From IMG/VR virus record IMGVR_UViG_3300045988_034891, positions 1 through 34,780 of that record: a stretch of 34,780 nt of DNA; one strand, written 5' to 3'. The position numbers were made by a program, and so were the translations under genes. This DNA comes from a virus. A model generated the notes under the pieces. That model saw nothing but the letters and a program-made list of their open reading frames with translations, ran no database searches and had not been told where the DNA came from. How positions within the stretch are numbered: the stretch's first letter is position 1; every line of letters starts with the position of its first letter. This document shows positions 1 through 34,780 of this stretch, piece by piece.

Positions 1-55
1 AGAAAGAAGATCGTTCGCGGCAAATAACCGGAACGCGGGGCGATATATGAAAAAA
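1..55. repeat. Terminal direct repeat, copy 1 (identical to 34726..34780). Most likely an assembler k-mer overlap marking a circular contig.
   Basis: AGAAAGAAGATCGTTCGCGGCAAATAACCGGAACGCGGGGCGATATATGAAAAAA is present at both ends. Confidence 0.9.
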
Positions 56-328
56 GAAAGAAAAATTATCATGACATTATCCGGCGACGGCCTGACGGCG
101 GACGAACTGGGGCGACTGGAAAGGACGATCAGACAGATTAACTACACACGCCGGAAAAACAAAGATACCGAAATTCGATTCAACTACTCACTGAAAGGAG
201 AACTAACCAATGAAGGAAGAAAAGACAATCGAACAGGCGTTGAAGGACGCGGCAGAACAGGCAGGCGCAAAACCGGAAGAAATGAAAACCGTTGCGGTCG
301 AACAGGTCGCCGGGATTCATGTTTTTAG
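47..328 (+). CDS. Hypothetical early protein. The 3' third overlaps the next gene in another frame.
   Basis: ATG ORF. The N-terminal ~55 aa look protein-like and the tail is Arg/Gly-rich read-through. The true functional end is unclear. Confidence 0.35.
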   Translation: MKKERKIIMTLSGDGLTADELGRLERTIRQINYTRRKNKDTEIRFNYSLKGELTNEGRKDNRTGVEGRGRTGRRKTGRNENRCGRTGRRDSCF

Positions 329-551
329 TTCGGACATGGAGAAACCGCCGATTGTGTTAATTGACGGCGAATTTGGGGACGTGGCGACACTTCTGGGATT
401 TGCAATCAGCGAATTCATAGACGGAGCAGTAGCGCAGGGAACGCAACGCGCACACGTCGAAAGATTCATGGTCGGTATAACACAGAAGGCGATCGCGACA
501 TCAAGAGCGGAAGCATACAGAAAAGCCGTTCAGGAAGGAGAGAAACACTAA
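210..551 (+). CDS. Hypothetical protein
   Basis: AAAGGAG Shine-Dalgarno sequence 9 nt upstream of the ATG. Globular-looking composition. Confidence 0.6.
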   Translation: MKEEKTIEQALKDAAEQAGAKPEEMKTVAVEQVAGIHVFSSDMEKPPIVLIDGEFGDVATLLGFAISEFIDGAVAQGTQRAHVERFMVGITQKAIATSRAEAYRKAVQEGEKH

Positions 552-955
552 TGGGAATTATGGACGCATTTAAACCGGAAGACCGGACAGAGATTACATA
601 TTCTAATTTTTACAACCTGATTAAACAGGCGGCGCAGTACGAGATTGTAATGAATGCCGTAAATTGTGATATACCACACAACTACATCCGGGAGACAATG
701 ACAGGGAAGAAAGAGGAACGCAAAGAAGAAAAGCCGGTCATGGGAGTGGTAAACGTAAACTTTGACAGCGAAGAGTTCAAAAGAATCATGGACGAAACGA
801 TCAAAGGGAACTTCGGACCGGACGCACTGGAAGAAATACCGGCGGATCATATACAGGCAGGCGCAAAACCGGTTCACGGAACAAGAAAGCGCACGATCGA
901 GAAAGCAAAGAAGAAAGGAACGAAGAACCATGGCAAAAATGAACCTGAAATTTAG
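551..955 (+). CDS. Hypothetical protein
   Basis: The ATG overlaps the previous stop (TAATG), suggesting translational coupling. Confidence 0.6.
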   Translation: MGIMDAFKPEDRTEITYSNFYNLIKQAAQYEIVMNAVNCDIPHNYIRETMTGKKEERKEEKPVMGVVNVNFDSEEFKRIMDETIKGNFGPDALEEIPADHIQAGAKPVHGTRKRTIEKAKKKGTKNHGKNEPEI

Positions 956-1172
956 AGATTTTTTAACCTTATTAAGTCCGGCGCAGTATATCACGGTACA
1001 GGACGAAGACACCCCATTAAAACAGGGAGAATCTGACGCGATCTTCAAAGGAAAAGTCGCGAAAGCCCGTCGGGAAGAAGAACTGGCAGACTGTGAAGTA
1101 AAAATGATAGCACCGACAGGAGATCCAGATCTTCCGGGAACTTATGTTTTCAAGATCTGGTTATATAAATAA
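930..1172 (+). CDS. Hypothetical protein (the track ORF 762..1172 was trimmed to an internal ATG)
   Basis: AAAGGA SD upstream of the ATG at 930. The upstream part of the track ORF overlaps 551..955 and looks out of frame. Confidence 0.5.
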   Translation: MAKMNLKFRDFLTLLSPAQYITVQDEDTPLKQGESDAIFKGKVAKARREEELADCEVKMIAPTGDPDLPGTYVFKIWLYK

Positions 1173-1438
1173 TGACAGTCGGAGAGATCAGGGAAGTATC
1201 GCAGCCGTCGGCGCGGGCATGGATAGAAAAAGACGGGAACGTATTATTTGCAGGCTGGTTTTATAAGGTCCCGGAAGACCTACTGAAAGCAAAGGTCAAA
1301 GAATTTGCATTTGCGCCGGAAATCTGCCACAAGAACTGGGAAAAATTAGGACTTACAAGCCCGATGCAACCGGAAGAAATGCCGGACTATAGTTTTTCTG
1401 ATTTAATGATGAAACTTTACTACAGAATGAAAATATAA
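1172..1438 (+). CDS. Hypothetical protein
   Basis: ORF with an ATG that overlaps the previous gene's TAA stop (TAATG). Confidence 0.6.
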   Translation: MTVGEIREVSQPSARAWIEKDGNVLFAGWFYKVPEDLLKAKVKEFAFAPEICHKNWEKLGLTSPMQPEEMPDYSFSDLMMKLYYRMKI

Positions 1439-1540
1439 GGGAGATCTAACCAATGGCACTAAAACAAAGCATTATTCAGCAGCGGCAAAGACGCCGCACC
1501 GTTCCAGTCAATGGTAATTATTTTTAGAAAGGAAGAAAAC

Positions 1541-1891
1541 ATGGACGCGATAAAACAGAAAATCTATGAACTGACAGAAACGGAGTTGAAAGCAGCAAAC
1601 GAAAAGTTCCCGCTTTTCGCAAGTTCTCACGAAGCCTACGGCGTAATTTTTGAAGAATTCGACGAGACACGCGACGAACTGGAATCATTAGAATATAGCA
1701 TCGATCAATTTTGGTCGGACGTAAAAGAAAATTCTTCGGAAGATGTAAAGAACGACAGACTGACGTGGATTTATGAAAAATCAATCGATCTTGCAGTCGA
1801 AGCGATCCAGACCGCAGCAATGGCGCGAAAAGGAATTTTAAGCAGCTACCAGAAAGGAGATCCGGCGCATGGAGAAACGACAGAGAATTAA
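1541..1891 (+). CDS. Hypothetical all-helical acidic protein
   Basis: GAAAGGAAG SD before the ATG at 1541, which is in frame with track ORF 1511..1891. Confidence 0.55.
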   Translation: MDAIKQKIYELTETELKAANEKFPLFASSHEAYGVIFEEFDETRDELESLEYSIDQFWSDVKENSSEDVKNDRLTWIYEKSIDLAVEAIQTAAMARKGILSSYQKGDPAHGETTEN

Positions 1892-2015
1892 AGAAGCATT
1901 GAAAGAAATCGGGATTTATACCGTGGAAGACTTAAACAGAGCAATCAAAGAGGAAAAACCGCTTGATCTGGGAATCATGACCGGGCAGGCGGCAGCAATG
2001 AGAAAGGCGGGTTAA
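1869..2015 (+). CDS. Small hypothetical protein (48 aa, below the ORF-track cutoff)
   Basis: ATG at 1869, and the stop is fused to the next start as TAAATG at 2013-2018. Translation: MEKRQRIKEALKEIGIYTVEDLNRAIKEEKPLDLGIMTGQAAAMRKAG. Confidence 0.45.
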   Translation: MEKRQRIKEALKEIGIYTVEDLNRAIKEEKPLDLGIMTGQAAAMRKAG

Positions 2016-2525
2016 ATGGATACAAAAGGAAATCGAATCATAGCCGTTGATTTTGACGGAACACTACATACGGGAACATGGCCAGAAATCGGCGACGTAA
2101 ACATGACTGTTTTTAATTTCTGCCGGAATGAGCAGTTAAACGGCGCGCGCCTGATCCTCTGGACAAATAGAGCGGGGGGACAGTTAGAAGACGCGGTGGC
2201 ATGGTGTAAGGAACGCGGGCTTGAATTTGACGCGGTAAACGAAAATCTGCCGGAACTGATCGAATTATACGGGACCGACTGCCGGAAGATCAATGCGGAT
2301 ATTTACATAGACGACAAGGCAGTAAATCCAATGAGAAGACGGCAGATCGCCGGACTTACATCATTAAACCCGTATGACAACCCGACAGATCGGGAAGCGT
2401 TCGCAGAAGCCCAGAAACAGAAAGAAGCAGAAAGAAAGGAATCTAACCAAAATGAAGAAACTGAAAAGAATTCTGAAAGCAATATCCAGACGGAAAAGAC
2501 AAGAGAGACTGAAACGGAATTATAA
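2016..2525 (+). CDS. HAD-superfamily hydrolase/phosphatase-like protein
   Basis: N-terminal IIAVDFDGTL contains the DxDGT motif I of HAD phosphatases. The C-terminal tail is low-complexity and E/K-rich. Confidence 0.65.
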   Translation: MDTKGNRIIAVDFDGTLHTGTWPEIGDVNMTVFNFCRNEQLNGARLILWTNRAGGQLEDAVAWCKERGLEFDAVNENLPELIELYGTDCRKINADIYIDDKAVNPMRRRQIAGLTSLNPYDNPTDREAFAEAQKQKEAERKESNQNEETEKNSESNIQTEKTRETETEL

Positions 2526-2721
2526 AAATTATTCCTTGCAGATCCCGCGCCTGATGAAAGCAGAAACAACCATGGAACTTGATTTCGCGGCCGGATATCT
2601 GAGCGGACAGTTTGAAGCAGCCTACGAATACGGGGAACTGTCAGAGAAGCAGCACGACGAATTAACACAGATCGTCAACTATATTCACGAAGGGCAGAGA
2701 GAAAAAAAGGAAAATGAATAA
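2452..2721 (+). CDS. Hypothetical protein (the start choice is uncertain; later ATGs at 2554 and 2572 are alternatives)
   Basis: AAAGGA-ATCTAACCAAA-ATG initiation context shared with three other genes. In frame with track ORF 2374..2721. Confidence 0.4.
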   Translation: MKKLKRILKAISRRKRQERLKRNYKNYSLQIPRLMKAETTMELDFAAGYLSGQFEAAYEYGELSEKQHDELTQIVNYIHEGQREKKENE

Positions 2722-2825
2722 AAGAAAAAGCGGATTACAGAAGATAAAAACTTCCGTGATCCGCTTTTTCGAACGATATCGAAATCTAACCAAAACTATA
2801 ATACAACAGGAAAGGAAAAAAGTCA

Positions 2826-3776
2826 ATGTTATCAGGTTCGTTGATGAAGAAGGAAAAAGAAGCGATAGAACGATTACAGGCCTTTTCAGCGGAAGAACCA
2901 TATTACTTGTGTTATTCCGGCGGAAAAGACAGCGACACAATACGAATTTTAGCAGAATTGGCAAACGTTAATTTTGAAGTGCATAACAATCACACAACAG
3001 TAGACGCACCGGAAACGGTTTACTACATACGGGAAGTAATAAAACAGTACGGCGACAAAGGTTTTATTCACTATCCAGAAAAGACAATGTGGCAGTTGAT
3101 CGTTGAAAAATTATTCCCGCCGACGAGACTTGCCCGCTATTGTTGCGCAGAATTGAAAGAGAAAGGCGGAAAAGGAAGAAGAAAAGTAACCGGCGTTCGT
3201 TGGGCGGAATCTAACAACCGCAAAAAAAATCAGGGGCTTGTGACGATTATCGGAAAACCTGTGACGGTTCAGAAAATAGCAACTTTAGAAGAAGCAAATT
3301 TCAGCACAACGAAAGGGGGCGGAATCATACTGAACACAGATAACGCAAGCGAACGCCGGGTTGTGGAATCATGCTACAGGACGACTTCGACACTTATAAA
3401 TCCAATTATTGACTGGACGGACGAAGAAGTATGGGAATTTCTTACATATTACGGGTGCAAGAGCAATCCGGGATATTGCGAAGGCGAAAAACGGATCGGT
3501 TGTATCGGCTGCCCGCTTGCAGGCGGAAAACAACAGAAAAAAGAATTTGAAAAATACCCAAAGTATAGACAAGCCTATGTTCATGTATTCGATAGAATGG
3601 TAGACGTCTTGAAGGCAAAAGGGAAACAGACGTTCGATCTTGTTAATGGTAAATACTGGAAGGACGGAGAAAGCGTCATGCGTTGGTGGGTTGGCGACAA
3701 CCCGATTCAAATGACGATAGACGACTACATGAAATTATTAGAAGCCGAACAAAGCATAATGGAAGAATACCGGTAA
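2826..3776 (+). CDS. PAPS reductase-family PP-loop ATP pyrophosphatase (phage DNA/nucleotide-modification-type enzyme)
   Basis: CYSGGKDSD PP-loop (SGGxDS) near the N-terminus. The Cys cluster CEGEKRIGCIGCP near the C-terminus resembles DndC/CysH-like enzymes. Confidence 0.75.
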   Translation: MLSGSLMKKEKEAIERLQAFSAEEPYYLCYSGGKDSDTIRILAELANVNFEVHNNHTTVDAPETVYYIREVIKQYGDKGFIHYPEKTMWQLIVEKLFPPTRLARYCCAELKEKGGKGRRKVTGVRWAESNNRKKNQGLVTIIGKPVTVQKIATLEEANFSTTKGGGIILNTDNASERRVVESCYRTTSTLINPIIDWTDEEVWEFLTYYGCKSNPGYCEGEKRIGCIGCPLAGGKQQKKEFEKYPKYRQAYVHVFDRMVDVLKAKGKQTFDLVNGKYWKDGESVMRWWVGDNPIQMTIDDYMKLLEAEQSIMEEYR

Positions 3777-3777
3777 A

Positions 3778-3800
3778 AAACACGAACGCGTGTTTCTTCT
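3778..3800 (+). terminator. Hairpin (AAACACG-AACG-CGTGTTT) followed by a T-rich stretch
   Basis: 7-bp stem immediately after the stop at 3776. Confidence 0.4.
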
Positions 3801-3904
3801 ATATATAAGAAAGAAATCTTAACCGTCCTTGTAATGGGTATTAACAAATCAGACACTATAAATTTTTAATATATAAATCAATATAGGACGGGAAGGGGGA
3901 TTCG

Positions 3905-4873
3905 ATGAAGAAGCAGAAACGAAGATATGATAACTACGACTACAACGAAGCGTATCAGTATGATCTTGACAAAGAGATAGAGAAGACGGCAAAAGAGAAG
4001 TTCAGACGAGAGAACCCCCTGTTGATAGATTTCGAAGAACAGTGGAAAGAGCAGCAGGCAAAACTTGAAGAATGGGAATACGAACGACTGTTGAAAGAAG
4101 GGAAGGTGGAAAGCCTTTACAGAACATCAACGATCAAGTGTAAAAACATAAAATCCGGGAAAGAGATTGCGGAAGTGATGATCTATCCGTCTTTCTATAA
4201 CCGGGCAGATATGCCACGCACGAAGAAAAAGAGAGAAACGAAGCCGTCACAAAGGAATCTGAACGACAAGAACGCCCGCCGATATGTGATCCGACTTGCG
4301 AATATCAATTTCGGTTCAGGGGATATCTGGGCGACGTTCGGGTGGGACGATCGCTACATACCGGAAGACATAGAGAGAGCAAAAAAGGACGTGACGAATT
4401 TTATCAAGCGAGTGAACCGCAAGAGAAAGAAACGCGGGTTCGATAACATGAAATATATCTACGTTCTAGCCGTTGACAATTATACGCGCCCGCACTTTCA
4501 CATACTCATGAGCGGCGACGGCGTGGATCGCGACGAATTAGAAGCAATGTGGGGAAAATGCAAGCGACCGAACACGCGCCGGGTAAAACCGGACGAAGAT
4601 TTCGGAATAACAGGCCTTGCGACCTACATTTCCCAAAATCCGCACGGAACAAAACGGTGGTGCAGTTCAAAGAACCTAAAAAAGCCACCAGAGCCGACAA
4701 GATCATACCGGAAATTCAAGAAACGCCGTGTTGAGAAAATGGCAAAGGATCACGAAACACTGAAACAGAGCCTTAAAAAAGAATACGTGGGCTATCGCTT
4801 TTTAGACGCAGAAGTGAAGTTCAACACAGTGACAGCCGCGTTTTACATATACGCAAGAATGACAAGAGACTGA
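3905..4873 (+). CDS. HUH-superfamily rolling-circle replication initiator (Rep)
   Basis: Motif I-like WATFGW, HUH motif RPHFHILMS, and a Tyr motif GLATYISQN, in the canonical order. Preceded by a 128-nt AT-rich non-coding region. Confidence 0.6.
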   Translation: MKKQKRRYDNYDYNEAYQYDLDKEIEKTAKEKFRRENPLLIDFEEQWKEQQAKLEEWEYERLLKEGKVESLYRTSTIKCKNIKSGKEIAEVMIYPSFYNRADMPRTKKKRETKPSQRNLNDKNARRYVIRLANINFGSGDIWATFGWDDRYIPEDIERAKKDVTNFIKRVNRKRKKRGFDNMKYIYVLAVDNYTRPHFHILMSGDGVDRDELEAMWGKCKRPNTRRVKPDEDFGITGLATYISQNPHGTKRWCSSKNLKKPPEPTRSYRKFKKRRVEKMAKDHETLKQSLKKEYVGYRFLDAEVKFNTVTAAFYIYARMTRD

Positions 4874-4886
4874 AAGGGGAGATCAA

Positions 4887-5387
4887 ATGGCGATCAAATT
4901 ACAAAACATGAAAAATTCAGAGATCACGGAGCAGATAAAACTTTTTAACTGGGCGCGATCCGTCCGAGAATTCATACCGGAATTAAAATTATTGCATCAT
5001 ATACCGAACGAAGGGAAGCGGACAAACGGCGCACTTTTAAAGGCTGCCGGAATGGTGGCGGGCGTTCCTGATCTGTCGCTTCCGGTAGCGCGCCGGGGAT
5101 TCAACGGTCTGTACATCGAAATGAAATTCGGGAATAACAAGCCGACAAAAGATCAGGTCGAATTTATGGCCATGTTAAAAGATCAGGGCTATAAAACGGC
5201 CGTTGCATATTCGGCAGAAGAAGCGCGAAGTCTGATCCGGCATTATCTGGCACGGGCAGACAATTTCGATCTGGTTAATTGCGAGGAAGCCCCGAAAATA
5301 TTCGGGTGTTGCGAAGGTATCGAAGCAGACTGGACGCCGTGCGCGAACTGTGAACTGTACAAGAAAAATAAACAGCCGGAATGGTAG
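4887..5387 (+). CDS. VRR-NUC domain nuclease (PD-(D/E)xK fold)
   Basis: GVPDLSL ... LYIEMK ... QVEF pattern typical of VRR-NUC. Confidence 0.75.
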   Translation: MAIKLQNMKNSEITEQIKLFNWARSVREFIPELKLLHHIPNEGKRTNGALLKAAGMVAGVPDLSLPVARRGFNGLYIEMKFGNNKPTKDQVEFMAMLKDQGYKTAVAYSAEEARSLIRHYLARADNFDLVNCEEAPKIFGCCEGIEADWTPCANCELYKKNKQPEW

Positions 5388-5402
5388 GAAGGAGAAAGGA
5401 CA

Positions 5403-6000
5403 ATGTTTGTAAGATTAAGAGATTTCAAAAGACTGATAAAAGAAGCCTACACGGGCGCGGGCTTATACGTTGCGCACCGGGGAAATCAGTTACTTTTTGG
5501 TGGTTCATACTGGGCGATCGCCACGACAAAAGAATCACTGGATAAAAAGGCACTGGCAGCAGTGATCGAATTAACGGGAGAAATGCCGGAAGATGGGGGG
5601 GGCTTTCAAGGCGACGAAGGAAGCCAACCAATACGAGATCAACGAAGTACACTGGAATTTAATAGACGCGACGGAGCAATACGAAGACGAAGAAGAGAAA
5701 CTGACAGTGACGCGCCTTGTATTAAACAAATATCCATGCGGTCAGACCATGCGGATTCTACAGGCAGAAGACAAACGGGTGGACGTACTGGGAGAAGGAT
5801 TTATACAGGCAATCGATCCGGCATCAATGAACACAGAATACGAATGGAAAATCGAGGGACCATTTATCAATCGACATTTCCCAAAACAGGTATACTGGAA
5901 AAGCGAAGCAACAACCCTGACCGCCTTTCTGTACGACCGCGACGATATGAAAGAAAAAGATCTTCTGGACTATTTACAGAATACGAAGATCGAAGGATAA
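5403..6000 (+). pseudogene. Early gene split by a G8 homopolymer (5595-5602). The N-terminal part is in frame 0 and the C-terminal part (track ORF 5593..6000) is in frame +1.
   Basis: The frame-0 product turns into an Arg-rich nonsense-like sequence exactly after the G-run. The frame +1 sequence downstream is protein-like. A G7 tract would give one continuous ~198-aa ORF. Confidence 0.5.
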
Positions 6001-6012
6001 GGAGAAACGGCC

Positions 6013-6366
6013 ATGGCGTATAAACTGGATAAAAACACAAAAACGATCGTCCGGGCAATCATGAAGGATCAGGAGAAGCGAGACAGGAGAAAGCACACCG
6101 GGCAGTATACGGCGTTCGACCGACAGGCAGATAAGGCAATCGAAGAAGCAAAAGAGAATATCGGACTGCAAGGATTCACGGGAAGCACACGCGATCAGGT
6201 TATCGGGAAGATCTGTCAGAGTTTGAAGGATAATACGCCGTGGGAATTGCTAGGGGAAACGTATTGTTGCCGTCGCCTGTTCTACGAATACCGGAAAGAA
6301 TTCTGTTATCACGTGGCAGCATCAATGGATATGATCGGCAGTAGTAGGAAGACAGGTCAGAAATGA
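6013..6366 (+). CDS. Putative late-gene transcriptional activator (RinA/ArpU-like by position and C-terminal HTH-like segment)
   Basis: This is the last early gene, directly upstream of HNH/terminase. The C-terminal segment CCRRLFYEYRKEFCYHVAASMDMI resembles sigma region-4-like ends of RinA/ArpU activators. The function is inferred only. Confidence 0.4.
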   Translation: MAYKLDKNTKTIVRAIMKDQEKRDRRKHTGQYTAFDRQADKAIEEAKENIGLQGFTGSTRDQVIGKICQSLKDNTPWELLGETYCCRRLFYEYRKEFCYHVAASMDMIGSSRKTGQK

Positions 6367-6386
6367 ACAGCGACAGAAGATAGAAT
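6352..6386 (+). promoter_or_regulatory. Candidate late promoter 1: ACAGGTCAGAAATGA, then 14 nt, then TAGAAT
   Basis: One of three copies with identical geometry, upstream of HNH-TerS-TerL. Caveat: the -10-like box lies only 12 nt before the GTG start. Confidence 0.45.
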
Positions 6387-6398
6387 GGAGAGTGACAA

Positions 6399-6731
6399 GT
6401 GGCGAAAGAATATGCAAAAGCCTTTTACAATTCCGAAGCATGGAAGAAGACACGGAAAGCATACTACGACAGCAAGGGCGGAATGTGCGAGCGTTGTCAG
6501 AAAGAATTCGAAGAAGGCAAACGCAGCTTGAAAGAAGTCAACATCGGAACGATAGTGCATCACAAGATATGGATCACGCCGAAGAATATCAACGATCCGA
6601 ACGTCACGTTGTCGTGGGATAATCTGGAAGTCGTGTGCGACGAACACCACAACACAGAGCATCACGGCAAGCCGAAGCGATACAGGTTCGACAAGGACGG
6701 CAATATCATTCCGACAAAATCATTTTCCTGA
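6399..6731 (+). CDS. HNH endonuclease (terminase-associated)
   Basis: GTG start with a GGAGAG SD. CxxC ... HHK ... CDEHHNTEH motifs. Sits directly upstream of terS/terL as in HK97-like cos phages. Confidence 0.85.
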   Translation: MAKEYAKAFYNSEAWKKTRKAYYDSKGGMCERCQKEFEEGKRSLKEVNIGTIVHHKIWITPKNINDPNVTLSWDNLEVVCDEHHNTEHHGKPKRYRFDKDGNIIPTKSFS

Positions 6732-6891
6732 AAATCAAAAACAGATCAGCCAAAAACAAAAACGAAATCGCGAAAAGCGCGCCAACCACTCCCCCCCGGT
6801 GGTACAAAAATTTTTTACCAGAAAGAACCGAGGGAGTTAGATCAAAAAGACTCTCCGCAGGCGCGCGCACGTGAGAGGGGGGTGTAAATGC
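6732..6891. other. Candidate cos/packaging recognition region
   Basis: 160-nt non-coding gap between HNH and TerS. It contains hairpin ACCAC-N9-GTGGT with a C7 tract (6785-6803), a near-palindrome GGTACAAAAATTTTTTACC (6801-6819) and a GC-rich block (6851-6882). Confidence 0.25.
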
Positions 6892-7377
6892 ATGGATTTA
6901 GAGAAAGATAGAGAGATAAAACCCGAAGAAGATCAGGTTTTACCGGAGTTATTGGAACTTCTGGGAATATTCAGAGATTTACCGGAAGCACGGAAAAAGA
7001 ACATGAAAACGAGACTGAAAAAAGAAGCAGCGGGCGAGATTTTAACCGAAGCAGAGGTTGAAAAGGAACGAAAAAAGATCATGGAATTGTTTAAGGACGT
7101 TGAGGACGACCGGAAAAAGAAAATGATCGAACGCAAGGTAAAAGAAATGGCTTTTCAGGCCGTGGCGATCCGGGAAGCGAAATACTCAATCATGACGGAA
7201 GGGTTAAAGACCGAAGTCGTCAACGGCTCACAAAGATACATGAAAGAGAATCCGGCAGTTGCAACCTTCGACAAATATTCACGGGCGTATAACTCAAACA
7301 TCGACAAGCTGATCGAGTATTTACCACAACAGCAGACGGAGAAAATAAGCAAGTTGGCAGCGTTCCGAAATGCATAA
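6892..7377 (+). CDS. terS: Terminase small subunit (P27-like)
   Basis: GAGGGGGG SD before the ATG at 6892. Sits directly upstream of and overlapping terL. A C-terminal ENPAV-containing segment resembles P27-family TerS. Confidence 0.6.
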   Translation: MDLEKDREIKPEEDQVLPELLELLGIFRDLPEARKKNMKTRLKKEAAGEILTEAEVEKERKKIMELFKDVEDDRKKKMIERKVKEMAFQAVAIREAKYSIMTEGLKTEVVNGSQRYMKENPAVATFDKYSRAYNSNIDKLIEYLPQQQTEKISKLAAFRNA

Positions 7378-9034
7378 CGTATATGTGAATTACATTGTCG
7401 AGTATTACGACAAAATCGAACGCGGGAAGATCATAGCGGGAAAATGGATAAAGAAAATTTATAAAATCATAGTTGACGGCATAAAATCCGGCGACTGGGA
7501 TTTTGATGCAAAGAAAGCAAATAAAGCGATCCAGTTTATCGAAAATTTTTGCCACCACTCAAAGGGGCGGAATGACCTTTTCAAGTTGGAGCTATGGCAG
7601 AAAGCTATTATTTCGGCGATATTCGGAATACTGGATAAAAAGACGCACCGACGGCAGTTCCGGGAAATCTTTCTTCTGGTCGGACGTAAAAACGGGAAAA
7701 GTCTTTTTGCGGCTGCAATTATGGCATACGTGGCGTATATCGACGGAGAATACGGCAGCGAATTATATTGCCTTGCGCCGAAACTGGATCAGGCCGATAT
7801 CGTGTACGACAGTTTTTACAAGATCACGCAAGCAGAAGAAGAACTGGCAGAAGTGACGAAGAAGCGGCGTTCTGATATCTACATAGCGGAATTAAACACC
7901 ACAATCAAAAAGATTGCATTCAACGCAAAGAAGGCGGACGGATTCAACCCGACCATGACAACAAACGACGAAATGGAAGCATGGCCGGGCGATCAGGGCT
8001 TGAAGCAGTACGAAGTTATGGTATCAGGTACAGGAGCGCGAACAGAGCCGATCACGCTTTCTACATCAACCGCCGGATATGTCAACGACGGAATCTTCGA
8101 CGAACTGATGAAGCGATCAACAGCTTTCTTGAAAGGATCGAGCAAAGAAAGACGCTTGCTTCCATTCCTGTACATGATCGACGATCTGGAAAAGTGGAAC
8201 ACAAAAGAAGAACTGGCAAAAGCTAACCCAAATTTAGGTGTTTCGGTTCAGTGGGAATTCTTCGAAGAACAGATCGCGATCGCGCTACAGTCGTTATCAA
8301 AAAAAGCGGAATTCATGACGAAGTATTGCAACATCAAGCAAAATTCTTCGATTGCATGGCTTGACTATGAGACGGTAGCGAAGGCAGCAGGACAACCGTA
8401 TACACTAGACGACTTCCGGGGTTGCTATTGCGTGGCCGGTATCGACCTTTCGCGAACAACCGACCTGACAGCCGTTTCACTGGTTATCGAAAAGGGCGGG
8501 AAGAATCATATCATCACACAATTTTTCATGCCACAGGAACGCTACAACGTGGCGATCAACGAAGAAGGCGTCCCGTACAACATTTTCAAAGAACAGGGTT
8601 ATCTCACGATATCGGGAGAACATCAGGTAAATTACAAAGACGTGTTCGCGTGGTTCGTGCGCCTGATAAAAGAATACAAGATTCGGCCGTTGAAAGTCGG
8701 CTATGACAGATATTGCGCGGGTTATCTAGTGGAAGAAATGAAAGAAGCAGGCTTCCACATGGACGACGTATATCAGGGAACGAACCTGACGCCCGTATTA
8801 AATACTTTCGAAGGAGATTTGAAAGACGGAATGTATTTGATCGGAGAAAATAACCTGTTAAAATCACACCTGTTAAACGTGGCCGTCCAGATCCAGACAG
8901 ACGACAGCAGAATGAAACCTGTCAAGATCGAAAAGCGGGCACACATTGACGGTGCGGTATCGATCTTCGATGCACTGGCTGTAAAAATGAAATATCACAA
9001 GGAAATCGGCAGACAATTACAGAATGCAGCATAA
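7370..9034 (+). CDS. terL: Terminase large subunit
   Basis: 554 aa with Walker A-like LLVGRKNGKS. Size and order are typical of Terminase_1/HK97-type TerL. Confidence 0.93.
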   Translation: MHNVYVNYIVEYYDKIERGKIIAGKWIKKIYKIIVDGIKSGDWDFDAKKANKAIQFIENFCHHSKGRNDLFKLELWQKAIISAIFGILDKKTHRRQFREIFLLVGRKNGKSLFAAAIMAYVAYIDGEYGSELYCLAPKLDQADIVYDSFYKITQAEEELAEVTKKRRSDIYIAELNTTIKKIAFNAKKADGFNPTMTTNDEMEAWPGDQGLKQYEVMVSGTGARTEPITLSTSTAGYVNDGIFDELMKRSTAFLKGSSKERRLLPFLYMIDDLEKWNTKEELAKANPNLGVSVQWEFFEEQIAIALQSLSKKAEFMTKYCNIKQNSSIAWLDYETVAKAAGQPYTLDDFRGCYCVAGIDLSRTTDLTAVSLVIEKGGKNHIITQFFMPQERYNVAINEEGVPYNIFKEQGYLTISGEHQVNYKDVFAWFVRLIKEYKIRPLKVGYDRYCAGYLVEEMKEAGFHMDDVYQGTNLTPVLNTFEGDLKDGMYLIGENNLLKSHLLNVAVQIQTDDSRMKPVKIEKRAHIDGAVSIFDALAVKMKYHKEIGRQLQNAA

Positions 9035-9061
9035 GAGAGGGCGCGCCCTCTCTCTTTTTTG
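9035..9061 (+). terminator. Rho-independent terminator
   Basis: Perfect GC-rich palindrome GAGAGGGCG/CGCCCTCTC followed by TCTTTTTTG. Confidence 0.7.
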
Positions 9062-9070
9062 CGTCCGAAA

Positions 9071-9105
9071 ACAGGTCAGAAATGAACGCACTTAAAAGAT
9101 AAACT
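9071..9105 (+). promoter_or_regulatory. Candidate late promoter 2: ACAGGTCAGAAATGA, then 14 nt, then TAAACT
   Basis: Second copy of the motif, directly after the terL terminator and upstream of the portal gene. Confidence 0.5.
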
Positions 9106-9161
9106 GAACTGTGAATAAAGCCGAAAGGGGGTAGAACGAAACGGGAATATTAAAAGATTTT

Positions 9162-10445
9162 GTGACATTCCGCAAAATGAAGTTTAGTCCGATTTTCACA
9201 ATCCGGGGCGAATACAACGCGTCGGCGGATATGGACGCAAGCGATATCATCGGATCAATAACAAACTGTATCGCAACGAACGTCGGAAAACTGACACCGC
9301 AGTTGATTCGCACAGATTCGCGCGGAATGATGATTCGCGACGATTATCTGGCGAAACTTCTTTCCTTGCGTTGGTCGCCGGAATTGTCCGTATACGACGC
9401 ACTGTACAAAATGGCGGCGCAGCTTGTCAGAAAATCCAATGCATTCGCAGTGATTTTTTACAATGACGATTTTTCCAAAGTCAAAAGCATTGTGCCAATC
9501 ACGACACGTGGGTTCAGAGTGTGGGAAGACGAAGAAACCGGAGCAATGTTATTCCGGTTCACGTGGGACTACGACGGGAAGATCTACACGGTCCCGTATC
9601 AATCCGTGATCCACCTGAAAGCAAGATTCGACAGAAAGCGTTTTTTAGGATCTGAACCAGATCCGGCATTAAAAAACACACTGGAATTACTGGACGCAAC
9701 CGGACAGGCATTGCGGAATCTGGTTAAAAATTCCGCCAACCTGAAAGGTTATTTGAAATACAACAACTTTGCGGACGACGAAGAACTGAAAAAGAAAGTA
9801 AAAGAATTTCAGGAAGCATACATGGACGCGAGCAACGAAGGCGGACTGGGCGGACTGGATAACACAATGGAATTTCACGAAATCAACCAGAAAGCCCCAA
9901 CTATTCCGACGCTGCAATCACAGTTTTTACGCGATAACGTATACCGCTATTACAACGTGAACGAAAATATTTTAATGTCAAAATTTTCAGAATCAGAGTG
10001 GAACGCATTTTACGAAAGCGTGATCGAACCGATAGCCCTTCAATTATCACTTGAATTCACATTCAAATTACTGACGGAGCGGGAAAGAGGATTCGGAAAC
10101 AAGATCATATTTTCTTCAAATCGTTTACAGTATGCGACATTGCAGACACGATCATCAATCGGAGCGGTTCTGTATGACCGAGGAATTATCACAATCAACG
10201 AATTCCGCGAACTTCTCTACTATGAGCCGATCGAAGACGGCGACGTGAGAATGGTTTCACTCAACTATGTAAAGGCGGACGATCAATCACTGTACCAGAC
10301 AGGGCAGCAGAACGGAAGCGGCGGCAATGGACCACCGGAAGGCGAAAGACAGCAGCAGGCGGCGAAAGTACCGCTTGAAATGCTAATGAACGCTATCTAT
10401 GTACAAGCAAAACTGAAAGGGGGTAGACAATGGCGGACGTATTAA
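9162..10445 (+). CDS. Portal protein (HK97 family)
   Basis: 427 aa, positioned after terL. The start is uncertain: GTG at 9162 or ATG at 9177, and the strong SD at 9124-9131 has no canonical in-frame start behind it. Confidence 0.85.
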   Translation: MTFRKMKFSPIFTIRGEYNASADMDASDIIGSITNCIATNVGKLTPQLIRTDSRGMMIRDDYLAKLLSLRWSPELSVYDALYKMAAQLVRKSNAFAVIFYNDDFSKVKSIVPITTRGFRVWEDEETGAMLFRFTWDYDGKIYTVPYQSVIHLKARFDRKRFLGSEPDPALKNTLELLDATGQALRNLVKNSANLKGYLKYNNFADDEELKKKVKEFQEAYMDASNEGGLGGLDNTMEFHEINQKAPTIPTLQSQFLRDNVYRYYNVNENILMSKFSESEWNAFYESVIEPIALQLSLEFTFKLLTERERGFGNKIIFSSNRLQYATLQTRSSIGAVLYDRGIITINEFRELLYYEPIEDGDVRMVSLNYVKADDQSLYQTGQQNGSGGNGPPEGERQQQAAKVPLEMLMNAIYVQAKLKGGRQWRTY

Positions 10446-11197
10446 AAGGGCTTGAAATCAAAAATATGACCGACATTTCCGCAGATCTCTACTTTTACGG
10501 CGATATCGTGTCGGACTGGTGGGGAGCATGGCAGAACGAAGATCAGTACCCGGACGCAATCAAGAATTTTCTTTCACAGGCAGAAGGAAAAGACTTGAAT
10601 GTATATGTTAATTCCGGCGGCGGATCAGTGTTCGCAGGAATGGCGATCTACAACATGATTAAACGCCACGGAGAAAAAAACAAAGTAAAAGTATACGTTG
10701 ACGGCTTGGCCGGTTCGATTGCATCTGTAATCGCATTCGCAGGAACAGAACCGCCGGAAATCCCGTCAAACGCATTTTTGATGATTCACAAGCCATGGGG
10801 CGCAATTTCCGGGAATGCGGACGAAATGCGAAAAATGGCGGACGATCTGGATAAAGTACAAACCGGGATCATGAACGTATACGAAGATCATCTGGCGGAA
10901 GGCGTCACGATCGATCAGGTGAAAGCACTGGTAGACGCGGAAACATGGTTGGACGGAAAGGAAGCGGCGAAGTATTTCAATATCGCACAGACTGACGCGG
11001 CCGATTACGTGGCAGCAGTCGGAGACTATTTGACCTACGCCGGAAAGTTGCCGGAAAAATTCAAATCACACCAGAAACAGCCGGAGCAGACACCAAAGGG
11101 GCCTACACCGGAAGAACAGGCGAAAGCGGCAGCAGACGCCGAAAAAAGAAACCAGATAAAAAGATTATGTATCGAGGGAATGACGAAAGGAGAATAA
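10430..11197 (+). CDS. ClpP-like (S14) prohead maturation protease
   Basis: VNSGGGSVFAG, GLAGSIAS (catalytic Ser context) and MIHKPW (His) motifs. Located between portal and capsid. Confidence 0.88.
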   Translation: MADVLKGLEIKNMTDISADLYFYGDIVSDWWGAWQNEDQYPDAIKNFLSQAEGKDLNVYVNSGGGSVFAGMAIYNMIKRHGEKNKVKVYVDGLAGSIASVIAFAGTEPPEIPSNAFLMIHKPWGAISGNADEMRKMADDLDKVQTGIMNVYEDHLAEGVTIDQVKALVDAETWLDGKEAAKYFNIAQTDAADYVAAVGDYLTYAGKLPEKFKSHQKQPEQTPKGPTPEEQAKAAADAEKRNQIKRLCIEGMTKGE

Positions 11198-11204
11198 AGC
11201 GACA

Positions 11205-12422
11205 ATGAAACATGAAGAACTTGTGAACATGAACATGAAAGACCTGAAAGCAAGACTGAAAGAGATCGGCACACAGGCACAGACAGCAGAAGGCGAAGCA
11301 CTGGACGCCCTGACAACCGAAGCTGAAGACATTAACGGCATTTTGCAGGACATTCAGAACCGCGCAAATATCGCGGGACTGGCAGCGCAGGCGGGCGACG
11401 ATCACGACGACACACCGGGAGAGAAAGGCGACGACGTGAAGAATAAAAAACGTGAAGAAAGAGGACGGAGCCTGAAAGACGGAAAGACAGTACAGTTCAA
11501 CGCAAAAGTAGCGTTCGGATCTGTACAGAATGCGCTTTCTGTCACACAGGCAGTCACACCAAAACACACCGCGAGCGACGTAAAAGAGACATTCAACGAC
11601 GTTTCCTCACTGGTGGATCGCGTCAGAGCAATTCCGTTAAATGGCGGCGAAACATATCAGAGAGGATATGTAAAAAGCTACGGCGACGGCGCAGGAAGCA
11701 CAGCCGAAAGCACAGACTATAGCGCAACAGAACCGACATTCGGCTATGTAACCATGGAAAAACAGAAGATCACAGCATACACAGAAGAACCAGAAGAAAT
11801 GGTTAAACTTCCGAACGCTGATTATGATTCTGTAGTAGAAGGATCTGTCACGCGCGCAATCAGAAAGTACATGAATCGACAGATCATGATTGGGGACGGT
11901 ACAAGCGGAAAATTCAAAGGCATTTTCTACAACCCGACAAAAGCAGCCGATCAGGTTATCGATCCAACAACAGACCTTTCTATGAAGGCGATTACAGACG
12001 AAACACTGGACGATATTATCTATGGTTACGGCGGAGACGAGGAAGTGGAAGACGTTGCCGTTCTGATCCTGAACAAAAAGGATCTGAAAGCATTTGCGAA
12101 ACTGAAAGATAAACAGGGACGCAAATTCTACACAATCGTAAATCACGGAAACACCGGAACGATTGACGGCGTACCATACGTTATCAATTCCGCTTGTAAA
12201 GCTGTGACAGATGAACAGACTTCAACGGCTGAATACTGCATGGCGTATGGACCGCTTAGCAACTACGAAATGCCGATCTTCTCTGATATCGACGCGAGAA
12301 AATCAACCGATTACAAATTCAAACAGGGACAGATCGCATACAGAGCAGACATTTTCGCGGGCGGTGCGGTTGCCGCATATAACGGATTTATCCGCGTGAA
12401 ACGACAGGAAACAGGAAAATAA
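11205..12422 (+). CDS. Major capsid protein, HK97 family, with an N-terminal coiled-coil delta/scaffold domain
   Basis: 405 aa. Position, size and the helical N-terminal ~100 aa preceding a mixed alpha/beta body all fit. Confidence 0.85.
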   Translation: MKHEELVNMNMKDLKARLKEIGTQAQTAEGEALDALTTEAEDINGILQDIQNRANIAGLAAQAGDDHDDTPGEKGDDVKNKKREERGRSLKDGKTVQFNAKVAFGSVQNALSVTQAVTPKHTASDVKETFNDVSSLVDRVRAIPLNGGETYQRGYVKSYGDGAGSTAESTDYSATEPTFGYVTMEKQKITAYTEEPEEMVKLPNADYDSVVEGSVTRAIRKYMNRQIMIGDGTSGKFKGIFYNPTKAADQVIDPTTDLSMKAITDETLDDIIYGYGGDEEVEDVAVLILNKKDLKAFAKLKDKQGRKFYTIVNHGNTGTIDGVPYVINSACKAVTDEQTSTAEYCMAYGPLSNYEMPIFSDIDARKSTDYKFKQGQIAYRADIFAGGAVAAYNGFIRVKRQETGK

Positions 12423-12445
12423 GAAACAGAAAGGACGGCTAAACA

Positions 12446-12730
12446 ATGACCTACAATGAACTTGTGGACGCAGCAAAATTACGCGTCCGAAAACTTTCAA
12501 AAGATGCATTGGACGAAGACGTGAAAACCCACGTCGATTTCGTATTGGCAGACCTGAAAAGAATCGGGGTAAATGAAGAAAAGTATCTGAAAGCCCCGGA
12601 AGATCCGTTAATCATTGGGGCCGTCCTTGCGTATGTCAAAGCATATTACGGAATGGACGCATACCACGACAAATGGTTAGCGGCCTACGATATGCATTTA
12701 ACCAGAATCAAAGGGGGCGACTACAAATAG
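12446..12730 (+). CDS. Head-tail connector (gp6-like)
   Basis: 94 aa, directly after the capsid gene, with a typical N-terminus (MTYNELVDAAKLRVR...). Confidence 0.65.
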   Translation: MTYNELVDAAKLRVRKLSKDALDEDVKTHVDFVLADLKRIGVNEEKYLKAPEDPLIIGAVLAYVKAYYGMDAYHDKWLAAYDMHLTRIKGGDYK

Positions 12731-13008
12731 ACGCATATATCACACTGGTTGAACCGGGCGAAACCAAAGAAGAAGACGTCAAAAACGGCGTGATCGCAAC
12801 CGTTGAACCGATCGGGCGTGATGAATTTGTGGCAGCAGGACAAAAGGGCATGAAAGCCCGCCATAAGTTCGACGTATGGGCCAATGAATACAACGACGAA
12901 CAGGAAGTTGAATTCAACGGTCACCGTCTAACGATATACCGAAGTTATGGTCCGAAAGCGGACGGAAAGATCGAACTGTACGCCGGAGAAAGGGCGGGCA
13001 ATACATGA
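12673..13008 (+). CDS. Head closure / head-tail adaptor protein (start uncertain)
   Basis: Position and size fit. The C-terminal ...FNGHRLTIY... pattern fits. An AAGGGGG SD at 12709 has no canonical start codon after it. Confidence 0.55.
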   Translation: MVSGLRYAFNQNQRGRLQIDAYITLVEPGETKEEDVKNGVIATVEPIGRDEFVAAGQKGMKARHKFDVWANEYNDEQEVEFNGHRLTIYRSYGPKADGKIELYAGERAGNT

Positions 13009-13403
13009 TTGTAAAAATTGAAGCAGAAGATTTACCCAAAGAGGTCGTAAAACAACTGGAAAATTGGGGCGGCGGAGAATTAAGAAAAAAACTAAACGTT
13101 GCAATAAAAGAAACAGCGATACAAGGCGAAAGGATACTGCAAGAAAGCAGTCCACAACGAACTGGAAAATACGCGAGAAGTTGGGAAGCTACGCTACGAA
13201 GAAAGCAGTATTCGGCCATAACGGGCTTAGAGCAATGGAGTATCAGGAACAAAAATCGCTATCAGATAACGCACTTACTGGAAAATGGACATGCCAGCAG
13301 GAACGGCGGACGAGTAAAAGCGTACGAACACATAAAGCCGGCCAACGACCTTGTAGAGCAGTTAGCAATATCCAACGCTAACAAGAAATTATCGGAGGAA
13401 TGA
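13005..13403 (+). CDS. HK97 gp10-family tail component
   Basis: RTGKYARSW and LLENGHA motifs typical of the gp10 family. Confidence 0.7.
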   Translation: MIVKIEAEDLPKEVVKQLENWGGGELRKKLNVAIKETAIQGERILQESSPQRTGKYARSWEATLRRKQYSAITGLEQWSIRNKNRYQITHLLENGHASRNGGRVKAYEHIKPANDLVEQLAISNANKKLSEE

Positions 13404-13405
13404 TA

Positions 13406-13750
13406 ATGCCAACGATTGAAGAAATCATCACAAGAGCAACGGCGATCGGGCTTCCGATCACGAAGAACGCATGGAAAAAGACGGCGAAAAAGCCAGTCCC
13501 TGATCCGCCGTATATAGTTTACCTAGTCAACGAAAGCCAGAGGGGCAACGACAAAAAGAACACGATCCGTGAAATTGACGGATCACTGGAACTATACACA
13601 GACAGAACGCCAGACGAATCACTGGAAAGACAGATTGAAAAAGAAGTTCTTTCTGATTTGCCTTTCGAAAAATATCAAGCTGATATTACTTCTGAAAACA
13701 TGGTTCAGACGGCGTACGAATTCAATATCACACAGAAAGGAAGAAAATAA
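13406..13750 (+). CDS. Tail terminator/completion-like protein
   Basis: GGAGGA SD 7 nt before the ATG at 13406. Sits directly upstream of the major tail protein. Confidence 0.5.
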   Translation: MPTIEEIITRATAIGLPITKNAWKKTAKKPVPDPPYIVYLVNESQRGNDKKNTIREIDGSLELYTDRTPDESLERQIEKEVLSDLPFEKYQADITSENMVQTAYEFNITQKGRK

Positions 13751-13752
13751 AA

Positions 13753-14358
13753 ATGGCAGAGACAGAAAGAATTATTCTCGGATCTGGAAACGTCCACATG
13801 AAATTGTTTGACGGGAATCTGCCGTCGGTTGATGAAATTTGCACAGACGAAAATCAGATCTCATACATTCAGGGCGGCGCAACGATTGAGTACAAGCCGA
13901 CATACTACACGGCTAAAGACGATACAAGAAAAATCCAAAAAACAGTTATCACAGACGAAGAAGCAACTTTAAAAAGCGGCTTAATGACATTTTGCGGAAA
14001 CACGCTTGAAAAGATCTGTGATACCGCCCGCGTAAGCTACACGGAAAAGACTTCGACCAAAAAGAAAAGAAGAATTGTAAAGGTCGGCGGCGGAAACAAT
14101 CAGGGCAGAAAAAAATATGTAATTTGTTTCCATCACGAAGATCCGGTGGACGGCGATATCTGGGTAATGATTGTCGGAAACAATCAGGCTGGTTTTTCTC
14201 TTGCGTTCGCAAACGACAAAGAAACGGTCGTGGACGCGGAATTCACGGCATTACCACAGGACAAGGAAGGAACATTGATTCACTACGAAGAAGAAGTTCT
14301 GGAAGATACGCAGAGTTTAAGCGATACAACCGAACAGAAAGCGGTCGCGGACGAATAA
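13753..14358 (+). CDS. Major tail protein
   Basis: 201 aa, positioned before the chaperone/TMP genes and followed by a strong hairpin. Confidence 0.7.
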   Translation: MAETERIILGSGNVHMKLFDGNLPSVDEICTDENQISYIQGGATIEYKPTYYTAKDDTRKIQKTVITDEEATLKSGLMTFCGNTLEKICDTARVSYTEKTSTKKKRRIVKVGGGNNQGRKKYVICFHHEDPVDGDIWVMIVGNNQAGFSLAFANDKETVVDAEFTALPQDKEGTLIHYEEEVLEDTQSLSDTTEQKAVADE

Positions 14359-14378
14359 AACAGATAAAAACAAACACA

Positions 14379-14411
14379 AGGCGGCGTACAGACAAAAACG
14401 CCGCCTTTTTC
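14379..14411 (+). terminator. Rho-independent terminator/attenuator after the major tail gene
   Basis: AGGCGGCGT ... ACGCCGCCT stem followed by TTTTT. Confidence 0.7.
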
Positions 14412-14427
14412 AGAAGGAGAAAAGACA

Positions 14428-14757
14428 ATGGCGAACATGAACTTTGATTTCAATAAAATCCAGAGAAGTTTTTTTAAAACGACATTAAAAGACGGTAGAG
14501 AACTGGTTGTAAAAATGCCGATGAAAAAAACTTTTGAAAAAATTACGGCGGCACAGGAAATGGATCTGGAAGAAATGTCGGTAGCAGATGCGATGGACAC
14601 ACTGGGCGCAATATGTGCGGAAGTGCTGTCAAACAACCTGAATAAAGAAAAAATCACAATGAAATACATGACTGACAATTACGACACAGAAGAAATGGGC
14701 GAATTTATAAAAGGATTTATGAACTTTGTAAAAGGAGTAAAAGCAGACCCAAACTAA
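14428..14757 (+). CDS. Tail assembly chaperone (gpG-like)
   Basis: Positioned between the major tail protein and the tape measure. Ends with a slippery heptamer. Confidence 0.7.
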   Translation: MANMNFDFNKIQRSFFKTTLKDGRELVVKMPMKKTFEKITAAQEMDLEEMSVADAMDTLGAICAEVLSNNLNKEKITMKYMTDNYDTEEMGEFIKGFMNFVKGVKADPN

Positions 14758-15035
14758 TTATACCGTTCTATGACGATCCGAACGCAAAGGAAATTCGTTA
14801 CAAACCAAAAACAAACGCCGAAAAAATGGTAGCGAAATACACGGGGCTTAATTTTTGGGAAGTGGAAGAATTAGATCTTGACGTTTATTTGTTCATGGCG
14901 CGGGAATCGGTAATTTATTTTAATTCGCAGACGGAATCAGGGCGGGAATACCTTGAAAACTGTTGGAGAATGACGCAGACGAAGCCGGATCGGCAGCAGT
15001 TGCGAGAAAAATTCGGAAAGAAAGGGGGAGAGTAA
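14428..15035 (+). CDS. Tail assembly chaperone frameshift product (gpGT-like; 14428..14754 joined to 14754..15035)
   Basis: The -1 frame downstream encodes protein-like sequence (LIIPFYDDPNAKEIRYKP...) and ends 1 nt before the TMP start. Confidence 0.65.
14748..14754 (+). promoter_or_regulatory. -1 programmed ribosomal frameshift heptamer C CCA AAC
   Basis: X XXY YYZ in the G frame, directly before the TAA. The -1 frame stays open from before this site to 15035. Confidence 0.7.
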
Positions 15036-18008
15036 ATGGCAAGGAGCAAAATCGCCGGAATTACAATCGAAATCGGCGGAGATACTACGAAGTTAGATAA
15101 AGCCATGCAAGGGGCCAATGAAACCGTAAGAACTACACAAACGGAATTAAGGGAAGTAAACAAATTACTGAAATTAGATCCGAAAAATACGGAATTATTA
15201 GCGCAAAAACAGGAACTTCTATCAAAAGCGGTCGCCGGAACTTCTGAAAAACTGGATATTCTGAAAGAAGCTGAAAAACAGGTTCAGAAGCAGTTCGAGC
15301 GCGGCGAAGTATCAGAAGAACAATACCGGGCATTACAAAGAGAAATCATCAAGGTTTCGAATGATTTAGACGCGGCGGAAAAAGAAGCCAAAGAAACCGC
15401 ACAAGCACTGAAAGACGTCGGAAAGAAAGAAGAAGATATCGAGAAAGTATCGGAACGCGCCGACGAATTCAAAGACAAAATGAAAGCGGCCGGCGAAGCA
15501 GTAGAAACGGGAATGAAAGCAGCCGGAGCGGCAATGGTGGCAGCCGGAACGTATAGTTTAAAGTTTGAAAGTGAATACGATCAGGCATTAAACACGCTTA
15601 CAACATCAACAGGCGCGGCGGCAGACAAAATAGACGGACTGGATAAAGCGATGGCGGCCGTGTATGAAAACAATTACGGCGAAGATATTCAGGAAGTCGG
15701 CGAAGCTATGGGCGTAATTGTGCAGCAGACAGGCGAAATGGACCCGTCGAAATTACAAGAAATGACGGAAAGCGCGTTCACACTTCGGGACACCTTCGAT
15801 ATGGACGTCGGAGAATCCATGCGGGCAGTAAATCAGTTAATGACACAATTCGGCCTGTCTTCAGAAGAAGCATTCGATCTTGTAGCACAAGGCGCGCAAA
15901 ATGGGCTAAACAAAAACGATAACCTACTGGATTCGATAAATGAATACGGCCCCAAATTTGCACAAATGGGACTTTCAGCTTCAGATATGTTCAATATGTT
16001 CAAAAACGGAGCGGAAGCAGGCGTTTTTGATATCGACAAATTAGGCGACGCAGTAAACGAATTTTCTATCAGGGTAAAAGATGGAACGGCGGACAATGCT
16101 TTTAAAGAATTAGGAATGGACGTGGACGCAACAAAGAAAGCGTTCGGAGAAGGCGGCGAAGCGGCAAAAAAAGCAATGCAGGACACTTTCGAAGCACTGG
16201 GAAAAGTGTCTGATCCGCTTGAACAAAACACGATCGGCGTTGAGTTGTTCGGCACAATGTGGGAAGACACGGGCGGTCAAGCGATCTTGGCAATGGGAAA
16301 CATGGAAGGCGCGGCGTCAGATGCAGCCGGAACAATGGAAAAAATCAAAGAAATGAGATATGACGATCTGGCAAGTGAATTTCAAGGACTTGGAAGATCC
16401 ATACAAACAGAATTGATAAAACCATTGGGAGAAGAACTGGGACCGGTTGCGAAAGAAACAATCGACACGGTAAAAGATAATTTACCACAAGCAAAAGAAA
16501 TTTTAAAAGAAGTGCTTACGGATATAACAGAATTTATAAATTTCTTTGTAAGTCATGCAAATGTATTACTGCCGCTAATAGCGGGAATTGGCGCAGCACT
16601 TTTGACGTGGAATGTCGTTACTATGATACAAGGAATGGTGGCAGCTATAAAGGCGTGGACGGTGGCAACCGAAGGAGCGACACTGGCTCAAAAAATACTG
16701 AATTCAACAATCTTAGCAAATCCGGCGGCGTGGATCATAACGGCGATAGTCGGGGTTGTAACAGCATTAGTTTTACTGTGGAATAATTGCGAAGCATTCA
16801 GAGAAGCGGTAAAAGGAATCTTATCCGCTATCGCACAATTCTTCAAAGATGCATGGAACAAAATTCAGGAAGAGTGGGCGGACGCACAACCATATTTCGA
16901 AATGATAAAAGAAGGAATCAAAACCGCCTTTTCAGTAGTTGTGGAAATCCTGACAGCACCGTTTCGGATCGCTTGGTTTCTGATAACTTCGATCTGGGAC
17001 ATTGCAACTACATATTTCCAGAATGTGTGGATCGGAATTCGGACCGTTTTTTCGGTCGTCGGGCAGATAATCGGCGGATTTTTCGAATCTGCATGGATCA
17101 TTATAAAAGGCGTCTGGGACGTGGTGGTTCTGTATTTTCAAACAATCTGGTCGAATATACAGGCCGTCTTTTCGGTAGTTGCTACAGTTTTAGGCGGATT
17201 TTTTCAAGTTGCATGGACCACAATAACAACCATCTGGGACGTGGCGACGGGGTATTTTCAAATGATTTGGTCTGTGATACAGGGAATTTTTTCAGTTGTA
17301 CAGTCTGTACTTTCCGGCGACTTTTCAGGCGCATGGGAAGCGATAAAAGGCATCTGGTCGGCCGTGACAGGTTGGTTCGGTCAGGTATGGTTCGGGATTC
17401 AGAATATTTTCGGAAGTGTCGGAAGTTGGTTCGGATCAATCTTTCAGTCGGCATGGAACGCGGTTCAGAATGTCTTTTCAAACTGGGGATCGTTCTTTTC
17501 CGGCTTGTGGGGCATTATCCGAAACACGTTTTCGAATCTGGGAACGTCTATCGCGAACGCGATCGGCGGCGCGGTTAAGTCCGGGATCAATGGCGTAATA
17601 TCCATGATTCAAAATACGGTCAATTCCGCGATTAGAATTATCAATGGAGCAATTAACTTAATCAACCGTCTTCCGGGCGTATCAGTTGGGAATGTCGGAT
17701 ATTTAAGTCTGCCACGACTGGCGAAGGGTGGTATCTTAACCAACGGCCGCGCGATTGTGGCAGAAGCGGGACCGGAGATTGTTGAAATGGTAAATGGTAA
17801 AACAATCGTTACACCACTTTCAGGAACAGCAAAGAACACGGCACTTGAAAGAAACTTCGGCGGACAGAAAGGATCGCTAAAACAGGAAATCAACTTGAAT
17901 ATAGAAAAATTCTATAACAATAGAAAGCAGGATGTGCGCGAATTAACAGAAGAAGTCATGGAAATGGCGCAGGAATTAAAGGAAAGGGACGATAAAGTAT
18001 ATGCTTAA
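15036..18008 (+). CDS. Tape measure protein
   Basis: 990 aa with a coiled-coil N-terminus, hydrophobic segments and aromatic tandem repeats. Confidence 0.9.
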   Translation: MARSKIAGITIEIGGDTTKLDKAMQGANETVRTTQTELREVNKLLKLDPKNTELLAQKQELLSKAVAGTSEKLDILKEAEKQVQKQFERGEVSEEQYRALQREIIKVSNDLDAAEKEAKETAQALKDVGKKEEDIEKVSERADEFKDKMKAAGEAVETGMKAAGAAMVAAGTYSLKFESEYDQALNTLTTSTGAAADKIDGLDKAMAAVYENNYGEDIQEVGEAMGVIVQQTGEMDPSKLQEMTESAFTLRDTFDMDVGESMRAVNQLMTQFGLSSEEAFDLVAQGAQNGLNKNDNLLDSINEYGPKFAQMGLSASDMFNMFKNGAEAGVFDIDKLGDAVNEFSIRVKDGTADNAFKELGMDVDATKKAFGEGGEAAKKAMQDTFEALGKVSDPLEQNTIGVELFGTMWEDTGGQAILAMGNMEGAASDAAGTMEKIKEMRYDDLASEFQGLGRSIQTELIKPLGEELGPVAKETIDTVKDNLPQAKEILKEVLTDITEFINFFVSHANVLLPLIAGIGAALLTWNVVTMIQGMVAAIKAWTVATEGATLAQKILNSTILANPAAWIITAIVGVVTALVLLWNNCEAFREAVKGILSAIAQFFKDAWNKIQEEWADAQPYFEMIKEGIKTAFSVVVEILTAPFRIAWFLITSIWDIATTYFQNVWIGIRTVFSVVGQIIGGFFESAWIIIKGVWDVVVLYFQTIWSNIQAVFSVVATVLGGFFQVAWTTITTIWDVATGYFQMIWSVIQGIFSVVQSVLSGDFSGAWEAIKGIWSAVTGWFGQVWFGIQNIFGSVGSWFGSIFQSAWNAVQNVFSNWGSFFSGLWGIIRNTFSNLGTSIANAIGGAVKSGINGVISMIQNTVNSAIRIINGAINLINRLPGVSVGNVGYLSLPRLAKGGILTNGRAIVAEAGPEIVEMVNGKTIVTPLSGTAKNTALERNFGGQKGSLKQEINLNIEKFYNNRKQDVRELTEEVMEMAQELKERDDKVYA
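16839..17558 (+). repeat. About six tandem 120-nt (40-aa) W/F-rich repeats inside the tape measure gene
   Basis: Repeating units of the form FFxxAWxxIxxIWdxxxxYFQxIWxxIQxxFSVVxxxLGG. Confidence 0.6.
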
Positions 18009-18762
18009 CGAATTTTACGACGATATCAACAGTTTTACATACAACGGGCGGAATTCCCTTGATATGGGACTGGCAGTATACGAAAAAGAAAACATATACG
18101 GCCGTCCCAAACCTGTTATTGAAAAAGTAAACATTCCGGGACGCGGCGACGTGATCCTGAATAACAAAACAGATCCGATCGATAACGAAGAATACGAAGA
18201 TTTTCAGAAGGTGTATAAATGCTATGTTATGCCGGAAGAATATCAGGATCTTGAAATGGTCGCGCGGAATGTGTATGCGTGGTTATACCAGACCGTGCAA
18301 TATTCACGGCTTGACGACAGCTACGAGCGCAACTATTACAGAATGGCCCATGTATCGGAAGAAATGTCGGTGGAAGAAATCGCCACCGCACTTCTGGGGA
18401 CCTTGGAAATTCAGTTCACTTGCCACCCGTACAAATATTCGTACGACGGCGAAAGAACGCTAACACTCACAAAAGCGACAAGCATTTTCAATACAGAAGG
18501 CTTTACGGCCTATCCGTACATGAAGATCTATGCGACGGGTGCGGTTACGTTGTATATCAACGACCGCGCCCATACATTCAAGGAAATAGAAGACTATATC
18601 GAAGTAGACAGCGCGTTATTAAATGCGTACAAAGGGGACACGCTGCAAAATAACAAAATGACTACGACATTATTTCCGAAACTGGCAGCGGGCGAAAATA
18701 AAATCCGTTGGGCGGGCAATGTGAAGAGAATTGACATTGTGCCGCGTTGGTGCTGCCTGTGA
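18001..18762 (+). CDS. Distal tail protein (Dit)
   Basis: Positioned after the TMP. N-terminal FTYNGRNSLDMGL pattern typical of siphovirus tail family proteins. Confidence 0.78.
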   Translation: MLNEFYDDINSFTYNGRNSLDMGLAVYEKENIYGRPKPVIEKVNIPGRGDVILNNKTDPIDNEEYEDFQKVYKCYVMPEEYQDLEMVARNVYAWLYQTVQYSRLDDSYERNYYRMAHVSEEMSVEEIATALLGTLEIQFTCHPYKYSYDGERTLTLTKATSIFNTEGFTAYPYMKIYATGAVTLYINDRAHTFKEIEDYIEVDSALLNAYKGDTLQNNKMTTTLFPKLAAGENKIRWAGNVKRIDIVPRWCCL

Positions 18763-21725
18763 TACCGATTTTATACGATCCCCTTGAAACACAGTTTGAT
18801 TCAAACGGAATCGGACTTTTGACGGACACAATTTCTTGTATTGTAGAGGAAGAAAGAAACGGATCTTTTGAACTGACTTTACAATATCCGCAAGAAGGGC
18901 ATCTGGCCGATTACATCGTGGAAGATGCAATCATAAAGGCAAAACCAAACGACAAAGACGGCGATCAGCTATTCAGGATCTATAAATCAGGAAAGCCGAT
19001 CGGTGGCGTGAACACCTACTACGCCGAACACATCAGTTACGAATTGAACATGAATCCGGTATGCCGTCCGAAAATATCCGGGAAGAACGCACAAGAAGCG
19101 ATCGCGCAGCTATTAGAAGAAGCTGTGATCGGAAACAACTATACGGCGTGGTCGGATATCACGACCAGAAACAGCACTCAGATAGACGACGTGTTAAGCG
19201 TTAGAAACATTCTGGGCGGTACAGAAGGATCAATCCTTGACGTCTGGGGCGGGGAAATTCAATTCGATAACTTTACAGTAAAGCTGCATAAATCCCGCGG
19301 ATCAGATACCGGGGCAACGATACGGTACGGAAAGAACCTGATTTCGGCAGAACAGGAAAGAAACATCGGCGACGTGATAACGGCGATATTTCCATATTGT
19401 TATTACACACCGGAAAAGGAAGAAGGAGCGACGGAAGAACCAGATCCGGTTTTCGTTTCACTTCCTGAAAAGTTTATCAACACACCAAACGCGGACAAAT
19501 ACGCCCGCCTAAAGTGTGTGCCAATGGATTTTTCAGACGAATTCGAAGACGGCGTGATCGTATCGGAAGAAATGCTTCGCAAGGTTGCAAAAACCTATAC
19601 AGAAAGCGGAATCGACGAACCGAAAATATCGATCAAAGCAACATTCCAAAATCTGAAAAAGACAAAGGACTATGAAAATATACAGGCACTTGAAACGATC
19701 GGAATTTGTGACACTGTAACGGTCATGATCGAAAAACTGGGAATCGAAGTCAAAGCAAAGATCGTTAAATACTCATACGACAGCATCAAAGAGCGATTCG
19801 ACAGTGTAGAGATCGGAGAACCGAAAACAAACCTGACAAAGGCGATCACGGCAGCACAGAAGGAACAGAAAGAACAGATCGTAAAATCCGCCACCCGTGC
19901 GGAAATCATACAGAAACGTATTGAACAGACCATAAAGGACGTGACAGCAGCGATCACGGGCAATTCTGGTGGCCATGTGCTTTTATACCCGGCAGAGAAT
20001 CCACAGGAAATCTATATCATGGATACAGATTCAACAGCAACGGCGAAAAACGTCTGGCGGTGGAATCTGGCAGGACTGGGACATTCAAGTAACGGAATCG
20101 GCGGACCGTATGAAACGGCGATCACGGCAGCAGGTCAGATTGTAGCGGATTTTATCGCAGTTGGAAAACTAAACGGCGCACTGATCGAAGCCGGGACCAT
20201 TAACGCGGAATCCCTGTCGGTAGAGTACAAACAGAGCGTAAAAAAGTACGCAGACGACGGCGACGCGAAACTGTTATCGGAAATGAAGTCGCGATTCGAA
20301 GTAACAGGCGAATCAATCACGGCGGAAGTGGAAAGAGCGCAGGCGGCAGAAAAGACCATATCGGACGATCTGGAACTGGCAAAGCAGGACGCGGAAGATT
20401 TCAAAGAAAATGTCGAAGGAGCATTCCGGGACGGCATAATCACGGAAACAGAAGCACAGACGATCGAAAGATATATCAAAGAACTGGAAAAAGACAATGC
20501 TTCAATCCAAAAGCAATACAACGCGGTTCTGGATTCAGCTTCGAGACAGTCAACAACAACAGGAAGTAATTTTTCGATTAAATTCAATGCAGATTGCAAG
20601 ACGGAAATATCATCAGGCGGAGCGAAATACGATTATCTATATTTATTCTACCAGAAGGACGGGAAGATCTATAAGGCACTAGACAAAGTAAGCGGCGCAG
20701 ATATCGCCGGGAATACCTACATTGTACCGTCAACCGATATCTATATTCAATGGTATTCGGATGGTTCAGGTAATAAAGACTACGGATTTTCAATCGACGA
20801 AATCAAACAGGTGTCAACGGCAGCCAATACGACCGGAACAGAAAGCACACTTCCGACTTACGAAGTGATCGAAGCTGCCACCGTGTCAATGATCCAGACG
20901 TCGCACCCATACGAAAATAATATGCGTAAGTTGTGGCATTACAAAAAGCGGACGGCCACACGGTCAACACTTATAAGAAAGAAAAACGTCTACACGAACG
21001 CATACAACGCGTTGATAACCGCGATCAACAACGCAATTTCGGACAAAAAGATCACGGCGACAGAGAAAGCAAATGTCAATACGAAATTCGATGCATATAA
21101 CGCAGCACTGGCGGATTTGAAAGAGACAATCGAAGCGGTAGGCGTGGACGTGGCAGCAGTCGCGGCGGCAGCAGTCGCAGAGTACGCAAGGGCAGCGATC
21201 AAAGTAGAAGCAGACAAGATCGAACTTCGGGTAACATCGGCGCAGGCGGAATCCCTGATCGAGCAAAAGGCGAATTATATCAGACTGAAAGCGTCAAAGA
21301 TTGCATGGTCGGCAACCTATTCTTCTATGAGTGAATCCGGCATTTTAAAATGCACGTCCGCAGAATTAAAAGGATCTATGAAATGTGGGTATGATTCAGG
21401 GTACTGGGTAGAACTTGCAGGAAGCGGAAGACTGACTGGTGGTTATGGACCAACACAATACGGATATATTGACTATTCGGCAAGTACCACGGACGTAAAC
21501 ACCGGGACAAGATACAACGGACTACAAGTACAAGGCGGATGCATGAGAATTTCAGTCAATCAGTTAGCGACAAGAAAAACAAGCAACACCGGCACAGTTG
21601 CATATATCGGAGCAACAGGCAAATTCGAATATATAAGCAAAATTCGGGACAACGGCGATGGGACGATCACATGGTGGAATTCAACTGTTAGTTTTGAAAA
21701 TGGGCTTATGGTTTCGTCACTGTAA
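18747..21725 (+). CDS. Tail-associated lysin / minor structural protein (Tal). The likely start is the GTG at 18759, which overlaps the Dit stop (GTGA).
   Basis: N-terminal IPILYDPLETQFDSNGIGLLTD...EERNGSFELTLQYP is typical of the prophage tail endopeptidase N-terminal region. 992 aa. Confidence 0.8.
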   Translation: MVLPVIPILYDPLETQFDSNGIGLLTDTISCIVEEERNGSFELTLQYPQEGHLADYIVEDAIIKAKPNDKDGDQLFRIYKSGKPIGGVNTYYAEHISYELNMNPVCRPKISGKNAQEAIAQLLEEAVIGNNYTAWSDITTRNSTQIDDVLSVRNILGGTEGSILDVWGGEIQFDNFTVKLHKSRGSDTGATIRYGKNLISAEQERNIGDVITAIFPYCYYTPEKEEGATEEPDPVFVSLPEKFINTPNADKYARLKCVPMDFSDEFEDGVIVSEEMLRKVAKTYTESGIDEPKISIKATFQNLKKTKDYENIQALETIGICDTVTVMIEKLGIEVKAKIVKYSYDSIKERFDSVEIGEPKTNLTKAITAAQKEQKEQIVKSATRAEIIQKRIEQTIKDVTAAITGNSGGHVLLYPAENPQEIYIMDTDSTATAKNVWRWNLAGLGHSSNGIGGPYETAITAAGQIVADFIAVGKLNGALIEAGTINAESLSVEYKQSVKKYADDGDAKLLSEMKSRFEVTGESITAEVERAQAAEKTISDDLELAKQDAEDFKENVEGAFRDGIITETEAQTIERYIKELEKDNASIQKQYNAVLDSASRQSTTTGSNFSIKFNADCKTEISSGGAKYDYLYLFYQKDGKIYKALDKVSGADIAGNTYIVPSTDIYIQWYSDGSGNKDYGFSIDEIKQVSTAANTTGTESTLPTYEVIEAATVSMIQTSHPYENNMRKLWHYKKRTATRSTLIRKKNVYTNAYNALITAINNAISDKKITATEKANVNTKFDAYNAALADLKETIEAVGVDVAAVAAAAVAEYARAAIKVEADKIELRVTSAQAESLIEQKANYIRLKASKIAWSATYSSMSESGILKCTSAELKGSMKCGYDSGYWVELAGSGRLTGGYGPTQYGYIDYSASTTDVNTGTRYNGLQVQGGCMRISVNQLATRKTSNTGTVAYIGATGKFEYISKIRDNGDGTITWWNSTVSFENGLMVSSL

Positions 21726-21735
21726 AGGAGAAAAA

Positions 21736-21990
21736 ATGGAACTGGGAGAAACATTACAGATTTTAGAAGGAATTATCTACGAAAAGGCAAAAAGAGAATT
21801 GGAAGCGGCGGAAACGCCACTATCACTTCAAACGGTCGTCATGGACGCGGTAGCGGCAAAATTCAAAGAAGAAGCATATGAAAATTTGAGAATCCGCACG
21901 ATGCAGAAAGAAACACAGACAGAAGCGCACACCGGAACACCGGAAGAACTTCTGAAAGAATTAAATGAGGGAGAGGGGGCGAAGGAATAG
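21736..21990 (+). CDS. Hypothetical protein
   Basis: AAAGGAG SD before the ATG at 21736. Confidence 0.5.
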   Translation: MELGETLQILEGIIYEKAKRELEAAETPLSLQTVVMDAVAAKFKEEAYENLRIRTMQKETQTEAHTGTPEELLKELNEGEGAKE

Positions 21991-22229
21991 TGAAAGGCTA
22001 CGCAGCGGAAATAAACGGCGACGCAATCTTCCTGACGAAAGACGCGCAACTTGACACGGCGTTAAAAAACGGTTGTAACATTGTCAGGATCGAAGATGAC
22101 GACGGGCAAACAATAATTGCCACACCGGAAAACGGTTTTCTGGAAGACCGTCCGACATTGGAAGAAACAGGAACAATGACCAACCCATACGCGGAAGCGC
22201 TAGCAATGCTAGAGAAAGGGGAAAACTAA
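21990..22229 (+). CDS. Hypothetical protein
   Basis: GTG start overlapping the previous TAG, and a stop overlapping the next ATG (TAATG). Confidence 0.5.
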   Translation: MKGYAAEINGDAIFLTKDAQLDTALKNGCNIVRIEDDDGQTIIATPENGFLEDRPTLEETGTMTNPYAEALAMLEKGEN

Positions 22230-23131
22230 TGGCAGATATCACAATCACACAAAAGATCACGATCGAACTTGACGGGAAAAGCCCTTTTGAATATGTCGTG
22301 ATGAAACAGGGTGACAAGGGTTCACGAATTCTGGCCGTCTCATTATTACAAAACAAACAACCGTATGAAATCCCGACGGGTTGCACCGCGCGGATTAAAT
22401 ACTACAAGCCGGACGGAAACCCGGTATTGAATGACTGCACCCTGTCAGGGAATGAAATTCTTGTAACATATACGGAACAGATGCTAGCGGCTGCAGGCGT
22501 CGGAAAAGGCGAAATCGTTCTGTTAAAAGGCGGAAAGGAATTGAAGTCAGCAACCTACTACACGAAAATCGTGGAAACAGTATATAAAACCGAAGGACTG
22601 ACAAGTGATAAAGAATTTCTTTCTGTAGCAACCGTATTAAACGACATGGATCAGGCAGCGCAGAAGGCAACCGCCGAAGCGAAGATCGCGGAAGCGGCGG
22701 CAGCGACGGCGACAGAAAAGGCGCAGGCAGCAGACACGGCAGAAAGAAAGGCAACCACGGCAGCAGGAGCAGCGGACAAAGCGAAAGCGAATGCAGACGC
22801 GGCAACGAAGGCAGCAAACGAAGCGAAGACCAATGCAGAGAAAGCCACGGAAGCAACAAAAGCAGCGATCAAGAATGCAGAAGAAGCAGCAGAAACGGCG
22901 AACGTGTCGGCATCTGGGGCAGACATTGCAAAGACCAACGCAGAGAAAGCCACACAGTCGGCAAATACGGCAGCAGGCGACGCACAGAAGGCAACCACGG
23001 CAGCAAAAGCAGCAGCGGCAGCATGCGAAGGAATCGCGGCGGGAATCAACACGATCGCAGATACAACAACTGGGAAAACCTACACGATCGGAGTAGACGC
23101 CGGACGAATCTATTTAGAAGCGAGGGACTAA
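22229..23131 (+). CDS. BppU-N-like baseplate/fibre protein with a long Ala/Thr/Lys-rich coiled-coil
   Basis: The N-terminal ~120 aa resemble the Ig-like baseplate upper protein domain. The central ~170 aa are low-complexity (AEKAT-type repeats). Confidence 0.6.
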   Translation: MADITITQKITIELDGKSPFEYVVMKQGDKGSRILAVSLLQNKQPYEIPTGCTARIKYYKPDGNPVLNDCTLSGNEILVTYTEQMLAAAGVGKGEIVLLKGGKELKSATYYTKIVETVYKTEGLTSDKEFLSVATVLNDMDQAAQKATAEAKIAEAAAATATEKAQAADTAERKATTAAGAADKAKANADAATKAANEAKTNAEKATEATKAAIKNAEEAAETANVSASGADIAKTNAEKATQSANTAAGDAQKATTAAKAAAAACEGIAAGINTIADTTTGKTYTIGVDAGRIYLEARD

Positions 23132-23134
23132 AAC

Positions 23135-24421
23135 ATGGGAGAAAGAATCTATTTTGCAGACAAAGAAACACTGGATAAAACACACGCCAACACGGAAGCG
23201 ATTCTGGCAGCAGTAGAAGGCGACGACGGAAAACATAAAAATCATATCCGGTTAGGAATCAAGATTGACAAGAACAACAGCAACCCGAAAACCCGTGTCG
23301 AATACATTTACGACGCCGTGGGAATGACACCGGCCGCAATGGACTATTCAAACGGCGTTTTCAACTACGGATCATGGGAAAACGAATATTTCGCAGCCAA
23401 AGACAAAAATTACGCTTGCATGGTCAAATTTGACGGTACAGAAGATTATAAACTGAACCCGAACGATTATTCAAAGAAAACAGACGGAACAGAATCAGAC
23501 GTCGCGAATGTCGCATACGGCGGAAACGCAATGGCGGCATTTGTCGGCGGTTGGCTCTGCCAGTACGAAACAAAGACACACGAATATATCATCTGGTCCG
23601 ATGTTCAGTACGACGACGGTTATAATTGCAATCACAGAAAGGATCAGACAGGGGCGATTCGTCCGGGATTCTACAGAAGAATCTACGCGCCGACTTTATA
23701 CAACAATGTCGCCCGTTCAATCTCCGGTCAGCTTTCCATGATGGGCAAAAATGCCACACAGGAAAGAAACTACATCAAAGCAAACGGAAGCGAATGGGAG
23801 CATACATCGTGGAACGAATACAACTACATTATCTGTCTGTTAAAGATCATGGCAAAAACGGACGATCTAAAAACCGCATACGGAAACGGCAATATGAACG
23901 GATATGTCAATGATTCAGCGCAACATTACGGCGTACTACAGGCCGGCACACTGGACGACAAGGGACAGTTCTTCGGATATAACGCAAATAACAAACAGGT
24001 AAAAGTATTTCACACAGAAGCACCGTGGGGCGATCAGTGGGAAAGAATCATCGGTCTGATTTGCGACCACGGAAAAGCAAAGATCAGCGCATACGGACCG
24101 TATAATTTCACGGGCGAAGGCTACACGGAAATATACGACTATGCGGAGAAAAACGGAATCACAGCAGCAACGGGCGGATGGGCGAAGGATTCTATTTCGA
24201 CAGAACTTGGACGACTGCCGATCACATGGTCCGGGGCTTCGAACACATACTTGACTGCATATTTTTATATCGACCCGACGATTGTTGCGGTGGCGATCGT
24301 TGGAGGCTACGCGGACTACGGTGCGGCATGCGGCTTTTACGTGAATCTGGCCGATTCCGTTTCGTATGCGTACTGGTACATCGCGCCGGGCCTTTCTTGC
24401 AAAATGCCTTTAGCGGCATAG
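23135..24421 (+). CDS. DGR target protein: tail fibre/receptor-binding-like protein with a C-terminal variable region
   Basis: 428 aa. The last ~45 aa (GGYADYGAACGFYVNLADSVSYAYWYIAPGLS...) are encoded by the VR and resemble C-type-lectin-fold DGR variable regions. Confidence 0.85.
   Translation: MGERIYFADKETLDKTHANTEAILAAVEGDDGKHKNHIRLGIKIDKNNSNPKTRVEYIYDAVGMTPAAMDYSNGVFNYGSWENEYFAAKDKNYACMVKFDGTEDYKLNPNDYSKKTDGTESDVANVAYGGNAMAAFVGGWLCQYETKTHEYIIWSDVQYDDGYNCNHRKDQTGAIRPGFYRRIYAPTLYNNVARSISGQLSMMGKNATQERNYIKANGSEWEHTSWNEYNYIICLLKIMAKTDDLKTAYGNGNMNGYVNDSAQHYGVLQAGTLDDKGQFFGYNANNKQVKVFHTEAPWGDQWERIIGLICDHGKAKISAYGPYNFTGEGYTEIYDYAEKNGITAATGGWAKDSISTELGRLPITWSGASNTYLTAYFYIDPTIVAVAIVGGYADYGAACGFYVNLADSVSYAYWYIAPGLSCKMPLAA
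24287..24398 (+). repeat. DGR variable repeat (VR)
   Basis: 112 nt, 100/112 identical to the TR. All 12 differences lie at TR adenines. Ends 23 nt before the stop codon. Confidence 0.92.
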
Positions 24422-24434
24422 CCGCAAGGGGGAT

Positions 24435-24452
24435 CGGGGGATTTCTCCCCCG
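24435..24452 (+). promoter_or_regulatory. GC-rich hairpin downstream of the VR (CGGGGGA-TTTC-TCCCCCG)
   Basis: 7-bp stem with a 4-nt loop, 36 nt after the VR. This is analogous in position to the hairpin/cruciform that enhances homing in the Bordetella phage DGR. Confidence 0.5.
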
Positions 24453-24458
24453 CATAGC

Positions 24459-24487
24459 TTAAAGGAACAAACAAAAGTAAATATATA
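24459..24487 (+). promoter_or_regulatory. Candidate promoter for the TR-RT transcript (TTAAAG, 17 nt, TATATA)
   Basis: Hexamers with 17-nt spacing, 17 nt upstream of the TR. Confidence 0.3.
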
Positions 24488-24503
24488 AGGGGATAACTTG
24501 CGC

Positions 24504-24615
24504 GCGGTGGCGATCGTTGGAGGCAACGCGAACAACGGTGCGAAATGCGGCTTTTACGTGAATCTGAACAATTCCGTTTCGAATGCGAACTGGAACATCG
24601 CGCCGGGCATTTCTT
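24504..24615 (+). repeat. DGR template repeat (TR)
   Basis: Non-coding copy of the VR, rich in AAC/AAT codon-phase triplets. It has 26 adenines, 12 of which are substituted in the VR. Confidence 0.92.
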
Positions 24616-24778
24616 ATTAAATCATGGGACATTAACCAAATGCGCGAGTTATTCCTACACCACAGCAGATTGAAATATCTGTAAAGTGAAAATAGAACCG
24701 ATAAAGGCGCGGACTGGTAAACACCGGGAATCCGGTAGTTGTATAGCGTGTTGAAGGCCCGCGAGGTAATAAGAAAGA
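24616..24778 (+). ncRNA. TR-RT spacer, probably the structured 3' part of the DGR template RNA
   Basis: 163-nt non-coding region with nested stems, e.g. CGCGG (24697-24701) with CCGCG (24759-24763), and ACCGG-GAAT-CCGGT (24722-24735). Confidence 0.35.
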
Positions 24779-26119
24779 ATGATAACATTTAAAAACATAG
24801 ATCAGAATTTATACGATCCAGAAGGATTGAAAACTGATTTCAGAAAAACAGCGAAAGGAAAGAGCGGAAAAGAACAAGTTCGGAAGGTAAAGAGAAACCC
24901 GGAAAAATACGAAAAGGAACTGGAACGACAGCTTCGGACGAATACATTCACGAAGGCGACGCACCAGACGGAAACGATCAACGAATATTCATGTAAGAAA
25001 ACACGGGTACTATTGAAGCCGACGTATTTATACGAACAGCCCGCACACCACGCACTGATCCGGGCAATTATGCCCGCACTTATGCGCGGAATGTATGATT
25101 TGTCGTGTGGATCGATACCGGGACGCGGGCCACATTACGGAAAACGATTTGTTGAAAAGTGGATCAGGAACGTTCCGAAAAACTGTAAATATGTATTAAA
25201 GTTCGATATCCGGCATTTCTTCCAGAGCATACCACACCGGAAGTTAAAGAAGGCACTGAAAAAGAAGATCCGGGACCGTGTAATTTTAAAGAAATTATTC
25301 GCCGTGATCGATTGTTGCAAACAGGGCGTACCGATCGGATTTTATACGTCGCAATGGTTTGGGAACTTTTATCTGACACCATTAGACCATTACATCAAAG
25401 AAAAACTTCACGTAAAGAAAATGATTCGGTATGCCGACGACGTGGTATGTTTCGGCAGAAACAAAAAGATATTGCACGAAGCACGAAGGAAGATCGAACA
25501 ATTCCTGAACGAAGAACTGGGCTTGAAAATGAAACCGGACTGGCAGGTATTTAGATTTGAATACATCGGAAGGGACGGAAAGATTCACGGACGCGCCCTT
25601 GATTTTATGGGATTCGTATTTCACAGAGATAGAACAACGATAAGAAAAAGTATTTTGAACAGAATTCAGAAGAAAGTCAACAAAGTAAAAAGAAAAGGGA
25701 AAGTCACGTGGAAAGATGCAGCGTCTTTACTTTCAAGAATCGGATATTTTACGCATACCGACACATACAACTACTATCTGGATCATGTAAAACCTTATAT
25801 CAAAGTTAAGGCATTGAAACAGTTAATCAGCAAACACACAAGAAGGGAGCGACTAAAAAATGGAATGGATCAAAAGAGAAGGAACACAAACAGAACGCCC
25901 GGCGGATTTAGACATCACATCAAGCGCGACAACCGTATACCAGAGAAGAAACCAGAAACAGGAAGAAAGAGAGAATCAGGACGGGACAAAGGAACTGATC
26001 TGGACCTACGAAGAAATGGAAATGAGCCGGGAAGAATACGACAGAGGACAGGCGGAACTTGTGTCGCCACTTGCACTGGCAATCATGCAGAGCAACACGG
26101 AGTTGATCGCAAAGAATGA
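24779..26119 (+). CDS. DGR reverse transcriptase
   Basis: RT motifs KFDIRHFFQSI, VPIGFYTSQWFGNFYL (the SQ-containing motif 4 typical of DGR RTs) and IRYADDVV. The last ~86 codons are basic, low-complexity and overlap the next gene. Confidence 0.9.
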   Translation: MITFKNIDQNLYDPEGLKTDFRKTAKGKSGKEQVRKVKRNPEKYEKELERQLRTNTFTKATHQTETINEYSCKKTRVLLKPTYLYEQPAHHALIRAIMPALMRGMYDLSCGSIPGRGPHYGKRFVEKWIRNVPKNCKYVLKFDIRHFFQSIPHRKLKKALKKKIRDRVILKKLFAVIDCCKQGVPIGFYTSQWFGNFYLTPLDHYIKEKLHVKKMIRYADDVVCFGRNKKILHEARRKIEQFLNEELGLKMKPDWQVFRFEYIGRDGKIHGRALDFMGFVFHRDRTTIRKSILNRIQKKVNKVKRKGKVTWKDAASLLSRIGYFTHTDTYNYYLDHVKPYIKVKALKQLISKHTRRERLKNGMDQKRRNTNRTPGGFRHHIKRDNRIPEKKPETGRKRESGRDKGTDLDLRRNGNEPGRIRQRTGGTCVATCTGNHAEQHGVDRKE

Positions 26120-26189
26120 GTTATTGCAGATTCAAGTCGAAATGTTACTGGACACATTAAGCAGCACCGACGAAACGGAAGGAGAATAA
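25860..26189 (+). CDS. Small conserved-looking hypothetical protein occupying the XkdW position
   Basis: Protein-like sequence (WIKREGTQ...TVYQRRN...WTYEEMEMSREEY...) followed by XkdX. The naming is by position only. Confidence 0.5.
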   Translation: MEWIKREGTQTERPADLDITSSATTVYQRRNQKQEERENQDGTKELIWTYEEMEMSREEYDRGQAELVSPLALAIMQSNTELIAKNELLQIQVEMLLDTLSSTDETEGE

Positions 26190-26192
26190 ACG

Positions 26193-26342
26193 ATGTATGA
26201 AAAATTGAAAAATCAGTACGAACAGGGATTCGTTACAAAAGACACACTGAAAACATGGGTTAAGATCAACGCCCTGAAACGCGGACGCGGGATTACAAAG
26301 GCGCAGTATAAAGAAATTACAGGGGAAACGTACACGGCATAA
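26193..26342 (+). CDS. xkdX: XkdX-family small phage protein (49 aa, below the ORF-track cutoff)
   Basis: The translation MYEKLKNQYEQGFVTKDTLKTWVKINALKRGRGITKAQYKEITGETYTA ends with the XkdX signature IT..QYKEITGE.Y. Confidence 0.7.
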   Translation: MYEKLKNQYEQGFVTKDTLKTWVKINALKRGRGITKAQYKEITGETYTA

Positions 26343-26344
26343 AA

Positions 26345-26379
26345 ACAGGTCAGAAATGACCGAATAAAAGAAATAGAAT
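26345..26379 (+). promoter_or_regulatory. Candidate late promoter 3: ACAGGTCAGAAATGA, then 14 nt, then TAGAAT
   Basis: Third copy of the motif, upstream of the lysis cassette. Confidence 0.5.
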
Positions 26380-26412
26380 CATAACAGAAAGGCGGGTGGA
26401 AGGAGTGAAAAG

Positions 26413-26691
26413 ATGAATGAATGGAGCGTTATAGTTATGCTAATCACGCTAGGCGGCGGAATTATCGCGCTTGTACGTCCGATCGCGACACTGACAAAAG
26501 CGATCACAGAATTAACAGTTACTTGTAAGAATTTAGACGGACAGTTCGCAGCCATGCAGAACAAAAACACAGAGAGTCATAGAAGAATCTGGGAGCATAA
26601 CGACGAACAGGACAAAATACTAAACGACCATGAAGCAAGGATCAAGAGCATAGAACATGGAGAAAGGAGAAATACACATGAAAGTGAGTAA
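26413..26691 (+). CDS. Holin-associated membrane protein (BhlA/UviB- or XhlA-like)
   Basis: N-terminal TM helix plus a coiled-coil tail. GGAAGGAG SD. Positioned before the holin. Confidence 0.5.
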   Translation: MNEWSVIVMLITLGGGIIALVRPIATLTKAITELTVTCKNLDGQFAAMQNKNTESHRRIWEHNDEQDKILNDHEARIKSIEHGERRNTHESE

Positions 26692-26932
26692 AGGCACTAT
26701 CGCAAGAACCGCGATTCTGGTTTTAACCATGATTAACAGCGGACTTGCGATTTTTGGAAAAAGCCCGTTACCAATCAGCGACGAAACCGTGACACAGGTT
26801 GTATCGTTCGGATTTTCCACGGCGGCCGCACTGGTGGCATGGTGGAAGAACAACAGCTTCACAGTTCCCGCACTGAAAGCGGACGCAATGATGAAAGAAA
26901 CACGCGTGTACGAACGGAAAGGACGAAAATAA
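26678..26932 (+). CDS. Holin, SPP1 family
   Basis: GGAGAAAGGAG SD before the ATG at 26678. Two TM segments and the AWWKNNSFT signature. Confidence 0.75.
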
Positions 26933-26933
26933 T

Positions 26934-28001
26934 ATGAGTATGAATGGAATTGACGTCAGCGGGTGGCAGAAAGGCATTGACCTTTCAAAAGTTCCCGCCG
27001 ATTTCGTAATCATCAAAGCAACACAGGGTACAAGCTATGTAAATTCTGATTGCGACCGGGCATATCAGCAGGCGAAAGCCGCCGGCCGGTTACTGGGCGT
27101 ATATCATTATTTTTCCGGCGGCGATCCGGCTAAAGAAGCAGAACATTTCGTAAACAACATTAAAGGGTATATCGGCGACGCTATTCTGGTTCTTGACTGG
27201 GAAGGAGAGCAGAACGCGAAGTTTTCTCAGGGGCCGGCAATCGCAAAGCCGTTTCTTGACAAAGTAAGAGATCTTACAGGCGTAAAGCCGTTGATCTATA
27301 TGTCGAAAAGCGTATGCCGTCAGCATGACTGGGCGACGGTGGCTGCCGAATATGGTTTATGGGTTGCACAGTACGCGAACAATAACGCGACAGGCTATCA
27401 GGCGAACCCGTGGACGGACGCAAAGGGCTTCGGAGCATGGGGAACGCCCGCGATCTTCCAGTATTCTTCCACCGGCCGTTTATCCGGTTACAACGGAAAT
27501 CTGGATATGAATATCGCATACATGGACGCGACAGCATGGAAAGCCTACGCAAAAGGTACGCAGGCGATCCAGACACCGAAAGCAGACGCACCGAACGGAT
27601 CAGTCCTTGATCTGGTTTACGGCGTAATGACTGGGAAGTATGGAAACGGCGACGCAAGAAAAGCGGCGTTGGGTTCACGTTACAATGAAGTACAAAGCGA
27701 GATCAACCACATTCAGGAAGCGTCAGCGGCAACACTGGCAGCCGAAACGAAGGCGGGTAGATACGGAAATGGCGACGTAAGAAAAGTCGTATTAGGCAGT
27801 AAATACGACGCTGTACAGAAGATTATCAACGGGCAAAGCACAGGAAACGGATCTGGCGCAGTGTACTACACGGTAAAGAGTGGCGACACCTTATCAGGAA
27901 TCGCGGCGAAGTATGGCACTACATACCAGAAGATTGCACAACTTAGCGGAATCAGCAATCCGAACAAAATATACGTCGGGCAGAAAATCCGCGTAAAATA
28001 A
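26934..28001 (+). CDS. Endolysin: GH25 muramidase + 2 x CW_7-like repeats + LysM
   Basis: [12 protein letters not shown]...FVIIKATQG...GVYHY...LDWE (GH25). Two GNGDxRKxxLGSxYxxVQ repeats. C-terminal [13 protein letters not shown]...YVGQKIRV (LysM). Confidence 0.9.
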
Positions 28002-28054
28002 TGTAACTTAACAACAAAATGTCTTATACCTCCATAAAATAAAATATGTCACTG

Positions 28055-28085
28055 GGAAAAGTCATGCGAAAGCGTGGCTTTTTCC
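28055..28085 (+). terminator. Late-operon terminator hairpin with T5
   Basis: GTCATGC-GAAA-GCGTGGC stem (with G-U pairs) followed by TTTTT. A flanking A-tract extends the pairing. Confidence 0.55.
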
Positions 28086-28086
28086 A

Positions 28087-28115
28087 TTGAAAAAAAGAAC
28101 TGTATCAGATATAAT
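28087..28115 (+). promoter_or_regulatory. Near-consensus sigma-A/sigma-70 promoter: TTGAAA, 17 nt, TATAAT
   Basis: Exact hexamers and spacing, 41 nt upstream of the miaB-like fragment. Confidence 0.65.
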
Positions 28116-28156
28116 ATAAAATCGTATAAACATGAATAGAAAGAGGAAATCTAACC

Positions 28157-28363
28157 ATGAATAAAAATAAATTATTCGAAGAAGAATTGATAAACGCGGT
28201 CGATCTGGAAGCAGCACCACCAACAGAAGAACCGGAACGACAGTATTATTATATTGCGAAAGCCCGTAAATATGTAAAAGAATTATCCGAAAAACTAGGG
28301 CGTCCACTTTTCGCGCATGTCACAACCTTTGGTTGTCAGATGAACGCGGTTTCCGTGATGTAA
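28157..28363 (+). pseudogene. miaB: 5' fragment of a MiaB-family (UPF0004/radical-SAM methylthiotransferase) gene carried by the phage
   Basis: 68-aa ORF ending in ...YYYIAKARKYV...GRPLFAHVTTFGCQMNA. This is the conserved TxGCQMN N-terminal Cys motif of MiaB-like enzymes. It then diverges (VSVM-stop). Confidence 0.65.
28315..28345. other. Candidate attP core for the serine integrase
   Basis: Homology to miaB stops here. Imperfect palindrome TGTCACAACC-TTT-GGTTGTCAGA centred near 28329. Confidence 0.4.
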
Positions 28364-28387
28364 AAAAGCCCATAAATAAAGCATTTT

Positions 28388-28431
28388 AAAATATCCCAAC
28401 AATAGGAGAAATCCTAAAGTTGGGATATTTT
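28388..28431. terminator. Bidirectional terminator between convergent genes
   Basis: AAAATATCCCAAC ... GTTGGGATATTTT stem flanked by A- and T-runs. Confidence 0.65.
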
Positions 28432-28623
28432 TTATTTTTCGTATTCCATAATGTCGCCCGGTTGACAGTCCAGAAAATCGCAGATCTTACAAAGCACGTC
28501 AGTTTTTATTGTTTCCCCTTTCGACAGCTTCGCAAGCGTCGGCGCGGAGATCACAGAAAGAAGATCCGTCTTTTTCATATCCCGGCGCGCCAGAAGGTCA
28601 AACAGTCGATAATATTTCATCAT
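28432..28623 (-). CDS. XRE-family HTH transcriptional regulator (63 aa from the ATG at 28623)
   Basis: AGGTGG SD 8 nt before ATGATG. Sequence ...KKTDLLSVISAPTLAKLSKGETIKTDVLCKICDFLDCQPGDIMEY is typical of small HTH_XRE proteins. Confidence 0.75.
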   Translation of the reverse strand: MMKYYRLFDLLARRDMKKTDLLSVISAPTLAKLSKGETIKTDVLCKICDFLDCQPGDIMEYEK

Positions 28624-28642
28624 AATAAACACCACCTATTCA

Positions 28643-28760
28643 ATTTTTATAATATAAGCATACACTAATATAATATTAAAGTCAACGAAAAAAATATAAA
28701 TAAAAGCTAATAAAAGTATTGACTTTAATATAAACGTATGCTAATATAATATCAACGAAA
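28643..28760. promoter_or_regulatory. Divergent promoter/operator region with inverted TTGACTTTAATAT ... GTATGCT arms
   Basis: + strand: TTGACT (28719-28724), 17 nt, TAATAT (28742-28747). The mirrored TTGACT on the - strand is at 28680-28685. Confidence 0.5.
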
Positions 28761-28803
28761 GGAAATAAAAAATAAACAAACACTTAGAAAGGCGGTAACG
28801 AAT

Positions 28804-28971
28804 ATGTACGAAACAGTAAAAGTTGTTAAGGGATATAAAATCACAAGAATGAAAGGAACGCACGGAGCATATCACGTAAACGTAAGAGAAGACGACCAGA
28901 TCGGATTCAGAGAGTTTCACACTTTCAGAACAATCAAAGCGGCAGCAGAATTTATTGAAAGAGCATTATAA
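28804..28971 (+). CDS. Small hypothetical protein (55 aa, below the ORF-track cutoff)
   Basis: GAAAGG SD. Translation: MYETVKVVKGYKITRMKGTHGAYHVNVREDDQIGFREFHTFRTIKAAAEFIERAL. Confidence 0.45.
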   Translation: MYETVKVVKGYKITRMKGTHGAYHVNVREDDQIGFREFHTFRTIKAAAEFIERAL

Positions 28972-29301
28972 AAACAGAGCCGGGGCAGCAGTCCCCGGCG
29001 GAAAGGGAGAGTATACAATAGAAGTGCAAAACTTCCCGATAAAGAAATAAAGATCAGGGCGGCAACAGTAGCCGCCCGGCAATTAAAGCAGCCACGATCC
29101 GCCCGCGGGAGATTGTGAAGGTCCGAAGCCCTTGTAAATGCTGACGGGTTGCAACGGGGCGTTGTAATGTTGTTTGACAAGTTCCGGCCGGGTTTAATGT
29201 GAACCGGGCGTTGTGGGAGAATTAAACCGCTTGTTTCTGTACCACTTCACAAAATCCACACTGAAAGCGCGGGACCTTATAACGCCCGTTTCGTTGCATC
29301 T

Positions 29302-31047
29302 TTAATCACGGTATATAAATTTATGTGAAAGACCATTCGCGAACACGATTTCCGTCACGCGGCGATCTTTTACCGTGATATGATCCAAAACCAGATTGAA
29401 AAACTCTTTGATTGATTCTTCTTCGACCATTCCGGCCAGATCACTATATACGATATGAGATCCGGCACGGATCTTATGCGTCAGAAGAAAAGCGGAAGCG
29501 GATTTCACAAAGGCGGATTCATCAACACCGGAAGCGATATGCGTTTCAGTCAGTTCTTTCAATTTGTTTTCGGCAGCCACGCGCCCGGAATCAAACCGAT
29601 TTTTCTTTTCCAGATATTCTTTTTCACTCATTCCGTCGTCACTGAAATAATACGCATCTTCCAGACGCTCTTTCGCATGTTCATATTTTCGGATCTGATC
29701 TTTCAGGCTTTCAATTTCTGCCGGATCAGCGGCCACGCCTTTCTGATCCACCAGATCAGCGCGCCATAACGCGCCACCCGTGGCAGATTTGCCAGTTAAT
29801 AGTTCAAAGGTATTATTTAAGCTATCCGACGATAAACCCATAATATCGGCAAATACGGCCTTGTCAGACAGAAGCATTTCTTCCAGATCTTCTGGGGTTT
29901 TGATCTTCCGTCGTTCGTTTGATACGCGGACCATAGCTGATATATAGTTAATCACAAACGGACCAATCTTCACGTCACTGACGTTTAGGTTCTGACAGTG
30001 AATCGCCCGCGTTTTTGCGCCGCAATAATACATAGACGGGGTAAAGCCATTCTTTCGGCGTTTATCCTTTTTGCCCACTAGATAACCAGAACCACACGAA
30101 CCGCACTGGATCAGACCGGCGAAGACATTACAATTCTTTTCTACCGGGTGCAATCCACCCATATTTCTTTTATCCCGGTTGATATCCATAATTTTATTGA
30201 CTTTTTCCCATATTTCAGGATCAATGAGCGGATCAAAGACACCTTCAAGGTACACAACTTCGTTAATCGGCTTTTTTCGACCGCGCGCGCTTTCCCGGTA
30301 ATTATAACGATAGTCGCCTTTGTTCATCGGATTTCGCAGAAAATCGCCGACAGTTTTAGAAGTCCATTCGCCGCCGCGCTTGGTCGGAATCTTGTGAGCA
30401 TTGTTATAATCGCGGATCTTTCCGGTCGATTTAACTTCCAGATACATTTCATACATTGCCCGCGCAAACGGAGCTTCCTTTTTGGAATGCACCGGCCACC
30501 CGGCGGACGAATCCCAGTCCCACCCATAAGGTACACGCGCGCCGTTCCATTTCCCTTCGTTGGCGCGTCCGATCATAATATCTTTCACGCGTTCACTTGT
30601 CAGTTTTCTTTCCAGTTCCGCAAATACAAGAATAATCTTCAGGACAGCTTCACCGATCGCGGAAGACGTGTCAAATTGTTCGTTCAGTGAAACAAACGTC
30701 ACGCGGTTGTATTTGAAATCGTCATACATCAAAGAGAAGTCAACCAGATTTCGGGAAATACGGTCGATTTTATACACCAGAACGTGAGACACAAGCCCAG
30801 CGCGGACTTTCTGCATCATTCTTTCATACGCCGGCCGTTTCGTATTCTTACCGGATCGCCCGGCATCTTCGAAGATCTCTACACGCGACATATCAACGTG
30901 TAAGATATGCTTACAATATGCTTTCAGTTCCTTTTTCTGGAACGGAAGCGAATCTTTATCGACCTGATACCCAGTCGATACACGAACATAGATCGCAACG
31001 ATCCGATCGTTGGCACTGGCAGCAGGTACTTTCATAGCATAAGCCAT
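29302..31047 (-). CDS. int: Large serine recombinase (integrase)
   Basis: N-terminal resolvase domain: IVAIYVRVSTGYQ (catalytic Ser context) and VLVYKIDRISRN. It is followed by a recombinase domain and Cys-rich zinc-ribbon (CGSCGS...CGAKTRAIHC) and a coiled-coil. The track ORF starts at a TTG at 31104, but the ATG at 31047 is preferred. Confidence 0.9.
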   Translation of the reverse strand: MAYAMKVPAASANDRIVAIYVRVSTGYQVDKDSLPFQKKELKAYCKHILHVDMSRVEIFEDAGRSGKNTKRPAYERMMQKVRAGLVSHVLVYKIDRISRNLVDFSLMYDDFKYNRVTFVSLNEQFDTSSAIGEAVLKIILVFAELERKLTSERVKDIMIGRANEGKWNGARVPYGWDWDSSAGWPVHSKKEAPFARAMYEMYLEVKSTGKIRDYNNAHKIPTKRGGEWTSKTVGDFLRNPMNKGDYRYNYRESARGRKKPINEVVYLEGVFDPLIDPEIWEKVNKIMDINRDKRNMGGLHPVEKNCNVFAGLIQCGSCGSGYLVGKKDKRRKNGFTPSMYYCGAKTRAIHCQNLNVSDVKIGPFVINYISAMVRVSNERRKIKTPEDLEEMLLSDKAVFADIMGLSSDSLNNTFELLTGKSATGGALWRADLVDQKGVAADPAEIESLKDQIRKYEHAKERLEDAYYFSDDGMSEKEYLEKKNRFDSGRVAAENKLKELTETHIASGVDESAFVKSASAFLLTHKIRAGSHIVYSDLAGMVEEESIKEFFNLVLDHITVKDRRVTEIVFANGLSHKFIYRD

Positions 31048-31188
31048 AATATACACAACATTTCTATTTTTTCTAAAAAAGGGTATAAAAATAAGCCCTT
31101 TCAAAGATTGTGGGCCTATGCTATAATAACACTTGCTAGGGAGTTATCATAGTCAGCCCACGGTTGACGGGTAACAATCTATATAAAG

Positions 31189-31224
31189 CCGTTTCCGGTT
31201 GCCGCCGGGAGCGGTTTTATTTTC
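31189..31224 (+). terminator. Hairpin CCGTTTCCGG-N6-CCGGGAGCGG plus a T-run (better formed on the + strand RNA)
   Basis: 10-bp stem with two G-U pairs followed by TTTTATTTT. It lies between the HIRAN gene stop and the integrase start. Confidence 0.4.
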
Positions 31225-31225
31225 T

Positions 31226-31756
31226 TTATTCAGTTTCTAATTTGTAAGTTATTTCTACAGTAGCACCGAAACGATATTCGTCTTTTTCCAGAACGTAACC
31301 TTCGTCACGATCCCAAACAACTTTATATTTTCCGCCGAAAATTGAACAATCAATATCAGTAACGCGACCAGAAGAAAGAAGATTCTTCACGCGGGAGCAA
31401 CTGCCTTTCTTGATATAACCGATATGAACATCATCAACAACAACCTTTACGGCGTTCGAATCGTATTCATTTTCGGGTTCGGGAATCAATTCAACTTTTG
31501 AAACTGGAAAATCATATTGAAAAATCTTTTCGTCATACATGAAATCATCAACGATCTGCTTCTTCGTCTTTTCGTAATCATCATTTTCATACGCTAATTC
31601 CATTAGATTATCCATATACGAAGAAATTCCGGCAACCTTGAAATTATCAGTTTTCGTCGGGATAACAGGCTTCGACGGAGCGGAAACGACCGGATCAGGC
31701 GAAACCGGATTATCCTTCTTTTTAAATAACTTTCCGAATAGTCCTATTTTAGACAC
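31226..31756 (-). CDS. HIRAN-domain protein
   Basis: FKVAGIS ... VELIPEPENEYDSNAVKVVVDDVHIGYIKKGSCSRVKNLL ... matches the HIRAN pattern (EP.N.yD.nAv.V ... iGYi). GTG start with a poorly spaced SD. Confidence 0.65.
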   Translation of the reverse strand: MSKIGLFGKLFKKKDNPVSPDPVVSAPSKPVIPTKTDNFKVAGISSYMDNLMELAYENDDYEKTKKQIVDDFMYDEKIFQYDFPVSKVELIPEPENEYDSNAVKVVVDDVHIGYIKKGSCSRVKNLLSSGRVTDIDCSIFGGKYKVVWDRDEGYVLEKDEYRFGATVEITYKLETE

Positions 31757-31882
31757 CTTCTTTGCTAAATAATTGTCTATCGTTTTTAAAGCTGCGGCGA
31801 AAGAAGATCCGCCGCAGACGGGAACGCTAATCCCAGAAGTCAGGCGATATCACATTTCCCTGAACTTTCCTAGAATGGGATT

Positions 31883-32254
31883 TTATGCCATTTTTTCGGC
31901 GTCCCCTTTTTCGCGAACGTGTAAAGCCCGTAAAGCAAGTTCTTTATCTAGGCTATCCGCTTCGCGATAACAAGTAACAAGGAACTGTTCTTCGCTTGTC
32001 ATATGTATACCTTTTGAGTTGGGAACGTACTTTTCGGGAAGTTCTATTTCGTCACGTGCCATAGAATCCATAGTAACACCGAAGAAGTCGCATAATTTAC
32101 GGAAGGTCGACAATTTAATATTGTTATAACCTTGCTTGTAAAAAGCGTCTATTGTACTATAAGGGATTCCAGAACCCTGTGAAACATTTCTTTTGTTCAA
32201 ATGATTCTTCGCCATTAAATAGTCCAACTTTTCAAGGAATGTCAATTCCAACAC
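31883..32254 (-). CDS. CI-like XRE-family repressor
   Basis: HTH segment LNKRNVSQGSGIPYSTIDAFYKQG. Divergent from the early operon across an operator-rich region. The start is ambiguous: GTG at 32254 or TTG at 32245, behind AAAGGAGG. Confidence 0.8.
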   Translation of the reverse strand: MLELTFLEKLDYLMAKNHLNKRNVSQGSGIPYSTIDAFYKQGYNNIKLSTFRKLCDFFGVTMDSMARDEIELPEKYVPNSKGIHMTSEEQFLVTCYREADSLDKELALRALHVREKGDAEKMA

Positions 32255-32269
32255 CTCCTTTCAATTTAC

Positions 32270-32298
32270 ATTGTAATGTAAAAATATTACCGTGTCAA
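32270..32298 (-). promoter_or_regulatory. Repressor-gene promoter: TTGACA, 17 nt, TACAAT (on the - strand)
   Basis: On the + strand this reads TGTCAA at 32293-32298 and ATTGTA at 32270-32275. The -10 is embedded in palindrome O1. Confidence 0.6.
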
Positions 32299-32363
32299 GA
32301 AAAATATTACCGCACAACATAAAACAGAAAAGAAATATTTTACAATACAACGTAAAAAACTAC

Positions 32364-32392
32364 TTGACAATTAACAATGCATTGTTTATATT
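32364..32392 (+). promoter_or_regulatory. Early lytic promoter: TTGACA, 17 nt, TATATT
   Basis: Consensus -35. Operator O3 fills the spacer. Confidence 0.65.
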
Positions 32393-32446
32393 TGAGATAG
32401 ATTCACAATGCAATGTAAATCAATCAACAGAAAGGAGCGAACGACA

Positions 32447-32632
32447 ATGAAAATCACAGTCAAAGGAAACAGCAACGAAAAACTGGAAATTAGAGCAGAT
32501 GAAGGACTAGACAAGGCAGAACCGATTCTTCAAGTAATAAGAAAGATGTCCCGAAAATTGAGACATCTTCTTAAAAACGGATATGAAATTGACTTAACAA
32601 TTAGTAATGAGAATAGCCCTCTGGAAGAGTAA
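32447..32632 (+). CDS. First early-operon protein (61 aa), hypothetical, with no obvious HTH
   Basis: AAAGGAG SD and an ATG at 32447. Confidence 0.5.
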   Translation: MKITVKGNSNEKLEIRADEGLDKAEPILQVIRKMSRKLRHLLKNGYEIDLTISNENSPLEE

Positions 32633-32816
32633 CAGAATCGATCATATCTTCTTCACTACTGGAAGAATCATGAACATAGTCAAGAACAACGGTTTCACAA
32701 TCCAGTTCGTCGTCTTCTCCATCAGGGTCAAGAATGGAAAGTGAAACATATTCGAAACCTTCGTCTTGAGCAGACTTTAAACTCTCAAGAAGTTCTGAAA
32801 TATTATAAACAAACAT
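32601..32816 (-). CDS. Small, strongly acidic protein (71 aa), antisense to the early operon
   Basis: AAGGGG SD 9 nt before the ATG at 32816. It has its own promoter TTGCAA (32889-32894), 17 nt, TATACT (32866-32871) on the - strand. About one third of residues are D/E. Confidence 0.55.
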   Translation of the reverse strand: MFVYNISELLESLKSAQDEGFEYVSLSILDPDGEDDELDCETVVLDYVHDSSSSEEDMIDSVTLPEGYSHY

Positions 32817-32927
32817 GACAAAATCCCCTTTCTTTCGTACTTGGTGCGGTAACACCTGTATAAAAAGTATATGAAAGAAAAAGAGAATTTGCAATAGTAA
32901 TCAATCAACAGAAAGGAGCGAAATCAG

Positions 32928-33272
32928 ATGCGCAGAATTAGAGCAAAAGTGGAATTTAAAGAAAGCCCGATTCTTAGCGACGTAAGACGCGTTAAACAAT
33001 ATTTAATGTATGCAAGATCACTGTTGACATTAGACATCAGAACGAAGTTGACAGAAGATTCAACGGTCGATCTGGCACTGGAAACAGAAGGCGCAGGCAT
33101 AGAAAAAGAAGGAATGTACCTTTTCGGGGAAGTGGATTTTGAAAAAGAAGAGGAACTTTCAAAAGAAATTTGCGATTTATGCGAAGAACTGGCACAGAAG
33201 ACAAGAGAGTACGACGCACTGATGAAATTCGAACTTTTGCGGACGTCAGAAGAACCGGACACCCGTAAATAG
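32928..33272 (+). CDS. Hypothetical early protein
   Basis: Same 24-nt leader/SD as the gene at 32447. Confidence 0.55.
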   Translation: MRRIRAKVEFKESPILSDVRRVKQYLMYARSLLTLDIRTKLTEDSTVDLALETEGAGIEKEGMYLFGEVDFEKEEELSKEICDLCEELAQKTREYDALMKFELLRTSEEPDTRK

Positions 33273-33461
33273 TTACTTACGCTGTGAAATGTTTTCTAAT
33301 TTCTGAATAGCCGATTTAGTTTCTTCGAAAAGAGCGCGGAAGGCGATTTCCATGTCTTCTGGAAGATCAAGAGCTTTTATTCGGTTTTCTACTTTAGAAG
33401 AAAATTCGTAAGTAATGCCAGTATCTTTTTTGGGATCTGGTTTCGTTGGATCGAACATCAT
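33273..33461 (-). CDS. Small hypothetical protein, antisense orientation
   Basis: AAGGGGG SD 8 nt before ATGATG. A TATAAT box lies upstream on the - strand. Confidence 0.55.
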   Translation of the reverse strand: MMFDPTKPDPKKDTGITYEFSSKVENRIKALDLPEDMEIAFRALFEETKSAIQKLENISQRK

Positions 33462-33532
33462 AAAAACACCCCCTTTCTATCGTGATTATACAACGGAAGA
33501 AAGGGGACCACCACAAGAAAGGAGAATGAACC

Positions 33533-33739
33533 ATGTACAAGAATTTAGTTGAGATCCTGAAAAGAAAAGGAATCACGATCAAAGCGTATGCGGAACTGTT
33601 GGGAATCTCTGAAAAGTCCGCACAGAACAAAATCTACGCAAGAACAGAGTTCACACTGGGCGAAGCACTGAAAACGTGCGCGTTAATGCCGGAGTATAAA
33701 ATGGACTATGTTTTCGCAATGGAAGAGAAGGTGGCGTAA
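33533..33739 (+). CDS. HTH DNA-binding protein (Cro/antirepressor-like)
   Basis: GITIKAYAELLGISEKSAQNKIYARTEF helix-turn-helix pattern. AAAGGAG SD. Confidence 0.65.
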   Translation: MYKNLVEILKRKGITIKAYAELLGISEKSAQNKIYARTEFTLGEALKTCALMPEYKMDYVFAMEEKVA

Positions 33740-33943
33740 ATGACATTCTACAAACCATTAACGCCCGCCTTCCGATCCGATATCACGGCTGGCATACATA
33801 AAAACATGACAGAGTTAAACGCCTGTCAGCCGAACGCCTTAGTCAATATACAGAAGATCGGGTTAAATCAGTTACAGAAGTTAATAAACGCACTTCCTGA
33901 CGGCTATCCGATACCACTGGAAAGGAGAAGCGGCAGCGAATGA
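33740..33943 (+). CDS. Hypothetical protein
   Basis: The start abuts the previous stop (TAAATG). Confidence 0.5.
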   Translation: MTFYKPLTPAFRSDITAGIHKNMTELNACQPNALVNIQKIGLNQLQKLINALPDGYPIPLERRSGSE

Positions 33944-34236
33944 GCAAAAGAAAAATTGAATCCTACATCATAGCGGCAGCAGTCGCGGCTTTTATTTCCG
34001 GTTTCGGAGCGGGAACGGCAGCAGAACAGCACACGCAGGAAGAAGCCGCCCGGCAGCAGTCAACGGAAATGGTAACTTTACAGATTTACAACGAAACACA
34101 GAAAACATGGGACACCTATCAGGGAACACTTGACAGCGAATGCGGACTTCACGGCGACTGGAAATACGAGATCATGGGAAAAGAACTGGTATTAACGGGC
34201 ACGCGCATGATCGGACAAGTCCCGGAAGGAGAGTAA
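33940..34236 (+). CDS. Hypothetical membrane-anchored protein
   Basis: N-terminal hydrophobic helix IIAAAVAAFISGFGAG. ATGA overlap with the previous gene. Confidence 0.5.
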   Translation: MSKRKIESYIIAAAVAAFISGFGAGTAAEQHTQEEAARQQSTEMVTLQIYNETQKTWDTYQGTLDSECGLHGDWKYEIMGKELVLTGTRMIGQVPEGE

Positions 34237-34752
34237 ATGGCAAGAATTAGTTTTCAAGTGCAAGTGATACCGGGCGAAAAGAAATTCAAGGACTTTCAAG
34301 AGAACTTCGAAACGATCATGGAAACGCTGTTATATTTGCAAAACGCTTTTCCGAAGATTATCGAAGATCTGGAAGATCCAGAAGACCGTTACGGCGTGGA
34401 CGTGATAATCGCATTTGACGCGGATCACATCGAAGCACCGGACGGGCAGAAGGGTTTCGGAGTATTCGACACAGACACGGATCGCATTTACATAGCGGCA
34501 GACATTCCAGAACCGGAAGAAACGCTGATCGAAACGACGGCGCATGAATTTATGCATTATATCCAGAAGATTAAAGGAAAGCCGTATTCGGAAGAAGAAG
34601 CGGAACATTTCGCCGAAACGGTCAGATATCAGGTCAAACGACGGATCACAGACACACGGGCGCAGACACAGCTAAAGAAACGACATTTCAAGAATCCGGC
34701 GCAATATATCGGAAGCAGAAAGAAAAGAAAGAAGATCGTTCGCGGCAAATAA
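34237..34752 (+). CDS. Putative zinc metallopeptidase (HExxH)
   Basis: TTAHEFMHYIQ motif. The stop lies inside the terminal 55-nt overlap, so the gene spans the artificial contig junction. Confidence 0.55.
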   Translation: MARISFQVQVIPGEKKFKDFQENFETIMETLLYLQNAFPKIIEDLEDPEDRYGVDVIIAFDADHIEAPDGQKGFGVFDTDTDRIYIAADIPEPEETLIETTAHEFMHYIQKIKGKPYSEEEAEHFAETVRYQVKRRITDTRAQTQLKKRHFKNPAQYIGSRKKRKKIVRGK

Positions 34753-34780
34753 CCGGAACGCGGGGCGATATATGAAAAAA
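34726..34780. repeat. Terminal direct repeat, copy 2
   Basis: Exact 55-nt match to nt 1-55. Confidence 0.9.

Follow-up and report, generated by a model that had tools for sequence, protein, structure and literature searches.

We conclude, with a probability of about 93%, that the window (the whole 34,780-nucleotide stretch of viral DNA analysed here) carries a complete diversity-generating retroelement (DGR) without Avd, in a ~35-kb temperate siphovirus-type phage of human-gut Lachnospiraceae. An earlier note on the same DNA, made from its letters alone, had proposed a DGR at this site, and this interpretation is supported: the tests by which it could have been refuted were run as proposed or by an equivalent, and none of them went against it. 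The note's assignment to a temperate Firmicutes-type siphovirus also agrees with our finding of a temperate, siphovirus-type phage related to Lachnospiraceae prophages. The features are listed in Table 1.

Table 1. Features of the DGR and its immediate surroundings in the window
Feature	Position (nt)	Strand	Basis
DGR target, 428-aa tail-fibre or receptor-binding protein, VR in last ~45 codons	23135..24421	+	phrog_5302, fold
Variable repeat (VR)	24287..24398	+	Ungapped TR match, 12 A-only mismatches
Mutable adenine-templated VR positions	24296 to 24380	+	VR/TR alignment
Putative IMH-like VR 3' end: 11-nt G/C-only run 24382-24392, then TTTCTTGCAAAATGCC	24382..24408	+	Direct reading
Hairpin 1, GCGGC-ATA-GCCGC, target stop TAG in loop and stem	24413..24425	+	Position conserved
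Hairpin 2, CGGGGGA-TTTC-TCCCCCG, G/C-rich 7-bp stem, 4-nt loop	24435..24452	+	Position conserved
Template repeat (TR), non-coding, including IMH*-like 3' end	24504..24619	+	Alignment; TR conserved among near-identical phages
TR-RT spacer, presumed structured part of DGR RNA	24620..24778	+	Conserved motifs, hairpin, TR complementarity
DGR reverse transcriptase (RT) ORF, 446 aa; conserved core ~24779-25858	24779..26119	+	RVT_1, phrog_1423, bRT 8ub7, motifs
Conserved acidic 109-aa phage gene, pI 4.3, phrog_20201; context, outside DGR	25860..26189	+	Conserved upstream of XkdX

The repeat pair

In a pairwise alignment, the VR and the TR match without gaps over 112 nt at an offset of 217 nt, and all 12 mismatches (5 A>T, 4 A>G and 3 A>C) fall on TR adenines, of which the 112 nt contain 26; the copies are identical at every non-adenine position (hypergeometric p = 2.2e-9 for 12 mismatches all on adenines). 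The earlier description of the repeat was thus reproduced in its coordinates, length and base counts, and the TR and VR translations, the 163-nt gap between TR and RT, the YADD motif and the SQ motif were as it had given them. Every substitution hits the first or second base of a codon when read in frame with the target; the TR contains nine AAY codons plus AAA, TAC and ATC codons, and the VR covers codons 385-421 of the 428-codon target gene. The window thus has a repeat pair differing only at the adenines of one copy, with the VR at the 3' end of a coding target and with AAY-type variable codons, as a DGR should. Homology between the repeats ends upstream of 24287 and fades past 24398. When the whole window was searched with the TR pattern, allowing A->N, only the VR and the TR themselves matched, which indicates a single target.

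One mismatch stands apart. The 3'-most, TR A24609 against VR C24392 (Ile>Leu), has the same base in every VR of the lineage, and 50 of 52 homologues have Leu as target residue 420, while I, V and F never occur there; judged from these comparisons, it is therefore a fixed difference of the IMH*-versus-IMH type and not a product of mutagenesis. The position and base pattern of the 12 adenine-linked mismatches holds, but the earlier reading of all of them as mutagenesis does not, and 11 mutagenic substitutions over 25 adenines are left.

The reverse transcriptase

The RT matches RVT_1 (E 1.9e-14) and phrog_1423 (E 2.4e-93), and its best PDB match is the bRT of BPP-1 (8ub7; residues 13-333, E 2.9e-20); the top-scoring group II intron RT among the PDB matches (E 2.5e-9) trails it by 11 orders of magnitude. 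It has IGFYTSQ at residue 186 and YADD at residue 218, and the equivalents of bRT K29, R74, D138, I181, G182, Q187 and D215/D216 are conserved. These residues and the [I/V/L]GxxxSQ signature of DGR RTs have been described previously (PMC7826257; bioRxiv 10.1101/2023.10.23.563531); the SQ motif stands where group II and retroviral RTs have QGxxxSP (PMC7826257). By motifs and by structural match, an RT with [I/V/L]GxxxSQ and YxDD therefore adjoins the TR. The earlier assignment to the DGR class, not to group II, retron or Abi RTs, is borne out by the best structure match, by the signature motif and by the scores on the other models, all of which lie far below their cut-offs. A group II intron RT was rejected as a candidate (TIGR04416 86.5 bits against a cut-off of 300, no intron RNA above the Rfam gathering threshold, IGxxxSQ rather than QGxxxSP), and so were retron, AbiA, Drt2, Drt3a and Drt5 RTs (21.8-63.5 bits against NCBIfam cut-offs of 200-600, no retron RNA in Rfam).

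Compared with near-identical phages, the RT core has 29-35 synonymous and 5-7 nonsynonymous differences; the tail of the ORF, read in the RT frame, has 1-2 synonymous and 3-5 nonsynonymous ones and is conserved only in near-identical loci. These substitution patterns indicate that the core is under purifying selection and that the last ~86 codons are an unconstrained read-on into the next gene, the functional RT probably ending near 25858 and not at 26119. The ORF at 24779..26119 named in the earlier note thus stands as a DGR RT, but not in its 3' limit.

The target protein

Residues 7-425 of the target match the PHROGs 'tail protein' family phrog_5302 (E 1e-60); there was no Pfam match. Its AF2 model (pLDDT 86, with residues 393-397 of the variable loop below 50) has as its top PDB fold match TaqVP, the DGR variable protein of Thermus aquaticus (5vf4; E 1.7e-7, probability 1.0, ~380 aligned columns). 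The BFVD fold matches are 'tail collar fiber' proteins of gut phages, and weak fold matches include EgtB/FGE-type folds. Like the target, TaqVP is diversified by a DGR and has its VR at the C-terminus, on a C-type-lectin-type fold, which in the case of the target is predicted. On the other hand, they share only 11-13% sequence identity with no sequence-level match, profiles included, TaqVP is a cellular and not a phage tail protein, and the moderate TM-score (0.42-0.47) implies that the domain arrangement differs. The model thus supports a C-type-lectin-type fold class for the variable region, as had been expected. Outside the VR, the target differs from those of near-identical phages by 50-62 synonymous and 10-15 nonsynonymous changes, a pattern indicating that the scaffold is under purifying selection.

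Diversification across samples

Comparison of sequences from different samples served as a substitute for mapping reads to the VR. Among near-identical phages the TR is identical or nearly so, while the VRs are all different. In one such group (L008-L011), differences at non-adenine TR positions are mirrored in the cognate VR, and the VRs differ from one another at the adenine positions; sister phages at 98% RT identity likewise each have their own VR, together with TR/VR co-variation. At 90% identity the target falls in a cluster of 978 members, and in 14 sampled members 16 of the 29 VR residues differ, compared with 20 of 387 elsewhere in the target. The amino-acid spectra of the 13 hypervariable columns (residues 388, 392, 394, 395, 398, 402, 404, 406, 407, 411, 413, 415 and 416) are exactly those that A>N can reach, ATC giving I/V/L/F and TAC giving Y/C/S/F, for example. 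Against near-identical phages the VR shows 2-3 synonymous and 11-17 nonsynonymous differences. Of ~60 related IMG/VR loci, almost all repeat this arrangement, with a VR and a TR that mismatch at A only.

Unidirectional and ongoing transfer from TR to VR was thus found across samples, and the prediction that variation would be limited to TR-adenine sites was borne out, since variation is confined to TR-adenine codons and the non-adenine sites co-vary between TR and VR. On this unusually clean cross-sample evidence, the TR keeps overwriting the VR in this phage family.

A VR identical to that of the window occurs in four independent assemblies (L001-L004). Some of these may share a study or host, and L003 and L004 have close ENA accession numbers.

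Elements around the repeats and in the spacer

The bases specific to the VR at its IMH-like end are the same in all lineages and differ from the TR at fixed positions, from 24392/24609 onward; the IMH*-like 3' end of the TR consists of A24609 followed by TTTCTTATTA at 24610-24619. The VR 3' end at 24382-24408 is a putative IMH, assigned by its likeness to that of BPP-1 (PMC5758913). Hairpin 1 is found at the same position in all lineages with five different, fully complementary stems (GCGGC/GCCGC, GCTGC/GCAGC, GCCGC/GCGGC, GTGGC/GCCAC and, in phage Arawn, GCGTC/GACGC). Hairpin 2, which is not followed by a T-run, varies in its loop (TTTC, TTTT, AACA, TACT, TTTA or GCAC) and keeps its position, with an alternative stem, CGGAGG/CCTCCG, in a short-spacer clade; its counterpart in BPP-1 is the GC-rich inverted repeat that follows the IMH (PMC5758913). 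The series of hairpins after the VR is thus conserved with compensatory changes, and both hairpins are missing behind the fibre gene of L165, a relative that has no DGR. At the level of sequence, then, the window has a putative IMH that is not identical to the IMH*, and the VR is followed by a G/C-rich inverted repeat, as in known DGRs.

Within the spacer, the motif TTAACCAAATGC at 24632-24643 and the AGGnnATAAGAAA block are invariant across clades, and a hairpin, GCAGAT-TGAAAT-ATCTGT (24665-24682), shows compensatory changes at three pairs. At the 3' end of the spacer, TAATAAGAAA (24767-24776) is complementary to the TR 3' end. This complementarity of 8-10 bp, which occurs by chance in 0.5-2.5% of random windows, is retained down to lineages at 32-37% RT identity; in a sister clade the duplex is limited to 6 bp with a bulge, and a covariation test on it was not significant. 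The TR base immediately 5' of the duplex is A in every lineage examined and the VR has a fixed pyrimidine there, which fits a first template position lying outside the transferred segment. The spacer matched no Rfam family, and the region upstream of the TR showed no promoter-like site.

Proposed mechanism

By analogy with BPP-1, the TR and the 163-nt spacer would be transcribed into RNA, the RT (24779-~25858) would copy the TR into cDNA with misincorporation only opposite adenines, and the VR, in the 3' end of the tail-fibre gene, would be overwritten by this cDNA. The G/C run and the VR-specific bases at the VR 3' end, together with the two G/C-rich hairpins downstream, may guide the targeting. 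Up to 13 residues could be randomised in this way, corresponding to about 5e13 protein variants on a receptor-binding domain of the C-type-lectin type, and the phage population might thereby track changing surface receptors of its host. A candidate priming site is the duplex between TR 24610-24619 and spacer 24767-24776, with A24609 as the possible first template base.

A more speculative proposal, to which we give a rather low probability, is that this Avd-independent DGR has an RNA organised unlike that of BPP-1. The TR 3' end, UUUCUUAUUA, would pair with the final 10 nt of the spacer, UAAUAAGAAA, only 2 nt before the RT start, so that the priming adenosine would lie in the translation-initiation region of the RT; translation of the RT would then be coupled to priming in cis, and the Avd-binding stem-loop could be dispensed with. 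In BPP-1 the primer strand is situated in mid-spacer (Sp47-56), whereas the candidate here is the 3' extremity of the spacer.

Absence of Avd and alternative explanations

Avd is essential in the BPP-1 paradigm. No ORF of the window matched Avd or a four-helix bundle in Pfam or PHROGs, phrog_3206 (Avd) never being matched; there is no space for an avd gene between VR, TR and RT, and none of the other known accessories (HRDC, MSL and CH1) was found either. This is compatible with a DGR, as avd is not universal: it is missing from 26% of curated DGRs, and Lineage 3 is without it (Wu et al. 2018, PMC5758913). It might be thought that the 109-aa acidic gene is an accessory replacing Avd and that the cassette represents a new DGR architecture. 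In all the relatives found with an RT, even those whose RTs are only 32-37% identical, this gene comes after the RT or overlaps it, and a small acidic accessory, CH1, is limited to avd-less DGRs (Wu et al., PMC5758913). Yet CH1 has 160-169 aa against ~109 here, the gene is kept in loci where the RT is frameshifted or deleted, and in the relatives L165-L168, which have neither TR nor RT, it lies 46 nt after the homologous fibre gene and before XkdX. Its presence in DGR-free phages marks it as a gene of the phage itself, linked to the RT because these phages have their modules in the same order, and we regard an accessory role as very improbable. Where the RT ORF overlaps this gene, there are 4-5 synonymous and 1 nonsynonymous differences in the frame of the 109-aa gene, so that selection in the overlap, as read from these counts, acts on that frame.

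The lack of Avd would also suit a fossil DGR, once active but no longer diversifying in this phage, whose VR would be a frozen allele. The identical VR in the window and in L001-L004 points in the same direction, as do relatives with decayed cassettes: the RT is frameshifted in L159 and L162 and deleted in L160, which still has an A-only VR/TR pair. However, the identity among L001-L004 may partly involve assemblies of one study or host, the RT ORF of the window is intact with all catalytic and DGR motifs and the excess of synonymous change in its core, the TR is without degenerate positions or non-adenine mismatches, and sister phages with almost the same RT have distinct VRs that co-vary with their TRs. 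A fossil is therefore an improbable reading. Far less probable still, and effectively refuted, is the suggestion that the RT belongs to another class (group II maturase, retron or Abi/Drt defence) and that the repeat is an ordinary duplication with chance divergence. The RT does have weak NCBIfam matches to group II (86.5 bits), Drt3a (63.5) and retron St85 (61.7) models, and a homologous RT was read as a prophage immunity function in the paper on phages Arawn and Idris (PMC7372960). These scores, however, and those on the Abi models, are 3- to 20-fold under the curated cut-offs, the bRT match is far stronger, the signature is SQ and not the group II/retroviral motif (PMC7826257), neither an RNA of group II introns nor one of retrons passed the Rfam gathering thresholds, and the A-only pattern (p about 2e-9) recurs in dozens of lineages, including Arawn. 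The Avd-less DGR thus accounts best for the data.

Relation to known systems and phage context

The prototype DGR of BPP-1 (mtd-VR/avd/TR/brt) likewise shows adenine-specific differences between TR and VR, a receptor-binding tail-fibre gene with the VR in its 3' end, the [I/V/L]GxxxSQ motif in its RT, a VR that closes with a G/C run and bases of its own (IMH versus IMH*), a G/C-rich hairpin behind the VR and a structured TR-RT spacer complementary to the TR 3' end, the structure being presumed here. It differs in having avd, where the window has only 82 nt between the VR-bearing gene and the TR, and in its Mtd, which has no sequence similarity to our target. Also unlike BPP-1, the window has two hairpins after the VR, the first containing the stop codon, and the host is a Gram-positive gut anaerobe.

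Avd-less DGRs (PMC5758913) and those of temperate Faecalibacterium prausnitzii phages such as FP_Epona (Cornuault et al. 2018, PMC5883640) are also related systems: they too belong to temperate phages of gut Firmicutes, have the order target-VR, TR, RT and a tail or Mtd-like target, and in most of them Avd is undetectable. FP_Epona has an RT 39% identical to ours, and over its N-terminal 330 residues our target shares 28% identity with the FP_Epona 'BPP-1-like major tropism determinant'; FP_Epona nevertheless represents another phage lineage and host family, and its target C-terminus is not alignable to that of ours.

In the DGR-free relatives, the fibre gene is directly followed by the 109-aa gene, and TR and RT thus form a module that is optional at this place, behind the fibre gene and ahead of the gene that precedes XkdX; in all related loci with the RT, the 109-aa gene is conserved after it. 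The earlier placement of the cassette between the fibre and the XkdX/lysis genes holds in this sense, except that the 109-aa gene intervenes before XkdX. The family, with intact, decaying and DGR-free relatives sharing the fibre gene, offers a natural comparison.

In the human gut, DGRs that act on tail proteins of phages are known to be abundant. Avd-less DGRs on the tail fibres of gut Firmicutes phages are well documented, and the present one is an ordinary example, one more well-supported case of tail-fibre hypermutation in temperate gut Lachnospiraceae phages that leaves the general picture of gut-phage DGRs unchanged. In an annotation, the label DGR (target/VR, TR and RT) should span 23135-25858, and the 446-aa RT call should carry a flag that it runs into a genuine gene downstream.

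The closest cultured phages are the Butyrivibrio phages Arawn and Idris (Arawnvirus), with the same module order: a tail protein (36% identical), about 380 nt, then an RT (42% identical). Arawn has a 111-nt VR/TR pair with 9/9 mismatches at TR adenines, as well as hairpin 1, hairpin 2 and the spacer motif TTAAC(A/C)AAATG. The two phages differ from ours in their rumen hosts, ~31-kb genomes and TR 3' end sequence, and in their published account the DGR went unrecognised (PMC7372960). They could serve as a cultured experimental model of Avd-independent mutagenic retrohoming.

Overall assessment of the cassette

We judge the element to be a bona fide diversity-generating retroelement (DGR) with a probability of about 0.93; it is real and complete and, as far as sequence comparison can tell, probably active. 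The earlier reading of 23135-26119 as a complete DGR is supported by an A-only repeat, a DGR-type reverse transcriptase (RT) with the SQ motif, the fold class of the target and TR-to-VR flow across samples, which is unidirectional. The other features testable in silico, namely IMH-like and hairpin elements and a variable repeat (VR) at the 3' end of a target with a predicted C-type-lectin-type fold, were found as well. Viral DGR clades come mainly from phages of gut Firmicutes and Bacteroidetes, and their targets are mostly C-lectin-fold tail proteins (PMC8144416). This DGR type is already known from large surveys, and the window cassette is a further example of it.

The repeat pair

Base-by-base comparison of the VR with the template repeat (TR) gave an ungapped alignment at an offset of 217 nt, in which 12 of 12 mismatches (5 A>T, 4 A>G and 3 A>C) have A as the TR base, although adenines account for just 26 of its 112 nt; the probability of such a coincidence by chance is 2.2e-9. 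The repeat with A-only mismatches is thus as first described. All the substitutions lie at codon position 1 or 2 in the frame of the target gene, the TR codons concerned being AAC or AAT at nine sites, together with AAA, TAC and ATC, and A>N changes from TR 24504 to 24599 allow ~5e13 peptides. With every adenine replaced by N, the TR pattern hits two sites in the window, the VR and the TR itself, and no others, which implies a single target.

One of the 12 mismatches has to be set apart. All are indeed at TR adenines, but the twelfth (TR A24609 opposite VR C24392) is fixed, every VR of the lineage having C there. Of 52 homologues, 50 have Leu at residue 420 and none has Ile, Val or Phe. Residue 416, which lies four codons before it, takes all of I/V/L/F, so the stretch open to mutagenesis ends somewhere between 24380 and 24392, within the G/C-only run CGCGCCGGGCC. 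Fixed differences separate the VR (CTTTCTTGCAAAATGCC) from the TR (ATTTCTTATTAAATCAT) from 24392 onward, matching the relationship of IMH and IMH*, the 3'-end elements of VR and TR, in the prototype DGR of Bordetella phage BPP-1 (PMC5758913).

Features of the cassette, its surroundings and related loci
Feature	Position	Strand	Remark
Early region	2016-2525, 2826-3776	+	moron-like genes: phosphoheptose-isomerase-like (phrog_1238), PAPS-reductase-like (phrog_424)
BppU_N-domain protein	22229-23131	+	upstream of target
Target gene	23135-24421		428 aa
VR	24287-24398
Hairpin 1, GCGGC-ATA-GCCGC	24413-24425		includes stop codon
Hairpin 2, CGGGGGA-TTTC-TCCCCCG	24435-24452		without subsequent T-run
Antisense stop-free stretch	24462-24788	-	109 codons, pI 11, over TR and spacer
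TR	24504-24615
TR 3' end, TTTCTTATTA	24610-24619		perfectly complementary to TAATAAGAAA
Spacer motif TTAACCAAATGC	24632-24643		conserved
Spacer hairpin	24665-24682		three compensatory pairs
Spacer block AGGnnATAAGAAA	immediately before RT start		conserved
Last 10 nt of block, TAATAAGAAA	24767-24776
RT ORF	24779-26119		446 aa, starts 163 nt downstream of TR
Acidic 109-aa gene	25860-26189	+	pI 4.3, phrog_20201, no Pfam; upstream of XkdX
Lysogeny module	29302-31104, 31226-31756	-
Arawn (L185, NC_048848.1) repeat pair	2986-3096 / 3228-3338		111 nt
Arawn RT	3495-4640
Sister-clade 138-nt repeats	L031 7957-8247; L041 7960-8250; L055 4299-4589; L070 5841-6131

Use of the cassette across samples

Comparison of sequences across samples was used in place of read mapping. 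The 90%-identity cluster of the target has 978 members, and in the 14 full-length members sampled every VR was distinct, with differences at 16 of the 29 residues in 388-416 versus 20 of 387 elsewhere. At the variable columns, the 52 homologues show precisely those amino acids that A>N changes can produce: I/V/L/F at residue 416 (ATC), Y/C/S/F at residue 402 (TAC) and a 15-residue spectrum at the AAY positions, with the scaffold residues G391, G396, C399, G400 and W414 invariant or nearly so. In four IMG/VR phages whose RT is 98% identical to that of the window, the TRs deviate at a few non-adenine positions; each of these changes recurs in the cognate VR, as expected if every TR keeps overwriting its VR, and the VRs differ from one another at adenine positions. 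Set against four near-identical phages, the RT core has 29-35 synonymous and 5-7 nonsynonymous differences, the target outside the VR 50-62 and 10-15, and the VR itself 2-3 and 11-17. Almost all of ~60 more distant relatives have an A-only VR/TR pair in the same arrangement.

Exceptions occur among the related loci. The VR/TR pairs of L014, L054 and L083 contain 2, 6 and 4 non-adenine mismatches, respectively, which suggests that homing has stopped or that the assemblies are chimeras across variable reads. L159 and L162 (Mediterraneibacter gnavus-type prophages) have an RT broken into fragments by frameshifts, and L160 and L150/L151 have lost it almost wholly, although their VR/TR pair is still A-only; these decaying cassettes look like frozen VR alleles.

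The reverse transcriptase

RT residues 2-388 match RVT_1 and phrog_1423 'reverse transcriptase'. The best match among all solved structures is 8ub7, a 328-aa 'Reverse transcriptase' (E 2.9e-20, residues 13-333), followed by a group II intron RT (2.5e-9) and then by retron RTs. In the numbering of the 8ub7 chain, D138, I181, G182, Q187 and D215/D216 coincide with the active-site residues published for bRT in the cryo-EM work on the Bordetella phage DGR (bioRxiv 10.1101/2023.10.23.563531), and because this agreement is exact we take 8ub7 to be bRT. The window RT retains equivalents of bRT K29, R74, I181, G182 and Q187, of which R74 and I181 promote adenine mutagenesis (PMC7826257). Its motif IGFYTSQ is the DGR signature [I/V/L]GxxxSQ, at the position of which group II and retroviral RTs have QGxxxSP (PMC7826257). 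Against the NCBIfam models for group II intron maturases, retrons, Drt2/3a/5 and AbiA, the protein scores 22-87 bits, the curated cut-offs being 200-600, and an Rfam search of the window returned no intron or retron RNA and nothing at gathering thresholds. With bRT as the best solved match, the SQ motif present and the models of other RT classes far below their cut-offs, the assignment to the DGR type made in the earlier note holds.

The target and its tail context

No Pfam or NCBIfam model matched the target, and neither its single sequence nor a 52-sequence profile matched any PDB entry; along its entire length it matches phrog_5302 'tail protein'. The variable loop 393-397 is the one low-confidence part of an AlphaFold2 model built with the 52 homologues (mean pLDDT 86, pTM 0.88); among PDB folds, the model comes closest to TaqVP, the DGR variable protein of Thermus aquaticus (E 1.7e-7, probability 1.0, ~380 columns), a likeness seen by fold comparison only. 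The expected C-type-lectin type of target is therefore supported at the level of fold class in the predicted structure. A viral fold library gave many matches of the target to 'tail collar fiber' proteins of gut phages, crAss-like phages among them. Assignment to the tentaclins was set aside, since in these the C-lectin domain is N-terminal and Ig domains come after it (PMC10743442). The C-terminal half of the BppU_N-domain protein is long, Ala/Lys/Thr-rich, of low complexity and coiled-coil-like; this protein is probably the fibre shaft bearing the DGR-diversified protein.

Hairpins, spacer and candidate priming site

Hairpins 1 and 2 correspond to the GC-rich inverted repeat that BPP-1 has downstream of its IMH. 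Five different stems, all fully complementary, form hairpin 1 across lineages, and in DGR-free relatives neither hairpin was found behind the fibre gene homologue. Single-sequence MFE folds were no more stable than shuffles (z -0.37 for the post-VR region, z -1.19 for TR plus spacer), and RNAalifold over both spacer clades gave a poor alignment and weak structure, the within-clade fold being more informative. A promoter scan returned no sigma-70-like promoter for a TR RNA.

In BPP-1, a segment of the spacer forms a duplex with the 3' end of the TR; cDNA synthesis is primed from the terminal adenosine of this segment, and templating starts at the base directly 5' of the duplex (bioRxiv 10.1101/2023.10.23.563531). 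The complementarity between the TR 3' end and the end of the spacer block in the window persists as 8-10 bp in lineages with RTs 32-61% identical, with co-ordinated changes at its distal end, and is seen in 0.5-2.5% of random windows. In the sister clade it amounts to 6 bp and a bulge only, and the covariation test was not significant: 85% of cells pair versus 47-69% in slid controls, and 55 of 500 shuffles did as well. By analogy with BPP-1, we infer that this duplex may serve as the priming site, and A24609, the fixed TR/VR difference, would then be the first template base; every lineage examined has A at the equivalent TR position and a fixed pyrimidine in the VR. Alternatively, the complementarity may control RT translation. 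A mode of priming that needs no Avd and has the primer strand right next to the RT start codon seems to us rather unlikely.

Avd and the 109-aa gene

Only 82 nt separate the target stop codon from the TR, and no ORF of the window matched the family of the accessory variability determinant (Avd) or four-helix bundles in Pfam or PHROGs. The element is without Avd, which is not universal among DGRs: avd is missing in 26% of curated DGRs, with one RT lineage wholly lacking it (PMC5758913), and is undetectable in most DGR-bearing Faecalibacterium phages (PMC5883640). The acidic 109-aa gene, which follows the RT in all relatives (33-100% identity), was considered as an Avd substitute or DGR accessory and rejected, being present in DGR-free and RT-decayed relatives alike. 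In L165-L168 (2677-4321), a 425-aa fibre gene, 44% identical and sharing the scaffold motifs of the C-terminus, is followed by 46 nt, the 109-aa gene and XkdX; TR, RT and hairpins are all absent, making these loci a natural empty-site comparison. The gene also persists in L159 and L162, with their frameshifted RT, and in L160, which has the RT deleted. TR and RT thus make up an optional unit that sits between fibre gene and 109-aa gene, in agreement with the proposed insertion of the cassette between the fibre genes and the XkdX/lysis genes. By position, the 109-aa gene resembles XkdW.

The RT ORF extends 260 nt into this gene in a different frame, an overlap that ranges from 4 nt to 260 nt among lineages. 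Conservation of RT residues 356-446 is limited to near-identical loci, and most differences in the overlap are silent in the 109-aa frame and alter the amino acid in that of the RT, a pattern indicating that selection acts on the frame of the 109-aa gene. Gene callers of public assemblies omit it and prefer the long RT call. The antisense stop-free stretch was also rejected as a hidden Avd-like gene: no gene caller predicts it, and relatives have similarly long antisense stretches in other frames and of other extents. We judged it a by-product of TR composition.

The phage and its relatives

The window encodes terminase, portal, protease, capsid and tape measure proteins, Sipho_tail, Prophage_tail and BppU_N proteins, XkdX, a holin and a GH25/CW_7/LysM endolysin, as well as, on the opposite strand, a large serine recombinase and Cro/CI-type regulators; the phage is temperate and of siphovirus type. 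In its lysogeny module, the serine recombinase (Resolvase/Recombinase/Zn-ribbon) adjoins a HIRAN-domain protein and Cro/CI-type HTH regulators; some relatives, such as L163, have a tyrosine integrase instead. No tRNAs were found in the window.

Identical RT genes are present in human-gut metagenome assemblies, IMG/VR holds relatives of the cassette, and the nearest genome relatives are in Lachnospiraceae (Blautia producta, [Ruminococcus] faecis, Agathobacter). Megablast of the cassette against GenBank phages gave no match, relatives being found at the protein level only. The closest cultured phages are the Butyrivibrio phages Arawn and Idris, with target and RT 36% and 42% identical to those of the window. 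Both carry the same cassette, with an A-only VR/TR pair (9/9 mismatches at TR adenines in Arawn), and share with the window both hairpins after the VR as well as the spacer motif. Their RT was interpreted as a prophage-immunity gene (PMC7372960); they are cultured rumen phages with an unannotated DGR. In the sister clade, 138-nt direct repeats with a few non-A mismatches lie ~4 kb downstream of the RT and are probably repeated cell-wall-binding modules of the endolysin.
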